Below, in pieces: positions 1 to 64,000 of a stretch of DNA of 64,000 nt (its first letter is position 1; the number at the start of each line of letters is the position of its first letter). A program made the position numbers and the translations under genes. Source of the DNA: Spirochaetia bacterium (GTDB taxonomy: Bacteria > Spirochaetota > Spirochaetia > UBA9216). The stretch covers positions 2,208,001 to 2,272,000 of the forward strand of contig OY776510.1 of assembly GCA_963675665.1 (NCBI GenBank). The letters run 5' to 3'. The notes beneath the pieces are model-generated. The model made no database searches and was not told the origin of the DNA. It saw only the letters and a list, made by a program, of their open reading frames with translations.

Positions 1-2
1 GG

Positions 3-458
3 CTGCTGGCAGTTGCTCTTTTTGCAATCTTTTTCGTAATTCAGCGTTATACCTACCTTGGGAAAAAGATCGTTGCCATAGGCAGTAACGAACTTATGAC
101 AAAGCTGTCCGGAATAGATGTAAATTCATCAAAAATGCTGGCTTTTATGTTGTCCGGGATAGGAAGCGCAGTTGCCGCAGTAATTCTGTCAAGTTACCTG
201 TACAGCGCTTATCCAACTATAGGCGAAGTATATATTCTGGAATCGATAGCTGTTGTTGTTGTCGGAGGCACAGCACTTACAGGGGGTTCCGGAGGTATAG
301 TGAATACTCTTGTCGGAGCTGTGATTATGAGCATACTAAAGAATGGAATGACTGTTATAGGGATTGATGTTTATGCCCAGCAGACCTTCCTCGGAGTTTT
401 AATCATTCTTGCTGTAGCAGCTTCTTTTGACAGAAAAAAATTATCGTTTATAAAATAA
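3..458 (+). CDS. Sugar ABC transporter permease (ribose/xylose type), 5'-truncated by the window edge
   Basis: The frame is open from position 3 (LLAVALFAIFFVIQRYTYLGKKIVAIGSNELMTKLSGI). Motifs ESIAVVVVGGTALTGGSG and GTLVGA-like NTLVGAVIM are present; the protein is hydrophobic. Confidence 0.9.
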   Translation: MLAVALFAIFFVIQRYTYLGKKIVAIGSNELMTKLSGIDVNSSKMLAFMLSGIGSAVAAVILSSYLYSAYPTIGEVYILESIAVVVVGGTALTGGSGGIVNTLVGAVIMSILKNGMTVIGIDVYAQQTFLGVLIILAVAASFDRKKLSFIK

Positions 459-551
459 TATTTCAGTAGTTGCGGTTTTATAGATTGTAAACGGAAAAGA
501 GCATCATCGCCCCGGTACATTGCGGATTTTCAGTGTGCCGGGGTTTTATCT
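459..551 (-). pseudogene. Degenerate relic of the 3' end of a GntR/UTRA regulator, paralogous to 5842..6609
   Basis: Manual alignment of 464-551 to 5853-5941 gives about 63/88 identities plus one gap, including an identical TCGCCCCGGTACAT. The translation EDKTPAH*KSAMYRGD/RCSFPFTIYKTAT matches TDGTPIHYASAMYRGDRCSFSFTLQKTET, with one stop and one frameshift. Confidence 0.75.
510..547 (+). terminator. Probable intrinsic terminator after the ABC permease
   Basis: CCCCGGTACATTG-(8 nt)-CAGTGTGCCGGGG stem with G-U pairs, followed by TTTT. Confidence 0.5.
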
Positions 552-682
552 TCAACAGAAATCCTGTAACTAATATCCAATAAGTCACATAAAACAATTT
601 TCTTATGCTTTCGGGTCTTGTATTATGAAATGATTGTGCATAGAATATTCTACAAATCGATAAATTGGGAAAAGGGTAAAGT

Positions 683-1894
683 ATGTCTCTTAAATCGGAT
701 AATCGTAAAGCAGTGCTTGATTTTCTTCGGTCAGGCAAAGAAAGCACAATAGCCGATATTGAGGATGAAACAAGAATAAGCAAGACCACATTAAAGAAAA
801 TTCTTGAATATTTTATAAAAACTGACCTTGTGTCCTACGCTGGTAAAGGGAGTTCTACAGATGAAGGCGGAAAGAAACCGGATCTCTTTGTCCTGAATCG
901 CAAGTACGGTTATGTTATAAGTATCTGCATTACGATGCATGATATTTTTTCTGCTGTCACAGATATGTCGAATCAAATAGTAAGAACAGACTCTATTCCG
1001 ATAAAAAAGAATGAACCTCTTGATAAAATTATAAATCATATAAGCAGTATTACGGAGCGGTATATACATCTTTCAGAAGACAATGAGAGATTGCTCGGCC
1101 TGGCCATAGGTTTCCCGGGTATCGCCGATGCCGGCCGCGGAATCGGATTGCTTGCTCCGAATTATCCGTCATGGGGAATAAACATTCCCATAAAAGAACG
1201 GCTGCTTGAAATACTTAAAATTGATTGTCCGATTTATCTGGAGAATGTAAATCGTTTTCAGGCAATCGCGGAAAAAGAAATAGGTATAGCGAAAGGTTAT
1301 AGTTCTTTCATGATAATTGAAGGAGGGTACGGCTTCGGTGGGGCAATATTTGATTCCGAAAATACCAGGCGGGGCGGCAACTTTCTGGCCGGAGAAGTGG
1401 GGCATATGGTTGTCGACCCGAAAAGCGAAAAACAGTGTACCTGTGGAGCTATGGGATGTCTGAACGCTCTTGTGAGAGTAGAGGACGTTATTGAAAAAGC
1501 TGTTCAGGGAGCGGGGCTGCGCCCTGAATCTGTTTTGTTTAAGGATCATGCTCCTGAAAATCTTGTTATAGAAGATATTTTTTCCGCTTCAAATGCCGAT
1601 GATCCGTTTGCCATGGAGCTTATGGATGAAGTTATCGACTGGTTTGCAATAGGAATCTCAAACTCTTATGCTGTTTATGATCCTGATTTAATCGTGCTTC
1701 AGGGCGTCTTTACCGGTGCCGGCGACTATTTTTTAAATGAACTGCGGAGAAAAGCTGAGAATATGGTTTTAAAAAGAATGAAAAAAGATTTCAAAATAGA
1801 ATATTCTCCTCTCGGAACTGAACGCGAGGTTGTCGGGGGCGCAACGCTTGTCTTGAGAGATTATTTCGAAAAAGAAAATCTGTACAGCGACTAA
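683..1894 (+). CDS. ROK-family transcriptional regulator (NagC/XylR type)
   Basis: N-terminal HTH with GGKKP wing; AGEVGHMVV and CTCGAMGCL zinc motif; 403 aa. Confidence 0.92.
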   Translation: MSLKSDNRKAVLDFLRSGKESTIADIEDETRISKTTLKKILEYFIKTDLVSYAGKGSSTDEGGKKPDLFVLNRKYGYVISICITMHDIFSAVTDMSNQIVRTDSIPIKKNEPLDKIINHISSITERYIHLSEDNERLLGLAIGFPGIADAGRGIGLLAPNYPSWGINIPIKERLLEILKIDCPIYLENVNRFQAIAEKEIGIAKGYSSFMIIEGGYGFGGAIFDSENTRRGGNFLAGEVGHMVVDPKSEKQCTCGAMGCLNALVRVEDVIEKAVQGAGLRPESVLFKDHAPENLVIEDIFSASNADDPFAMELMDEVIDWFAIGISNSYAVYDPDLIVLQGVFTGAGDYFLNELRRKAENMVLKRMKKDFKIEYSPLGTEREVVGGATLVLRDYFEKENLYSD

Positions 1895-1949
1895 ATTTCC
1901 AGTGTATTGAAAGTTTTTTATGTTCTTAAGATATGGTTATGTGAGCAGA

Positions 1950-2000
1950 TTGTCAAACGGTTATAAAAACTGTTGACAAAACAGAAAACCGGTTTATAAT
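1950..2000 (+). promoter_or_regulatory. Sigma70-like promoter with overlapping palindromes; probably drives a leaderless transcript
   Basis: TTGACA (1973-1978), 16 nt, TATAAT (1995-2000), then ATG 6 nt later with no SD. The palindrome AAACCGGTTT lies at 1986-1995. An inverted pair TTGTCAA/TTGACAA lies at 1950/1973. Confidence 0.7.
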
Positions 2001-2006
2001 TTAATT

Positions 2007-2786
2007 ATGGACGTTAAAGAAATTAATAACATAGGTTGTGATATCGACAGGCTGTTGCGTCTGAAAACAAATTGTCTGGGTATAAAGTTTTTCAGAACCG
2101 AAAAGGACATTCCTGAAGATTTTCAGAGGTTGAAAGGCAGGAAGTCAATATGCATGCTAATCGGTTACGCACGGTTTCTGGAGATCCCGGCGGTTATCAC
2201 CAGAGATACCTACGCCAACTGCTGGCCGTCGGACATCTCTCTCGGGTGGGGTGAACTTCCAGCTGATGCCGGAGAACAGGCCAAAGGCTATGTAGCAGCA
2301 ACAGCGGAATCAGTTGAAAAAGCATTTTCCGAATTTCTTTCTCTCGACGGCAAATATGATGCGATAGGGGTTTCACCGCTTTCTATGATCACCGTTGTTC
2401 CCGACATAATTCAAATCTGGGGCAGCCCGCTGCAATTGATGATGATGGAATACGCGAGTACCTGGAACGGCTGGGATAAAATCAAACTTGAGTCCAACGG
2501 GCACGGGGCCAGCTGCTATGAAGTGTTGACGCTTCCTTTTTTGAAGAAAGAGGCCCGTTTCGCCCTGGCGGATAACGGTGATCGAAGACACGGGATGGCC
2601 AGGGATGAAGATATGATTATGGGATTTCCCGTTGAAATGCTTAAAGGTTTTCATGAAGGATTAAAAGCCCAGCAGAATGATATGAACGCTTTGCCAATTA
2701 TGTATGATTTTGACGCTATACCGTTTCCTGTTTCAAAGGAAACTCTGGCAAGGCGTTTTTCAAAATATGGTAATGAAGGGAATTAA
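2007..2786 (+). CDS. DUF169-family protein
   Basis: LRLKTNCLGIKF, SICMLIGYAR, PDIIQIWGSPLQLM, ASCYE and GDRRHGMARDEDMIMGFP match the DUF169 pattern. Confidence 0.7.
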   Translation: MDVKEINNIGCDIDRLLRLKTNCLGIKFFRTEKDIPEDFQRLKGRKSICMLIGYARFLEIPAVITRDTYANCWPSDISLGWGELPADAGEQAKGYVAATAESVEKAFSEFLSLDGKYDAIGVSPLSMITVVPDIIQIWGSPLQLMMMEYASTWNGWDKIKLESNGHGASCYEVLTLPFLKKEARFALADNGDRRHGMARDEDMIMGFPVEMLKGFHEGLKAQQNDMNALPIMYDFDAIPFPVSKETLARRFSKYGNEGN

Positions 2787-2787
2787 G

Positions 2788-3774
2788 ATGCAAAAACCAA
2801 AATTATTTACAATATTGCCTGATTATGTGGCAACACCGGACGGTATGGCGATAGCTGAAGACGGGGATCTTGTTCTGGCCTGTCCGAATTATGCCGATCA
2901 AAGCCTGCCGGGATGCATAATCCGGTTTGATGAAAATAAAAATATCAGGAAGTGGGTGGATGTCCCCGTACATCCCGAAACAGGATTAGCCTCTCCCATG
3001 GGCATAGCATTCGGTCCGGACCAGGACCTTTATATCTGTGATAATCAGGGATGGCCGGGAAAGTCTGAATTGCTGTTTAAAGGGCGAATACTCAGGCTTC
3101 GAATACGGGATGATAAGGTTGTAAAAACAACCGTAGTGGCGAACGGGATGGAACATCCGAACGGAATGCGTATAAGAGGTAATTATATCTACGTGACCCA
3201 GAGCATGCTGTCCAGGGTACAGGACCCTTCAGGCCTGCTGGTGAGTTGTGTTTACCGGTTCGGTCTGGATGAAGAGGGAATAGAAATTACAAATACGCTG
3301 GAAGACAAACATATACTGACAACAGTGCTTACTCACAATCCCGAATGCCAGTACGGACTCGACGGTATTGAGTTTGACCATAACGGTGATTTGCTTGTAG
3401 GTAATTTTGGCGACGGCGCGGTTCACCGCATCACTTTTAATGCCGACGGATCAGTCAGGGAAAACAAGGTCTGGGCAAAGAACCCGGAAGAGTTGAAATC
3501 TACCGACGGAATGATAATGGATGAGAAAGGGAATCTTTTTATAGCAGACTTTTCGGCCAATGCGGTGGCCAGGGTTACTCCTGACGGTAATGTTACAAGG
3601 ATTGCTGAAAGCCCCGACTGTGACGGCTTTGACGGCGGATTGGACCAGCCGGGAGAGCCAATAATCTGGAAAGACAGGCTGATACTTACCTGCTTTGATC
3701 TGGTTACTGACGACTACAATGTCAATACCCGGCACGAGATGCCGGCTACTATGGCCGAGCTGAAACCTGAATAA
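2788..3774 (+). CDS. Six-bladed beta-propeller, SMP-30/gluconolactonase-like
   Basis: Repeated PDGMA / PMGIAF / PNGMRI / LDGIEF / TDGMIMD..GNLFIADF blade motifs. The start is placed at ATG 2788, directly after the DUF169 stop. Confidence 0.7.
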   Translation: MQKPKLFTILPDYVATPDGMAIAEDGDLVLACPNYADQSLPGCIIRFDENKNIRKWVDVPVHPETGLASPMGIAFGPDQDLYICDNQGWPGKSELLFKGRILRLRIRDDKVVKTTVVANGMEHPNGMRIRGNYIYVTQSMLSRVQDPSGLLVSCVYRFGLDEEGIEITNTLEDKHILTTVLTHNPECQYGLDGIEFDHNGDLLVGNFGDGAVHRITFNADGSVRENKVWAKNPEELKSTDGMIMDEKGNLFIADFSANAVARVTPDGNVTRIAESPDCDGFDGGLDQPGEPIIWKDRLILTCFDLVTDDYNVNTRHEMPATMAELKPE

Positions 3775-3780
3775 AAAGAG

Positions 3781-3870
3781 GGGTAAGTTCGGAAAGCGAA
3801 AATTGCGTAACAAGAATTGCATAGCAATTAAGCTTTCCAACCTGCCCGCAGTAACCCGCAACCGTGCGGG
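3781..3870. repeat. Structured palindromic intergenic element (divergent member of the family at 8627 and 36202)
   Basis: An AAGTTCGGAAAGC...GCTTTCCAACCT stem encloses AATTGC-ata-GCAATT. It is followed by a CCCGC-AACCGT-GCGGG hairpin 10 nt before AGGAG. Confidence 0.5.
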
Positions 3871-3891
3871 AATGTTTTACAGGAGATAAAT

Positions 3892-4686
3892 ATGGAATTG
3901 AATCTTAAAGGCAAAATCGCTGTAGTTACAGGGGCCACGAAAGGAATCGGTCTTGCTACTGCAAGAGGGTTTGCTGCAGAAGGGGCCCACGTGGCAATCT
4001 GCTCCCGAACCGGTAAGGAAGCTGAAGCTGCTGCAGAAAAGATTAAGACTGATTATGGAGTAAAGTGCATCGGAGTCCAGGCGGATGTCGTTAACAGTGA
4101 AGACCTGGATAAATTCATAAAAGAAGTTATGGCTTCTCTGGGCGGTATCGATATTCTGATAAATAACGCGGGGCTAGGCAGCGATGAGAAGATAATCTCC
4201 TCGACCGATGAACGATGGCAGTACTGGTGGGACCTTTCTGTTATGGCGGCAATCAGGTTGTCCAGGGCTGTTGTTCCGGTTATGAAAAAGCGCGGCGGGG
4301 GCGTTATAACAAACCTTGCGTCGATCTGCGGCAAACAGCCGATGTTTCACGAACCTATTTACGACACCGTAAAAGCGGCCCTTGTAATGATGTCAAAGTG
4401 TCTGTCCAACGAAATAATGCAGGATAATATCAGAGTGAACGCAGTGAACCCGGGACTTGTTAAAACCCCTGCATGGATGGACCATGTGACTGAAGATGCC
4501 GCCGCCCAGGGATTAAGTGTCGACCAGTTTCTCGAAAACATTGCAAAGGAATGGACTCCTATTGGGCGTTTTGCAGAACCCGAGGAAGTAGCTGATTTTA
4601 TAGTTTTTTTATGTTCGGAAAGGGCCAGTTACAGTGTAGGTTCTTCGTATTACATCGACGGGGGCTGGCTGAAGGTAACAAACTGA
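3892..4686 (+). CDS. Short-chain dehydrogenase/reductase (SDR)
   Basis: TGATKGIG, NNAG, catalytic S and YDTVK, NAVNPG; AGGAG SD. Confidence 0.93.
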   Translation: MELNLKGKIAVVTGATKGIGLATARGFAAEGAHVAICSRTGKEAEAAAEKIKTDYGVKCIGVQADVVNSEDLDKFIKEVMASLGGIDILINNAGLGSDEKIISSTDERWQYWWDLSVMAAIRLSRAVVPVMKKRGGGVITNLASICGKQPMFHEPIYDTVKAALVMMSKCLSNEIMQDNIRVNAVNPGLVKTPAWMDHVTEDAAAQGLSVDQFLENIAKEWTPIGRFAEPEEVADFIVFLCSERASYSVGSSYYIDGGWLKVTN

Positions 4687-4780
4687 TTTTGAAATATGGG
4701 AGTTTATTTATTACCGGTTGATAAGTAAACGTCCATGAAGTCTATTAAAGGTTTTTAAAACACAAATGGAGGTGTTGAAT

Positions 4781-5839
4781 ATGAAAATCAAAATGGCATT
4801 AATTCTGGTTGCAGTATGTTTTCTGGCTGTTTTCACGGTATATGCAGGCGGACAGCAGGAAGCGGAAAAACCCGTTACAATGTGTACGGCCATCAAGTTT
4901 CTTGATAACCCGTATCATATTGACTGGATAGCCGGAGGCGAAGGTTTTGCTGAAAGTATCGGAATGAAAGATATGATAGTAAACCAGGCTTCTCAGGGAA
5001 GCAGTGAAAAGCAGCTGAACGACATAAAGGCCCTGATTGCAAAAACCGGCGGAAACGTTATATGCAATATAGATCCGAATCAGGCCCCTGATGTTGTTCC
5101 CCTGGCAAAGGCTCTTGAGGATGCCGGCGTATATTTTGTAACCTGGTGGAACAAACCCGATGATATCAAGGTATGGGACTATGACCACTGGGTATGCCAT
5201 GTAACCTTTGACGGGGTATCGGCAGGCAAGTTTATAGCGAACAGTCTGTTTGACACCTTTGAGACTCCGGGCAAGGGAAAGATAGTAGCCCTTGAAGGCC
5301 AGCTTGCGAACTCTGCGTTTATTGAAAGATGGGAAGGTCTGCAGCAGGCGTTGGCAGAAAATCCCGGAGTAGAACTGGTAGCGTATGAGCCGGCCGAATG
5401 GGACAGGACGAAAGCCTTCGACAAGCTGTCGAGTATGCTGGTAGCCCATCCTGATATAGACGGGGTATGGGCGGCAAATGACAATATGGCGCTTGGAGCA
5501 ATTGAAGCGCTGAGAGCTGCCGGTCTTGCGGGAAAGGTAAAGGTCTGCGGAGTAGACGGAACAGAAGAAATGATAAGAGCTATAGTTGCCGGAGAGGCAT
5601 GTGCGACAGCAGCCCCTGATGCGAAATGGCAGGGAGGAATAGGTCTTTCCATGGCATATGCGGCAAAGAACGGCGAGCTTGATGTTGCGTCAATACCGAA
5701 AGAGAAAAGACAATGGTATGCTACAATGGTAAATATAGACAGCAGCAATGCCCAGGAATGGGTAGAGACTGTAATCGAAGCGACACCCGAATATGACTGG
5801 AATGATCATTTCGGACGTTTCCTAAAAACAATAAAGTAA
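4781..5839 (+). CDS. Sugar ABC transporter substrate-binding protein (RbsB-like)
   Basis: Signal peptide ending VYAGGQQE; DNPY, ERWEG, WAANDNMALGA and GVDG motifs. The GGAGGT SD favours ATG 4781. Confidence 0.9.
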   Translation: MKIKMALILVAVCFLAVFTVYAGGQQEAEKPVTMCTAIKFLDNPYHIDWIAGGEGFAESIGMKDMIVNQASQGSSEKQLNDIKALIAKTGGNVICNIDPNQAPDVVPLAKALEDAGVYFVTWWNKPDDIKVWDYDHWVCHVTFDGVSAGKFIANSLFDTFETPGKGKIVALEGQLANSAFIERWEGLQQALAENPGVELVAYEPAEWDRTKAFDKLSSMLVAHPDIDGVWAANDNMALGAIEALRAAGLAGKVKVCGVDGTEEMIRAIVAGEACATAAPDAKWQGGIGLSMAYAAKNGELDVASIPKEKRQWYATMVNIDSSNAQEWVETVIEATPEYDWNDHFGRFLKTIK

Positions 5840-5841
5840 TT

Positions 5842-6609
5842 CTAAAACGGAACAGCAGTTTCAGTTTTTTGAAGTGTGAATGAAAACGAACATCTGTCGC
5901 CCCGGTACATGGCTGATGCATAATGTATCGGGGTTCCGTCTGTCAGATATGTAATTATCTGCATATGCTGAATGGGAGCTCCCTTTTTTATCTGAAGCAT
6001 CCGGGCTTCATATTCATCAGCGGTTATGGCATCCATAATTCGATCGCTGTGGCCGATTATATTACCGGTTAGACGTTCGATCAAATCGGCAAGTGATTCG
6101 TTCTCCATATCATATTCCAGAATACCGCTCATATTTTCTGCTGGAAGATAGTCTACCAGCAGAATCAGGGGGACATTGTCAACAATGCGGAGTCTTCTCA
6201 GTTTAATAACTTCATCATGTTCGTTGATTTGTAACTGTTTGCTTAAAAAAGTGTCACTGTTTATTTTTGCCGCTTCGAGTATGACGGTCCGGTGAACCAA
6301 CCCCTTTTTTTCCATTTCAGATCGAAAACTCTGGATTGTAAACAGGGAGTTTTGGGTAATTCTTGGGCTTGATACGAACGTTCCTCTTCCCTTTTCCTTG
6401 TATAGGTAACCTTCCGAAACAAGTTCCTGGATAGTCTGCCTTACAGTGGGCCTGGCCACATGGAAATGATTGCATAATTCCGCTTCAGAGGGAATGGAAT
6501 CTCCTAGTTTGAGCGTGGCTATCAATTCCAACAAAACTTCTTTTATCTGATAATAAATCGGAACCGGAGATGATTTATCAATATCAGGAAAATCAAGTTC
6601 TTTTTTCAT
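5842..6609 (-). CDS. GntR-family regulator, HutC/UTRA subfamily
   Basis: PIYYQIKE, IPSEAELC..F.VARPTVRQ, GRGTFV and a C-terminal YRGD UTRA motif. Confidence 0.93.
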   Translation of the reverse strand: MKKELDFPDIDKSSPVPIYYQIKEVLLELIATLKLGDSIPSEAELCNHFHVARPTVRQTIQELVSEGYLYKEKGRGTFVSSPRITQNSLFTIQSFRSEMEKKGLVHRTVILEAAKINSDTFLSKQLQINEHDEVIKLRRLRIVDNVPLILLVDYLPAENMSGILEYDMENESLADLIERLTGNIIGHSDRIMDAITADEYEARMLQIKKGAPIQHMQIITYLTDGTPIHYASAMYRGDRCSFSFTLQKTETAVPF

Positions 6610-6680
6610 ACTTAATTATATAATAAATTCAGGAATAGTTAAATGATTCATCATAAAAAAGTGAACAGCTTAAAGAGCCG

Positions 6681-7535
6681 TCAAACCCGCCACTCATCGC
6701 GTTTGGGATACCTGTAGTATTTCGGTATCCGGTAACCAAGCGTAAAAATAAGTCCAATTTTCCGATCTGCTGTTACCCCGGCTTTTTGTCTCAGCCTCCT
6801 GGTTATAAGCGCTGCTTCTGCGAACCCGATCATGCACGAGCCTATACCTCTGGCGTGAGCTGTAAGCATCATATTCTGCCCGGCAAGCGCGCAGTCGGTC
6901 CGTCCGAAGCGGTTTCCGACTGAAGTATCAGGGTAGGTGAGAATCACGACAGCCGGAGCGCCGAAGAAAAAAACATCAGCCTTTCCCGAAATAGTGTCGG
7001 TGATACGCTGATAGTAATCTTCAAGAAGAGGTTTTCTTGCATACCGGCCGAGTCCGAACATTTTAAGAATTTGCCTGCCTATGGGGTTTAATCCGAACAT
7101 TACCGCTTTCAGCAGAACTTTTGAGATCATTATGGAAACCCGGCGTACCTCATCGTTCTGAAGAACAACAGCCTTAACCTGGCGGCTGTTTGTTGCGGTT
7201 GCACTCAGGCTGCCGGCATACAGGATCGCATTCAAATCACCGGAACTGATTGATTCGGGTTTATAATGACGAACCGAGCGCTTGCTGTTGATAAAATGAT
7301 CGATTTGGGCTGGTGCTGTTGTCTCTGTATTGTCAGGGTATTCCGGGAGCGGGCTGCCGTCAGCCCTTACGGCATTAACCGGGCAGACCATCCCGCAGTG
7401 ACTGCATTCTATGCAGTTTTCAGCCTTAATAAAGGCAGTTTTGCCGATTCTGTCTATTGTAATAACTCCGGGAGGGCATTCTTTGGAACAGATTCCGCAG
7501 AAAGTGCACTTGTTTTGGTCTATTGTAAATATCAT
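6681..7535 (-). CDS. Nitroreductase with an N-terminal 2x[4Fe-4S] ferredoxin domain
   Basis: CTFCGICSKECP and CIECSHCGMVCP; KRSVRHY, NMMLTAHARGIGSC and TLGY nitroreductase motifs. Confidence 0.9.
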   Translation of the reverse strand: MIFTIDQNKCTFCGICSKECPPGVITIDRIGKTAFIKAENCIECSHCGMVCPVNAVRADGSPLPEYPDNTETTAPAQIDHFINSKRSVRHYKPESISSGDLNAILYAGSLSATATNSRQVKAVVLQNDEVRRVSIMISKVLLKAVMFGLNPIGRQILKMFGLGRYARKPLLEDYYQRITDTISGKADVFFFGAPAVVILTYPDTSVGNRFGRTDCALAGQNMMLTAHARGIGSCMIGFAEAALITRRLRQKAGVTADRKIGLIFTLGYRIPKYYRYPKRDEWRV

Positions 7536-7570
7536 GTTCTGATAATATCAGAAAAAACCAATCTTTCCAA

Positions 7571-7617
7571 CTTAACATATGTAAAATTAAATATTACACT
7601 CTTTACATAAGTAAAAT
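7571..7617. promoter_or_regulatory. Tandem operator-like repeat upstream of the dehydrogenase operon (candidate SorC-family sites)
   Basis: CTTAACATATGTAAAAT (7571) and CTTTACATAAGTAAAAT (7601) are 15/17 identical, exactly 30 bp apart, and each is near-palindromic around TTACATATGTAA. Confidence 0.55.
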
Positions 7618-7671
7618 AATTGACTATAGTTAAGTAAGTATTATGAATATAAATATTGACAGGGGGGCTTT

Positions 7672-8628
7672 ATGAAGCTGTCAAAAGAAAAGCATAAAGA
7701 ACTGTATCTGAAGATGATGCAGACAAGAAGATTCGAAGAAACAGCAGCAAGATTGTTTGTTGAAGGAAAGGTGCACGGTACAGCGCATTTTTGTATCGGT
7801 GAAGAAGCCACAGGTGTAGGCGTTTGTTCTGCTCTTGAGGTTGAAGACTATATTCTTCAGACTCACCGCGGACATAACCAGGGCATCGGCAAGAATATGG
7901 ATATAAACAGAATGATGGCTGAGTTCCGGGGAAAAGAAACAGGCTACTGCAAGGGTAAGGGCGGATGTATGCATATTGCAGATTTTTCCGTAGGTTCGCT
8001 CGGTGCCAACGGTGTTGTAGGCGGAGGCATACCTATCGCTACAGGCGCTGCTTTGAAACAGAAATACAATAAAGAGAAAAACATAACTGTCTGCTTTTTC
8101 GGCGACGGTGCTTCGAATGAGGGCGCGTTTCATGAATCTCTGAACCTGGCAGCCGCATGGAAACTTCCGGTCCTTTTTGTATGTACAAACAACCAGTACG
8201 GTATGTCTACTTCGACAAAAATTTCTATGGCTATTAATGATATTTCTATCCGGGCGGCAGGCTACGGCATGAAGGGTATTAACCTTGATGGAAATGATGT
8301 AGTGAATATCTACAATGAAACGGTTAAAGCTAAAAAATACATACTCGAGAACGGCCCGATGCTTATGGTTCTTGAAACATACCGCTGGATGGGTCACTCG
8401 AAATCGGACGCCCAGCTGTACAGAACCAAGGAAGAGGTTAACGAATGGAAGGAAAAGTGTCCGATTAAGCGGCACAGGGAATTCCTTCTTGCCGAGGGTA
8501 TCCTGACAGAAGCTGAAATTGATGCACTTGATAAACAGGCGGAAGAAGATATCAAAAGGGCAGTGGATTTTGCGGAAAACAGCCCGGAACCGAAGATCGA
8601 AGACATCTTTGATGATGTGTATGCGTAA
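7672..8628 (+). CDS. acoA: TPP-dependent acetoin/2-oxoacid dehydrogenase E1 alpha
   Basis: THRGH, GKGGCMHIAD, GANGVVGGG, the GDGASNEG..NN TPP motif and YRWMGHS. Confidence 0.85.
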   Translation: MKLSKEKHKELYLKMMQTRRFEETAARLFVEGKVHGTAHFCIGEEATGVGVCSALEVEDYILQTHRGHNQGIGKNMDINRMMAEFRGKETGYCKGKGGCMHIADFSVGSLGANGVVGGGIPIATGAALKQKYNKEKNITVCFFGDGASNEGAFHESLNLAAAWKLPVLFVCTNNQYGMSTSTKISMAINDISIRAAGYGMKGINLDGNDVVNIYNETVKAKKYILENGPMLMVLETYRWMGHSKSDAQLYRTKEEVNEWKEKCPIKRHREFLLAEGILTEAEIDALDKQAEEDIKRAVDFAENSPEPKIEDIFDDVYA

Positions 8629-8718
8629 AGTTATTGGACGTCCTTGTCCAATAACTTTCGAAGTTTGATTGCTGCGCTATCAAACTTCAATTATGCAGTC
8701 CTGTCATCCGTGACAGGG
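8627..8718. repeat. Triple-hairpin palindromic intergenic element
   Basis: AAAGTTATTGGAC-GTCCTT-GTCCAATAACTTT (13 bp stem), GAAGTTTGAT...ATCAAACTTC (10 bp stem) and CCTGTC-ATCCGT-GACAGG. Confidence 0.75.
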
Positions 8719-8745
8719 ATCATTAGTATTTAGGAGTATTATTTT

Positions 8746-9726
8746 ATGAGAGAAATTACATATGCACAGGCGTTAAACGAAGCGATGAGCGAAGAAATGC
8801 GCGCCGATAAAAATATAATCTTTATGGGCGAGGACGTCGGAGTTTACGGCGGAGCTTTTGGAGTTTCAAGGGGAATGTTTGAGGAATTCGGTCCGGAAAG
8901 GGTTATGGATACCCCTATTTCCGAACTTGCAATAACGGGATGTGCCGCGGGCGCATCAATGACAGGTCTTATAACAATTGTCGAAATTATGTTCTCGGAT
9001 TTTATGACTCTGGCCATGGAGCAGCTTGTTAATCAGGCGGCGAAAAACAGGTTTCAGTTCGGCGGACAGGGTTCGGTTCCGATGGTCCTAAGGGCACCGG
9101 GCGGATCAGGTACGGGCGCTGCCGAACAGCACAGCCAGAGTCTTGAAGCGTGGGTCGCTCATGTTCCGGGACTGAAGGTAGTTATTCCGTCAACCCCCTA
9201 TGATGCAAAAGGGCTTCTTAAGACTTCAATCCGGGATCCGAACCCTGTAGTCTTTCTTGAGCAGAAGCTTCTTTACAGAACAAAAGGTCCGGTTCCCGAG
9301 ATTGGAGACGATTACACAATACCTCTCGGAAAAGCCGACATTAAACGTGAAGGCAAGGATGTTACCATTATTACCTACGGAAGAATGGTTCCCCGCAGCC
9401 TGAAGGTTGCTGAAGATCTTGCGAAAGAGGGAATTGACATTGAGGTTGTCGATATCAGATCACTTGTACCGCTCGATAAGGAAACCCTGATAAAATCCGC
9501 CAAGAAAACCGGAAAGGTCCTTGTTGTTCATGAAGCATGTCAGACCGGCGGGTTCGGCGGCGAGCTTGTAAGCGTAGTTGTTGATTCGGACGCTTTCTTT
9601 TACCTTGATGCACCGGTCAGGAGACTGGGCGGACTTGATGTTCCTATTCCTTATAATCCGAATCTTGAAGCACAGGTTGTTCCGACTGAAGAAAAGATAA
9701 CAGCTGCTGTCAAAGATCTTCTCTAG
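8746..9726 (+). CDS. acoB: Acetoin/2-oxoacid dehydrogenase E1 beta
   Basis: [31 protein letters not shown] and [18 protein letters not shown]. Confidence 0.85.
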
Positions 9727-9735
9727 GAGTATAAA

Positions 9736-11082
9736 ATGGCTGAAAAGATAATAATGCCTAAAACAGGTATGGCGATGGAAGAAGGGGTCATTATCGAATG
9801 GCTTATTAAAGAAGGAGACAAGGTTTCCCAGGGCGATATAGTAGCTGAAATCGAAACGGATAAATCTACCATGGAGCTCGAATCTGACTACAACGGAACC
9901 ATACTTAAGATACTATATCCTGCCGGAACGACTGTTCCGGTAGTAAAAACAATAGCCTGGATAGGCGAGCCCGGCGAAGAGCTGCCCGAAGAGGAAGAAG
10001 CTCCGGCGGCAGCACCTGCAGCTGAAGAAGCCCCTGTAAAAGAGACTTCTGCCGTGCCCGCATCTGCACCGGCTGCCGGTGTTCAGGCCGGAACAACCAA
10101 AGCCGAGTCTGTAGGCAATCGCGTGAAGGCAACCCCTGCAGCCCGCCGCGCGGCAGGAGAAAAAGGTGTTAACCTGGCGGATGTTCAGCCGAGCGGAAAG
10201 CACGGTGAAGTTCGTGAAGGCGATGTGCTGGCGACTCCCGCTGTTTCTGCTACCCCGCTTGCGGCCCGTATCGCAGCCGACCAGAATATATCTCTGTCGG
10301 GTATAGCAGGTTCAGGTTTTGCAGGCAAGGTTTTCAAGGCGGATCTTTCGGCACTGAGCAGTATGTCTGCTGCAGTTGAGGAAGGTTTTGTTCCGAATTA
10401 TGAAGACCAATATGTCAAGCTGACCCAGATTCAGAAGATTACCGGTAAACGCATGCTTCAGAGTCATATCGAAATCCCGGTTGTTACCGAAGATGCTAAA
10501 GCCGATGTAACAGAGCTTCTTGCAGTTCGGAAGAGCCTTAATGAATCGCTTGATGCAAAAATCTCAATTAACGATTTTGTCATGCTTGCGACAGCCCGTA
10601 TGCTCAGGCTTAATCCTAGAATGAATTCACAGCTTGCCGGAGATGATCAGCTTCTCTACAAGGGCAGAATAAACCTTGGAATGGCAGTAGCCACGCCGCG
10701 TGGGCTTCTGGTTCCGGTAATCAATGATGCCGACATGTATTCAATTACAGGTATGGCCGCCGCAACAAAAGAGATGACACTTAAGGGCCGGGATGGTAAA
10801 CTTCAGGCTGATGATATGGAAGGCGGTACGTTTACAGTTTCCAATATTGGAATGTACGGGGTGACTTCTTTTACGCCTATTATAAATCAGCCCCAGGCAG
10901 GGATCCTGGGAGTCTGCGCTATTGAAGATCAGCTGAAGATGATAGACGGCGAGATTGTAAACCGCAAGATTATGGGACTCAGCCTGACATTCGATCACAG
11001 GATAGTAGACGGAGCGGAAGCCGCAATGGCAATCAAGACTGTCAAGGATTTTCTTGAATCGCCGTTGACAATTCTTGCGTAA
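9736..11082 (+). CDS. acoC: Dihydrolipoamide acyltransferase E2 (one lipoyl domain, two subunit-binding domains)
   Basis: ETDKS lipoyl lysine, Ala/Pro/Glu linker, two ATP.A.R subunit-binding repeats, and the catalytic DHRIVDGA motif. Confidence 0.85.
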   Translation: MAEKIIMPKTGMAMEEGVIIEWLIKEGDKVSQGDIVAEIETDKSTMELESDYNGTILKILYPAGTTVPVVKTIAWIGEPGEELPEEEEAPAAAPAAEEAPVKETSAVPASAPAAGVQAGTTKAESVGNRVKATPAARRAAGEKGVNLADVQPSGKHGEVREGDVLATPAVSATPLAARIAADQNISLSGIAGSGFAGKVFKADLSALSSMSAAVEEGFVPNYEDQYVKLTQIQKITGKRMLQSHIEIPVVTEDAKADVTELLAVRKSLNESLDAKISINDFVMLATARMLRLNPRMNSQLAGDDQLLYKGRINLGMAVATPRGLLVPVINDADMYSITGMAAATKEMTLKGRDGKLQADDMEGGTFTVSNIGMYGVTSFTPIINQPQAGILGVCAIEDQLKMIDGEIVNRKIMGLSLTFDHRIVDGAEAAMAIKTVKDFLESPLTILA

Positions 11083-11095
11083 AACGGAGAAAAAA

Positions 11096-12529
11096 ATGGC
11101 TGAAAATAAATATGACGTAATCGTAATCGGCGGCGGTCCCGCCGGTTATGTTGCGGCCATCAAGGCCGCCCAGGTCGGCGCAAAAACCGCCTGTGTTGAG
11201 AAAGATATCCTCGGCGGAACATGTCTTAACCGGGGATGTATCCCCACAAAGAACTTTCTGAAAAGCGCCGACTTCCTTTACGAAATGGAAGAAGCAGCTT
11301 CGCGCGGAATAAAACTCGAATCGGATAAATTTACTATCGATATGCCGGCGGTTGTAAAAGCCAAGGACAAGGTAGTTAAAAAACTTACCGGTGGAGTCGG
11401 CACGCTGCTTAAGGCTAATAAAGTTGATGTATTTTACGGAAAAGGAATTGCCCGGTCAGCTACTGTTATACAGGTAAGTGGAGGAAAATCAGGCGATTTG
11501 ACCCTTAATACAGGTGCGATCATTCTTGCCGGCGGTTCAAAAGCTGTTAAGCTGCCCATCCCCGGCGTTGAAAGCGAAAGGGTCCTGACAAGCGATGAAA
11601 TACTAGATATTCAGGAAGTGCCGTCCGCACTTGCGATAATCGGCGGCGGTGTAATCGGTGTTGAGATGGCCATGGTTTTTGCGGCCTTCGGCAGCAAGGT
11701 TACCATTGTGGAACTTGAACCGGCCATTTTACCCTTTATGGAAAAGGAAGCCTCGGACCTTGTTCTTAAATCGCTTAAAAAGAAGGGTGTTGACGTAAAA
11801 ACGGGCATAAAACTTGAAAAGTTCGAAGAAACCGAGAGCGGTATAAAGCTGGTGCTCGGAAACGGTGAAACAGTTGAAGCTGACAAGGCCCTTCTTTCAA
11901 TCGGACGGAGTGCTGATTTGAGCTGTGCTGAAGGATTGAACATCAAGACCGAACGGGGAAAGATTGTTGTCAATGACGAAATGGAAACCTCGGTCAAAGG
12001 AATTTTTGCTCCAGGGGATGTTAACGGTCTGAAAATGCTGGCGCATGCCGCATTTAAAATGGGTGAAGCCGCTGCCGTGAACGCCGCCAAATATGCCGGA
12101 GTAAGTTCTGAAGAGGTAAACGGGCACGCGCCTGTAAAGGCCGATTTGCGTTATGTTCCTGCAGTTGTTTATTCTGTGCCTGAGGTAGCAAGCGTCGGAC
12201 TTTCTGAAGCAGCTGCGGCAGAAAAGGGTCCGATCGCCGTAGGTAATTTCCCTCTTGCGGCAAACGGAAGAGCGCTGGCGGCAGGGGCCCCCGAAGGATT
12301 CGTCAAGGTTATTATAGATTCCAAATACGGGGAGATTCTAGGCGTCCATATTGTAGGGCACGGGGCTTCTGAAATAATCAATGAAGCAGCCGCGCTCATG
12401 GCCATGGAAATTACAGCCCATGAAGTTGCAGAGATTATGCACGGACATCCGACGGTCTCGGAGGCTTTTATGGAAGCCGCCGCCGATGCTCTTGGTAAAT
12501 GTATACATTTGCCCCCAAAAGCAAAATAA
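11096..12529 (+). CDS. lpdA: Dihydrolipoamide dehydrogenase E3
   Basis: GGGPAGY, GGTCLNRGCIP, IIGGGVIG and HPTVSE. The GGAG SD favours ATG 11096. Confidence 0.93.
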   Translation: MAENKYDVIVIGGGPAGYVAAIKAAQVGAKTACVEKDILGGTCLNRGCIPTKNFLKSADFLYEMEEAASRGIKLESDKFTIDMPAVVKAKDKVVKKLTGGVGTLLKANKVDVFYGKGIARSATVIQVSGGKSGDLTLNTGAIILAGGSKAVKLPIPGVESERVLTSDEILDIQEVPSALAIIGGGVIGVEMAMVFAAFGSKVTIVELEPAILPFMEKEASDLVLKSLKKKGVDVKTGIKLEKFEETESGIKLVLGNGETVEADKALLSIGRSADLSCAEGLNIKTERGKIVVNDEMETSVKGIFAPGDVNGLKMLAHAAFKMGEAAAVNAAKYAGVSSEEVNGHAPVKADLRYVPAVVYSVPEVASVGLSEAAAAEKGPIAVGNFPLAANGRALAAGAPEGFVKVIIDSKYGEILGVHIVGHGASEIINEAAALMAMEITAHEVAEIMHGHPTVSEAFMEAAADALGKCIHLPPKAK

Positions 12530-12611
12530 AATCTTCGATTTTTATTTTGCTTACAGGAGCTTTTTTGACTGAAGACTGCCAAAAATCTCCATAAAAAATG
12601 AAGGACGAAAT

Positions 12612-13547
12612 ATGAGCAGAAGCCAGGATTTTATGGTGGAAATCGCCAGACGATACTATATAGATGAAATTTCACAGCAGGAAATTGCCAGAGAATATAA
12701 TCTGTCCCGGCCGACTGTTTCAAATATTTTAAAGCAATGCCGCGAAGAGGGTATAGTTGAGATCCGTATTCGCGAGAGTTCGGCCTTTTCTCGTGGATTG
12801 AGCAACCGCCTGCGCGATCGGTTCGGAATTCGAGATGTAATAATTGTTCCTTCCACAGAAGACCCTTCGGCGGCATTGAGCAGGGTCGGAGCCGAATCGG
12901 CAGCATTCGCTTCAGATGTGATAAAGGATGGTATGAAGGTCGGTATCGCATGGGGTACAACGCTGTTCCAGATGGTGCATCAGATGAAGCATCTGAACGT
13001 AGTCGATACCGAGGTTGTACAGCTTATGGGCGGTCTGGGCGCGTCCAATCCCCAGTATGACGGGGCCGATCTGGCGCGTGAACTGTCCAAGCTGCTGAAT
13101 GCCCGTTATTACCCGCTGCAATGCCCGGTGCTTGTAAAGAATACCGAGGTAAAGGAAATGCTGGTCTCAGAAAACGGTATACGCGAAACATTGCAGCGTA
13201 CAGGAAATCTCGATATAGCGTTTGTCGGGTTGTCATCAAATGATCCCGATAAATCGGCCCTTGTAAAAGCCGGATTTCTGACTTATGAAGAGGCTGAAGA
13301 AACCCTGCGCGCCGGGGCCGTAGGTCATATTTGCGGTTACAGTTACGGGGAAGAAGGTAAAATGCTGCCGCTGCCGGTTAACCACAGGATTATAGGAATT
13401 GAATTTGAGAATCTGAAAAAGATTCCCGAGCGTGTAGGAATTGCATGCGGCTCGGAAAAGGCGGATGCAATCAAGGCTGCCATGACAGGCGGGCTGATAA
13501 CCACCCTTATTACCGACGAATCGGCGGCATTGAGAATACTTAGCTGA
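12612..13547 (+). CDS. SorC/DeoR/LsrR-type sugar-binding transcriptional regulator
   Basis: ARRYY...SQQEIA...SRPTVS HTH, GIAWGTT, GAVGHICG and LITDE. Confidence 0.9.
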   Translation: MSRSQDFMVEIARRYYIDEISQQEIAREYNLSRPTVSNILKQCREEGIVEIRIRESSAFSRGLSNRLRDRFGIRDVIIVPSTEDPSAALSRVGAESAAFASDVIKDGMKVGIAWGTTLFQMVHQMKHLNVVDTEVVQLMGGLGASNPQYDGADLARELSKLLNARYYPLQCPVLVKNTEVKEMLVSENGIRETLQRTGNLDIAFVGLSSNDPDKSALVKAGFLTYEEAEETLRAGAVGHICGYSYGEEGKMLPLPVNHRIIGIEFENLKKIPERVGIACGSEKADAIKAAMTGGLITTLITDESAALRILS

Positions 13548-13578
13548 TTATTCATTCTACTTGCATTGTTTTACAAAT

Positions 13579-13606
13579 GGTAATATCCTTTATATAAATT
13601 ATTACC
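13579..13606. promoter_or_regulatory. Inverted repeat upstream of the island regulator (candidate autoregulatory operator)
   Basis: GGTAATA-N14-TATTACC resembles CGGTATA-N10-TATACCG at 14980-15003. Confidence 0.35.
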
Positions 13607-13624
13607 GAAAACGAGGAAAAATAT

Positions 13625-14929
13625 TTGTTAAGATTAGGACTAATCGCTCCTGAATGGTCTCTGGAACGAATCCTTTCAGTTTCAGCTGAATATAAAGATA
13701 ATATCAAATTCTCAACTTTTAAATTTAACAGCATTAAAGAAATTCCCAAAATCATCGAAGCTGAAAAAGGTCATATCCATAGATGGCTTTTTTCAGGCCC
13801 GCTGCCATATTATATTTCAAAATATTACCTGCACAAAGATGAGGATCTTTTTTATTGCAGAATAACCGAGGCGGGACTTATGAAAAGTCTCCTTGAGGTT
13901 GCTTACGATCATAAAAGTTTTCTTCAGAAAATATCTCTTGATTTTATGGAAGAGATTGCTGATATGAATATGATCATCAGTGAGATAAACATACCTCGCA
14001 GTGATGTATTTATCTCATGTTACTCAGTCCCATTGGAAGAAGATGAGATATTTGAATTCCATTTTAAATTATGGAAAGATAAAAAAACCTGTTGTGCAAT
14101 TACAACGATACCTTCAGTTTATAATAGGTTAAAAGAATCGGGAGTTCCGGTTTATAATATTAAAGTTTCCAGTATGGAAATAAGACTGACAATAGAATTG
14201 TTGTTGGAAAAAGAGCGAAGCATGTATTTTAAAAATACACAGCTCGGGCTTTTAGCAATTGAGATTTCCAACTACGAATCTGTTGCTGAAAAGGCTATGA
14301 CGCCGTACAAGATGCAGCTTTTGGAATTAAAAATAAATAATCTGCTTTTGAATTATTGTGAACAAATAGACGGTTATATGGTTCCCAAGGGAAACGGCCG
14401 ATATGAGATCTTTGGCTCACGAGGTAAAATTGAAAGTAATATTCCATTGCTGAGTGCTGATATGGATAAAATCTCGGTTATCATTGAAGCAAAACTTGTT
14501 GCCGGTATCGGATTCGGTGATACTGTCTTCATCGCTCAGATAAATTCAAATAAGGCTTTAAATCTAGCAAGGAAGAAAAGCGGAATAATTATTCTTGACG
14601 GAGACGGCAATGTAATAGAGCAGGCGAATGCAAACGACAGAATATCATACAGCATCAGTTCTGACAATGCCGAGTTAAATAGATTGCTTCAAATTGCCAA
14701 TGTGGGTATCCGAACCTATAGAAAGATGTCAGCCTTGTCGGAGCATTTCGACGGAAACAGTTTTTCGGCACTGACGATAGCGCAGCATATGGGAGTTACT
14801 GATCGAAATCTTAGAAGAATAATCTCAGGGCTTTTAAAAGCAGGTTTGATTGTATGTGTAGGTGAGGAATCATCAGGAGAAAGGGGCCGGCCTGCGAAAA
14901 TATATAAGTTTTCGAATATTAGCAAATAA
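13625..14929 (+). CDS. Putative transcriptional regulator with a C-terminal winged HTH
   Basis: TTG start after GAGG. LFSGPLPY and GIGFG motifs; C-terminal IAQHMGVTDRNLRRIISGL...GERGRPAKIY wHTH. Confidence 0.7.
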   Translation: MLRLGLIAPEWSLERILSVSAEYKDNIKFSTFKFNSIKEIPKIIEAEKGHIHRWLFSGPLPYYISKYYLHKDEDLFYCRITEAGLMKSLLEVAYDHKSFLQKISLDFMEEIADMNMIISEINIPRSDVFISCYSVPLEEDEIFEFHFKLWKDKKTCCAITTIPSVYNRLKESGVPVYNIKVSSMEIRLTIELLLEKERSMYFKNTQLGLLAIEISNYESVAEKAMTPYKMQLLELKINNLLLNYCEQIDGYMVPKGNGRYEIFGSRGKIESNIPLLSADMDKISVIIEAKLVAGIGFGDTVFIAQINSNKALNLARKKSGIIILDGDGNVIEQANANDRISYSISSDNAELNRLLQIANVGIRTYRKMSALSEHFDGNSFSALTIAQHMGVTDRNLRRIISGLLKAGLIVCVGEESSGERGRPAKIYKFSNISK

Positions 14930-14944
14930 TTTAAAAGAAAAAGA

Positions 14945-15003
14945 TTGCGTATTTTTATTGGTTGTGTTATATTTAATTACGGTATAAATAAGGAAATATA
15001 CCG
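14945..15003 (+). promoter_or_regulatory. Sigma70-like promoter with a downstream inverted-repeat operator
   Basis: TTGCGT, 17 nt, TATATT with an extended TG, followed by CGGTATA-N10-TATACCG. Confidence 0.55.
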
Positions 15004-15025
15004 ATAAAAAATAAAGGAATTTGCA

Positions 15026-15517
15026 ATGGAAAATATAAATGATGTTCCAATGATTTTAAGGAGACAAATAGAAGCTTCCGTAATTGGACCTTTTTTTTCC
15101 AAATACTCAAAGGAGTTGGGATACGAGAATAATTGCGAAATTACAAAAGAGGTAATTTCAGGTCTTGCGAAAGAAGCCGGGGCTTCCCTTGCAAAAGCTG
15201 TTGGATTTAAAACACTGCTTGATATCAAGGAAAAAGTTAATCCACTTTTCAATAAAGGGGGAGTGCTGGAAATAAACTATAAAGAATGCTCCAAAGAAAA
15301 ATTGGTATTTGATGTAACAAAATGTGCATATGTAGAGATGTATAAAAAGCTCGGAATGGAAGATCTGGGATATCAATTATCCTGTCAGCGAGATGAATTT
15401 CTTTTTAAAGGAATGAATAGTAATATCAAATTTACCCGAACACAAACTTTAATGGAAGGCGGTAAATGTTGTGACTTCTGTCTTGAACTTGATAAAGAGA
15501 GCTTAGATGAGAATTAA
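15026..15517 (+). CDS. L-2-aminothiazoline-4-carboxylate (ATC) hydrolase family protein
   Basis: FDVTKCAYVEMYKKLG..DLGY.LSC.RD and FTRTQTLMEGGKCCDF signatures. Confidence 0.85.
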   Translation: MENINDVPMILRRQIEASVIGPFFSKYSKELGYENNCEITKEVISGLAKEAGASLAKAVGFKTLLDIKEKVNPLFNKGGVLEINYKECSKEKLVFDVTKCAYVEMYKKLGMEDLGYQLSCQRDEFLFKGMNSNIKFTRTQTLMEGGKCCDFCLELDKESLDEN

Positions 15518-16832
15518 TGACTGGTTCAACAGGAATTCTCATGAGCTTGTACGGCTTAGTGATGCAATCTGGGGTTATGCAGAGACAGCGCTGAATGAAA
15601 GAAAATCATCTAAATTGCTTTCGGACTTTCTTGAACAGCAGGGCTTCTCTGTAGACAGGAACATTTCAGGTCTGCAGACAGCTTTTCGCGCCGTATGGGG
15701 CAAGGGTGAACCTTCGATTGCTTTTTTGGGGGAATATGATGCTCTTTCGGGGTTAAGCCAGAAACCGCTTCCATATATTGAAAAAAACAATTCGTCCGAA
15801 AACGGTCATGGCTGCGGTCATAATCTCTTGGGAGTGGGAACTCTTGGCGCTGCTCTTGCGTTGAAGCATGTAATAGAACAGGAAAATATTGAAGGTTCTG
15901 TTTTTTTTTATGGGTGCCCTGCAGAAGAGACAATGACTGGAAAAATTCTTATGGAAGCTGACGGGGTTTTTGATGATCTTGATTTGGCGTTGTCCTGGCA
16001 TCCATCAACTGAAAACAGAGTAATGGAAAATGATTTTCTTGCAATGAAGACCCTTAGATATACATTCAACGGAATATCTGCCCATGCCGCTGCGTCTCCT
16101 GAAAAAGGACGCTCCGCTCTTGATGCTGTTGAGTTAATGAACGTCGGTGTTAATTATTTGAGAGAGCATGTCCCCGATGATGTAAGGATACATTATTCAA
16201 TAACCGACGGAGGAACTGAACCAAATATTGTTCCTCCTTTGGCAAAATCTCTTTACTATATCAGGGCTTTAAAATGGAAAACTGTAGAAGAAGTAGTGTA
16301 TAGAATTAATAAAATTGCAGAAGGTGCTGCTCTTATGACTGAAACAGACAATCAGATCGAGCAATTAACCGACTGCAGGCAGTTCATACATAATTCCTGC
16401 CTGGAAAGATTACTGCATGATTGTATGCTTGAGACTCCTGCACAGCGATGGTCCAGTGAGGATATCGATTTTGGAAAAAGAATTGGAAAAACATTGGATA
16501 AGAATAATTTGTTTGGAAATAAAGAGAAAGGTTTTCTTGATAATAAAGTTTATCCGTTGAGTGAAAACCGTCCTGTTTATTTTGCATCTACGGATGTGGC
16601 GAACGTGAGCTGGAAGGTTCCTACAGGGCAAATATGGACGAGTTGTGTTCCATTTGGTGTTCCGGCTCATACATGGCAATTTACTTCAAGTGTAGGTATG
16701 TCTATCGGTCACCGGGGAATGCTTTATGCCGCGGAAGTTCTGGCAAGGGTTTCGACAAGATTTATCGGGGATAAAAATCTTCAGGAACAGATTAAAAATG
16801 AGTTTTATAAGAAATTGAAAAAGCAGGGGTAA
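15507..16832 (+). CDS. M20 amidohydrolase, AbgB-like
   Basis: GEYDAL, GHGCGHN, GCPAEE, SWHP, GRSALDAVELMN and STDV. Confidence 0.88.
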   Translation: MRINDWFNRNSHELVRLSDAIWGYAETALNERKSSKLLSDFLEQQGFSVDRNISGLQTAFRAVWGKGEPSIAFLGEYDALSGLSQKPLPYIEKNNSSENGHGCGHNLLGVGTLGAALALKHVIEQENIEGSVFFYGCPAEETMTGKILMEADGVFDDLDLALSWHPSTENRVMENDFLAMKTLRYTFNGISAHAAASPEKGRSALDAVELMNVGVNYLREHVPDDVRIHYSITDGGTEPNIVPPLAKSLYYIRALKWKTVEEVVYRINKIAEGAALMTETDNQIEQLTDCRQFIHNSCLERLLHDCMLETPAQRWSSEDIDFGKRIGKTLDKNNLFGNKEKGFLDNKVYPLSENRPVYFASTDVANVSWKVPTGQIWTSCVPFGVPAHTWQFTSSVGMSIGHRGMLYAAEVLARVSTRFIGDKNLQEQIKNEFYKKLKKQG

Positions 16833-16839
16833 TCCGAAT

Positions 16840-18123
16840 ATGAATACTAATGAATATAAGAAAATTATGTCCATGCTGTCGACAGAACTGGTTCCGGCAA
16901 CAGGATGTACGGAGCCCGGTGCAATTGCATATTGTGCTGCACGGGTTCGGGATTTATTGGGCGAAATACCTGAGAAAATTTATATTGATGTCAGCAGTAA
17001 TATTTTAAAGAATGCAAAAAGCGTCAGTGTTCCTGCAACCGGAGGTTTAAAAGGCATACAGGCTGCTGTTGCTGCCGGGATAGTCGCAGGTGATGCTTCA
17101 AAAGAGATGGATGTTATTGCGAATGTTCCTTCTGAAAAGATCAAAAAAATTCACGAGTATCTTGCTAAAGCAGATATTGAATTATCTATCCTTGAATCGG
17201 AATCAACATTGGAAATAAAAATAATCGGAATAATTAGAGAGCAAACTGCGATTGTGCATATTGTAGATCAGCATAACAACATAGTTTTTATGAAAAAAAA
17301 TGATGATATTTTATTGGACAATCTTTCCGGCAAAACTACACAGATAGGTGAGGAAGGGCGCTCGGATTTATCTTTGAAAGAAATTCTGGATTTTTCTGAT
17401 AATGTCCAATTGGAAGAAATCGAGAACATATTCAAGAAACAGATTTTATGCAATACAGCAATTGCTGAAGAAGGATTGTCAAATAAGTGGGGTGCCGGGA
17501 TAGGAAGACTGCTTCTCGACTCAAATGAAAACAATATCGAAGTTGAAGCCAAAGCATATGCGGCTGCGGGCTCCGATGCAAGGATGAGCGGCTGTGATCT
17601 TCCAGTCATTATTATTTCAGGATCAGGTAATCAAGGGCTGACTGCTTCACTTCCTGTCATTCGGTATGCAAAACATTTCAGAATACAGAAGGAAAAATTA
17701 TATCGGGCCCTGGCTGTTTCTGCTCTGGTTACATTACAGCAAAAAACCAGAATAGGAAGATTATCCGCTTATTGCGGAGCTGTAAGTGCAGGAGTCGCCG
17801 CCGGAGCAGGTATTGCATATATGCTTGACGGTTCTTTTAAGGCTGTATCGCAGACAATTAATAATGCGATTGCAATAATTTCCGGGACACTGTGTGATGG
17901 TGCAAAACCATCGTGTGCGGCGAAAATAGCTTCATCAGTAGAAGCGGGAATACTTGGTTTCAATATGTATCGAAACGGCAAAGGTTTTCAGGACGGCGAA
18001 GGTATTGTAATGCGGGATGTAGATAGCACGATTGATAATATAGGGATTATCGCAAGTATGGGGATGAAGCAGACAGATAAAATGATTATTTCCTTGATGA
18101 TACAGGATGAAAAGGTTTCTTGA
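16840..18123 (+). CDS. L-cysteine desulfidase family (CyuA/YhaM/CdsB, UPF0597)
   Basis: PATGCTEP, AGSDARMSG, GSGNQG, GRLSAYCG and CDGAKPSCAAK. Confidence 0.85.
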   Translation: MNTNEYKKIMSMLSTELVPATGCTEPGAIAYCAARVRDLLGEIPEKIYIDVSSNILKNAKSVSVPATGGLKGIQAAVAAGIVAGDASKEMDVIANVPSEKIKKIHEYLAKADIELSILESESTLEIKIIGIIREQTAIVHIVDQHNNIVFMKKNDDILLDNLSGKTTQIGEEGRSDLSLKEILDFSDNVQLEEIENIFKKQILCNTAIAEEGLSNKWGAGIGRLLLDSNENNIEVEAKAYAAAGSDARMSGCDLPVIIISGSGNQGLTASLPVIRYAKHFRIQKEKLYRALAVSALVTLQQKTRIGRLSAYCGAVSAGVAAGAGIAYMLDGSFKAVSQTINNAIAIISGTLCDGAKPSCAAKIASSVEAGILGFNMYRNGKGFQDGEGIVMRDVDSTIDNIGIIASMGMKQTDKMIISLMIQDEKVS

Positions 18124-18159
18124 TTGTTAATAAGAAATTTTTATACATAGGAGAGTTTT

Positions 18160-19401
18160 ATGGTTAATTTTGAGAAAGGTGTTGGAACAAAGAATTTATT
18201 CAGAGACTTTAAAAAAGATGTGTCATTTAAATCCGTTACAAACGGACTTGTAGCTACAATTTTTATGATGACGTTTCTTGTGTTCTTTTGGGCTGTGCTT
18301 CCCAAATACGGTTTGGATTCATCATTGATGGACGGCTGGATTACCGGTTGTATGATGATAATGGGAATAGGAACTATTTTTCTGTCGGCTTATTATCGCA
18401 AACCTATTGGTCTGGCAGGTTCATTTGCAGGTTGGCTGTGTGCTCTGAATGCTTCAACTATATATACTCAGCCGGAAGTGTTTGCGGGCTGCCTTATGTC
18501 CGGTGTTATTCTGACTATTCTGGCATTCAGTGGGTTGATGAAGAAAGTCTTAAAGTTTCTCCCGACCCCGGTAGTAATGGGAATGATTGCGGGTTGTTTT
18601 CTCAATTACGGGCTTTATATTGTTAATCCGTTATCAGAAGAACCTTTTGTTGTGATTCTGATGATTTTGGCATATCTGGTTACCTCGAAATTCTCGAGGA
18701 GAATCCCCGGAGTTCTTTCAGCATTGATCATTGCAATTGTCTATTATGCTGCTTCAGGACTGGATTTCCCTCCAGTAGAAATAACGGCAAGATTGCCGAA
18801 TTTTGTGATGCCGGCATTTACGGCGAATTTTCCGAAAATTTTTATATCTCTTACCATACCACTAACGGCATTGGTTCTGGGAGCGGAGAATTCCCAGGCA
18901 TATGGTGTTTTGGAAACTGAGGAATATAATCCGCCGGTAAATTCAATGACCCTTGTTTCAGGTATAGGAGGTATACTTTCTGCTCTTCTTGGATCAATAA
19001 ACACAAACATTGCCGGGCCTTTAACAGCTATATGTGCATCACCTGATTCAGGGAAAAAAGAGGGACGTTGGACAGCCGTAATAGTATTGGGGATTTGCCA
19101 GCTTATATTAGCTCCTTTTTATGCGAGTCTTGTTGGTTTGATAGTTAGCTTTCCAAATACATTTGTTTATCTGGTTACAGGTTTATCAGTTTTGGGTGTT
19201 CTTGTTTCCGCTTTGATGGGAGCTTTTAAGACTAATAGTCATCGAATAAGTGGGGTTTTCGCTTTTTTAATTGCGGCATCCGGTATTAAAATGATGGGCC
19301 TTAGCGCTGCTTTCTGGGCTCTTCTTATTGGAGACCTTATCTATATCTTTTATGAGAATGGATTGAAGAAAAAAGAAAAAGAGGCGGCCTTAACTGTTTG
19401 A
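18160..19401 (+). CDS. BenE-family (benzoate/H+ symporter-like) transporter
   Basis: About 12 hydrophobic segments; YRKPI, PVVMGMIAG, TAICASPD and AFLIAASGI.M.GLSAAFWAL. Confidence 0.75.
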   Translation: MVNFEKGVGTKNLFRDFKKDVSFKSVTNGLVATIFMMTFLVFFWAVLPKYGLDSSLMDGWITGCMMIMGIGTIFLSAYYRKPIGLAGSFAGWLCALNASTIYTQPEVFAGCLMSGVILTILAFSGLMKKVLKFLPTPVVMGMIAGCFLNYGLYIVNPLSEEPFVVILMILAYLVTSKFSRRIPGVLSALIIAIVYYAASGLDFPPVEITARLPNFVMPAFTANFPKIFISLTIPLTALVLGAENSQAYGVLETEEYNPPVNSMTLVSGIGGILSALLGSINTNIAGPLTAICASPDSGKKEGRWTAVIVLGICQLILAPFYASLVGLIVSFPNTFVYLVTGLSVLGVLVSALMGAFKTNSHRISGVFAFLIAASGIKMMGLSAAFWALLIGDLIYIFYENGLKKKEKEAALTV

Positions 19402-19421
19402 TAGGCTAAACATATATTAAT

Positions 19422-19462
19422 TAAATAAGGAAAAGTGTTTCAGGGACACTTTCCCTTATTTA
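19422..19462. terminator. 17-bp hairpin closing the AT-rich island operon
   Basis: TAAATAAGGAAAAGTGT / ACACTTTCCCTTATTTA, one mismatch, 7-nt loop. Confidence 0.5.
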
Positions 19463-19506
19463 GATAATTTGATGATACTGAATTATAACGTGATATAATA
19501 TAATTC

Positions 19507-20025
19507 ATGAGAAAGAATATATTAATCATATTAATTTTTCTTACTCTGCCCCCAACATCTTTAATCGCTTTCGAAAAAAATAATGAGCGCCCGTGGGACC
19601 TTTCCGCTGAACTGTCGATGATGCTGACGCTGCAGCTTGACGTTGAATATTTCTTTAACGACAGTTTCGGATTGAAAGCGGGATTTGGAATCTCTCCGAT
19701 CGGACTGACGTGTTTTTCGTACAATGCGCTCCTTGTATATCATTTAAACCTTCCGACCGAACATTTTCAGCTTGATCTGGAAGCAGGTCTGCCGCTTGCA
19801 TATTTCGATTTTATTGAAGGCCGGTATGTCGACTGGGACCCGCTGATCGATGATCCGTTCTTCGGTTTCCTGCCGGGCGGCGGAGCTCTATTCTCTTACA
19901 GGTTCAATGAAGAACATGCCCTTGGCCTGCGGGCGGCTGCCGCTGTAATGTTTGAGCATCAGCGCGATACCGGATGGAAAACCCCGGGTTTTATACCGAT
20001 TCTTGCGCTTGTCTATAACTTCTGA
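19507..20025 (+). CDS. Hypothetical exported protein, possible small outer-membrane beta-barrel
   Basis: Signal peptide, alternating aromatic/Gly strands and a C-terminal LVYNF. Confidence 0.6.
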   Translation: MRKNILIILIFLTLPPTSLIAFEKNNERPWDLSAELSMMLTLQLDVEYFFNDSFGLKAGFGISPIGLTCFSYNALLVYHLNLPTEHFQLDLEAGLPLAYFDFIEGRYVDWDPLIDDPFFGFLPGGGALFSYRFNEEHALGLRAAAAVMFEHQRDTGWKTPGFIPILALVYNF

Positions 20026-20082
20026 AAACCCTTAATGCAGTAGTATATTGAAAGATAAAGATAAATAGATTATCGTGATTTC

Positions 20083-20901
20083 ATGAATAAAAGAATATTC
20101 TCGGCCGTTATAATGTTCTGTATTGTTTCAATACAGGTTTTTTCCGATTCCGATAAACCGTTCTTCTATATCTCCGATACATCGCGTGGACTTTATGAGA
20201 CGGGAAAGGTTTATGAAAATAAATTCTATATCCTGTTCGGTGAGCACCAGAATACTGCAATCTCTCCGAATGTGTTCAACACTATCGGAATAGGACAGGA
20301 TATCGGCAATCTTGAACCGGTCAAAAAAATCGGGACCATGGAGCTCAGGTCGTATTATACAGTTAAATTACTTGTCCCGGCTTCGGCTTTTCCCGATGCG
20401 CAGGAGCCGCTGACCATCGATTTCTTTTTGCGGGGAGGTTTTAATGTGCAATACCCGATAACCGTCCCCGTCGGACCCGACCGCTTTGATTTAAAAATTT
20501 CGCCGTATCTTCGGGCGGAAGCAATACTCGGCCTTTTCCCGCAGATATATAATATAAGTGTTCAATCATTTTTTACTCTGAACAGCGGAGCCGAAGTTGC
20601 CGCGCAGTACAGCCTGACGGATGAAATCAGGCTTGGAGCGGATATATCAACATTTCTTATCGGAATGGATACCGGCCGCGACGGCTATAATAAAGATTAT
20701 ATTCCGGATATTGTTTTTTCTCATCCGGGGAATTATATCGATTTGAATCTGGAGCTGTTCGGCGAATTTGATTTTTCCAGGACAGAAAGTTTGAGGATTG
20801 GGTACGCCCATAACGTCAATTCATATTACGGCGGGACCTACTCGATGATAAGCGGAGACCACAGGATAGGGGTTTCCGTTCTCAGAAAACTGATTCGATA
20901 G
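20083..20901 (+). CDS. Hypothetical exported protein, possible beta-barrel partner of the S41 peptidase
   Basis: Signal peptide ending VFS and amphipathic beta-strand patterns; lies 10 bp upstream of the S41 gene. Confidence 0.55.
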   Translation: MNKRIFSAVIMFCIVSIQVFSDSDKPFFYISDTSRGLYETGKVYENKFYILFGEHQNTAISPNVFNTIGIGQDIGNLEPVKKIGTMELRSYYTVKLLVPASAFPDAQEPLTIDFFLRGGFNVQYPITVPVGPDRFDLKISPYLRAEAILGLFPQIYNISVQSFFTLNSGAEVAAQYSLTDEIRLGADISTFLIGMDTGRDGYNKDYIPDIVFSHPGNYIDLNLELFGEFDFSRTESLRIGYAHNVNSYYGGTYSMISGDHRIGVSVLRKLIR

Positions 20902-20911
20902 GAGGACGGGA

Positions 20912-22000
20912 ATGAAAAAATTACCTGTATTGCTCTTAACGGCAGTTCTTGTTTCCTGTATTCCTTATATAAACGACACATGGGATAATGATAAGGTTTC
21001 AACTTATGAATACCTCTGTGATCAGCTTGAAAACCATTATGTTTATTTTGATTATAAGAACCTTGATTTTACTGATATCAGAAATAATTACAAAAATCAG
21101 ATAGACAACGAAATGACCGACGAAGCCTTTTACCAGGTGCTTGAAAGCTTTATTTTTGAGCTTGAAGACGGGCATGCCAATATATTTACACCGTTTACCA
21201 CATCGCCGACCTATCCCTTCTTCATGGACGGATATGAAAAAAACTATGATGCAGAAGTTATAAGGGACAATTATCTGGATACAAATCCGGTTTACGGGAA
21301 GAGTATGATTAATAGCCTGATTGAGAGAAACGGTTCCGTTTACGGTTATATCTATTACGGTTCGTTTATGAATTCAGCAACTGTTTATGAAATTGAATAT
21401 ATTTTAAACAGGTTTCGAACGGCCGAAGTTAAGGGAATTATTCTTGATGTCAGAAATAACGGAGGGGGAGTGCTTGAAAATCCCCTGGTGCTGCTCAGTT
21501 ATTTCGGAGGAACTGCCCCGGGTACAAAAACCACAGTGCTGAAGGGTTGGCGCAGGGACGCTAAAGATATTTATACCGAGATTAACGGGATGGATTTTTC
21601 AATTGTATATTCAATCAGTTTTGATGTAACGTCCGATGAAAAGGTCTACAGGGGGCCGGTTGCGCTTTTGACCAACAGGTTGTCTTACAGCGCTACATCG
21701 TTTGCCGCGACCGCTTCAAAGGCTTTTGATAATGTAAAACAGATCGGCGGGAAAACCGGCGGCGGTATGGGGCTGCCTGTAGGCGGCACAATGCCGAACG
21801 GATGGACGTACCGGTTTTCAGGCAATGTGGTTATGGATTACAGGGCAGACAGCTATACTGATAACGGCTATAATTATGAGAAGGGCGTTCCCCCCGATAT
21901 TGAACAGGATGATGATCCGGTTACTGATGCAAATGACGAGATTATCGACAGGGCCATCCTTTGGCTTGACAGCGCGGAAGCTGCGGTTTTTACGGATTAG
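20912..22000 (+). CDS. S41-family peptidase lipoprotein
   Basis: Lipobox LVSC; DGHAN, ILDVRNNGGG, SYSATSF, IGGKTGGG and EKGVPPD. Confidence 0.88.
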   Translation: MKKLPVLLLTAVLVSCIPYINDTWDNDKVSTYEYLCDQLENHYVYFDYKNLDFTDIRNNYKNQIDNEMTDEAFYQVLESFIFELEDGHANIFTPFTTSPTYPFFMDGYEKNYDAEVIRDNYLDTNPVYGKSMINSLIERNGSVYGYIYYGSFMNSATVYEIEYILNRFRTAEVKGIILDVRNNGGGVLENPLVLLSYFGGTAPGTKTTVLKGWRRDAKDIYTEINGMDFSIVYSISFDVTSDEKVYRGPVALLTNRLSYSATSFAATASKAFDNVKQIGGKTGGGMGLPVGGTMPNGWTYRFSGNVVMDYRADSYTDNGYNYEKGVPPDIEQDDDPVTDANDEIIDRAILWLDSAEAAVFTD

Positions 22001-22628
22001 GGGGATAGAGAATTCTGATTCCGTAAATATTACGTGAAGCTCCTGTTCCCCATCTGTCAGTTACGTTGTATACATCTTTCAGGGTATGTTGATCGGGAAG
22101 TTCCGGATCATTCATTGTAAAGCCGTCTTTCTCATTCCAGCCTGTCAATACAATATAATGTGGAGCTGCCTGATATTCTACCTCGGCAATAACAGGGATG
22201 CCCTGTTCAAGATAGTATCTTATTAAAAGCAGATCAGCCGGTTGAGCGTTCCAGTCAAATCGGGTGTAGACCATTCCGCCTTTAAACCCGGCAAGCGCCG
22301 GCCAGTTGATATTAACCTTTCCGATATATGTATTTCCGTCCCAGCCGTCCTCAAAGCCGTTATTTTCCCTTAGCCAGTTATTCATTATTGCGGGAGTAAG
22401 ATCCTTGCTGAAAAAAAAAGATGTCACCATCGATATGCAGGTCAGCGCACAGCCGTGGGTTCTAATCGTTACTGATGATTTGTTGCCCAGTACTTCGTCT
22501 GCCCAGGCTGAATTCTTTCCCTGGACGTAATAAGGAACAGTTAAAGATGTGCTTTGTGTAAAAGCCTCAGGTGCCGGCATTGTCAGGAAAAGTATCGTAA
22601 GCAGTGATACGGTAAATTTAAATTTCAT
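21990..22628 (-). CDS. Secreted C39-like (papain-fold) peptidase
   Basis: PYYVQ...W...LG, GCALTCISMV, HYIVLTG and MNDP catalytic pattern; signal peptide. Confidence 0.8.
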   Translation of the reverse strand: MKFKFTVSLLTILFLTMPAPEAFTQSTSLTVPYYVQGKNSAWADEVLGNKSSVTIRTHGCALTCISMVTSFFFSKDLTPAIMNNWLRENNGFEDGWDGNTYIGKVNINWPALAGFKGGMVYTRFDWNAQPADLLLIRYYLEQGIPVIAEVEYQAAPHYIVLTGWNEKDGFTMNDPELPDQHTLKDVYNVTDRWGTGASRNIYGIRILYPPNP

Positions 22629-22830
22629 AGTGAGAAATATATAACTGTAAACAGCAAATATCCATTTAATTTTATAATAATTAAAACCAAGAGGTTTCTA
22701 TCTTTCCGGGAACGTAGAATAAGAAATAATGTACATGTAATTGACCAAAAACCGGTAAAAAGGTTAAAAATCTGTATTGACAATGCTAATAAAGTGATCG
22801 ATAGTGATGCATTGATTGCTGGAGGCGCTT

Positions 22831-24663
22831 ATGGCAAAACTTGTAAAACAACCGGATATTTCAGAATTCAGGCTGCTGGATCGTAAGGAACCGGAACTTT
22901 TCCGGGAACAGTTTCCGTATTCGGAAGTCCCAAAGATTCTTTTTGAACAGGCGGCTTTGCTTCCGGACATGCCGGAAGATATATGGATTACCGATACGAC
23001 CTTCCGTGACGGGCAGCAGGCAAGGCCGCCGTATACTCCGAAGCAGATTGGCGATCTGTTTACCTTCATGCATAAACTTGGAGGACCGAAGGGAATTATC
23101 AGGCAGAGCGAGTTTTTCATTTACAGCAGGCGTGACCGGGAAGCCCTCGAAATTTGCCGTTCGAAGGGCTATGAATACCCCGAAATTACCGGCTGGACAA
23201 GGGCCAATTCCGACGACCTGCGGCTTGTAAAGGACCTCGGACTCGGCGAAACAGGTATCCTGACTTCGGTATCCGATTATCATATATATCTGAAACTTAA
23301 AACCACTCGCAAAAAAGCAATGGAAGATTACCTTGCCATCGTCAGGCAAGCGGTCAATATTGGTGTCAGGCCGCGCTGTCATTTTGAGGACATTACAAGG
23401 GCGGACATCTACGGGTTCTGCCTGCCGTTCGCTGCTGAACTGAAAAAACTTATGGATGAAAGCGGGATACCGGTTAAGATTCGACTATGCGATACAATGG
23501 GTTACGGCATATCCTACCCGGGAGCAGTCCTGCCGAGAAGCGTCCCGAAACTGGTCAACGCTTTCAGGCGGGAGATAGGCTATCCGTCGGAGCTTCTCGA
23601 ATGGCACGGACATAACGATTTTCATAAAGTACATGTCAACGGCGCAACCGCCTGGCTTTACGGTCTTTCGGCCCTGAACGCATCGCTGCTGGGTTTCGGC
23701 GAGAGAACAGGCAATCCGCCGCTGGAGGCCGCAGTTATGGAATACATCGGCCTCACCGGTTCTGCAAACGGAATGGATACCCGTGTAATAACCGAAATTG
23801 CAGAATATTTCGAGAAGGAAATCAATGCGGATATCCCGCCTAATTATCCTTTTGTCGGTATGGACTTTAATACGACCCGGGCGGGAATACATGCGGACGG
23901 CATCCTGAAAAATCAGGAGATCTACAATATCTTTGATACCGATCTTGTTCTGGGACGTCCGCTGAAGGTTACCGTTACCGACAAATCGGGCGCCGCAGGT
24001 ATTGCTCGGTGGCTGAACGAAAATATTGAGTCAGTTGTTTCAGGAAGCAGGCCTCCGATCGGAAAACGTGAACCGGGCGTCAGACCTATTGCCGAATGGG
24101 TCCAGAAACAATACGCCGACGGGCGCACAACCGGGATATCCCCGGAAGAGCTTAAAGCGCAAGCCAGGCATTTTATACCCTCTCTTTTTATTTCGGATTT
24201 TGAGGTTATTCAGCAGCGGGTTACGCAGAAGGCAATGAAGATAGCTGAAATGATCTCGGCGTCGCCCGATGTTCAGTCGCTTGTAGCCGAAAGGATGGAA
24301 CCTTACCTCGGCAGCATTGTCAAACGCGAACCGTCGATTCAGCTTCTTGCCGTTACGAACCTGAACGGGTACAGGATAAGCCAGGTTTATACGCAGCGCG
24401 GTGAAAAAGGCCGATTCCGAAGGCTCATGAACAAGGACTTCAACAAACATGACTGGTTCAGGCATGTGAAAGATACCGGCGAGGCCTACTGTTCGGGGTT
24501 GTTCCGTTCAATCTTTACTGATGAACTAATCATTACGACCGGGCTTCCGCTACGTGATAATGACGGCTGCATAAGGGCCATAATCGATATTGATTTCAAG
24601 TTCAATGCGCTTGTAATGATGCAGTCGAATATTCCCGACGAAATTCTTGAAATGAAGGATTAA
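22831..24663 (+). CDS. Re-citrate-synthase-like DRE-TIM acetyl-CoA condensing enzyme with a C-terminal Cache-like domain
   Basis: IWITDTTFRDGQQ, SDYHI, HFEDITRAD, WHGHNDF, GERTGN and TRAGIHADG. The tail has HDWF...YCSGLFRSIFTDELIIT...IIDID. The GGAGG SD favours ATG 22831. Confidence 0.8.
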   Translation: MAKLVKQPDISEFRLLDRKEPELFREQFPYSEVPKILFEQAALLPDMPEDIWITDTTFRDGQQARPPYTPKQIGDLFTFMHKLGGPKGIIRQSEFFIYSRRDREALEICRSKGYEYPEITGWTRANSDDLRLVKDLGLGETGILTSVSDYHIYLKLKTTRKKAMEDYLAIVRQAVNIGVRPRCHFEDITRADIYGFCLPFAAELKKLMDESGIPVKIRLCDTMGYGISYPGAVLPRSVPKLVNAFRREIGYPSELLEWHGHNDFHKVHVNGATAWLYGLSALNASLLGFGERTGNPPLEAAVMEYIGLTGSANGMDTRVITEIAEYFEKEINADIPPNYPFVGMDFNTTRAGIHADGILKNQEIYNIFDTDLVLGRPLKVTVTDKSGAAGIARWLNENIESVVSGSRPPIGKREPGVRPIAEWVQKQYADGRTTGISPEELKAQARHFIPSLFISDFEVIQQRVTQKAMKIAEMISASPDVQSLVAERMEPYLGSIVKREPSIQLLAVTNLNGYRISQVYTQRGEKGRFRRLMNKDFNKHDWFRHVKDTGEAYCSGLFRSIFTDELIITTGLPLRDNDGCIRAIIDIDFKFNALVMMQSNIPDEILEMKD

Positions 24664-24756
24664 ATCTTCTACGGAGTTATTGTAACCGGACTTTTAAGGT
24701 ATATTATGGAGCTTATTGAAGCTGTGTTTTTATAATTATATCAGTGAGTGTTATCT

Positions 24757-24788
24757 TATGACCGGAACAGGTCTTTTTTCCGGTCATA
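24757..24788. terminator. 11-bp hairpin, possible terminator
   Basis: TATGACCGGAA-N10-TTCCGGTCATA; no clear U-tract. Confidence 0.35.
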
Positions 24789-24858
24789 GCGGCGCATCGA
24801 TTTTTAAATAGGGATATATTATTTGATTTCAGGTTTATATATCATATAATTATATTGT

Positions 24859-27009
24859 ATGAATACAAAGAGTTCCGCTCTTACATTAATTCTAATAATC
24901 CAGCTGCTATTTTTTATTGTCTCTCCGGCTTATAATCAGGATGCTGCAGATGAAAAAGAAATAATACTTTTATTTCCGTGGCACGAAGTCCGCAGTTGGA
25001 ATTACGATTTCATGGACGGTTTTTATACAGTTTTGAATGAAAATACAGATATGAAAATCAGTTTTTCATTTGAACACCTTGAGATACCGTTCAGCTCTGA
25101 TCCTGCTGCGATTGAAGCTGCTCTTGAAAAGATGCAAATGATTAGGAAATACAATAACCCGGATTTAATAATCTCAACATTTCCTTCTGTTCATCCGTTA
25201 GTGCTGAATCAAGGTGAAGAAATATTCCCCGGTGTAACGAAGGTCTTTGTTCCTGCAACAAGGGAGCAGGCTGAGGAAATTAATAAGCTGCCTCATTCTT
25301 ATATCATTTCAAGTTCTGTTGAATATGCAACGAGAACGACATTAGATCATTTAAAAATGATCCTGCCCGATTTGGAAAACCTTATTGTTGTTTCCGGAGT
25401 TGGCGGAGGTGAAGAGTATTATCTTAATCTTTTCAAAAAAATTGTTGAAGAAACAAACCTTGGCGTCGAATTGACTTACTACAGCGGTCTTCCAATCAGG
25501 GATTTGGTTTTAAAACTTTCAATTCTTCCGGATAATTCTGCGATCTTTCTTCTTCCGAATACCAGGGACCTTGATAACAATATCTATACGACCGAAGAGT
25601 TGTTATCAAGTATTATAGAAATAGCGGATGCGCCGAGTTTCTCAACTGACGGTTCTTCTTTCGGTCAGGGTATTGTCGGGGGAGTAATGGTGAGTTCAGA
25701 ATATTACGGAAAATATACGGCAGAAGCTGTCTTTCATTTTCTTTCAACAAAAGAATGGCCGGATGATAATAATAGAGAGAAAACCATTGAAAAATATGAC
25801 TGGCGGGTGCTGCAAAAATGGGGTATTGATGAAGACCTTTTACCGGAGGGAAGCGAAGTCTCATTTAAAACAGAAACCTTTGTTGAAAAATACCGAATTC
25901 AGATTATGTTCATAACACTACTTATATTATTAGAGTCTTTTTTACTGATGATTTTATTTGTAAATCTGAATAAACGACGACGGATAGAAAGCCTTCTGAT
26001 AAATAACCAGGAATTGCTTGATAGAAGTCAGAAATCAGCTAAGGTAGGAGGATGGGACTTTGATATTGCCTCGGGCAGAATGTCATGTACAAAAGAAATG
26101 TTTAATATTCTGGAACTAGATCCGGAATCAAATATGACAAAAGAGATGTTTATTAATTTTTTTCATCCTGAGAGCCTTGAAAAAGTTGATGATGCCTTTA
26201 AAAAAATCATCGCAGATAACGTCCCTTTTGAGCAGGAAGTTCGCTTGATAACCGCCAGGGGAAATGTAATTTGGGTAAACAGCAAATATAAAGCTGTTGT
26301 TCAAGATGGAAAAACTGTTCGAATATCAGGGACCTTACAGAATATTACTGTCCGGAAAATTGCTGAATTGGAACATCAGAACTCTCTGAAAGAAAAGGAA
26401 ATACTTTTAAACGAGGTTCATCACAGAGTAAAAAACAATCTGAGTATAATGTCTTCGCTGTTGGAATTGCAGAAAGAAACGATAACAGACAGACCCATGA
26501 AGGAACTTCTTCTTGTTAGTCAGAACCGAATACTCTCTATGGCCCTTTTGCATGAACAGCTTTACAATGAACAAAACCTGCAATGCCTGACCTTTTCTCA
26601 ATATGCCAAACCTTTGGCAGAAGAAATTGTATCCAGTTATCATTATAAAAATCTTGATGTGAAAATTACTTTTAATATTATTGAACAGGAAGTTGATATC
26701 GATACTCTTGTTCCCCTTGGTATAATCCTTAATGAAATCATTTCAAATTCCATGAAACACGCATTTAATAATATTGAGAATCCGCAGATCGATATCAGTC
26801 TTAAGAAGAAACCAAATAATAGACTTGTTCTATCTATAAAGGATAATGGCACAGGTTTGGCTGATGATTCAATTCTCAATCAAAAAGAGACGATAGGTAT
26901 TTTACTGATCCGCAGTCTTGTTACCCAAATTGATGGAAAGCTTGAAATAATAAGGGAGCGTGGCACTAATTTTATTATCACATTTGGTTTGCAGATGAAT
27001 AGTGAATAG
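24859..27009 (+). CDS. Membrane sensor histidine kinase (binding-protein-like periplasmic domain, PAS, HisKA_2)
   Basis: Signal/TM segment, GIVGG and YDWRVLQKWGI, second TM, PAS, EVHHRVKNNL, NEIISNSMKHAF and DNGTG. Confidence 0.9.
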   Translation: MNTKSSALTLILIIQLLFFIVSPAYNQDAADEKEIILLFPWHEVRSWNYDFMDGFYTVLNENTDMKISFSFEHLEIPFSSDPAAIEAALEKMQMIRKYNNPDLIISTFPSVHPLVLNQGEEIFPGVTKVFVPATREQAEEINKLPHSYIISSSVEYATRTTLDHLKMILPDLENLIVVSGVGGGEEYYLNLFKKIVEETNLGVELTYYSGLPIRDLVLKLSILPDNSAIFLLPNTRDLDNNIYTTEELLSSIIEIADAPSFSTDGSSFGQGIVGGVMVSSEYYGKYTAEAVFHFLSTKEWPDDNNREKTIEKYDWRVLQKWGIDEDLLPEGSEVSFKTETFVEKYRIQIMFITLLILLESFLLMILFVNLNKRRRIESLLINNQELLDRSQKSAKVGGWDFDIASGRMSCTKEMFNILELDPESNMTKEMFINFFHPESLEKVDDAFKKIIADNVPFEQEVRLITARGNVIWVNSKYKAVVQDGKTVRISGTLQNITVRKIAELEHQNSLKEKEILLNEVHHRVKNNLSIMSSLLELQKETITDRPMKELLLVSQNRILSMALLHEQLYNEQNLQCLTFSQYAKPLAEEIVSSYHYKNLDVKITFNIIEQEVDIDTLVPLGIILNEIISNSMKHAFNNIENPQIDISLKKKPNNRLVLSIKDNGTGLADDSILNQKETIGILLIRSLVTQIDGKLEIIRERGTNFIITFGLQMNSE

Positions 27010-27054
27010 GAATTCGGAACATCCATTACCATACCGGCAGGATTGATTTAATAA

Positions 27055-28428
27055 TCAATCCACCCTGGCATGAATCCATCTGCCGGATTTATTTCCGAGA
27101 TGCAGAAGTATCGAGTGAAACAGCTGGTAAAGACCGAAGCCGAGCCATGCCATATTCACGCCCATTCCAAGAATGCGGGTTGATATAAATGTGAAGCCGA
27201 GAATGAAAACCACATTTGTTGTGAACTCGGAAAACAGGACGAATTTTCCCCATCCGTTTCCGGTGAAAACCATCTCAAAGGTAAAGCCCAGGATCTCAAA
27301 AAAGAAGAAGGCTGCAAAAAAGCGTAGCGCAATGGTTGCTGCTTCGAATGTCGGGCCCGGAGATGTAAAAATGGCGGCGACGCGGTTCGGGAAAAAGAAT
27401 ACCAGCACGAAAACAGCAAACCCGATTGCGGCGCCTGTAATATATCCTGCCCGCATGACGCTTTTGGCGGCGTTCCTGTCGCCGGCACCAAGTTCATTTC
27501 CTATAAGAATTGCAGCGCCGTGTGAAAATCCGCCGACAATTGTTTTATTGATTCTGTAAAACGACAGTACGATATGGGTAGCCGCAAGATATACCGCCCC
27601 GATATTTTCCACCATTGCTTCATAGAACAGCATGATCAGCATTGCAAGAATGTTCTGAACTGCGGGCGGAACGGCAATCCTGACAATGTTTTTCAGTAGT
27701 GCACCGTTAAATTTCCGGAAACGATAAAACCGGTACCTATTAATATATTCTTTTTTCAGGGTTATGCTTAGTATATAAATCATACCGATCCAAATCGACA
27801 GCAAAGAACCGATTGCGGCGCCTCTGATTCCCATTTGAGGCAGGCCCAGTTTACCGTAGATAAAAATATAGTTCAGCAGAATATTAATGCCGTTGGACAG
27901 AAAACTTGTTATCATTGAATAACGCGGTTTATGAATGGAACTGAAAAAGCGCATTATGATCTGCTGAATGCCGAAAGGAAAGAAAGACCACCGAAGAATT
28001 CTGATATAACCAAGGCCGAGATTAATGATGCCTTCATCATCAAGGATAAGATTAAACAGGGGTTTTGCCAGAAAAGAAAGTGTAAACGCAACACCGGCGA
28101 ATAACAGCGAAACAATAATGCCGTGATCCATTACAGTGCCGATATTTTCAGGTTTTGCTGTTTCGCCGCCGGAGCCAAGCCTGCGTGAAACAATCGCCTG
28201 AACCCCGTTTGAGAGCGGCCATAAAAAGGTATTCAGAACCCAAATAAACATTCCGGCGACAGCCAGCGCCCCAAGCTCCAGACTGTTTTCTCCCAAATGA
28301 CCCAGCATTATTGAGTCTGCAACCTGATGCGAATAATGTGAAAGGCGTCCGGCCAGAAGCGGTGTGCCTAATATGAAAACACGTTTAAGGTTATGTCTGA
28401 GTTGGTATTCGCTTCTCGTTTTTATCAT
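27055..28428 (-). CDS. MATE-family efflux transporter
   Basis: D..MLGHLG, NILLNYIFIYGKLGLPQMGIRGAAIGS; about 12 TM segments. Confidence 0.9.
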   Translation of the reverse strand: MIKTRSEYQLRHNLKRVFILGTPLLAGRLSHYSHQVADSIMLGHLGENSLELGALAVAGMFIWVLNTFLWPLSNGVQAIVSRRLGSGGETAKPENIGTVMDHGIIVSLLFAGVAFTLSFLAKPLFNLILDDEGIINLGLGYIRILRWSFFPFGIQQIIMRFFSSIHKPRYSMITSFLSNGINILLNYIFIYGKLGLPQMGIRGAAIGSLLSIWIGMIYILSITLKKEYINRYRFYRFRKFNGALLKNIVRIAVPPAVQNILAMLIMLFYEAMVENIGAVYLAATHIVLSFYRINKTIVGGFSHGAAILIGNELGAGDRNAAKSVMRAGYITGAAIGFAVFVLVFFFPNRVAAIFTSPGPTFEAATIALRFFAAFFFFEILGFTFEMVFTGNGWGKFVLFSEFTTNVVFILGFTFISTRILGMGVNMAWLGFGLYQLFHSILLHLGNKSGRWIHARVD

Positions 28429-28473
28429 TCGGCTATAATATTTAAATTCAGCATAACGGTCAACGGCAGAATT

Positions 28474-29718
28474 TTATTCTGAATCAAGTATTGCCCGTCT
28501 TAAAAGATTAAAGGCTGCGGCGGTGGAGCGCTGAATATTCATTGCCCGGTCTCTTCCGAATGTGAATTTTCTTTTCACAAGAAAGCCGGGACCTGCAGCA
28601 GCTATCCATACCGTGCCGACGGGTTTCTCTGCGGTCCCGCCGTCCGGTCCGGCAATTCCGGATGTAGCCAGGGCATAATCGGCGTTGAAAACCTTTAAGG
28701 CCCCGATAGCCATCTGTTCGACGGTTTCTCCGCTGACAGCACCGTAAGTCTCCAAAATCTCATGTTTTACACCGAGCAGTTTTTCCTTTGCTTCGTTTGA
28801 ATATGCCACTATTCCGCCTTTAAACCAGGCCGAACAACCGGGTATTGCTGTTATCCGCTGTGCGGCCGTTCCCCCGGTGCAGCTTTCAGCGGTAACCAGA
28901 TGCCCGGCCCGTTCAGAAATCATTTTCCCCGTAACTGATTCTATCGATTCATTATCGAAACCGTAGATATAATCTCCTGCAATATCATGAAGTGTTTCAA
29001 TTTCCTTCCGTAGTAAAGATTCCAGGGCGGTTTTATCAGCACCGCTGATACCAAGCCTGAGCCGGATCTGTCCAGGTGAGGGCAGGTAGGCTACGCTGAT
29101 TCTGCTGTCAATCGAATTTTCCCAGTCGGCAAGCCTTGAGGCAAGATGCGCTTCCGTTATTCCGGTAAACATGACGGTTTTATATATTATTTCCGGGAGT
29201 TTGAAAAAATCAGAAAGCCCGGTTTTTATATAGTCGGCGAATATTCCCTTCATTTCGCGCGGCACCCCAGGCAGGCTTATCACGATGTTTCCGTCCTTTT
29301 CAAACCACATTCCGGCGGCTGTGCCGTGATGGTTTCTGAGAATTTTGGCAGTTTCCGGCTGCATGGCCTGTTTGCGATCTATGTTTCTCATGGAAGAGCC
29401 TATTCCGCTGATAAATGTTTCAACATCTGCATAAACCTGCTCTGAAAAAACAAGCCTTGTATTAAAATAACCGGACAGAACCTTTTTTGTGATATCATCA
29501 TTTGTAGGACCAAGTCCGCCGGTTATTATGATAAGGTTGTTTTCCGGTAAAAATCGATCAAGGGCATTCCGAATTTCCTCTTCTGAGTCGGAGATTGATA
29601 TATGGCTGCGGATTGAGAAACCGATGGCTGTAAGTTCCGAGGCAAGCCATGCGGAGTTCGTGTTTATAACCTGTCCTATCAGCAGTTCGTCGCCTATTGT
29701 AATAATTGTTGCATTCAT
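28474..29718 (-). CDS. cinA: CinA (MoCF-like domain plus NMN deamidase PncC domain)
   Basis: IGDELLIGQVINTN, GGLGPTNDDIT, LPGVPREM, TAESCTGG and SGIAGPDGG. Confidence 0.93.
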   Translation of the reverse strand: MNATIITIGDELLIGQVINTNSAWLASELTAIGFSIRSHISISDSEEEIRNALDRFLPENNLIIITGGLGPTNDDITKKVLSGYFNTRLVFSEQVYADVETFISGIGSSMRNIDRKQAMQPETAKILRNHHGTAAGMWFEKDGNIVISLPGVPREMKGIFADYIKTGLSDFFKLPEIIYKTVMFTGITEAHLASRLADWENSIDSRISVAYLPSPGQIRLRLGISGADKTALESLLRKEIETLHDIAGDYIYGFDNESIESVTGKMISERAGHLVTAESCTGGTAAQRITAIPGCSAWFKGGIVAYSNEAKEKLLGVKHEILETYGAVSGETVEQMAIGALKVFNADYALATSGIAGPDGGTAEKPVGTVWIAAAGPGFLVKRKFTFGRDRAMNIQRSTAAAFNLLRRAILDSE

Positions 29719-29814
29719 GGATTCAGTATATCCTATTTGAAAAATCTTGCTAAGCCGGGGAATAATGTTGATTATAGGGTTGCCGATGTTTTATAATTAA
29801 TTCAAGGATAAACG

Positions 29815-31215
29815 ATGCATGATAAAAATCAGGATGCAGAGCATTCCAAAAAAGCGATTGAAATAAGCCCCGAACATTTCGCAAGGGTTCAGAGAATAAC
29901 CAGGATGGGGTCGTGGCGGCTCTACCTTGATACGGGCATGATAGAAGCAACCGCGGAAGGATGCAGGGTATACGGGATTGCCGAAGAGTTATTTTCCTTT
30001 TCAGAAATAAAGAAAATTCCTCTTCCGGAATACAGGGAAATGCTTGATCGTGCAATGGAGAATTTGCTGCAAGGTACGGCAGAATATGATGTTGAGTTCC
30101 GGATTAAACGGGCTGACGATGGTAAAATGCGTTATATCCACTCCGTAGCAGAATTTGATTCCGAAAAAAGGATAGTAACCGGAACAATACACGATATTAC
30201 CAGGCGAAAGGAAATTGAACTGGCCCTGAGCGATAAGGAGGCGAGATATCGCAGCCTCTTTGATAATTCAGTTTCGGGGCTTGTCTATGTTGATACGGAC
30301 GGAAGAATCCTTGAAATAAACCGAAAAATGCTTCAGCTGTTAGGTTCGCCGTCAATAGAAGAAACAAAGAAACTGAATATGCTGACATTCCCGCTTCTGA
30401 TAAAAGTGGGATTTTCCGCGGATCTGGAAAAGGTTATTAAAACCGGGAAAAGTCTTTCAAATTCAACAAATTATGTAAGTAAATGGGATACGACACATTT
30501 TCTGGAATACGATATTATCCCAATAAAGGATGAAGACGTTCTTCACGGTATTATGGTGAAGATCGAGGACATTACCCTGAAGAAACAGGCTGAAACAAGG
30601 ATAGAATCCCTGCTTAAAGAAAAGGACATTATTCTCAGAGAGGTCCATCACCGGATAAAGAACAATATGAATTCAATGGAGGGTCTGTTAAAGCTGCAGA
30701 TAGAAAACTCGCCGGATGATAACGTCAGAAAGGAACTGAAAGATGCTGTGGCCAGGCTCAGCAGCATGCGGATTCTTTATGAGAAATTATATCAGTCCGA
30801 AGACTTTATGGGAACTTCTTCCGAAGAATATCTTTCGAAACTTATAGATGATATTGCCGGTGTTTTTCCCGAAAGTGAGAATATTACAATCATAAAGCAT
30901 ATAGAGGATTTTATGATGCCCCCTGAAATAACATTTGCATTGGGAATTATAATAAATGAAATTCTTACAAATGCTCTTAAATATGCTTTTAATGTTGAAG
31001 GCGGAAATAAAGTAATTCTTGTCTCGGCAAACAAGAAAGACAATTCGGTAAATATTATGGTAAGGGACAACGGTGCAGGTTTTCCGGAGCCCGGAGAGAA
31101 ACCGCAGAGAGGATTCGGCCTTCAGCTTATCAGAATGCTTGCTGAACAGATCGGCGGAAAAGCAGAATTCCAGAATGACGGCGGTGCAGTTGTTTCAATA
31201 AAATTCGATATATGA
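29815..31215 (+). CDS. Cytoplasmic PAS-PAS HisKA_2 histidine kinase
   Basis: Two PAS/PAC units, EVHHRIKNNM, NEILTNALKYAF and DNGAG. Confidence 0.9.
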   Translation: MHDKNQDAEHSKKAIEISPEHFARVQRITRMGSWRLYLDTGMIEATAEGCRVYGIAEELFSFSEIKKIPLPEYREMLDRAMENLLQGTAEYDVEFRIKRADDGKMRYIHSVAEFDSEKRIVTGTIHDITRRKEIELALSDKEARYRSLFDNSVSGLVYVDTDGRILEINRKMLQLLGSPSIEETKKLNMLTFPLLIKVGFSADLEKVIKTGKSLSNSTNYVSKWDTTHFLEYDIIPIKDEDVLHGIMVKIEDITLKKQAETRIESLLKEKDIILREVHHRIKNNMNSMEGLLKLQIENSPDDNVRKELKDAVARLSSMRILYEKLYQSEDFMGTSSEEYLSKLIDDIAGVFPESENITIIKHIEDFMMPPEITFALGIIINEILTNALKYAFNVEGGNKVILVSANKKDNSVNIMVRDNGAGFPEPGEKPQRGFGLQLIRMLAEQIGGKAEFQNDGGAVVSIKFDI

Positions 31216-31251
31216 TCCTGTCCTAATCCAAACCGCCGGCAATCCTTCAGG

Positions 31252-32046
31252 CTAATCGCCGTCGAGCATATTCCCAAGGGCTCCCAGGATACTCCCTTCT
31301 CCCTGCCGTCGGCCGCCCTGTGCAGTGCCTATCTGCTTCATTATTCGGTCGGCAAGGCGTGCGAACGGCATACTCTGAAGCATTACAGTCCCTGTCCCTC
31401 GAAGTGTTGCAAGGAACAATCCTTCGCCTCCGAAAACCATTGATTTAAGATTTCCCGCCTGCTCGATGTTGTAATCGAGTTCGGGCGAAAAAGCCACAAT
31501 ACAGCCGGTATCAATTCTCAGTGTTTCGTTTCGAAGCTCTTTTTTTATAACAGTCCCGCCGGCATGAACAAATGCCAGCCCATTGCCGCGCAGTCTCTGA
31601 AGAATAAACCCCTCGCCGCCGAACAGGCCGGTACCGAAGCGTCTGTTGAATGCGATAGTGACTTCCGTACCGAGAGCGGCGCACAGGAACGCATCCTTTT
31701 GGCAGAGCAGATCTCCGCCGACGGATTTTAAATCAACGGGAATGATCTTGCCGGGGTAAGGCGCTGCAAAAGCTACCCTGCGTTTTCCGGCAGAACTGCT
31801 GTTTCTGAAATGGGTCATGAAGATTGATTCTCCGGTAAGCGCCCTTTTGCCTGCGCCGAGAAGTTTTCCCATTATTCCTGAATCGGCTTCAGTGCCGTCG
31901 CCCATCCTTGCCTCGAATGTTATTCCGTCTTCCATGTAATTCATTGCTCCGGCTTCGGCGATTACAACCTCGCCCGGATCAAGTTCTATTTCCACAATCT
32001 GGATATCGTCGCCCAGTATTTCGTAATCAAGTTCATGGCTTCTCAT
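31252..32046 (-). CDS. TIGR00266/AIM24-family protein
   Basis: [28 protein letters not shown] and [16 protein letters not shown]. Confidence 0.9.
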
Positions 32047-32220
32047 TTATCAGCTCCTGTTTATTACTTTTTTTGATGATAAGTCAGCACTCAAATTCTG
32101 TCAATTATAAACCGGGTTGCAGCCCCGCGCTATGCACTTGTACATTCAAAATGCTGGATAAAGAGGAAAAAAATGAATCAGGTTGATCATTCAGGGTTCC
32201 AAATATAAGATGAATAAAGG

Positions 32221-32322
32221 AGCTTCTTGCAAAACTCGGTTAGTTTAGCAGGAAGCTTTGAAGAAAAAAATTACAACTTTAAGTTATTATATACAGAATA
32301 AGAAGTTGTAATTTTTTCTTCA
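32221..32322. repeat. Two adjacent inverted repeats upstream of xdhC
   Basis: An AGCTTCTTGC.AAACT / AGTTT.GCAGGAAGCT hairpin, then TGAAGAAAAAAATTACAACTT-N23-AAGTTGTAATTTTTTCTTCA (20 bp, one bulge). Confidence 0.6.
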
Positions 32323-32359
32323 GTTACATTATGGATATTCCAAAACAGGATTTTACCGG

Positions 32360-33388
32360 ATGAAAGAAATTATTCAAACAGCAGATGAACTTGCACGCAA
32401 GCATGAAGACTTCGCCCTCGCAACCGTAATTTCACGTGACGGTTCCGCACCCAGGGGCCCTGGTGCAAAAATGCTCATCAGGAAGAACGGTGATATCACC
32501 GGAACCATCGGAGGCGGGCTGATTGAAGCCGAGGTGATAAAGAACGGAATAAACTGTATTGGAAACAGGGTATCCGTTATAAAAACCTATGTTTTATCCG
32601 GAGAAAAAGCTGCGGGACTCGATATGACCTGCGGAGGGGAAGCCCGGGTACTGATTCAGTATATTGATGCCTCGAACCCTGAAACCGGAATGCTTTTCGG
32701 TTCGGCTTCAAAAGGCATAAAAGGCAACGGCAAGATTCTTGTTACGGATGTAAGGCTATTGAAAAATGAAACGGTTGATGTGTCGATGCGGCTGCATGAA
32801 GAAGGCGGTTCCTGTGTCCCTGAAGCAAACTACAGTTTACTGCGGGAAGCCCTTCAGTCTGCTGCGCAGTACAAATGTATTTTTTCAGATAATAACATTT
32901 ATATAATTGAGGCGCTGAGCAATCAGCACTGCGTATACATCTGCGGCGGCGGGCATGTCGGGCTGAAAACGGCTGAAACCGCTTCGCTTGCCGGGTTTGA
33001 CACAGTAATAATTGACGATCGGCAGGAGTTCGCAAACCGTGAACGTTTCCCTTACGCACGCGATGTAAAGGTAGCCGAAAACTTCAATAACGTTTTTGAT
33101 GAATACAGGATTGACGGCAGAAGCTATATTGTCATCCTTACCCGGGGACACAGTTACGATCAGGAAGTGCTGAAGCAGGCGCTGCAAACAAACGCATTCT
33201 ATATCGGGATGATCGGCAGCCGGGGCAAGATCGGAAAAATTTATGATAATCTGAAAGCAGAGGGAGTAGACGAGGCGGCTCTTCTGAATGTTGCCGCTCC
33301 GATTGGTCTGCCGATAGGTGCAGAAACTCCTGCAGAGATTGCAGTCAGTATTGTAGCCCAGCTGATTCAGAAGAAGGCTGGAATATGA
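32360..33388 (+). CDS. xdhC: XdhC/CoxI-family molybdoenzyme maturation factor
   Basis: GSAPRGPGAKM, GTIGGG, MTCGG, GGGHVG, YIGMIGS and PIGLPIGAETPAEIAVSI. Confidence 0.9.
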   Translation: MKEIIQTADELARKHEDFALATVISRDGSAPRGPGAKMLIRKNGDITGTIGGGLIEAEVIKNGINCIGNRVSVIKTYVLSGEKAAGLDMTCGGEARVLIQYIDASNPETGMLFGSASKGIKGNGKILVTDVRLLKNETVDVSMRLHEEGGSCVPEANYSLLREALQSAAQYKCIFSDNNIYIIEALSNQHCVYICGGGHVGLKTAETASLAGFDTVIIDDRQEFANRERFPYARDVKVAENFNNVFDEYRIDGRSYIVILTRGHSYDQEVLKQALQTNAFYIGMIGSRGKIGKIYDNLKAEGVDEAALLNVAAPIGLPIGAETPAEIAVSIVAQLIQKKAGI

Positions 33389-34554
33389 CGCGGGAAGGCA
33401 ACGCCGCCGTCTGCAGAAAACCGGCCGGACTGATTCTTGTCGCCGGGTATTCAAGCCGGATGTACGCATTAAAGGCCCTGTATCCTGTCGGAGAAGAACT
33501 TGTTATACAGAGAGCAGTCCGCGTTCTTTTTGAAGCGGGAATTGAAGACGTTTTAATAGTTACCGGCTATAAAAAACATCTGATTGAAACTGTCCTGGAA
33601 GGATTTGACGAAAATTATAAAAACCGTATAATCCTGACGGAAAACCCGGATTATAATGACGGTATGTTTTCATCTGTCCTGACGGGAGTAAAAGCCCTTG
33701 CTGATATTTCCGAAGGATTTCTGATGCTTCCGGTTGATTATCCGTTTGTAAAAGCTGAAACAATAAGGGCGCTTGTCCGTGAATTTGAAATATCCGGTGC
33801 AGATATTATATCTCCTTTCTGCGACGGCAGAAAAGGCCACCCGCCGGTTATCCGAAATACTGTATTCAGCAGCATCCTGGAATATCAGAAAAACATCGGC
33901 GCAGAACGCGGGCCGACCGGAGGCCTTGCTTCAATTCTGGAGAATCCCCGTTTCAGCACCAGAACGACAGAAACAGCCGATTGCGGCGTCCTTGACGATA
34001 TGGATGATGACAGGGCTTATATCCGGCTGCTGAAAAAGTATACCGGTGTTGAGCTGAAATATCCTGCGGCCGCAGAACTGGAAATGCTGATAAGGGCTAA
34101 ATCCCCCGGCAGCCGGACAGTTACGCATATGGAAAAGACCGCTGAACTTGCTGTTGAACTGGCTGAAAAACTTAACGCCTGCGGCTGCCGCCTTCAGCCG
34201 GGACTTATTTATTCTGCGGCAATGCTGCATGATGTCTGCAGGGCCGAACCGGATCATGCCGAAGCGGCAGCTGAATATATTCGTAATTCCGGTTATCCTG
34301 CGGTCGGTGAAATAGTCGGCCGGCATATGAATATTACTCATAATGAGGATGATTCGCTTGATGAAGCTGCAGTGCTCTATCTTGCCGACAAGATGATGGA
34401 AGGGGATAAACTGACCGGGCTGTCGATTCGTATGGAGTCAAAATTGAAACAGTTTGCCGGCAACCAGGTCGCCCTGGAAAATATAAAAACCCGTTTTGAG
34501 AAGGCCTTTCTTATCCGGCGCAAGGTTGAGAAAATTCTAAAACCCCGAATATAA
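33385..34554 (+). CDS. MocA-like nucleotidyltransferase fused to an HD domain
   Basis: LVAGYSSRM..LK, GMFSSV, PVDYP, GHPP and DMDD; C-terminal H...LHD...H...H...YLADK. Confidence 0.85.
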   Translation: MTREGNAAVCRKPAGLILVAGYSSRMYALKALYPVGEELVIQRAVRVLFEAGIEDVLIVTGYKKHLIETVLEGFDENYKNRIILTENPDYNDGMFSSVLTGVKALADISEGFLMLPVDYPFVKAETIRALVREFEISGADIISPFCDGRKGHPPVIRNTVFSSILEYQKNIGAERGPTGGLASILENPRFSTRTTETADCGVLDDMDDDRAYIRLLKKYTGVELKYPAAAELEMLIRAKSPGSRTVTHMEKTAELAVELAEKLNACGCRLQPGLIYSAAMLHDVCRAEPDHAEAAAEYIRNSGYPAVGEIVGRHMNITHNEDDSLDEAAVLYLADKMMEGDKLTGLSIRMESKLKQFAGNQVALENIKTRFEKAFLIRRKVEKILKPRI

Positions 34555-34586
34555 CTGCTGTCATTTTTGCCGAAAAATGATAGGTT

Positions 34587-35657
34587 ATGTCGATGGAAAA
34601 ACCCGAATATATGAAAGATATAAAAACAGAACCTCTTGAAGACGGCGTGTCTCTTCAGCTGTATAATTCTTCCGGTTATACAATATTTCAAAGCTCGGGT
34701 AAATGGTTATATCCTCTCTTTGAGGTGGAAGATCATCTTCATGCAATGGCGCTTGACGCCGGTGAATTATTTCTTCACGATCGGATTGCCGGAAGAGCCG
34801 CGGCAAGCCTTATCGTGCTGATGGGCTTTAAAAAGTGCTTTATTGATACATTGAGTTCGCATGCGCAGGATGTGTTTAAATGTCACGGCGTCGATTACGG
34901 ATACAATATGCTTGTAGAAAAAATAGCCTGCCGTACCGAGAACCTTATTACCAATGAAATGACTCTTGATGATGTTTACAGGATGTTAAGGCAGCGTGCA
35001 GGGCGTCTTCAGGGTATAGACCTTCAGATAAATGATTTGTATGCGGACCATAACGGTAAAACCGTTCTAAACGGATTAAACCTGACCATGCGCGGCGGTG
35101 AACAGCTTGTAATCGGCGGAAACGACTTCGAGGGAAAATCCGTGCTGGCGAAAGTCCTGACCGGGCGTGCGTCTCTTGAAAAAGGCGAAATTATTCTCGG
35201 TGGTGAGTCCGCTAAGCAAACAGAAAATATTCTGCAGGCAATCGGGTATATGAATCAGGATATTCAAACAGACGATATGACCTTAACCGCCTCGGAGTTT
35301 GTGGCGACAGGAATGCAACGGCAGAATCTGAAGGCGGCTGAACTAAGCTACGAGACTGAAATTGTAATGAGGCGGACAGGATGTTTTTACCTGGCTGACC
35401 GGAATGTGGGTTCTCTCACAAAACTGGAAAAGATTCTTGTCGGTCTTGCCCGGTGCCTGGCACGGAAGGTCGGGGTAATTTTGATGGATGAGCCTTCTTC
35501 GTTTCTGGATAATGAAGCCAAAGACGAATTTCTCAATGTACTGAAAAATGTTGTTCGCAGGCATATGCCCACTATCGTTCTTTTATCCAGTGATCGTGGC
35601 TGGATAAACAAGCTGGGCTGGACTGTGAAAACGCTTGCCGGCGGCAGGTTGGATTAG
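34587..35657 (+). CDS. DUF1893 (TM1506-like) domain fused to a degenerate ABC ATPase domain
   Basis: N-terminal PL...DRIAGRAAA...C.TE. The ABC part has GGNDFEGKS (altered Walker A), LTKLEK (altered signature), ILMDEP, and LSSD with no switch His. The true start may be ATG 34593. Confidence 0.7.
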   Translation: MSMEKPEYMKDIKTEPLEDGVSLQLYNSSGYTIFQSSGKWLYPLFEVEDHLHAMALDAGELFLHDRIAGRAAASLIVLMGFKKCFIDTLSSHAQDVFKCHGVDYGYNMLVEKIACRTENLITNEMTLDDVYRMLRQRAGRLQGIDLQINDLYADHNGKTVLNGLNLTMRGGEQLVIGGNDFEGKSVLAKVLTGRASLEKGEIILGGESAKQTENILQAIGYMNQDIQTDDMTLTASEFVATGMQRQNLKAAELSYETEIVMRRTGCFYLADRNVGSLTKLEKILVGLARCLARKVGVILMDEPSSFLDNEAKDEFLNVLKNVVRRHMPTIVLLSSDRGWINKLGWTVKTLAGGRLD

Positions 35658-35684
35658 ATTTATAGATATCAGGATGCTACTGTA

Positions 35685-36137
35685 ATGTTGTTTGTATTTG
35701 ACCTTGATTTTACTTTATGGGACTGCGGCGGAACCTGGTGCGACTGCACTACTCCGCCTTACAGGAAGAAAAAGGAGCATATTTTTGACAGCGTCGGCCG
35801 GCATATAAGGCTGTATGATGATGTACGGGCTGTTCTGGATACGCTGATAAAGAAGGGACACCGCATAGCGGCGGCCTCAAGAACGCATGAGCCGGAATGG
35901 GCGAACGAATTACTGGAACTTCTCGGGATAAACGGATTATTCGATTACAAGGAAATTTACCCTGGGCCCAAGATCCCTCATTTCAAAACGTTGAAAAATA
36001 AAAGCAGCCTGGAATTCCAGGATATGGTTTTTTTCGATGATGAATACAGAAATATTGAGGATGTTTCCGGACTCGGCGTCAAGGCAATTCATGTGCCGGA
36101 CGGAATACGATTTTCCGATGTATACGGGTTGATTTAA
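35685..36137 (+). CDS. Magnesium-dependent phosphatase 1 (MDP-1)-like HAD phosphatase
   Basis: FDLDFTLW, ASRT, EIYPG.K..HF and FFDDE.RN. Confidence 0.85.
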   Translation: MLFVFDLDFTLWDCGGTWCDCTTPPYRKKKEHIFDSVGRHIRLYDDVRAVLDTLIKKGHRIAAASRTHEPEWANELLELLGINGLFDYKEIYPGPKIPHFKTLKNKSSLEFQDMVFFDDEYRNIEDVSGLGVKAIHVPDGIRFSDVYGLI

Positions 36138-36201
36138 ATCTGATTTGTAAACTGTGTAAAATGATCGCCCGGACGCTTGACTATTCAGGCGTTTAGTATG
36201 A

Positions 36202-36297
36202 TTTTTAACAGGAAAAGTACTTCCGTGTACTTTTCCTGTTAAAAAGTTTGAAAATAAAATTTTCAAACTTTACTCAAAACGTGCGCCATCAATGGCG
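36202..36297. repeat. Triple-hairpin palindromic intergenic element
   Basis: TTTTTAACAGGAAAAGTAC-TTCCGT-GTACTTTTCCTGTTAAAAA (perfect 19 bp stem), AAAGTTTGAAAA...TTTTCAAACTTT (12 bp stem) and CGCC-ATCAAT-GGCG. Confidence 0.8.
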
Positions 36298-36318
36298 TTG
36301 AATACTAGGAGTTGCAAA

Positions 36319-37020
36319 GTGAACCAGTACGAGAATACTTTTAATCCGGCTGCTCTTCGGGAACGCAGCATTATAAAGAACGTTTACATGTGGATGACAG
36401 CGGGACTTGCACTGACCGGCGTTGTAGCCTGGTGGTTTTCAGGAAATATGCAGCTTATGAGCGCTTTTTACAGTAATCCGATGCTGTTTTTCGGTGCCAT
36501 AATCGGTGAGCTTGTTCTTGTAATGTATCTATCCAGAAATATCATGCGCATGAGTGCCGGTGCGGCTACAGCCGCCTTTGCGGGCTACGCCTTTTTAAAC
36601 GGAATTACGCTGTCGACGATTTTTCTTGCCTATACAGGCGCAACAATTGCATTGGCGTTTCTGACGACGGCAGCTTCTTTCGGGGCAATGAGCCTGTATG
36701 CTGTAACGACAAAACGCAGTTTGCAGGGTATGGGTCATTATCTGATGATGGGACTCATAGGTATAATTATCGCCTCGGTAATAAACATCTTTCTTAAAAG
36801 TCCGGCATTATATTACCTGATTTCATATGTCGGAATTGCGGTATTTCTTGGGCTTACTGCATATGATACCCAACAGATTCTTGCAATGAGCAGACAGTAC
36901 AGCGGCTCAGTAGACGAGACAAATTATATCAGAATCTCAATTCTAGGCGCCCTGAAGTTATATCTTGATTTTATAAATATTTTTCTTTTTGTTTTAAGAA
37001 TATTCGGCAGACGAAGGTAA
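36319..37020 (+). CDS. Bax inhibitor-1/YccA-family membrane protein
   Basis: VYMWMTAGL, GLTAYDTQ and GALKLYLDFINIFL; 7 TM segments; GTG start after AGGAG. Confidence 0.9.
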   Translation: MNQYENTFNPAALRERSIIKNVYMWMTAGLALTGVVAWWFSGNMQLMSAFYSNPMLFFGAIIGELVLVMYLSRNIMRMSAGAATAAFAGYAFLNGITLSTIFLAYTGATIALAFLTTAASFGAMSLYAVTTKRSLQGMGHYLMMGLIGIIIASVINIFLKSPALYYLISYVGIAVFLGLTAYDTQQILAMSRQYSGSVDETNYIRISILGALKLYLDFINIFLFVLRIFGRRR

Positions 37021-37098
37021 AGAAACAGGATTGTTATTTTAAGAAATATTATTGTTATATTTGATTTTCCCTGCATGTTTTAATTATAATTATCGCAG

Positions 37099-38424
37099 AT
37101 GCATGATCAAAAACTTTTTAATAGATTTTTAACTCTCTGTGATAACGGTTTTGCAGCTGTTGATTCCGACGGCTGTATTCTGGAGGTCAATAAAGCCCTT
37201 TGCGAGCTGACCGGCCGTACAGAGTCATCGCTTACAGGGGCCGGTCTGGAGATCCTGTTCGACAGTTTCAGTGTAGAAACAATACTCCGAATTTATAATG
37301 CATTTGATTGTCACGAAATATCACATACAATATCGGGAGATCTTCTTCAGAAAAAAGGCAGCCCCAGGCTGGTAGAAATCTTTGTTAACTGTACAGCCGA
37401 CGAGCGTTGGCTGCTGATAAAAAACAGATCATTCAGAAAAGAAATGGAAAACAAGCTGCGCCGAAGCGAGTTAATGCTTAGCACCACTCTTGAGAGTCTT
37501 CCGTTTGATTTCTGGATAAATGATGATCAGAACCGCACCTGGATGCAGAATTCTTACAGCAAGGCTTTGTGGGGCGATGTAAAAGGCAAATCTCCCGAAG
37601 AAGTAGGCGCCGAAGAAAAGATAACGGGACAATGGCAGGATACTACCGAAAGGGCATTAAGGGGTGAGGTTGTCGAGGGTGAGATTGAATATATAATCGA
37701 CGGGCATAAAAAGACTTTCAGGAATATTCTGGCGCCGATAAAGGATGATGAAAAAATCCTGGGAATTCTCGGAATGAATATTGATATTACCGACCTTAAA
37801 GAAGCCCTGAATATTCGTGATATGCTGGTTAAAGAAGTACATCACAGAGTCAAGAATAACCTGCACATGATAAACAGTATAATCCAGCTTGAATCAGCCA
37901 GAATACCGGACGGCGAAAGCAGTGCAGTACTTGATGATCTGGTCAGCAGAATTGAGGCTGTTTCGCTTGTTCATGAGAAACTCTACACAACGGGTAATAA
38001 TAATCTGGTACATACTGCAGATTATATAAGAGACCTGGTAGATCATATAATTTCAGGGGTAAGAGCCGGTAATGTAATGGTTGACTATAATCTTGATGAT
38101 ATTGATCTTGAAACAGACCGGATTATTATTCTCGGACTTATTATTAATGAGCTTGTAACCAATGCCGTAAAATATGCGTTTACGGGTGAAGGGAGGCACG
38201 TTCTCAAGCTTTCCATGAAGAAAAAAAATAATGAAATTATAATAGTGGTTACCGATGACGGTCCGGGTTTAAAAACCGGAACCGAAAAAGAGCCGAGGGG
38301 ATCCCTCGGGTTTAAACTGATGGATGTATTGTCAGAACAGCTCGGCGGAAAGCTGGAAAGGCAAAGCAGTCCGGCTGGATGCAGCAACAGTTTGGTTTTC
38401 CCTGTAAAAAAGGCGGAAGCCTGA
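37099..38424 (+). CDS. Cytoplasmic PAS HisKA_2 histidine kinase
   Basis: PAS domains, EVHHRVKNNL, NELVTNAVKYAF and DDGPG. Confidence 0.9.
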   Translation: MHDQKLFNRFLTLCDNGFAAVDSDGCILEVNKALCELTGRTESSLTGAGLEILFDSFSVETILRIYNAFDCHEISHTISGDLLQKKGSPRLVEIFVNCTADERWLLIKNRSFRKEMENKLRRSELMLSTTLESLPFDFWINDDQNRTWMQNSYSKALWGDVKGKSPEEVGAEEKITGQWQDTTERALRGEVVEGEIEYIIDGHKKTFRNILAPIKDDEKILGILGMNIDITDLKEALNIRDMLVKEVHHRVKNNLHMINSIIQLESARIPDGESSAVLDDLVSRIEAVSLVHEKLYTTGNNNLVHTADYIRDLVDHIISGVRAGNVMVDYNLDDIDLETDRIIILGLIINELVTNAVKYAFTGEGRHVLKLSMKKKNNEIIIVVTDDGPGLKTGTEKEPRGSLGFKLMDVLSEQLGGKLERQSSPAGCSNSLVFPVKKAEA

Positions 38425-38472
38425 AACCTGAAACGGCTTAAGCCTCCGCCCACAAAGCTGTTTTGCTGATGT

Positions 38473-40188
38473 TTATGAATTGATGATGTCCTGATAGTTT
38501 TTCAGCAGTGTCGATTCTCCGCTTATAATAAAATTCATATTCATTTCTATTCTTGTAAGCATTTTTGCAATGAATGTTTCAGCGATTTTCAACTTTCGCT
38601 CTGAATGTTTTGCGTCTCTCATAAAGAACAGTCCGATTACTATATCAGTTGCCATTTCGACAAGACGTCTGGAATGGTAAGTTATGATATCCTGGTCTGT
38701 AATCTCCTTGATCTTAATGAGGGTTTTTTCAAAATTGAGCTGGGCCTTTTCTACCTTTGAAAAAAGATCTTTGCAGTGACTGAAATCATTATTTTCTATG
38801 AAATCCTCAATAAAGCGTGATGCTGTTCCCGAGGTAATGCCTCCTATTGCGGCCACAACCTGAAGCTGGGAGGTTCCTTCATATATATTGGTTATTCTTG
38901 CATCGCGGTAGTGGCGTTCGGCATTGAATTCTTTCATATAACCTGTGCCGCCGTGAATCTGGATTCCGTCGTATGTAACCTTATTGGCAGCTTCCGTGTT
39001 GTGAAGTTTGGTCATCGGTGTAAACAGGTTTGCAAGCCTTGTATAAGTCTTCAGATCCGATTTAAGTTCGGATGCCCTTTCCGGATGGGTTTCGGAAATA
39101 TGTTCCAGGCATTCTTTCAGATCGACAAACCTTGATGTTTCGTAAAGCAGCGTTCTGCTTGCTTCAACGGCAATTTTCATCTCGGTAAGCATTTCATAAA
39201 CAGGCGGAAACTCGATAATAGGCTTGCCGAACTGGATTCTTTCCCGGGCATATTTATATGCCTCACGGTATGCTGCTTCCGCAATGCCGGTCGCCTGACC
39301 CGAAACCATAAGGCGCGCGCTGTTCATCAGCCACATTGTGTACTTTGTAAGGCCACGCCGTCTCTGACCGACAAGTTCAGCCGGAGCATTGTTAAACTGC
39401 AGCTCGCAGGTTGGCGAACCGTGGATGCCGAGTTTGTTTTCAACGCGCCTGATGGTCATGTGCTCGTCCCTTTCATAAAGGAAAAAGGAAAGCCCGCCGG
39501 CGCCCTTTGACCCTTCTTCGGAACGGGCAAGAACCAGCCCGATTTTTCCGTTTCCGTTGGTAATAAAGCGTTTTACACCGTTAAGATACCATCTTCCGTC
39601 ATCGGCCTGATGTGCGCGAAGCGTAACCGCCTGTAAATCGGAACCTGCATCCGGCTCGGTCAAAATCATCGAAGAAGTTTCTTTACCGCTTGCAAGTATG
39701 GGAATTATTCTTTCCTTCTGTTTTTCGGAACCGAATTTATTGATTGTTTCGCTTATATCCTGCTGCAGTCCGAAGTTCAGAAATGAACCGTCCGCCCGGC
39801 TCATTATTTCGCCGGCAATGGACATAACCGTTACGGGACAGTTCAGGCCTCCGTATTTCCGGGGGTTTGCAAGTCCCATCAAGTCAGCCTTTGCAAGCAT
39901 ATCAAGGGCCATCTGCGTGCCTTCAGCGTAAACGACTTCTCCGTTTACAAGTTTTACACCTTCTTCGTCTACTTCTGCTGCAACGGGAGCCATATATTCT
40001 CCGGCAATCTCTCCGATAAGCGAAAGAATTTTTTCATATGAATCCATACAGTCCGCTACGTCTTTCGGAGCGTGAGGGAAAATGTCTTTTTCCGCGAAAT
40101 TGTCCTCTTTCAGCTTGATGATCTGTTCAAGATCAATATGTTTGAGGTGAAACAGTATATCTTCATTATCTTTCAAAAAGTTTTCCAT
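38473..40188 (-). CDS. Acyl-CoA dehydrogenase, long form with a C-terminal extension
   Basis: LTEPDAGSD, LNGVKRFITNG, KLGIHGSPT, QIHGGTGY and IYEGT. Confidence 0.92.
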   Translation of the reverse strand: MENFLKDNEDILFHLKHIDLEQIIKLKEDNFAEKDIFPHAPKDVADCMDSYEKILSLIGEIAGEYMAPVAAEVDEEGVKLVNGEVVYAEGTQMALDMLAKADLMGLANPRKYGGLNCPVTVMSIAGEIMSRADGSFLNFGLQQDISETINKFGSEKQKERIIPILASGKETSSMILTEPDAGSDLQAVTLRAHQADDGRWYLNGVKRFITNGNGKIGLVLARSEEGSKGAGGLSFFLYERDEHMTIRRVENKLGIHGSPTCELQFNNAPAELVGQRRRGLTKYTMWLMNSARLMVSGQATGIAEAAYREAYKYARERIQFGKPIIEFPPVYEMLTEMKIAVEASRTLLYETSRFVDLKECLEHISETHPERASELKSDLKTYTRLANLFTPMTKLHNTEAANKVTYDGIQIHGGTGYMKEFNAERHYRDARITNIYEGTSQLQVVAAIGGITSGTASRFIEDFIENNDFSHCKDLFSKVEKAQLNFEKTLIKIKEITDQDIITYHSRRLVEMATDIVIGLFFMRDAKHSERKLKIAETFIAKMLTRIEMNMNFIISGESTLLKNYQDIINS

Positions 40189-40210
40189 AAGTTATCCCCT
40201 TGTACCTAAG

Positions 40211-41224
40211 CTATGCTTTAGCCTTGTATGCCTTGATGAACTGCGGAATAACCTCTTTAAGATCGCCTACGATTCCGTAGTGGGCAATCTGGAAGATGGG
40301 CGCTTCCGGATCAGTATTGATGGCAATTATCTTTGATGATTCCGACATACCTGCTCTGTGCTGAATAGAACCTGAAATACCGCATGCGATATAAAGTCTC
40401 GGTCTGACGGTTGTTCCGGTCTGGCCTACCTGGTGTTCTTTGCTTACCAGCCCTGCATCGACTGCCGCGCGTGAAGCGCCGACCTCACCGCCGAGAACGT
40501 GCGCAAGATTCTCAATAAGCTTGAAGTTCTCCCTTGTTTCAACGCCTATCCCGCCTGATACGATAATCTGGGCGCCTTTAAGATTTACCGATTTTTCTTC
40601 ACGAACGCGCTTGATTATCTCGGTCAGGAAATCTCCGGCATCAAGTTTAATTTCCAGCTTTGTGATTTTACCCTTGAAACCGGTATCCGGCTCAGTCATC
40701 TTCATAACGCCTTCGCGGACTGTTGCCATCTGCGGAGTTTTCTCGGGTGAAACGATTGTAGCGATTATATTTCCGCCGAAAGCCGGACGAATCTGGTAAA
40801 GAATATTCGTGTACTCTTTGTCACGGATTTTATGATCGCCAATCTGGAGATCGGTACAGTCTGCTGTAAGCCCGACCTTCAGGTTGGATGCTATACGGGG
40901 GCCGAGATCCCGGCCGGTGGTGGTTGCTCCGTACAATACTATCTGAGGTTTTTCGGTTTCGATAACCTGTTTTACCACTTTTGTGTAAGGAACGGGGGTA
41001 TAATGTGCAAGCCGCTTGTCTTCTACAAGAAAAAGCTCGTCGACTCCGTATGTTATTACTCTTTTTGCTTCCGCTTCCAGCTTGTCGCCGGCAAGTACGG
41101 CTGAAACCTTTACGCCGAGCTGATCGGCCAGGTCGCGGGCCTTGCATACAAGTTCAAGGCTTACATCGGCTACAATGCCGTCGTCCTGCTGGATAAAGAC
41201 CATTACTGTATTTTTATTGCTCAA
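40211..41224 (-). CDS. etfA: Electron transfer flavoprotein alpha subunit
   Basis: GLTADCT, RPAFGGN, QVGQTG, GISGSIQH.AGM and AINTD; TTG start. Confidence 0.93.
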   Translation of the reverse strand: MSNKNTVMVFIQQDDGIVADVSLELVCKARDLADQLGVKVSAVLAGDKLEAEAKRVITYGVDELFLVEDKRLAHYTPVPYTKVVKQVIETEKPQIVLYGATTTGRDLGPRIASNLKVGLTADCTDLQIGDHKIRDKEYTNILYQIRPAFGGNIIATIVSPEKTPQMATVREGVMKMTEPDTGFKGKITKLEIKLDAGDFLTEIIKRVREEKSVNLKGAQIIVSGGIGVETRENFKLIENLAHVLGGEVGASRAAVDAGLVSKEHQVGQTGTTVRPRLYIACGISGSIQHRAGMSESSKIIAINTDPEAPIFQIAHYGIVGDLKEVIPQFIKAYKAKA

Positions 41225-41234
41225 TTGTCTCTCC

Positions 41235-42110
41235 TTATCCTATTGTGTGATCGGCGATTAAATCATGGACCATACCGGCAATACCGCCGGTTGTGTTATC
41301 AACCATCACTATCTCGCCTGCAGTAAGAACAACCGACTCGATTTTTTTAACCTTTGTCGGCGAGCCTGACAGGCCGCAGCTTTCAACATCCGCGTTGATT
41401 GCTTCAATATCCCATTGTGCAAGGTTTGTATTTGCGCCTGCATCGCCGTCCATATAGCTTTCATCAAATGCTTCTGTAGAAACTTCGGTTGAAGCGTTCT
41501 TATATGCCAGCATTCGTATCGCGGAAGGAGGCCTTGGTACGAACCCTTCGTCAGTGAAGGTCATCAGAACCGGAAACCCTGCTTTTACAATCTCATAACC
41601 GCCTTCGATTGAACGGGTTGCTTCAATTGATTTTTTATTTTCATCAATCTTATTAATCCCGGAAACGCAGGTGATCTGGTTGATTCCGAGTTTTTCTGCA
41701 GTCTGGGGACCGACCTGGGCCGTGTCACCGTCTATCGCCTGCCGTCCGCAGAAAACCATATCGACATTGCCGATTTTTTCAATAGCACATTTTAATGCGT
41801 ATGATGTTGCAAGGGTATCGGCCGCTGCAAACCTTCTGTCCGAAATAAGGGCAACAAAGTCCGCTCCCCTGTATAGAGATTCCTTTAATACCTGAACTGC
41901 CGGCGGCGGTCCCATTGTCAATACATTTACCCTTGCATCCGGGTACATGTCCTTAACTGTAAGGGCTGCTTCAAGCGCATGCAGATCCTCAGGGTTGAAA
42001 ATAGCTGGAAGAGCCTGTCTGTTTACAGTTCCATCCTCTTTCATTGCTTCGCCGGTAATATTTGCTGTATCCGGCACCTGTTTCACAAGAACGACGAGAT
42101 TTAAACCCAT
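41235..42110 (-). CDS. etfB: Electron transfer flavoprotein beta subunit
   Basis: VKQVPD, NPEDLHALE, MGPP, ADTLATS and GRQAIDGDTAQVGP. Confidence 0.93.
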   Translation of the reverse strand: MGLNLVVLVKQVPDTANITGEAMKEDGTVNRQALPAIFNPEDLHALEAALTVKDMYPDARVNVLTMGPPPAVQVLKESLYRGADFVALISDRRFAAADTLATSYALKCAIEKIGNVDMVFCGRQAIDGDTAQVGPQTAEKLGINQITCVSGINKIDENKKSIEATRSIEGGYEIVKAGFPVLMTFTDEGFVPRPPSAIRMLAYKNASTEVSTEAFDESYMDGDAGANTNLAQWDIEAINADVESCGLSGSPTKVKKIESVVLTAGEIVMVDNTTGGIAGMVHDLIADHTIG

Positions 42111-42190
42111 CCTTTCCTCCTGTTATCAAAACTTGGTAACCAACCCCGTAATATCAAGTTGGTTAGGTGTTTATCAAAATATTATTTATA

Positions 42191-42219
42191 ATAATATGAA
42201 TAAAACGCCGGAAATTCAA
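42191..42219 (-). promoter_or_regulatory. Sigma70-like promoter for etfB-etfA-acd
   Basis: Minus-strand TTGAAT, 17 nt, TATTAT. Downstream palindromes TTGGTAACCAA (42133-42143) and TAACCAAC...GTTGGTTA may be operators. Confidence 0.45.
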
Positions 42220-42398
42220 GACTAATTTCGGTCGTTGGCCGATAAAATTTGCCTGTAATATGCATATTAAGTCTTTTATATTAAAATAAAAATATCCTTT
42301 ATTTTTTGTATTTGAGATACTATAATTTTCTCTTAAGAAATAAAAAAATAATTTTAAAGTGGTTCATAAAAAAGAAAACACTATTTCGGGGAGTTGTG

Positions 42399-43493
42399 AT
42401 GGACAAAGAGACCGCTTTAAAAATTAAGAAAGATCTATCCAGAAGAAAAAACAGACAGCTTAATCAATATGTCGCGGATATCACGGGAATGCTTGGGAAT
42501 TTAAAATCCGTTTCGGAAGATGTTTCCACTGAACTGGACATGAACAACAATATTCTGGAGCGCAACTTTGACGGGCTGATTAAAACACTCGTTAATTTTG
42601 ACGAATCGATAATATCAATAAGACAGAGCATTCTTAAAGAGAATGACGCAGTGGATAATGTAGCGGCATCTTCAGAGGAGATGGCCAGAACAGCTGATTC
42701 AATTTCTGAGAATATTACTTCGCAATCGGCTTCTCTTATTGAGTTTTCTTCGGTCCTGGAAGAGATGACCGCATCAATTAATAATGTTGCTACATCCACT
42801 TCAGAAGCTACAAATCTTGTAACTGAAGTATCAAAGACCGCAAAAGAAGGCAACCGGTTTGTTGAAGAAAACCTGAAAGCAATAGAAGACATCAAGACTT
42901 CTTCCGAGCAGATAACCAGTATAACTTCGGTAATTCAGCAGATATCAAGCCAGTCGAATCTTCTTGCAATGAACGCATCCATAGAAGCCGCCCATGCCGG
43001 GGAGCATGGACGGGGTTTTGCCGTCGTGGCGGAAGAAATGCGTAAAATGGCGGAAAGCAGCAGCACTGAAGCGGATAAAATCTCCAGGATAGTAAAAGAA
43101 GTAATGGATAAAATCGATCAGGCTGTCAGCGTAACCAGGCGTGTTACGGAAAATAACAATACCATTTCCAACGGAATCGGAAGAATCCTGGACATAACAA
43201 GCCAGATTATGGATGCAATGCAGGAACAGTCTGCAGGTACTGAACAGGTATTGAAGGAAGTTAAGTCGTTAACCGACGGAACAGCAGAAATAAAATCCGC
43301 AACCGGGGAACAAACAGGGGCGAACAGAACACTTTTAAATTCAATTACGGAATTGAGACAGGCAGCTGAAGATGTAAACAGAATTCTTGCTATTGAAGAA
43401 ATAACCCGTAACGAGATTGTTGATATCATTAATAAATCAGGAAGATCGTTTATCCGCAATACTGATATAAGCAGAAAACTGAACGGAGGTTGA
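42399..43493 (+). CDS. Soluble methyl-accepting chemotaxis protein with no sensor or TM domain
   Basis: [34 protein letters not shown] hairpin signature; no hydrophobic segment. The GGGGAG SD favours ATG 42399. Confidence 0.88.
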
Positions 43494-43499
43494 TAGAAA

Positions 43500-44030
43500 A
43501 TGGATATAGATTTTGTTCAGCGTTTTGATACAAGAAGGAATTTCCAGTACGTTAATGATGAACCGTCGGTTATGCATTGTCATCATTATGCAACATTATT
43601 CACAAAACTTGCCATGGATAACAAGGCCCTGAACGGACCGCAGCTTCTGTCTGATTCAATGGAAGACAGTATTTTTCTTGTTTTGAAAAAATATTATCTG
43701 AGGCATGAAATTTCATCAGTAAATATGAAAATTGAGGTTGCAGAAGAATATTTTTCCAAAATAGGAATGGGAAAAGTTTCAATCAGGTTCTCAGAGAGCG
43801 GAGGGAGTGCAAGAATGACCAGGTCCCATATTGACGAAGGCTGGCTGAAAAAATGGGGAAAGAATTCCGAACCTGTGAACTACATTAGCTGCGGCTATCT
43901 CAACGCTGTTTTTTCGCTGGCTTCAGCTTTACCTCTCAGATCTTTTCGGGCGGTTGAGAAAGAATCGATTGTTACGGGAAGCTCCCATTCAAATTTTTCA
44001 ATAACTCCCGCAGGAGGTAAGCTATCATGA
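43500..44030 (+). CDS. V4R-fold (4-vinyl reductase-like) protein with an HCHHY motif
   Basis: HCHHY, F..IGMG, PVNYISCGYLNAVF and a VEKESIVTG.S.S.F V4R-like tail. Confidence 0.65.
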   Translation: MDIDFVQRFDTRRNFQYVNDEPSVMHCHHYATLFTKLAMDNKALNGPQLLSDSMEDSIFLVLKKYYLRHEISSVNMKIEVAEEYFSKIGMGKVSIRFSESGGSARMTRSHIDEGWLKKWGKNSEPVNYISCGYLNAVFSLASALPLRSFRAVEKESIVTGSSHSNFSITPAGGKLS

Positions 44031-44620
44031 TAGACAGAGATACTGCAATTGATGCCTTGTCGAAAATTAAAGTCAAAGGCAACAGCGACGGTCTGATACC
44101 GTCCTTTAATGTTCTGGTTAATTTTCTTCCCAGTTATTTCTGGAATACCTTTTCCGAGAAAATTCTTAAACAAACCGGAGACGATCCCGGGTTATATGCA
44201 AAAATAGAAGAGGGTCTTGAACTTGCCGCTGCGGAATGCGGATATCATACTGGGTACGGAATAATTACAAGCGAGGAATTCCGGTCGATAATCGGGCCAA
44301 TGATAGAAAAAGAACCTGATGATGTTCTTCACGGCGCATACGCTGTTTTTACAGCATGGGGCTGGGCCGATGCCGAGATTACCGAGTTGTCTCCGGCGCG
44401 AATGACTATAAAGGTAAATGACTATTATGAATCCGATATTATCGATACATTTAAGGTCACGAAGCCGTTTGCATATATGATTAAAGGCGTTTCCAGGGCT
44501 TTTATGGATCTGGGATATGGGAAACCGTATCCGGACGGGCTCGGGATGCATGTCTGCAGGCAGACAAAAGCAATAGAACTCGGCGACAGTTACGGAGAGT
44601 TTGTTGTTACAAAAGCATGA
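44027..44620 (+). CDS. Second V4R-like protein
   Basis: ECGYHTGYGI, AWGWA, PFAYMIKGVSRAFMDL and CRQTKAIELGDSYGEF. Confidence 0.55.
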   Translation: MIDRDTAIDALSKIKVKGNSDGLIPSFNVLVNFLPSYFWNTFSEKILKQTGDDPGLYAKIEEGLELAAAECGYHTGYGIITSEEFRSIIGPMIEKEPDDVLHGAYAVFTAWGWADAEITELSPARMTIKVNDYYESDIIDTFKVTKPFAYMIKGVSRAFMDLGYGKPYPDGLGMHVCRQTKAIELGDSYGEFVVTKA

Positions 44621-45762
44621 TATATTTCAATAACGCTGCTACGTCTTTTCCCAAACCTGGTGAAGTCATCGAACGTGTTAACAGGGTTCTCAGGGAAACT
44701 CCGGCAGAGCAGTCAAGGGGCGCCGGTGCTGCCGGGAGTGCATCTCCTGATTCCTGCAGAAAAACGGCTGCATCCTTTTTTAATCTGAAAGACAGCAGGC
44801 AAATTATTTTTACATCGGGGGCGACCGAGTCGCTGAATACGCTGATTTTCGGGATGACTGAACCCGGCTGCAGGGTTGTTACAACTGTTACTGAGCATAA
44901 TTCAGTATTAAGACCTCTTTTTCAGCTTGAAGATCGGGGGGATATTGATCTCTGCCTGGTCGGATGTGACAGGCAGGGTTATATAGATCTTGATTCATTG
45001 GCAAACGAGCTTAAAATTGCAACCGATCTGGTTGTTATCAATCATGCTTCGAATGTTACCGGGGCAATTCAGGATATTGAAAAAATAATTGATATCTGCA
45101 ACCGATCAAAGACACCGATAATACTTGATGCTTCTCAGTCGGCCGGGCATATACCGGTATCGGATTTCGGCTACAATAAAATTGCTGTTGCGTTCACCGG
45201 CCATAAAGGTTTATTCGGTATTCAGGGCAGCGGAGGATTCTATATTTCACCCGGAATAAAATGCCGTCCGTTCAAGCTCGGAGGCACCGGAAGCCGAAGC
45301 GAATCAAGGCAGCAGCCTTCCGAATTCCCGGTATATTTTGAGGCCGGAACCAGAGGCCTGCCGGGTATCTGTTCGATGGATGCCGGAATGAAATGGATTA
45401 CAGATCAGAATCTTTCCAAAATAGAATCAAGCGAAGCCCGGCTAAGGAATCTGCTGATTGATGGGATTTCCGGACATAAAAAGGTAAAATTATTTGCTGC
45501 GGATCGGATGTCAAAATCCACCGGATTACTTTCATTCGCTATTGACGGTTTTTCACCGGATGACATCTCCTATGTTCTCGAGAGATCTTTCGGAATAATT
45601 ACACGTCCCGGTCTCCACTGCGCGCCGCTTATGCATAAAGCGATAGGGACTTACCCTGAAGGAACAGTAAGAATAAGTTTCTCTGTTTTTAACAGTAAAG
45701 ACGAAGTTCTGCAGCTTATTAATGCAGTTGAATCAATAGCCGAAACTGTGGCGGCAGTATGA
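44617..45762 (+). CDS. Cysteine desulfurase-family class V PLP enzyme
   Basis: YFNNAATSFPKP, TEHNSV, HASNVTG, DASQSAG, FTGHKG (PLP Lys) and RPGLHCAP (catalytic Cys). Confidence 0.9.
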   Translation: MIYFNNAATSFPKPGEVIERVNRVLRETPAEQSRGAGAAGSASPDSCRKTAASFFNLKDSRQIIFTSGATESLNTLIFGMTEPGCRVVTTVTEHNSVLRPLFQLEDRGDIDLCLVGCDRQGYIDLDSLANELKIATDLVVINHASNVTGAIQDIEKIIDICNRSKTPIILDASQSAGHIPVSDFGYNKIAVAFTGHKGLFGIQGSGGFYISPGIKCRPFKLGGTGSRSESRQQPSEFPVYFEAGTRGLPGICSMDAGMKWITDQNLSKIESSEARLRNLLIDGISGHKKVKLFAADRMSKSTGLLSFAIDGFSPDDISYVLERSFGIITRPGLHCAPLMHKAIGTYPEGTVRISFSVFNSKDEVLQLINAVESIAETVAAV

Positions 45763-46043
45763 AGATAAACGGATCAAGGATGCTTGAAGACTGCCTGGAC
45801 GGTTCGTTTATCTTTGAGCTTAGCTATTCTGAACCTGTGACAGAAGAGGCGATCCTTATCCTGAACACTCTGGGTGAGCTTGAATATTTTTCAAGCTTCC
45901 CCAAACCTTTTTACCGTCTTGTACAGAATGATAACTTCCAGTTAAAGGGTGTTGAAGGCGAAACAACATCCCGGCTTTTTCTTTTTAAGGGATCGCTTAA
46001 GCACCTGATTGATGAACTGAATACGGTTTTTAAATTATTATAA
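45759..46043 (+). CDS. Small hypothetical protein (EDCLDGS motif)
   Basis: 94 aa; ATGA overlap with the desulfurase stop; a single Cys. Confidence 0.65.
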   Translation: MKINGSRMLEDCLDGSFIFELSYSEPVTEEAILILNTLGELEYFSSFPKPFYRLVQNDNFQLKGVEGETTSRLFLFKGSLKHLIDELNTVFKLL

Positions 46044-46145
46044 CCATATCGGGCAGTTTTTAGGGAATGCCTGTTTTTAACGCTCCGGCCGCGACAGATA
46101 AAATAATAAGCTTGTTGAGGTACAATTGCTGAATTATAATGAGGC

Positions 46146-47915
46146 ATGTTTTCTTCAATCCAGAGCAGAAATACTTTATCCATTATTGCAGCTGTTGTCC
46201 TGTTTCTGGCTGTTCTTCTGCTGGTTAACTACCTGCTGTTAAGGGATTTCTCACTTGAACACGCGGAGCGGACCTCGACGCTGATACTCGACAGCGCCGA
46301 TTCCCAGCTTGATATAATTTTCAATGAGATAGAAGCGCTGGTATTATCGATGACGACTGTAAGGGCGGTCTATGAGGTTTATATTGATGATATGTCGGAG
46401 CTGTTTATCAACAATGTGCTGGTCAGGCAGCAGAATGTGCGGGCTATCTATCTCGGAACCGAGGACGGCCGGATGTTCGAATGGGGCGTCGGGGAAGGTT
46501 TTACTGATTATACTCCGAAGTTCCCTGAAGGATATGATCCCCGGGTAAGACCCTGGTACCGTCAGGCTGTTGAATCCGACAGTTACGGGTTGACGAGTCC
46601 GTACATATTCGCGAGCATTGAAGCCATAGGCATAACCGCCGTAGCCCCGGTCTATAATAAGGAAGTGCTTGTCGGCGTGCTTGGGCTGGATCTGATCATG
46701 CATGGCCTGGATAATGTCGTCGATTCGCTTGATGTTCCGATGGACGGAAAGGTGATGCTGTTGAACAGCGATATGGCCATTCTTGTAAACCAGTTTTTCC
46801 CTACAACCGAAGCTGTTACCGAGCTGGAGACTTTCCGGCACCCTGAGCTGATACAAACTGATGAAAGCTTTATCATTGCGGATGTTTACGGCGCACAATA
46901 TATGATCAGCACCGTTGAAAACCTTGAAACCGGCTGGATTATGCTGCTGTTTCTGCCGTACAAAAGGATTATGAATTTTTCACAGCAGATAATCATGATA
47001 ATTATATTATTTGATATTCTGCTCACCTTTCTCCTGGGATCACTTATAGCCTTTATCACGCGCAACCTTGTTACGAATCCGCTCGACAGAATTATATCGA
47101 TTTTCAGACGCTTCGAAAGCGGAGATATATCAGCCCGGATTCCGGACCTTCCCGGGCGAGAGTTTGGTCTTATTTCGAGGCTGTTTAACAGGCTTTCAGA
47201 TCAGTCCGCTGAATTTACCCGGACAATGGAAGGTAAGGTCGAGCAGAGGACTCAGGCGGTAATACGCCTTCAGAAGGAGAATGTAAGGCTTAGAATTATA
47301 GAAGAGAAAGAGCGGATATACGGAAACCTGCATGATTCTCTCGGCGCAAGGCTTACGAGCATCAATATCAGTAATCATGTTGCCAGGAGTGCGCTTGAAC
47401 GCAATGAAAAAATCGTGCTTTCAGAGATGCTTGATCGTATTGAAAAGAATACCGGGCAGGGAATTCAGGACTTAAAGGAAATTCTGAAAGCAGGGGAGGG
47501 CGATGCGGCAGGCCCTGTTGAGCTTCTGGATTATATCGGGAGGACGGTGCGTGAAAGGCTGGCGCTTAAAGATATAAAGCTCGAAACCAGGCTGCCTTCG
47601 GTTGAAGATGCTGCAATATTTGAGCCGGATTTTATCGTTAACTGCGAAAAGATTATTCAGGAGCTGGTTTCCAACACAATGAAGCATTCCGGCGCCGCCC
47701 TTGTGCGGATCGAACTTGATCTGGAGTCGAATAAAATCAAACTTAACTATATGGATAACGGAAACGGATTTGTTTTAAAAGATGCTCTCAGGAACGGGTT
47801 CGGACTTCAGGGGCTTTACAGCAGGGCTGAAAGAATGGACGGCATATTAAAGATTTCTTCACGGCCGGGCAGGGTTTCGACTTTTAATTTTCAATTCAGG
47901 GCCGGTGAAGAATGA
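46146..47915 (+). CDS. dCache-HAMP sensor histidine kinase (HisKA_3)
   Basis: TM, YDPRVRPWY...PY...GLD dCache motif, TM, HAMP, ERIYGNLHDSLG, QELVSNTMKHS and DNGNGF. Confidence 0.9.
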   Translation: MFSSIQSRNTLSIIAAVVLFLAVLLLVNYLLLRDFSLEHAERTSTLILDSADSQLDIIFNEIEALVLSMTTVRAVYEVYIDDMSELFINNVLVRQQNVRAIYLGTEDGRMFEWGVGEGFTDYTPKFPEGYDPRVRPWYRQAVESDSYGLTSPYIFASIEAIGITAVAPVYNKEVLVGVLGLDLIMHGLDNVVDSLDVPMDGKVMLLNSDMAILVNQFFPTTEAVTELETFRHPELIQTDESFIIADVYGAQYMISTVENLETGWIMLLFLPYKRIMNFSQQIIMIIILFDILLTFLLGSLIAFITRNLVTNPLDRIISIFRRFESGDISARIPDLPGREFGLISRLFNRLSDQSAEFTRTMEGKVEQRTQAVIRLQKENVRLRIIEEKERIYGNLHDSLGARLTSINISNHVARSALERNEKIVLSEMLDRIEKNTGQGIQDLKEILKAGEGDAAGPVELLDYIGRTVRERLALKDIKLETRLPSVEDAAIFEPDFIVNCEKIIQELVSNTMKHSGAALVRIELDLESNKIKLNYMDNGNGFVLKDALRNGFGLQGLYSRAERMDGILKISSRPGRVSTFNFQFRAGEE

Positions 47916-48562
47916 TAAATCTGGTTATAGTGGAAGATTCCAAGGATACACGTGAAGGCCTCAAGTATCTGCTGCGGCTCGAGGAAGGCATAAGGGTGCT
48001 TAAAGCCTGCGAGAGTGCTGAAGAGCTGCTGATCGATTCTGATGTGCTTGGCAGCGTGGATATTGTATTGATGGATATCGAACTGCCCGGGATGAACGGA
48101 ATCAAGGCCACCAGAAAGATAAAAGAATTAAGGCCGGAGGTTGATGTCCTGATTCTGACGATTTTTGAAGAGCAGGAAAAAATTATCAAGGCTATTCAGG
48201 CCGGAGCTTCCGGCTATATCCTCAAGAACGCTGCGCCCGGAGAACTAGTCGGACAGATTAAAAGCGTTGTAAAAGGCGGCTCTCCAATAAGTCCCGGGGT
48301 AGCGCGTACGCTTCTTGAAGAATTCAGACAGAAAGAGAAAAGAAATAAAAGCACCGAAGATTACGATCTGACTCCCCGTGAGATTGAGGTTTTCAAGGCG
48401 ATAGTTGAAGGTTATACATACAAGGAAATGGCGGACGAGCTCAATATAGCTTCTTCGACAGCCAAAAAGCACATCCTTCATATCTATCGAAAGCTTAACG
48501 TTACTTCAAAGGTTGAGTTTATCAAGAAGGTTATTGATGAAAATATTCTCGAAGACCTGTAA
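47912..48562 (+). CDS. NarL/LuxR-family response regulator
   Basis: VED, LMDIELPGMNG, GASGYILK and the LTPREIEV...HIYRKL HTH. Confidence 0.93.
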   Translation: MINLVIVEDSKDTREGLKYLLRLEEGIRVLKACESAEELLIDSDVLGSVDIVLMDIELPGMNGIKATRKIKELRPEVDVLILTIFEEQEKIIKAIQAGASGYILKNAAPGELVGQIKSVVKGGSPISPGVARTLLEEFRQKEKRNKSTEDYDLTPREIEVFKAIVEGYTYKEMADELNIASSTAKKHILHIYRKLNVTSKVEFIKKVIDENILEDL

Positions 48563-48564
48563 TA

Positions 48565-48580
48565 TACGCCAAATGGTGTA
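48565..48580. promoter_or_regulatory. 7-2-7 inverted repeat, candidate binding site of the adjacent response regulator
   Basis: TACGCCA-AA-TGGTGTA; ATATACGCC recurs 70 bp downstream (48632-48640). Confidence 0.45.
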
Positions 48581-48701
48581 GAAACCGTAAAAGCAGACTG
48601 AAAAAATATAAATATTCACCTCCTATGGTCCATATACGCCGGCATAATTCCGTGGTGTTATTAATACAATACAAATTCGGACTGATTTATTTGGAGGAAA
48701 A

Positions 48702-50000
48702 ATGAGTACAGAGAAGAAAAAACCTTTTGACTGGTATTTCAAGTCAAATCTGCTGATGCGAATTCTAATCGGCCTTATTGCGGGTGCGATAGTGGGAATT
48801 ATTTTCGGCACCAAAACAGCATGGTTGAATCCGTTCGGATCAATCCTTGTCAATCTGCTGAAAATGATTGTTATGCCGGTTGTTCTTTCGACGCTTGTCG
48901 TGGGCGCTGCAAGTATAAACCCGTCTACACTGGGAAAGATTGGGGTTAAGATCATTGCATTTTATCTGCTGACTTCGGCCTTTGCTGTTGCTGTCGGTCT
49001 GCTGATGGGAAATATTTTCAAACCCGGTCTGGGGCTTGAACTCGGTGCAGCAGCCGATGCCGCCGGCAAAGCCCTGGCTGCGCCGAAACTGTCAAGCACG
49101 CTGATTGCCATTATTCCGAATAACCCGTTCGGGTCCATTTCGGGAGGGGCTGTTCTTCCGACTATCTTCTTCGCCATCATTCTCGGTGTGGCAATCTCAT
49201 ATATCAAGCAGAGTGATAATGAGCGAATCAAAAAAAGCGGTGAAACACTGTTTAATGCATTCGACGGTCTGGCCGAGGCAATGTACCTGATTGTGCGCGG
49301 CGTTCTTCAGTATGCTCCGATTGGTGTTTTTGCGCTTATCGCTGTAGTTTTCGGCCAGCAGGGAGCAAAGGCCGTCGGTCCGCTCGGAAGCGTGACCCTT
49401 GCAGCCTTCCTCGGGTATGTGGTACATGTAGTTATTGTTTACGGTTTAATATTGATGCTCTCAAAGATTAATCCTTTGACCTTCTTCAAGGGAGCAAAAA
49501 CCCCGATGATAACGGCTTTTGTAACTAGAAGTTCCTCCGGAACCCTGCCTGTAACAATGAAGGCTGCTGATGAGAACTTCGGTATATCCAAGAACGTTTA
49601 TTCCTTCACCCTGCCGCTGGGCGCAACCATAAATATGGACGGTACTGCCATTTACCAGGGCGTTTGTGCCCTTTTTATCGGTTTTGCAATAGGCATGCCG
49701 CTTTCTTTCGGTCAGCAGCTTACCGTTATTCTTACGGCCGTTCTCGCATCAATAGGAACAGCCGGTGTTCCCGGCGCCGGCGCGATCATGCTTCTGATGG
49801 TCCTGAATTCCGTAGGACTTCCCGTTGAAGCCGGTACCCCGGTAGCCGCGGCATACGCGATGATTCTGGGAATCGATGCAATTCTTGATATGGGACGGAC
49901 TGCAGTTAACGTTACAGGCGATATGACCGGAACTCTTGTCGTCGCCAAGAGCGAGAAACAGATCGATATGGAGAAACTGACACGGAAAGCGGAATTATAA
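48702..50000 (+). CDS. Dicarboxylate/amino acid:cation symporter (DAACS, GltP/GltPh-like)
   Basis: [30 protein letters not shown] and [12 protein letters not shown]. Confidence 0.93.
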
Positions 50001-50749
50001 TAGGAGGAGGAGTCGGCCCTGCCGCAGGGTTACGGCTCCATCATCTTATTCTTGAGCACACCCTGACCGCAGGACGCGATCAGGACCATCTCAGGATAAT
50101 CCATATGTGTCTGCCCGACATGGTCTCCGACCGGACTGAAGCGCTTCTGAGCGGAAATCCGGGTGATCCGGGCCGCGGTATGGCTGATGTAATAGCCGCC
50201 GGGGCTGCAGCATACAAAGCCCTCGGGTTGAAAGGTATTGCAGCTGTTCCATGCAATACCTTTCATGCCGGACCGATTTGGAGCAGCTTCAATGCCCGGC
50301 TTGATGAAACCGGCGTTAATGTTCAATTAATAAACATGATAGAAGAAACAGTCTCAACCGTTAAAGAGCTTGTGCAGCCGGGCGGAACCGTTGGGCTGCT
50401 TTCAACAACAGGTTCGCGCAGGATCGGCCTTTACAGCGGGCCCCTTTCTGCCGCCGGTTTTAAAATTCTTGAAGCCGAAGACCAGGCGGCTGTTCACGAA
50501 ATAATTTATAATACGGAATGGGGACTCAAGACGGCGCCTCCGGTAAGCGGGAAATCACGACAGAAAGTGATCCGTGAAATTGACAGGCTGATGGAACGGG
50601 GCGCGGACCTTGTAATTCTCGGCTGTACCGAATTCCCGCTTGCTTTTGATGGAGAAAACAGACCCGGCAAACTGCTTGATCCGATGGAATCGCTTGCAAA
50701 AAAACTTGTAAAAACTGTTGACCCTGCTAAACTGAAAAAAACGGACTGA
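49982..50749 (+). CDS. Aspartate/glutamate racemase family protein lacking a canonical start codon
   Basis: The frame continues upstream of ATG 50105 as (T)[15 protein letters not shown]...DQDH...DRT. Catalytic PCNTFH and GCTE are intact. ACG at 49982 lies 8 nt after GGAG. Confidence 0.75.
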
Positions 50750-50783
50750 AATCACCATGACATCCGAAAAAAATGGAGGCGGC

Positions 50784-51315
50784 ATGTTTACATCTATTCA
50801 GGAGCTTGTTTCTGTTCATAAATTAATCTCACCCTATATACACCGCACTCCGGTTATGAGTTCATCAGCGTTTAATAAAGCCGCAGGCTGCACGGTTTTT
50901 TTCAAATGCGAAAATTTTCAGAAGATGGGCGCATTCAAAATGCGGGGCGCCATGAACGCGGTTCTGGCCCTGAACGCAGAGCAGCGCGGCAGAGGCATTA
51001 TCACGCATTCGTCGGGCAATTTCGCTCAGGCGGCGGCACTTGCCGCGCGGAATATCGGAATCAGGGCAACCATTGTAATGCCGTCGAACGCACCTGAAAT
51101 TAAAAAGGCGGCTGTCCGCGGATACGGCGCTGAAATCGTCGAATGTGAGCCGACAAACGAAGCGCGTGAAGCCGTAACGGATGAAGATTGTGATTGAACC
51201 GTCGGCTGCCGTTGCGCCTGCTGCAGTATTGAAAAGTCCGAACATTTTCAGGGACATGGAAGTGGGCATAATTCTGTCAGGCGGAAATGTTCAGCTTGAC
51301 AAGCTCCCTTTTTGA
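50784..51315 (+). pseudogene. Serine/threonine dehydratase (serine racemase-like) pseudogene with an internal deletion and frameshift
   Basis: The N-terminal part (HRTP, KCENFQKMGAFKMRGA, HSSGN) is joined out of frame at 51176-51180 to the C-terminal RMKIVIEPSAAV...IILSGGNV*. Confidence 0.88.
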
Positions 51316-51407
51316 GGTTTTTACCAAAAATCGTCGATGCCGGGTTATAATTCAATAAAATATCATTCATAAAACAAAGATATAAAAGGCTTGGAGGCTT
51401 AGATCTG

Positions 51408-52637
51408 ATGAATACAGGGTACTACGATAAAATAGCCGAACTGATGCTTTTTGCCGTCAGCTTCAGGGAAGGTGATAAGCTGAATATTCAGTTGAACCAT
51501 GACTGCAGGGAAGCTGTTAAAAGACTTGCGTATAAAGCTTACGAGCAGGGCGCTGCTTTTGTGGGGTTGCGTTATATTGATGATTTTTTACACGCGGCTG
51601 CCATAAAAGCCGGAAAAAGCAGTATCGAATACCCCCGGTATTTGAAAGACTCATTAAAAGAGATAAGCGAGCCTGAATGGAAGTCTATTTCATATATAAG
51701 TTTCTGTGAGGGTGATGTTTATGCAGATCTTCCGGGAGATATTTCGACTGCTTATTTTCGGCAGTATCAGAGTCTGACGGAACACCGCCGAAAACAGACA
51801 CTGAACGGGGCGTTCCTGTGGACGCTTACCTTTATTCCTACTTTGGGTACAGCCGGAAAGGTTTTTCCGGAATTGGCTGAAAAAGATGCCCTCAATGCCT
51901 ATTGGAAACAGGTAATTAAGATAATGCGGCTGGATCTGGATGACCCTGTTGCATTCTGGAAAGATAAATTCAGCAAGGATGCTGAGAGAAGCAAATATCT
52001 GAACGAGTTATCTCCGGAGTTTATTGAGTTCAAAGGTCCGGGCACCGACTTTAAAGTTGGCATTAACCGTAATGCGCTGTGGATGGGAGGAATGAAAGAA
52101 GCCCAAAACGGCGAACTGTATGCAGCCAATCTTCCGACGGATGAGATTTTCACTTCTCCGGACTGCAGAACGGCAGAAGGCAGAGTCACCCTGACCCGAC
52201 CATTCGTTATGCATCAGAACCTTGGAGCAATCCCGGAAAACGCCTGGTTCGAGTTCAAAGAAGGGCGGGTCGTTGATTACGGGGCTGACAGGGGCAAAGA
52301 CAGCCTTGATACGCTGTTTGCACGCGACGAGCGGGCCCGTTATCTCGGCGAAGTGGCGTTGGTAGATCCGAAGTCTCCTTTTGCCGAAGGAGGGCTTACC
52401 TATTTTAACGGATTGTACGACGAAAACGCCGCCTGCCATATTGCACTCGGAGCTGCTTACTCCGGAACTCTCAAGGTTCCGGGAAAGTATTCCGACGAAC
52501 AGCTTGCGGAAATGGGAATGAATGTATCGTCGGTGCACGAGGATATGATGATCGGCTCGCCGGAAGTGGATGTTTCGGCAGTCTGCCCGGACGGAAACAA
52601 GGTGGATATTATTAAAGATGGTAAATTTTACATATAG
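51408..52637 (+). CDS. M29 aminopeptidase (AmpS/PepS type)
   Basis: ANLPTDEIFTSP, LGEVALV, LYDENAACHIALGAAY and NVSSVHEDMMIG. Confidence 0.92.
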   Translation: MNTGYYDKIAELMLFAVSFREGDKLNIQLNHDCREAVKRLAYKAYEQGAAFVGLRYIDDFLHAAAIKAGKSSIEYPRYLKDSLKEISEPEWKSISYISFCEGDVYADLPGDISTAYFRQYQSLTEHRRKQTLNGAFLWTLTFIPTLGTAGKVFPELAEKDALNAYWKQVIKIMRLDLDDPVAFWKDKFSKDAERSKYLNELSPEFIEFKGPGTDFKVGINRNALWMGGMKEAQNGELYAANLPTDEIFTSPDCRTAEGRVTLTRPFVMHQNLGAIPENAWFEFKEGRVVDYGADRGKDSLDTLFARDERARYLGEVALVDPKSPFAEGGLTYFNGLYDENAACHIALGAAYSGTLKVPGKYSDEQLAEMGMNVSSVHEDMMIGSPEVDVSAVCPDGNKVDIIKDGKFYI

Positions 52638-52699
52638 TTAGAAATCAAACCACTTGACTTTTTCTGTTGCTGTGTTTATATTTAGTTAGAAATCTAATC
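52635..52699 (+). promoter_or_regulatory. Sigma70 promoter flanked by two MarR-type boxes
   Basis: TAGTTAGAAATCAAAC (52635), TTGACT (52654), 17 nt, TATATT (52677), then TAGTTAGAAATCTAATC (52683). Confidence 0.7.
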
Positions 52700-52723
52700 A
52701 TAAATACAGCAGGAGAAACCCGA

Positions 52724-54118
52724 ATGAATAACAATAAAACTGAACTGATGGAGAAAGCGCCTGTCAAACAGGCGATATTAAAACTTGCGCTGCCGACAAT
52801 GCTGTCTATGGCTGTTGTTCTTATCTACAATATGACCGATACCTTCTTTATCGGTCAGCTGAATGATCCGAACCTGGTAGCGGCGCTCTCTATTGTTTTC
52901 CCCGTTTTCATGTCTGTTCAGGCAATAGGAAATATTTTTGCAAACGGGGCTTCAAGTTACATCTCCAGAAAACTGGGAGCAAAAGATGGCGAAGAGGCCA
53001 AACGAACTTCAGCCACAGCATTATATACAGCGGCTTTAATTGGAATAATTATAACCGCATCAATGCTGATTTTGCGCAGGCCGCTGCTTTCGGTAATCGG
53101 AACAAGCCCGTCAACATACAGCGTAACAAGCGAATACTACACAATTATTTCAGCTTTTGCTGTAGTATTCATCCTGCAAATCACTCTTTCAGGACTTATT
53201 CGAAGCGAGGGGGCAACAGATAAGTCCATGATTGGAATGTTTATCGGTATCGGTCTGAACATTGTTCTTGATCCGCTGATGATTTTTACCCTGGATATGG
53301 GTGTGGCAGGAGCAGCCTGGGCTACAGTCATAGGAAATGTCTTCGGAATGCTTTACTTTATAACCCATCTCTTGTCGAAACGGACCCTTCTTTCCATTAA
53401 AACACAGTATTTTCATCCGTCGAAAAAGATCTACAGTGAAATTTTCAGAATAGGTATTCCTTCAGCCTTATCCAACCTCATTATGAGTTTTTCAATGGTG
53501 CTTGTTAACGTGATTGCTTCCGGCTACGGTGATTACGTTGTTGCCGGTAACGGCATCCAGATGCGGATAGCGAGTATGGCATTTATGCTGCTCATGGGGC
53601 TTGCCCAGGGATATCAGCCCTTTGCCGGTTATAATTACGGCGCAAAGAGCTACGACAGGCTAAGAGAAGGCTTTAAAATAACCCTTATTTATTCAACCCT
53701 GCTGGGATTATTTTTTTGTATAATATTCAGGGCCTTCGGAGAGGAGCTGATTTCATTTTTCATCCGGAACCGTGCCACAATCGAGACCGGCTCAAAAATG
53801 CTCGGGGCCTTTGCTTTTGCTATTCCTTTCATAGGTCTTCAGATGACGATGATGATTACTTTTCAGTCTACAGGACGGGCAATGAAGGCAATGATTGTCT
53901 CTATGGGCCGGCAGTGTATAATTTATATTCCGGCGCTGTTTGTTCTAAACAGTCTTTTCGGGCTTAACGGGTTCATCTATGCTCAACCGTTGGCGGATGT
54001 TCTGACTACGGTTGTTGCCGTTCTGATGAGCCGGTCATTCTTCAGGGAAATGGAAAGGTTGAATGAAGAACAAAGATGTATGGCTCCGGAAGAGGGCAGG
54101 TTAATGCTGGCTGAGTAA
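52724..54118 (+). CDS. MATE-family efflux transporter (MepA-like)
   Basis: LALPTM, YNMTDTFFIGQL, RSEG, NIVLDPL, GVAGAAWAT and GYNYGA. The AGGAG SD favours ATG 52724. Confidence 0.92.
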   Translation: MNNNKTELMEKAPVKQAILKLALPTMLSMAVVLIYNMTDTFFIGQLNDPNLVAALSIVFPVFMSVQAIGNIFANGASSYISRKLGAKDGEEAKRTSATALYTAALIGIIITASMLILRRPLLSVIGTSPSTYSVTSEYYTIISAFAVVFILQITLSGLIRSEGATDKSMIGMFIGIGLNIVLDPLMIFTLDMGVAGAAWATVIGNVFGMLYFITHLLSKRTLLSIKTQYFHPSKKIYSEIFRIGIPSALSNLIMSFSMVLVNVIASGYGDYVVAGNGIQMRIASMAFMLLMGLAQGYQPFAGYNYGAKSYDRLREGFKITLIYSTLLGLFFCIIFRAFGEELISFFIRNRATIETGSKMLGAFAFAIPFIGLQMTMMITFQSTGRAMKAMIVSMGRQCIIYIPALFVLNSLFGLNGFIYAQPLADVLTTVVAVLMSRSFFREMERLNEEQRCMAPEEGRLMLAE

Positions 54119-54186
54119 AAAATATTATTATAACAGACTGGAATTGTGTTACAATCCAAAGCAGCAATCCGGCAAGAGGCGGTTCA

Positions 54187-54648
54187 ATGGATATTTCTGA
54201 AAAAAGCAGTGAAGAAATGAAGGTAGAGAGCATATTTGAGCTGCATAGATCTATCATATCAATCTTTTTTAAGGATTTTGAGAATATATTCGAATTGCCG
54301 AAGGGGCTTAATTTCACGCATATGAAGGCGGCAATGATCCTGAGATTTCAGGGGCCCATGACGATGTCGAAGCTGAGCAGCCGTCTTGTTCTCGAAAAAG
54401 GTTCTTTCACCCCGGTTGCGGCAAAAATGACGGAAAAGGGACTTATAGAGAAACAACGATCTGCAGAAGACAAGCGGGTATATCATCTGGTCCTGACTGA
54501 TTACGGCCGGAAATTGACTGCCGAATTCAAGGATAAGCATTGGGCCTTTATCCTGTCGGCCTTTGATCGGATCAGCCCTGAAGAGCAAAATGAATATTTT
54601 AGACTGATCAGCGGGCTTAACCGACTGAACAGGAAAATAAAAGGCTGA
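54187..54648 (+). CDS. MarR-family transcriptional regulator
   Basis: MTMSKLS, EKGLI and the DKRVYHLVLTDYG wing motif. Confidence 0.9.
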   Translation: MDISEKSSEEMKVESIFELHRSIISIFFKDFENIFELPKGLNFTHMKAAMILRFQGPMTMSKLSSRLVLEKGSFTPVAAKMTEKGLIEKQRSAEDKRVYHLVLTDYGRKLTAEFKDKHWAFILSAFDRISPEEQNEYFRLISGLNRLNRKIKG

Positions 54649-54668
54649 AGCTGTCCGGAAACGTTAAT

Positions 54669-55319
54669 TCAATCTATGATTTCAGCTATATCAGAGAATT
54701 TATCGACTTCAAAAGATGAACTGAGGCCCTTCCTGTTACCGAAACCGTAATTACAGAAAATGCTTTTAATATCTGCATTTTGCGCAACCTGCAAATCGGT
54801 AAAATGATCGCCGACCATCCATACGTTTTCGCCGTTTCGTTTAAAACCCTGAGCTTCGGCTCTTTTAATAACTTCGAAAACGCCCTCGGGATTGGGCTTT
54901 GTTGTTGAAACGTCGCCTCCTCCCATTGTCGTAACCAGAAATTTATCAAGTTTGAAATAATCGGTTATTTCACGGCACATATCACCCGGCTTGTTTGAAA
55001 GTACAGCCAGATAGTATTGTGTTTCGGCAAGATTCTTTATTCCTTCGTAAACACCATCATACAGTTCAGTTTCAACCGTAAGATTATCATTGTAGAAATT
55101 GGTGAACTTTTCTATTGCCTCCGGTATATCAACATCGGGTTTGTCATAAAAAGAACGTTCAATCAGTTTGGTTCGTCCTTCTCCGACGTAATTCACTATT
55201 TCAGTCCAGTCGAGATTGTGGAGCCCGTAATGATTCCTGGTAAGATTTACCGCGTTTGCGAGATCTGCTCTGGTATCGGCCAGAGTGCCGTCGAGATCAA
55301 ATATAATCAGTGTATTCAT
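54669..55319 (-). CDS. HAD-family phosphatase (phosphoglycolate phosphatase-like)
   Basis: IFDLDGTLADT, LSNK, KPNP and MVGDHFTD; start placed at MNTLIIF. Confidence 0.88.
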   Translation of the reverse strand: MNTLIIFDLDGTLADTRADLANAVNLTRNHYGLHNLDWTEIVNYVGEGRTKLIERSFYDKPDVDIPEAIEKFTNFYNDNLTVETELYDGVYEGIKNLAETQYYLAVLSNKPGDMCREITDYFKLDKFLVTTMGGGDVSTTKPNPEGVFEVIKRAEAQGFKRNGENVWMVGDHFTDLQVAQNADIKSIFCNYGFGNRKGLSSSFEVDKFSDIAEIID

Positions 55320-55418
55320 ATGAATAATATAGATCGAAACAGTGTTGAATATCAATTAAGGCGATTTCAGAACATGGAATGTTGCTATTTTAATTTTCTG
55401 CCCGTATAATAAGTATTG

Positions 55419-57263
55419 ATGGGTAGTAACGCTCTTATAAAACTCCTTCTTGTTGAAGACGAAGCGTTAATAGCTTCAAACGGAAAGAAATCTCTTGAAG
55501 AATACGGGTATACGGTTTTTATTGCGATGAACGCTGATGAAGCTGTGTTAACTGTTAATTCAACCAATATCGATCTGATTCTGATGGATATTGATTTGGG
55601 ACAGGGGAAGACTGACGGAATTAAAACAGCAGCAAGGATTTTAAAGAACTATGATATTCCCGTCATATTTCTTTCAAGCCATACCGACCCTGATATTCTT
55701 GAGCGGACACAAAAAATCACTTCGTACGGTTATATTGTAAAGAATACCGACATTGCAGTAATCGACACAATGATAAAAACTGCCCTGAAACTGGCGGTAC
55801 AAAAAAAGCAGCCTGATTCTGATGCGCAGGTTCTTTCTGAACTGGAAAAAACACGTTTGATGTTGAATGATGTGCTGAATACTATTCCGGTTCGGGTCTT
55901 CTGGAAGGACCTTGAAAGTGTCTATATGGGATGCAATCAACTCTTTGCGCTGGACTCAGGAAAGGATTCTCCGGATGATATTGTCGGGTTTACCGATTAT
56001 GATATACGATCCTCCGTGCAGGCGGAATTAAATCGAATTGACGACAGGAACATTATAGAAAGCGGAAACCCGCGGCTTAAATATGAAGAGCCCTTTTTAA
56101 CACAGGATGGAAATAAAAACTGGATAGTAACTTCGAAAATTCCGCTGCGAAACAGTTCCGGAGTCATGTACGGAATATTGGGAATGTATGAAGATATTAC
56201 CGAACGCAAGCGGATGGAAGAGGAGATAATTCTGCAAAAGAACCGGCTTGCAAATATATTATACGGAAGTAATGTCGGAACCTGGGAGTGGAATGTTCAA
56301 ACCGGCGAAAATATAGTTAATGAACATTGGGCCGCAATAATCGGTTATACCCTGGACGAGCTTCCTTCAGATAACCGGAATTCCTGGAAAAAATTTGTTC
56401 ACCGGGAAGATTTGGAAATTGCGAATGCTTTACTCGAAAAGCATTTTAATAATGAGCTGGATTATTTTGAGTGTGAGTTCCGTATGCGGCATAAGCATAA
56501 TCACTGGATCTGGGTTCTTTCCCGCGGCAAGGTTTCTTCCCGGACTGAAGACGGTAAACCGCTTCTTGTTTGTGGAACTCACCTGGATATAAATGAAAGA
56601 AAGTTGATTCAGGATGAAATTCTGAATCAGTTGTCGGAGAAACAGATTATTCTGAAAGAAGCACATCATAGGATTAAGAATAATATTTCTTCAATAAGCA
56701 GTTTGTTATCGCTTCAAGCCGAAACAATTGACAACTGGGAGGCAAAAGCGGCTCTTCAGGATGCAATCGGTAGAGTCCGCAGTATGCAGATTCTTTATGA
56801 AAAACTGCTGATAGCAGATGATTGCATGGATACCTCTCTGAAACATTATCTGGAAGATCTGGTTGATGATGTTATAGATGTGTTTCCCGACAGGATCAAT
56901 ATTAAAGTTGAAAAGCAAATTTGCGACTGCAGGCTTAATTCCAGGCAGATCTTTCCATTGGGGATTATTGTAAACGAAATTATTACCAATATACTGAAAT
57001 ATGCTTTTACAGACAGAGAATCGGGAGTTATCAGGATAAAAGCAAAAAAGGAAGATAAGAATATAATTCTTGAAATACAGGATAACGGAAACGGGCTGCC
57101 CGAGGATTTCGATATAGACAAGCAGGATGGCTTCGGTCTTATGCTTATCAGAATATTATGTCAGCAGCTGGACGGGTATTATCAGATTGAAAACTCCGCC
57201 GGTGTCAGAAGCATTCTGAAGTTTAAGATACCCGATTCACAAGCTGCGGTTATTTCGCACTGA
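55419..57263 (+). CDS. Hybrid REC-PAS-PAS-HisKA_2 histidine kinase
   Basis: LLVEDE, LMDIDL, YGYIVK, two PAS/PAC units, EAHHRIKNN and DNGNG. TTG 55416 is an alternative start. Confidence 0.9.
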   Translation: MGSNALIKLLLVEDEALIASNGKKSLEEYGYTVFIAMNADEAVLTVNSTNIDLILMDIDLGQGKTDGIKTAARILKNYDIPVIFLSSHTDPDILERTQKITSYGYIVKNTDIAVIDTMIKTALKLAVQKKQPDSDAQVLSELEKTRLMLNDVLNTIPVRVFWKDLESVYMGCNQLFALDSGKDSPDDIVGFTDYDIRSSVQAELNRIDDRNIIESGNPRLKYEEPFLTQDGNKNWIVTSKIPLRNSSGVMYGILGMYEDITERKRMEEEIILQKNRLANILYGSNVGTWEWNVQTGENIVNEHWAAIIGYTLDELPSDNRNSWKKFVHREDLEIANALLEKHFNNELDYFECEFRMRHKHNHWIWVLSRGKVSSRTEDGKPLLVCGTHLDINERKLIQDEILNQLSEKQIILKEAHHRIKNNISSISSLLSLQAETIDNWEAKAALQDAIGRVRSMQILYEKLLIADDCMDTSLKHYLEDLVDDVIDVFPDRINIKVEKQICDCRLNSRQIFPLGIIVNEIITNILKYAFTDRESGVIRIKAKKEDKNIILEIQDNGNGLPEDFDIDKQDGFGLMLIRILCQQLDGYYQIENSAGVRSILKFKIPDSQAAVISH

Positions 57264-58209
57264 TAGTCAGGGTCAGAATATCTTCATAATCACCTGCGGG
57301 AAGTGATGTACTGCCTGAATAGCTTATTTTCAACGGTTTTGCTGTCCATTCCGGGGTAGTAATGAGTGTTGAATCGGTTAACAGGGCTGTGCCGCCGCTC
57401 CACGAATCTACGGCCGTGCCTGCATATGTCAGAGAGTAGGTCAGCATACCTGCTGATTCCGACTGCAGAAAATAAGGTTCGGATGCTCCGCTGCCGTCGT
57501 TTGCAAGGTTTTTACTGGTAACCGACACAGTGTATCCTGTAGCCGAATTGCTTCGTTCGTTTACCGTGGCAATAAGCTTGTCTGTTTCATTAATTGTCAA
57601 ATCCATAAACCGTATTCCCGGTTCACGTATACAGTAGATGTCAAGCAGTTCCGCCATCCTTCCGTAGACAGTCACGTTTACACTGTCGGCAAGGACGTGT
57701 GTTCCGCTGTCGGCGTAATCTCCTTCATACAGGTAAAGAGTTATTGTGTCGGAGTATGTTCCCGAAGGGATAAACTGTCCCGAGTTGATGTAAAAGTAAA
57801 GATTGTAACTTTGCTGCTCCATCACTGCAGCTTCGCTGTTAAAGTCGGTTGTTGAGATTACACTAGTAGAAGTCAAAACTTCAGGCGGAGCCTTTATAAC
57901 GTCGGAGGAGGGCGGGGCGCTTTTATAAAGCTGATAGTACATTGTGTTCGACGAGAACACCAACTCCCGCGGTTCATAACCTGAGGAAGTCCCTTCATCA
58001 GCGGCAATAAACCATTGGGGAATTGCCGTACCCTCGTGTTCAACTGTTACGGATATGGTTTCATTTGAGATCTGTTCAAACGACGAATTAAGATAAACCC
58101 CACCCGGAGGCGCGCTGAACTGGAATAAATTATCACAGACTATATTTTGCAGCGGAATAATCGAAAATGTGAGCAGCAGGATTTTTATTTTAAAACATCT
58201 GTTTGTCAT
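57250..58209 (-). CDS. Two-domain pilin / tip adhesin, spore-coat-U/CsuE-like
   Basis: Signal peptide and two Ig-like repeats ending PSGTYSDTITL and PAGDYEDILTLTISAK. Confidence 0.7.
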   Translation of the reverse strand: MTNRCFKIKILLLTFSIIPLQNIVCDNLFQFSAPPGGVYLNSSFEQISNETISVTVEHEGTAIPQWFIAADEGTSSGYEPRELVFSSNTMYYQLYKSAPPSSDVIKAPPEVLTSTSVISTTDFNSEAAVMEQQSYNLYFYINSGQFIPSGTYSDTITLYLYEGDYADSGTHVLADSVNVTVYGRMAELLDIYCIREPGIRFMDLTINETDKLIATVNERSNSATGYTVSVTSKNLANDGSGASEPYFLQSESAGMLTYSLTYAGTAVDSWSGGTALLTDSTLITTPEWTAKPLKISYSGSTSLPAGDYEDILTLTISAK

Positions 58210-60575
58210 TATCCCTCCGGTAAGGTTATGGTTTCGGCATCAAAAAAACCGCCCTCTGCCGCGCTCAGGTCAATTTCGACGCTTTGATCCGTTCCGTTCA
58301 GCTTCAGGATGTAAATATCATTAAGAAGGTTATATGCTTCAAAATATCCGTTGTCGTCTGTAAAAAAGTCTACCCTTTCTGATGTATTTTTTCCAGTCAA
58401 ACTGCCGAGTACAGTATCGACGGGAAACCCGTCGCTGTCTTTTATAAAACCGCCGGCGAAAACTCTGATCTCGGCATGAGGCGTCACCACGAAAGCGGAC
58501 TTGTATGACGGGTATGCAAGGTACTTCATTCCGGCGGCATCCATACCCAGCGGGAGTTCTTCAGGTTCGATATAAACTTTACAGGTTTTAAAAGAATGGA
58601 TATTTGACATGATTCCCGGTTTGCCTTTAATTTCCAGATCGCTTTCGCTTAATGATGGGTTAACCTTAAGTGTCTGTTCCATAAACTGCTCTCCCGGAGC
58701 AATAATAATAAATGAATCCGTGACGGCTTTTGTAAGAAGAAAATTACCTTCGGCATATGCAATTCCGCTGTTTGCCCTGAGATAGGTTGAATTATTGGTT
58801 GCACCGGTATTAATTATTGCGTCAAAGTCATGTCCGCAGTCCAAACTGAACAGAGAATGATTGTATCCGCCGCTGAATCCGAGCGAGAGCTTTTCATCAA
58901 GACTCATTGGGAGTTCTGTGGATGCATTCAGTGAAAAATCGTTATCATCCGAACTGTAACGGTTCCAGAATGCGGACAGTTTTTGGGTTTCCAGGTTTTC
59001 AATAATATAAATGTTCTGTTTCTGATCGGGAAAAGACGAGGAGTAACTTATTGTAGCGGAAAAAGAGAGTTCCCTGTCATAGTCTACGCCGATATTGGCC
59101 GACAGCGCGCTTCCTCCTCGGATGCTTTTTTTAAGTATTACCTTTGCCCTGATTAAATTCCTGCTTTCGTCAAATTTCCAGCCCCAGGATGCTTCCGGGG
59201 TAAAACTGAAGCCGTCGCCGAAATAGAAATTATAGTACCCTTCTACCGACAGTAAAGACGGCGGTAACTCAGCGTTCGTTATTGAGTTGTAAGTGTAGGC
59301 GATGCTCCCGCCGAAATTCAGGTAACTGTTCTGCCCCGGTTTCAGCATCTGGTAACTGAGGCTTGCGTCTATTTTTTGCCCGCCGCTGAAGGACATCCCC
59401 CAGATCGGGACCAGGTTGAAGTTGCCTATACCGGTTGAAAGCAGAAAATCAGGATGGATTGCAAGCTCCAGCGTGTCGATATCGAAAGATTCGGTTATTC
59501 CGAAAGTAAACCTGTCGGTTATTCCTAAATACTGGTATGATGAAAAAGTCGGCAGAATAATTTGCCTGTCCGGCAGACCCGCGGCAATTCCAAGGTCAGT
59601 CTCGCCTGCGTCCAGCAGGCTGCTGTCGTAAGGAATAACAATATCTTCTTCATGAGCGCCTTCGCTGTCTTCCCATCTGATGGAAATCCTGTTGATTCCG
59701 CGGGATAAAGGGAAATCCTGGAAAATGTAATTACCGCTCGGATAATCCTTCTCCCTGATTTTACGGTCGTTCATATAGATTTCAACCTTTGAAGGTTCGC
59801 GAATAAATATTTCTCTGGCGTATAGCTGGCGGGCATCCGTGTCTGCAGCAAGCACCTGATTTTTTCTGAATGAGGCTCCGAGAAGCTTTGATGCGCCTGA
59901 AAGATCGGTTACCGGCAGTGTCAAATCTCCGACTTCAAGGCGGTACCCGGCTGATTTGAAATCTTTTACCAGACGGGCATAGTCCCAGAACAGCAGATCC
60001 CCGTTGGTTCTGATGCCGCCGCGGGCTTCTATAACCCAGTTGAAAATGTTTAGTCCGATTTCCGGTGTTGCCGAGAAATCATAAGAAAGCGTTTCGTATG
60101 TGAATTTATTCCAGAGATTCAGATTCATGAAGGCGCTGAAATCCGACTGTTCAACGTACTCTCCGGCAGGTTCTTTTGTGCTGCCCCTGAAAGAGACTAC
60201 AGTTTCCCTTTGAAGATGTGCCGGAATGGTAATGTGCATTGTAAGGTCTTCAAATTTAAAGAGTATTCGAACACCCAAACCTCCCATTTCGGTAAGATTC
60301 AGCCAGCCACTTTCCGGAAATATCTTTACGGCGGTCTCAATGGCTTCATCAGACATCAGATCCTGCAGATATGATATAAGTTCCGAAGGACGTATCTGAA
60401 CCGACTCATCGGACAGAATCGTGACGCCTATTTCTCCTGAATATATTTCATCGATAAAAAGAGGGATTGGGAGAGAGTCGGCTTCCTGGGTAAAGGCCGG
60501 AACCGGAAAACATAAAAACACCAGCAGCAGAACAGTAATCGGGGGTATGAATATGTATTTCCGGGCATGAGTCAT
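58209..60575 (-). CDS. Fimbrial outer-membrane usher-like protein
   Basis: 788 aa with a signal peptide. It has YARLVKD...LEVGD, LLGASF, PSKVEIYMN...GNY...DFPLSRGINRISI, DSFIII, and a C-terminal FFTDDNGYF. Confidence 0.75.
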   Translation of the reverse strand: MTHARKYIFIPPITVLLLVFLCFPVPAFTQEADSLPIPLFIDEIYSGEIGVTILSDESVQIRPSELISYLQDLMSDEAIETAVKIFPESGWLNLTEMGGLGVRILFKFEDLTMHITIPAHLQRETVVSFRGSTKEPAGEYVEQSDFSAFMNLNLWNKFTYETLSYDFSATPEIGLNIFNWVIEARGGIRTNGDLLFWDYARLVKDFKSAGYRLEVGDLTLPVTDLSGASKLLGASFRKNQVLAADTDARQLYAREIFIREPSKVEIYMNDRKIREKDYPSGNYIFQDFPLSRGINRISIRWEDSEGAHEEDIVIPYDSSLLDAGETDLGIAAGLPDRQIILPTFSSYQYLGITDRFTFGITESFDIDTLELAIHPDFLLSTGIGNFNLVPIWGMSFSGGQKIDASLSYQMLKPGQNSYLNFGGSIAYTYNSITNAELPPSLLSVEGYYNFYFGDGFSFTPEASWGWKFDESRNLIRAKVILKKSIRGGSALSANIGVDYDRELSFSATISYSSSFPDQKQNIYIIENLETQKLSAFWNRYSSDDNDFSLNASTELPMSLDEKLSLGFSGGYNHSLFSLDCGHDFDAIINTGATNNSTYLRANSGIAYAEGNFLLTKAVTDSFIIIAPGEQFMEQTLKVNPSLSESDLEIKGKPGIMSNIHSFKTCKVYIEPEELPLGMDAAGMKYLAYPSYKSAFVVTPHAEIRVFAGGFIKDSDGFPVDTVLGSLTGKNTSERVDFFTDDNGYFEAYNLLNDIYILKLNGTDQSVEIDLSAAEGGFFDAETITLPEG

Positions 60576-60580
60576 TCACG

Positions 60581-61423
60581 TTATTTCGCAGAAGCCTGTT
60601 TAATGCTGCCGTATATCGGGCCGTCTTCCCATACCTCCCCGGGCAGGGGGATTCTGAAAATACGGACTGATCCTGCAAGCATATTCTCTCCTGCGACTCC
60701 CTTAAGGTTGTTATCTGTTAATATTATCGGTTGAGGGTCATTTTCATCGCGTTTTAATTTAAGTTCAATTTTGTTCAGCAGGGTATGCCTGTTTCCGGTA
60801 TTTTCTATCTCGAAAAGAAGATATTCTGTTTTTTTCTCAGTTTCAACGAGTTTCTCAACCTGTTTTTCAACTTCCTGATCTCCTTCCGTTACTATTACTG
60901 TTTCAAAAACTGTTTCGGTTACAACCTCTGTCTCAATATCGCGCTTTATGGATTTTACAGACAGTTTGGGTTTTGCCCCGGGCGGCACGATGTATATATT
61001 GCCCTCGTAGCGGTAGGTCAGCGTGATCTGCCCTCCTTCGATGGGCTGTATTTCGTTGAAAGAGACCGGCACCTGTTCGGCGATGACCCTGAACGGAAGC
61101 TCTGAGGACAGCTCTGCATCCCCGGTCCATTTTACCCGGACACTGCGGCTTTCGCCCGGATCCAGAATGCTTTGTCTCGGGTAGATTATAAAAAACCCTG
61201 ATTCGTCGCCCTGAATCTCGGTGCCGTCGGGTTCAATCGAACGCGGTCTGACTGATACTTTTACCGCTATTTTTTCGTCGCCGGTATTTGATATTCTGAA
61301 GATATGATTGGCGCCTTTTCCCGTCGGGGTATAATCCTGCGTAATCGGCTCGAAATTAAACGCCTGCGCGACCGTCGCGCAGGTAATAATCAATGAGAAT
61401 AATATACTGATTTTCTTCAGCAT
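60581..61423 (-). CDS. Periplasmic pilus chaperone (PapD/CsuC-like)
   Basis: F.P, SNTGD, FIIYPRQSILDPGESRSVRV, ELPFRVIAEQVP, IYIVP, ENTGNRH and NMLAGSVR. Confidence 0.8.
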   Translation of the reverse strand: MLKKISILFSLIITCATVAQAFNFEPITQDYTPTGKGANHIFRISNTGDEKIAVKVSVRPRSIEPDGTEIQGDESGFFIIYPRQSILDPGESRSVRVKWTGDAELSSELPFRVIAEQVPVSFNEIQPIEGGQITLTYRYEGNIYIVPPGAKPKLSVKSIKRDIETEVVTETVFETVIVTEGDQEVEKQVEKLVETEKKTEYLLFEIENTGNRHTLLNKIELKLKRDENDPQPIILTDNNLKGVAGENMLAGSVRIFRIPLPGEVWEDGPIYGSIKQASAK

Positions 61424-61426
61424 TTT

Positions 61427-61936
61427 TTATTTTGCCCTTAACACCAGTGTAAGTTGATCGGAGTAATAACCGGCTGCGTATGCCGTAGACTGGTTGTAAA
61501 TCATATCAAGATCTCCCGAGGCGTCTCCGGTTGTGTTGGTTTCTTCTGCATAGCTTACTCCAGCTGTTGACGGCGCAACATCCGTACCAAGAGTGGTCGA
61601 ATCCGGAGATGCATAGAGCAGGGTGTAGGCAATTGTATCGCCGTCTGCATTAGTCATAACGCCGTCATTTGCCGAATAGATATACAGATCCCAGCCTGCC
61701 GAAGCATTAGAAGCTATTACAATGCTGGCCAAATTTTCAGTATGATCGTTTGCGTCCGCAGTGTTGAGCGCAAGGTTGTCAATACCGATCTCGGCTGTAA
61801 CCGTCAAATTCAGTACCAGCGGAACAGTGCCGCCGATGTTAAGTGTATCGCCGTTAGCCGCGAATGCAGTTCCTGCAACAAGTATAAGAACCAGAAAAAT
61901 TATCAACTTTTTTAACAGATTTGCTTTGAAGTTCAT
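61427..61936 (-). CDS. Major pilin subunit (Csu/SCPU-like)
   Basis: Signal peptide ending AFA, N-terminal donor-strand-like TLNIGGTV and C-terminal AGYYSDQLTLVL; strong GGAGG SD. Confidence 0.7.
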   Translation of the reverse strand: MNFKANLLKKLIIFLVLILVAGTAFAANGDTLNIGGTVPLVLNLTVTAEIGIDNLALNTADANDHTENLASIVIASNASAGWDLYIYSANDGVMTNADGDTIAYTLLYASPDSTTLGTDVAPSTAGVSYAEETNTTGDASGDLDMIYNQSTAYAAGYYSDQLTLVLRAK

Positions 61937-62118
61937 ATTATGCCTCCGTTATATAGTGGTTCCCAGTTTTTACCCATATAGATAATACAAAGTTTAATGT
62001 TTTTAAATTGGAAAATCAAACACAATAAAAAAAATGTTGCTTTATACGGGGAAAAGAGCTGAAATTTTGTTAATTTCCGGTGAAGAAAGCAATTAACCCG
62101 AGCCGATAAGTATAACAT

Positions 62119-62841
62119 ATGGATTTTAGTTTTTCGCCTGCCCTTGTCATAATGAATATCGCCTATGTGCTTAACCTGATTGGGCTGGCAGTTAAAAATA
62201 TTCTTATCCTCCGTATTCTGTTAATCAGCGGACAGATAATTCTTATATATACAGGCTATGTACGCGGAAACTGGATTGTAATGTTCTGGAATACGATTTT
62301 TCTGATTATCAACCTGTTGCGGACCATTATGCTTCTGATAGAAATGCGCCCCGTTAAGGTCCCCGAGGAGCTTGACGACATTTACCGTGAAAACTTCATT
62401 TACATGACCGAACGTGAATTCCTGAGGTTCTGGAAAACCGGAGAAAAGAAAACAGTTGAGGATGATTATGTTATAAAAGCCGGCGAGACGCCGGATTCCG
62501 TGTTCATAATAGTTAACGGGCGCGCTGTTGTCCGTAACAGGGCGGTAACCGTTGCGGTCATCGGACGGGGCGGTTTTATCGGGGAAATGAGCTATGTTTC
62601 CGACCGTCCGCCTTCTGCCGATGTGATAGCCGACTCCGAACTCGTTCTGTGGTGCTGGAAAAGGTCAGATATGAACAGGCTTAAAATCCGTGAACACAGC
62701 CTTTGGGTTAAGGTGCAGCAGGCCCTGGGGCATGATCTTGTAACAAAAGTTAACAAGATGAGCGATAAAAAAAATGATAAACCGGGCGGACTGCTTGCCA
62801 GGGCGTCAAGGTTTACAGATTCAACCCGCGGCAGTATCTAA
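62119..62841 (+). CDS. Popeye-like membrane protein with a cyclic-nucleotide-binding domain
   Basis: Three N-terminal TM segments (LRIL, WNTIF..IN), then IVNGRAVV, GGFIGEMSY and SADV. Confidence 0.75.
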   Translation: MDFSFSPALVIMNIAYVLNLIGLAVKNILILRILLISGQIILIYTGYVRGNWIVMFWNTIFLIINLLRTIMLLIEMRPVKVPEELDDIYRENFIYMTEREFLRFWKTGEKKTVEDDYVIKAGETPDSVFIIVNGRAVVRNRAVTVAVIGRGGFIGEMSYVSDRPPSADVIADSELVLWCWKRSDMNRLKIREHSLWVKVQQALGHDLVTKVNKMSDKKNDKPGGLLARASRFTDSTRGSI

Positions 62842-62907
62842 AAAGGCCGCCGAAACCATTCCGGCAGCCTGAACCTGCTTTAAGTATTGTAATCCTCTTA
62901 ATTGAAC

Positions 62908-63999
62908 TTACCTGTAAACCGGTCCTAATGCCTTACAGGCGCGGTAATCGGCGCCTTCCCGGTCCATTCCGAAAGCATTCCATGTGCTGGGTCTGAAGAT
63001 CTTTTCATCGGCTACATTATGCATGCATACGGGTATTCTCAGAATTGAAGCCAGCGTAATCAGGTCGGCTCCGATATGCCCGTAGCTTACGGCGCCGTGG
63101 TTGGCACCCCAGGCGGCCATAACCGAGTACGTGTCCTTAAACGGCCCGTCTTTGCCGTCTACTACCGGTGCAAACCATGTTGTAGGCCAGGTAGGGTCGG
63201 TTCGTTTATCAAGCTGATCATGGACCTGTTCGGGTATTTCCACTGTATATCCTTCTGCAATCTGGAGGACAGGTCCGAGCCCGTCCACAAGGTTAAGCCG
63301 GGTCATTGTGCACGGCATTCCGCCTTTTGTCAGGAAGTCGGTGGACCATCCGCCGCCGCGGAAGTATTCGGTAGAGGCAGGTCTGAATTCAGTCGCTTTC
63401 AGGCATTTCGATACTTCGTCTGTTTTTATGTCCCAGAAGGGTTTCATTACAGGTTTGCCTTCGCTGTCTGTCTGTTGTCCTGTGCCGTCGAGACAGGTTG
63501 AGCCAGAATTGATTAGGTGTATAAGCCCGTCCTTTGCAAGGCCGTCAGGTTTCCATCCTGTTACCCGTTCGATTGCCTCGGGGCTCCAGTATGTTCTGAC
63601 GTCGCTGAAAATTTGTGCCGTATCGGTAAGCAGGTGGCCGAACATCATTGATACGCCGTTTAGAGCGTCGTTTTCTGTTGCGCAAAGGTAGGGTTCACGG
63701 ATTCCGTTCCAGTCGAAAGATGTATTAAGCATGGTTTCCATAAAATCGCCGTTGCATTTGAAGTCGGTCCATTGGCGCTGTCCCTGGAACCCGGAGAGCA
63801 GGGCGTTTCGTCCCAGAGCTTCTTCTCCGAAACCGAGTTCAGCAAGCCTGGGATTGCCGACCATCATGTCACGCGCTATCATGGTCATCCTGACGGCTGT
63901 TTCCCAGTCGTCATTCTTCTGTTCTTTTGTGCGCTGTACATCAGGTCTGTTGTTGTCGGGACCTTCCTTGCAGTTTGCCTTTGTCCATTTAAGGGCTTT
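62908..63999 (-). CDS. fucI: L-fucose isomerase, 5'-truncated by the window edge
   Basis: [44 protein letters not shown] and WGANHG; the frame is open to the window end. Confidence 0.95.
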
Positions 64000-64000
64000 T

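Follow-up and report, generated by a model that had tools for sequence, protein, structure and literature searches.

A conserved gene set with two V4R-fold proteins and a cysteine desulfurase as a candidate cytoplasmic sensor for chemoreceptors without a sensing domain

How does a chemoreceptor that has no sensing domain obtain its signal? To our knowledge, no input has been assigned to most cytoplasmic receptors of this kind. The question is raised by an operon in the window, the 64-kb stretch of Spirochaetia DNA analysed here, where five genes on the plus strand (42399..46043) encode a soluble chemoreceptor (MCP), two proteins termed A and B, a cysteine desulfurase and a 94-residue protein, S94 (Table 1). 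An earlier note on this DNA had treated the five genes as one tight unit, and the ORF list confirms the coordinates, a 6-bp gap after the MCP gene and three subsequent ATGA start/stop overlaps; the motifs that the note named in A, B, S94 and the desulfurase are all present in the sequence. We propose that the five genes specify an accessory sensor in the cytoplasm that serves a receptor without its own sensing domain, a scheme in whose favor the tightness of the operon counts and to which, taken as a whole, we assign a probability of roughly 55%. The conserved gene set to which the operon belongs is probably a cytoplasmic sensor of a kind not yet described.

Table 1. Features of the operon and its upstream region, in window coordinates.
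Feature	Position	Strand	Details
MCP, soluble, sensor-less	42399..43493	+	364 aa; PF00015
C-terminal tail motif of MCP	43410..43460	+	residues 338-354
Protein A, predicted stand-alone XylR_N+V4R fold	43500..44030	+	176 aa; AF2 and Foldseek
HCHHY motif of A	43575..43589	+	residues 26-30; conservation
Protein B, predicted divergent V4R-fold paralogue of A	44027..44620	+	197 aa; AF2, Foldseek, hhalign
ECGYH motif of B	44234..44248	+	residues 70-74; conservation
Class-V PLP cysteine desulfurase, dedicated	44617..45762	+	381 aa; TIGR01977, PF00266
S94, unnamed family, one invariant Cys	45759..46043	+	94 aa; C12 at nt 45792-45794
GCCGATAA octamer, proposed sigma-28 -10 element, unsupported	42238..42245	+	chance frequency

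The only Pfam family above the curated cut-off in the MCP is MCPsignal (PF00015, residues 140-292, 8.4e-36), and no hydrophobic segment was found (maximum 19-residue Kyte-Doolittle mean 0.67). The protein is therefore a soluble receptor without a sensor domain, as the first reading had it, and it contains no Cys. Sigma-28 control of the operon, weakly suggested by the octamer upstream of the MCP gene, is not supported. The sigma-28 consensus is TAAA-N15-GCCGATAA, and the TAAT/CTAA upstream of the octamer lies ~4 nt too close for this spacing. The window holds four copies of the octamer against 3.08 expected by chance, and in the spirochaete loci related to this one it does not precede the MCP.

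The predicted structures of A and B (AF2 models, pLDDT 94.6 and 91.3) share a V4R/XylR-type sensor fold. In Foldseek searches the A model matched PoxR, MopR and DmpR in their XylR_N+V4R sensor domains, with TMq of 0.70-0.76 and E-values down to 1e-8, the best being PoxR 5fru (E 9.9e-9, TMq 0.76). The B model matched the same domains with TMq of 0.61-0.70 (MopR 5kbi, E 4.6e-6; PoxR 5frv, TMq 0.70), and the predicted likeness extends over the full length of both proteins. The V4R protein MJ1460 (2osd, 2oso) was matched further down, TRAPP Bet3 subunits formed a second structural group for both A and B (TMq about 0.5-0.57), and matches to H-NOX were weak (TMq 0.39 between B and 6jt0, 0.42 between A and 4iae). 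Unlike PoxR, MopR and DmpR, the A and B of the window miss the Pfam V4R model, with no Pfam or NCBIfam match at E<=0.1, so the label "V4R-like" given to them earlier stands for the fold and falls for the sequence families. Across the families, the V4R model PF02830 weakly matches 40 of 116 A members (best E 1.6e-4) and one of 103 B members (E 0.068), and hhalign relates the C-terminal halves of B and the A family (probability 80%, E 1.5e-5). B is the most conserved cassette member (mean column identity 69%). The best 120 listed of its 1348 homologues span phyla at 60-88% identity, and none of these 120 has a precomputed Pfam domain.

A adjoins B in 84 of the 85 loci with enough upstream DNA. 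A search for longer forms, run for B, returned only three clusters, all A-B fusions of 396 aa, and in the one checked A spans 1-177 and B spans 199-393. Together the natural fusions and the adjacency argue that A and B work as a pair, which backs the functional pairing of two V4R-fold proteins put forward in the earlier note. Fusions of B to a sigma-54 AAA+ activator were not found in that search, and both proteins of the window are stand-alone ORFs; in contrast to the sigma-54 activators PoxR, MopR and DmpR, they carry no AAA+ domain and are a pair of paralogues that have diverged from each other.

We identified 99 loci, 35 of them with full flanks, 86 with any flanking ORF and 85 with enough upstream DNA. 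In the 35 full-flank loci, A is present in 34, S94 in 29, "sm" in 26 and the desulfurase in 22. The "sm" protein is a new helical protein of ~60 aa that was missed earlier; it is the fifth core gene in most cassette versions and is absent from the 64-kb window and from its genome. The commonest order, desulfurase (CSD) first, is CSD-S94-sm-A-B (33/99 loci). No Pfam family is assigned to the B, S94 and sm families. The desulfurase is not obligatory in cis, since it is missing from 13 of the 35 full-flank loci and some spirochaete loci (L002, L017) consist of MCP-A-B only. The lineages, taken from record titles, are mostly anaerobic: Spirochaetota, Zixibacteria, Ignavibacteria, Desulfobacterota-type groups, Clostridia, Acidobacteriota and Planctomycetota. 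The neighborhood check thus upholds the expected co-conservation, with the cassette kept across many phyla of bacteria, and we found no description in the literature of a cassette joining a V4R pair, a desulfurase and S94.

The desulfurase scores 389.8 bits with TIGR01977, the EF2568-type model (cut-off 377), and matches PF00266 (1.4e-67). Its identification as the selenocysteine lyase SclA was rejected, with a model score of 284.4 against a cut-off of 525. K197 in FTGHK and C335 in RPGLHCA, which we take to be the PLP-binding Lys and the catalytic Cys, are both present, in agreement with what was first read from the sequence. The enzyme is an extra copy, one of at least six full-length PF00266 paralogues in the genome, and its gene is often translationally coupled to that of S94.

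S94 carries EDCLDGS at residues 10-16, and C12 is invariant in 14/14 sequences together with Y43, F47, P50, K63, G64 and G67. The family comprises 469 matching representative clusters, of which the best 150 are all stand-alone proteins of 65-134 aa. None of the 14 sequences has a relevant Pfam match at E<=1 or a sequence match to the sulfur acceptors SufE/CsdE, SufU or TusA, and a PDB-sequence profile search gave nothing. Complex prediction docked S94 on B with a score of 0.71 (best of three controls, 0.01), a mark reached by 116/157 solved complexes and 2/215 mismatched pairs, a calibration that is only rough for a prediction with three chains and its own alignments. At least 79% of contacts are common to the runs, the partner pLDDT is at least 86, and the predicted interface draws on conserved residues (F47, P50, K63 and G64 of S94; E84, P91 and M92 of B), with Cys12 outside it. 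Both the predicted docking and the frequency of S94 in the cassette support the small Cys protein as a member of the module, as had been suggested. The two-component class II desulfurase systems SufS-SufE, SufS-SufU and CsdA-CsdE likewise combine a class-V PLP desulfurase with a small protein in which a single Cys is invariant; S94 differs in matching no known acceptor family and in its predicted place on sensor protein B.

If A and B have the fold of sensor domains, what do they bind? The zinc site of DmpR is described as C151, E172, C177 and C185 (PMC7264223). In a comparison by motif spacing, as opposed to residue-level structural alignment, the corresponding positions in A are E153-x2-S156-x7-S164 (EKESIVTGSSHS at 153-164), with MopR-like spacing and the Ser conserved at 90% or more, and those in B are Q179...G186...G190 (QTKAIELGDSYG at 179-190), where the ligands are lost. 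By this measure the usual C-terminal V4R cysteines are indeed absent, as already noticed, and A and B do not keep the zinc ligands of PoxR, MopR and DmpR; they have new invariant His/Cys motifs elsewhere, and they are tied to a desulfurase and chemoreceptors. In the HCHHY motif of A, H26 and H29 are conserved in 100% and C27 and H28 in 99% of 120 homologues; among 116 sequences H26, H29 and Y30 are invariant, with C27 and H28 at 90% or more. For B, conservation over 120 homologues is 100% for C71, 99% for H74, 92% for H102 and 87% for C177. The ECGYH motif lies within a long helix (54-80) of the AF2 model, and in the family alignment its C71, G72 and Y73 are invariant and E70 and H74 conserved at 90% or more. 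XylR_N+V4R sensory domains are described as interlocked dimers joined through their N-terminal region (PMC7264223), and the corresponding region of A carries HCHHY.

The best structural matches are phenol-binding sensor domains, and aromatic effectors are described as ligands of the V4R scaffold (PMC7264223). A-B could accordingly be a MopR/DmpR-type sensor with an organic ligand in the V4R pocket and no sulfur-built cofactor. The desulfurase and S94 would then make or modify this ligand, which might be a sulfur-containing metabolite, or they would meet an unrelated need, in keeping with the 13 loci that lack the desulfurase. We consider this unlikely: the invariant residues are His and Cys, typical ligands of metals and clusters, the DmpR/MopR zinc-ligand positions are by motif spacing Ser in A and lost in B, S94 and the desulfurase accompany A-B in most loci, and docking of S94 on B is predicted.

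Some heme sensors switch ligands by means of neighboring Cys and His residues, and H-NOX is among the weaker fold matches (TMq 0.39-0.42). A-B might use HCHH and CxxH to bind heme or one metal ion (Ni, Zn, Cu or Fe), in the manner of H-NOX or of heme sensors with Cys/His ligation, and sense a gas, the redox state or a metal, with the desulfurase only loosely linked. We regard such a site as quite improbable, as it would leave the desulfurase (22/35 loci) and the one-Cys partner (29/35) without a reason, MopR and PoxR are matched far better than H-NOX, and the flanks hold no recurrent heme-biosynthesis or metal-transport genes.

The link to chemotaxis read from the window extends beyond this genome. 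We found 28 MCP-cluster ORFs in 24 loci within three ORFs of the cassette, all on the cassette strand and 20 immediately upstream, and PF00015 is present in 22 of the 22 members submitted. Other loci are flanked by genes for CheA (L039), CheB (L039, L086), CheW (L049, L086) or a CheW-receiver protein (L041), and receiver-DUF4388 proteins, PAS hybrid kinases and other signaling types, such as a sigma-54 activator (L007), are also among the neighbors. An MCP, CheA/W/B or receiver gene on the same strand flanks 35 of the 86 loci with any flanking ORF, and 51/86 have no MCP or receiver-cluster gene within three ORFs; the link is frequent, not universal. Only two flanking clusters are recurrent, the MCPs and a receiver-linked group of proteins from chemotaxis and two-component systems, and all but one of their ORFs are on the cassette strand, most within about 300 bp. 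An MCP lies near the cassette in all five genomes of the spirochaete phylum with B; four have it directly upstream of A, and G069 has it ~1.3 kb downstream of B. The genome of the window has three CheA-type loci, all away from the operon.

Soluble MCPs homologous to that of the window adjoin A directly upstream in related loci, and the split arrangement, a separate sensor gene beside a sensor-less MCP, occurs in the window and at 11 other loci without "sm". The C-terminal tail motif of these receptors is lineage-specific and was overlooked in the earlier note. It is present, identical or as a one-residue variant, in 12/12 MCPs directly upstream of A in sm-less loci and in 0/14 MCPs from sm-containing loci, a contrast that is descriptive only, as the pattern was derived from the same MCP sequences. 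A specific tail motif in the MCPs of sm-less cassettes argues for co-evolution of the MCP with the module.

These surroundings also bear on a non-sensory role, in which the cassette would serve sulfur trafficking or cofactor maturation, with A-B as a scaffold or carrier and the chemotaxis neighbors incidental or regulatory. The desulfurase is the sole enzyme of the cassette, sulfur-related genes lie near some loci (L010 has DsrC and a DsrE-like protein, L017 a 2-thiouracil desulfurase and L005 a 4Fe-4S protein), and 51/86 loci have no MCP or receiver-cluster gene within three ORFs. We find this role very unlikely in view of the fold, which is predicted to be that of sensor domains, the restriction of recurrent flanking clusters to MCPs and receiver-linked signaling proteins, and the tail motif specific to MCPs beside sm-less cassettes.

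The gene anatomy, folds, co-conservation, fusions and chemosensory context are established here; for the accessory sensor that we favor, we infer each biochemical step. The diverged V4R-fold paralogues A and B would form a heterodimer, with S94 as a predicted third subunit on B. The desulfurase would take sulfur from cysteine and pass it on, probably via the invariant Cys12 of S94, to HCHH in A and to C71, H74, H102 and C177 in B, where a sulfur-dependent site would be built or restored. As a guess, we favor for this site an Fe-S cluster held between the subunits by both His and Cys ligands, with a persulfide as the alternative. The state of the site, for which redox, O2, NO and sulfide are candidates, would alter the complex, which would act on the soluble MCP and through it on the CheA/CheW machinery encoded elsewhere in the genome. 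In the sm-less spirochaete version, the conserved C-terminal tail of the MCP may be the docking site instead. It is a tentative and rather doubtful further step to see here a new signal input in which mobilized sulfur is part of the signaling chemistry, by Fe-S reset or persulfide relay, and the couplers are interchangeable. In the Fe-S form, an O2- or NO-labile cluster between A and B would be rebuilt by the desulfurase and S94, giving a built-in reset. In the persulfide form, sulfur would move from the desulfurase to Cys12 of S94 and on to B, and the receptor would read its occupancy. Either "sm" or the MCP tail would connect the same sensor to different outputs.

A precedent for such working is described in Treponema denticola, where ODP is genetically coupled to TDE2496, an MCP homologue without transmembrane or sensing modules (PMC7666581). 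There too a separate cytoplasmic sensor is combined with a sensor-less soluble MCP in a spirochaete, but ODP, described as an oxygen-binding diiron protein, is unrelated to the V4R-fold pair and, unlike the cassette, is not known to have a dedicated desulfurase or small Cys protein. The fold has a further parallel in TRAPP, a eukaryotic and archaeal vesicle-tethering complex with no known link to signaling or sulfur. Its Bet3-Trs33 and Bet3-Trs31 are, by their entry titles, heterodimers of paralogues with a V4R-related fold, as proposed for A and B, and a relationship between V4R and Bet3 has been published (PMC2253512). This likeness is at the level of the fold only, with 9-20% identity.

We know of no chemoreceptor input that brings its own cysteine desulfurase, and our literature search found none. 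As a candidate input module for sensor-less cytoplasmic chemoreceptors, the cassette occurs in many lineages, most of them anaerobic. The sm-containing and MCP-tail variants offer a natural comparison of possible ways in which a sensor is wired to its output. Should the site prove to be an Fe-S cluster or a persulfide, the steering of anaerobes by redox, oxygen, NO or sulfide could be studied directly through the cassette.

Five genes in the window form one co-oriented unit, as the earlier note had described. They encode a chemoreceptor (MCP), two V4R-fold proteins (A and B), a cysteine desulfurase, and a 94-aa protein with one cysteine (S94). All five open reading frames were recovered in place on the + strand; a 6-bp gap separates MCP from A, and each of the following three junctions is an ATGA overlap. 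A promoter and terminator scan of 41900-46400 gave counts close to shuffled expectation, with no + strand terminator-like site downstream of S94. We discarded the sequence GCCGATAA, previously taken as a weak hint of sigma-28 control, as evidence for a sigma-28 promoter: its count is that expected by chance, and it shows no conservation in the DNA preceding related MCPs. A sensor kinase and a response regulator that follow S94 were also rejected as part of the unit; this pair is probably a separate two-component system, because it is absent beside the corresponding genes in related loci. On the other side, three − strand ORFs (571, 337, and 291 aa; 38473-42110) diverge from the MCP promoter region and by eye look like an acyl-CoA dehydrogenase and two electron-transfer flavoprotein subunits; upstream of this divergent block lies a gene for a cytoplasmic PAS-PAS-HisKA_2-HATPase histidine kinase (37099-38424, +).

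Features of the operon and of the gene pair that follows it (positions in the window)
Feature	Position	Strand	Remark
MCP	42399-43493	+	364 aa
MCP C-terminal tail motif	43410-43460 (MCP residues 338-354)	+	common to MCPs directly 5' of A in loci without sm
A	43500-44030	+	176 aa
B	44027-44620	+	197 aa
Cysteine desulfurase	44617-45762	+	381 aa
S94	45759-46043	+	94 aa
dCache-HAMP-HisKA_3-HATPase sensor kinase and receiver-LuxR/GerE response regulator	46146-48562	+	102-bp gap after S94; the two genes overlap each other

The genes downstream of MCP belong to a cassette that is conserved as a set. Among the 99 homologous loci gathered (19 genome and 80 metagenome, designated by L numbers), A lies directly 5' of B in 84 of the 85 whose sequence extends 560 nt or more upstream; the sole exception (L038:6001-6582) has B without a detectable A. 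The commonest gene order is desulfurase-S94-sm-A-B (33/99), where sm is a small protein gene, and the order A-B-desulfurase-S94 of the window occurs in 6/99. Thirty-five loci have full flanks (≥3.3 kb upstream and ≥2.2 kb downstream of B). Among these 35, A was present in 34, S94 in 29, sm in 26, and the desulfurase in 22; S94 is therefore more tightly tied to A-B than the desulfurase is. No published description of the cassette was found in the literature searched, which covered few subscription journals, and the V4R passages found there concern other systems.

Homologues of A (156) and B (1348) come from Spirochaetes, Zixibacteria, Ignavibacteria, Desulfobacterota-type lineages, Acidobacteriota, Planctomycetota, and one gammaproteobacterium. 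For A and B alike, none of the best 120 homologues listed carries a precomputed Pfam domain, and A, B, and S94 of the window have no Pfam or NCBIfam match at E≤0.1. B is unusually constrained: across phyla it is 60-88% identical (best 120 of 1348 homologues), and its column identity averages 69%. Its invariant or near-invariant residues are E70, C71, G72, Y73, H74, H102 (92%), and C177 (87%); those of A are H26, C27, H28, H29, Y30, and G114-W115. AlphaFold models of A and B (pLDDT 94.6 and 91.3) match by Foldseek the XylR_N+V4R sensor domains of PoxR, MopR, and DmpR (TMq up to 0.76 for A and up to 0.70 for B), the closest known systems in fold, followed by TRAPP Bet3 subunits, the V4R protein MJ1460, YslB, and, weakly, H-NOX. 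The Pfam V4R model gave sub-threshold matches to 40/116 A-family members and 1/103 B members. The designation "V4R-like" is therefore correct for the fold, and neither A nor B is a member of the Pfam V4R family. The two families are themselves related in their C-terminal halves (hhalign probability 80%, E 1.5e-5). When profiles of A and B were searched against the PDB, matches were at chance level only, one a His-tag artefact. The A-family profile aligned weakly but co-linearly with PDB 10lm chain c1 (A residues 102-171, E 0.47), the 175-aa Leptospira biflexa protein LEPBI_II0033. This protein is missing among the Foldseek matches listed for A, and the match could be due to chance or to a very distant relative. 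Longer relatives of B fall into three clusters of 396-aa proteins; one of these was checked and proved to be a naturally occurring fusion of the two proteins (A 1-177, B 199-393). These longer forms included only A-B fusions and no fusion of B to an output domain, although finding none is weak evidence.

The desulfurase scores 389.8 bits against TIGR01977 (curated cut-off 377) and carries K197 (FTGHK) and C335 (RPGLHCA). The genome encodes at least six full-length paralogues of the class-V desulfurase type, so the enzyme of the operon is an extra one. S94 has the invariant residues Cys12, Y43, F47, P50, K63, G64, and G67 in 14 sequences. A profile search for S94 recovered 469 representative clusters, the best 150 of which are all stand-alone proteins of 65-134 aa; the ESM Atlas returned unnamed clusters only, and there was no match among Pfam or PDB sequences. 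We predicted a three-chain complex (A, B, and S94) in which S94 was scored as the partner and compared with three controls, and obtained a score of 0.71 as compared to 0.01 for the best control. This mark is attained by 116/157 solved complexes and 2/215 mismatched pairs, counts that apply only roughly here because the prediction involved three chains and alignments built by us. Contact agreement between runs was at least 79% and S94 pLDDT at least 86. The confident interface is predicted to join residues 44-76 of S94 to two stretches of B (6-28 and 83-92), and residues invariant in each of the two families take part in it; the interface listed does not include Cys12 of S94.

The fifth recurrent gene of the cassette, sm, was revealed by tblastn across the loci. 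It encodes a helical protein of ~60 aa that lacks Cys and His and has the consensus MGxKLxKxY...MRLAMKTG..S..KA...PDSPENI.KFK, and in most cassettes it is the gene just before A (among L003-L099, e.g. L013:5257-5469 and L027:1949-2128; 26/35 full-flank loci). The protein represents a new family and has no match among Pfam and PDB sequences. The window contains no sm by tblastn or by HMM over a six-frame translation, and its genome gave no match at E≤1, an empty result that is weak without a positive control. By hhalign, sm has no detectable similarity to the N-terminal 154 residues (probability 0.1%) or the C-terminal 74 residues (0.5%) of MCP. MCP has a single Pfam match above the curated cut-off (MCPsignal, residues 140-292), no hydrophobic segments, and no cysteines; it is a soluble receptor in which a recognizable sensor is absent. 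Soluble MCPs directly upstream of A in loci without sm end in a common tail, [NYF]x[IM]xD[AIV]x[NS][KR]xG[RKN]xxxR. It is present in 12/12 such MCPs, counting two one-residue variants (L017, L106), and in 0/14 MCPs of loci with sm, although the pattern is a description rather than a test because it was drawn from the same sequences that were counted. The mutual exclusion of tail and sm suggests two alternative couplings of the sensor to the receptor, and the tail may be a docking peptide that substitutes for sm.

We clustered the ORFs that flank the cassette, up to three per side and 323 in total, and found only two recurrent families. The MCP cluster comprises 28 ORFs from 24 loci; every one shares the strand of the cassette, and 20 lie immediately upstream; the 22 of these 28 that were run against Pfam all match PF00015 (22/22), mostly with no second domain. 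The receiver-linked cluster comprises 22 ORFs in 17 loci, among them CheA (L039), CheB (L039, L086), CheW (L049, L086), a CheW-receiver protein (L041), receiver-DUF4388 proteins (L013, L015, L019), and PAS hybrid kinases. A member of either cluster lies near the cassette in 35 of the 86 loci with any flanking ORF, and within three ORFs none was present in the other 51. The interpretation in the earlier note is partly supported: the module and its tie to chemotaxis hold, the cofactor chemistry is conjectural, and the sigma-28 hint finds no support. The window's genome has three CheA-type loci elsewhere and a single copy of B. B was present in 5/301 sampled genomes of the phylum, including that of the window, and the four others all have a nearby MCP, three directly 5' of A and one (genome G069) ~1.3 kb 3' of B. 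The module is therefore rare in the phylum, crosses phyla, and occurs repeatedly within chemosensory gene sets. Other genes seen near the cassette encode large ankyrin-repeat proteins in two Desulfobacterota-type loci (L006:1312-3612, L011:7953-11036), one with a caspase domain, and, as further sulfur or Fe-S genes, DsrC and DsrE-like proteins (L010:1338-2166); a 2-thiouracil desulfurase family protein directly 3' of B (L017:6522-7547); and a 4Fe-4S ferredoxin-domain protein (L005:752-2248).

By analogy with the DmpR sensor dimer, A and B would form an interlocked heterodimer. The N-terminal region of each DmpR subunit is described as intertwining with its partner (PMC7264223), and the counterpart of this region in A bears HCHHY. 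S94 would bind B, as modeled, and the desulfurase would pass sulfur to S94 for delivery to a site of the invariant His and Cys residues, whose state MCP would read. Our preferred guess for this site is an Fe-S cluster ligated by both His and Cys, the alternative being a persulfide. The zinc ligands of DmpR are C151, E172, C177, and C185 (PMC7264223); judged by motif spacing only, A retains the skeleton E153-x2-S156-x7-S164 with Ser replacing Cys, and B has lost it. In mode of working, the closest precedent is the pairing of ODP with the sensor-less receptor TDE2496 in Treponema denticola (PMC7666581). The desulfurase-S94 pair is closest to pairs of the SufS-SufE type, although S94 does not detectably belong to them. 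We rate the module as probably an accessory sensor that serves a soluble receptor in the cytoplasm, which is a known kind of arrangement, and regard as new its unnamed protein families and the coupling to a dedicated desulfurase, which we consider unprecedented.
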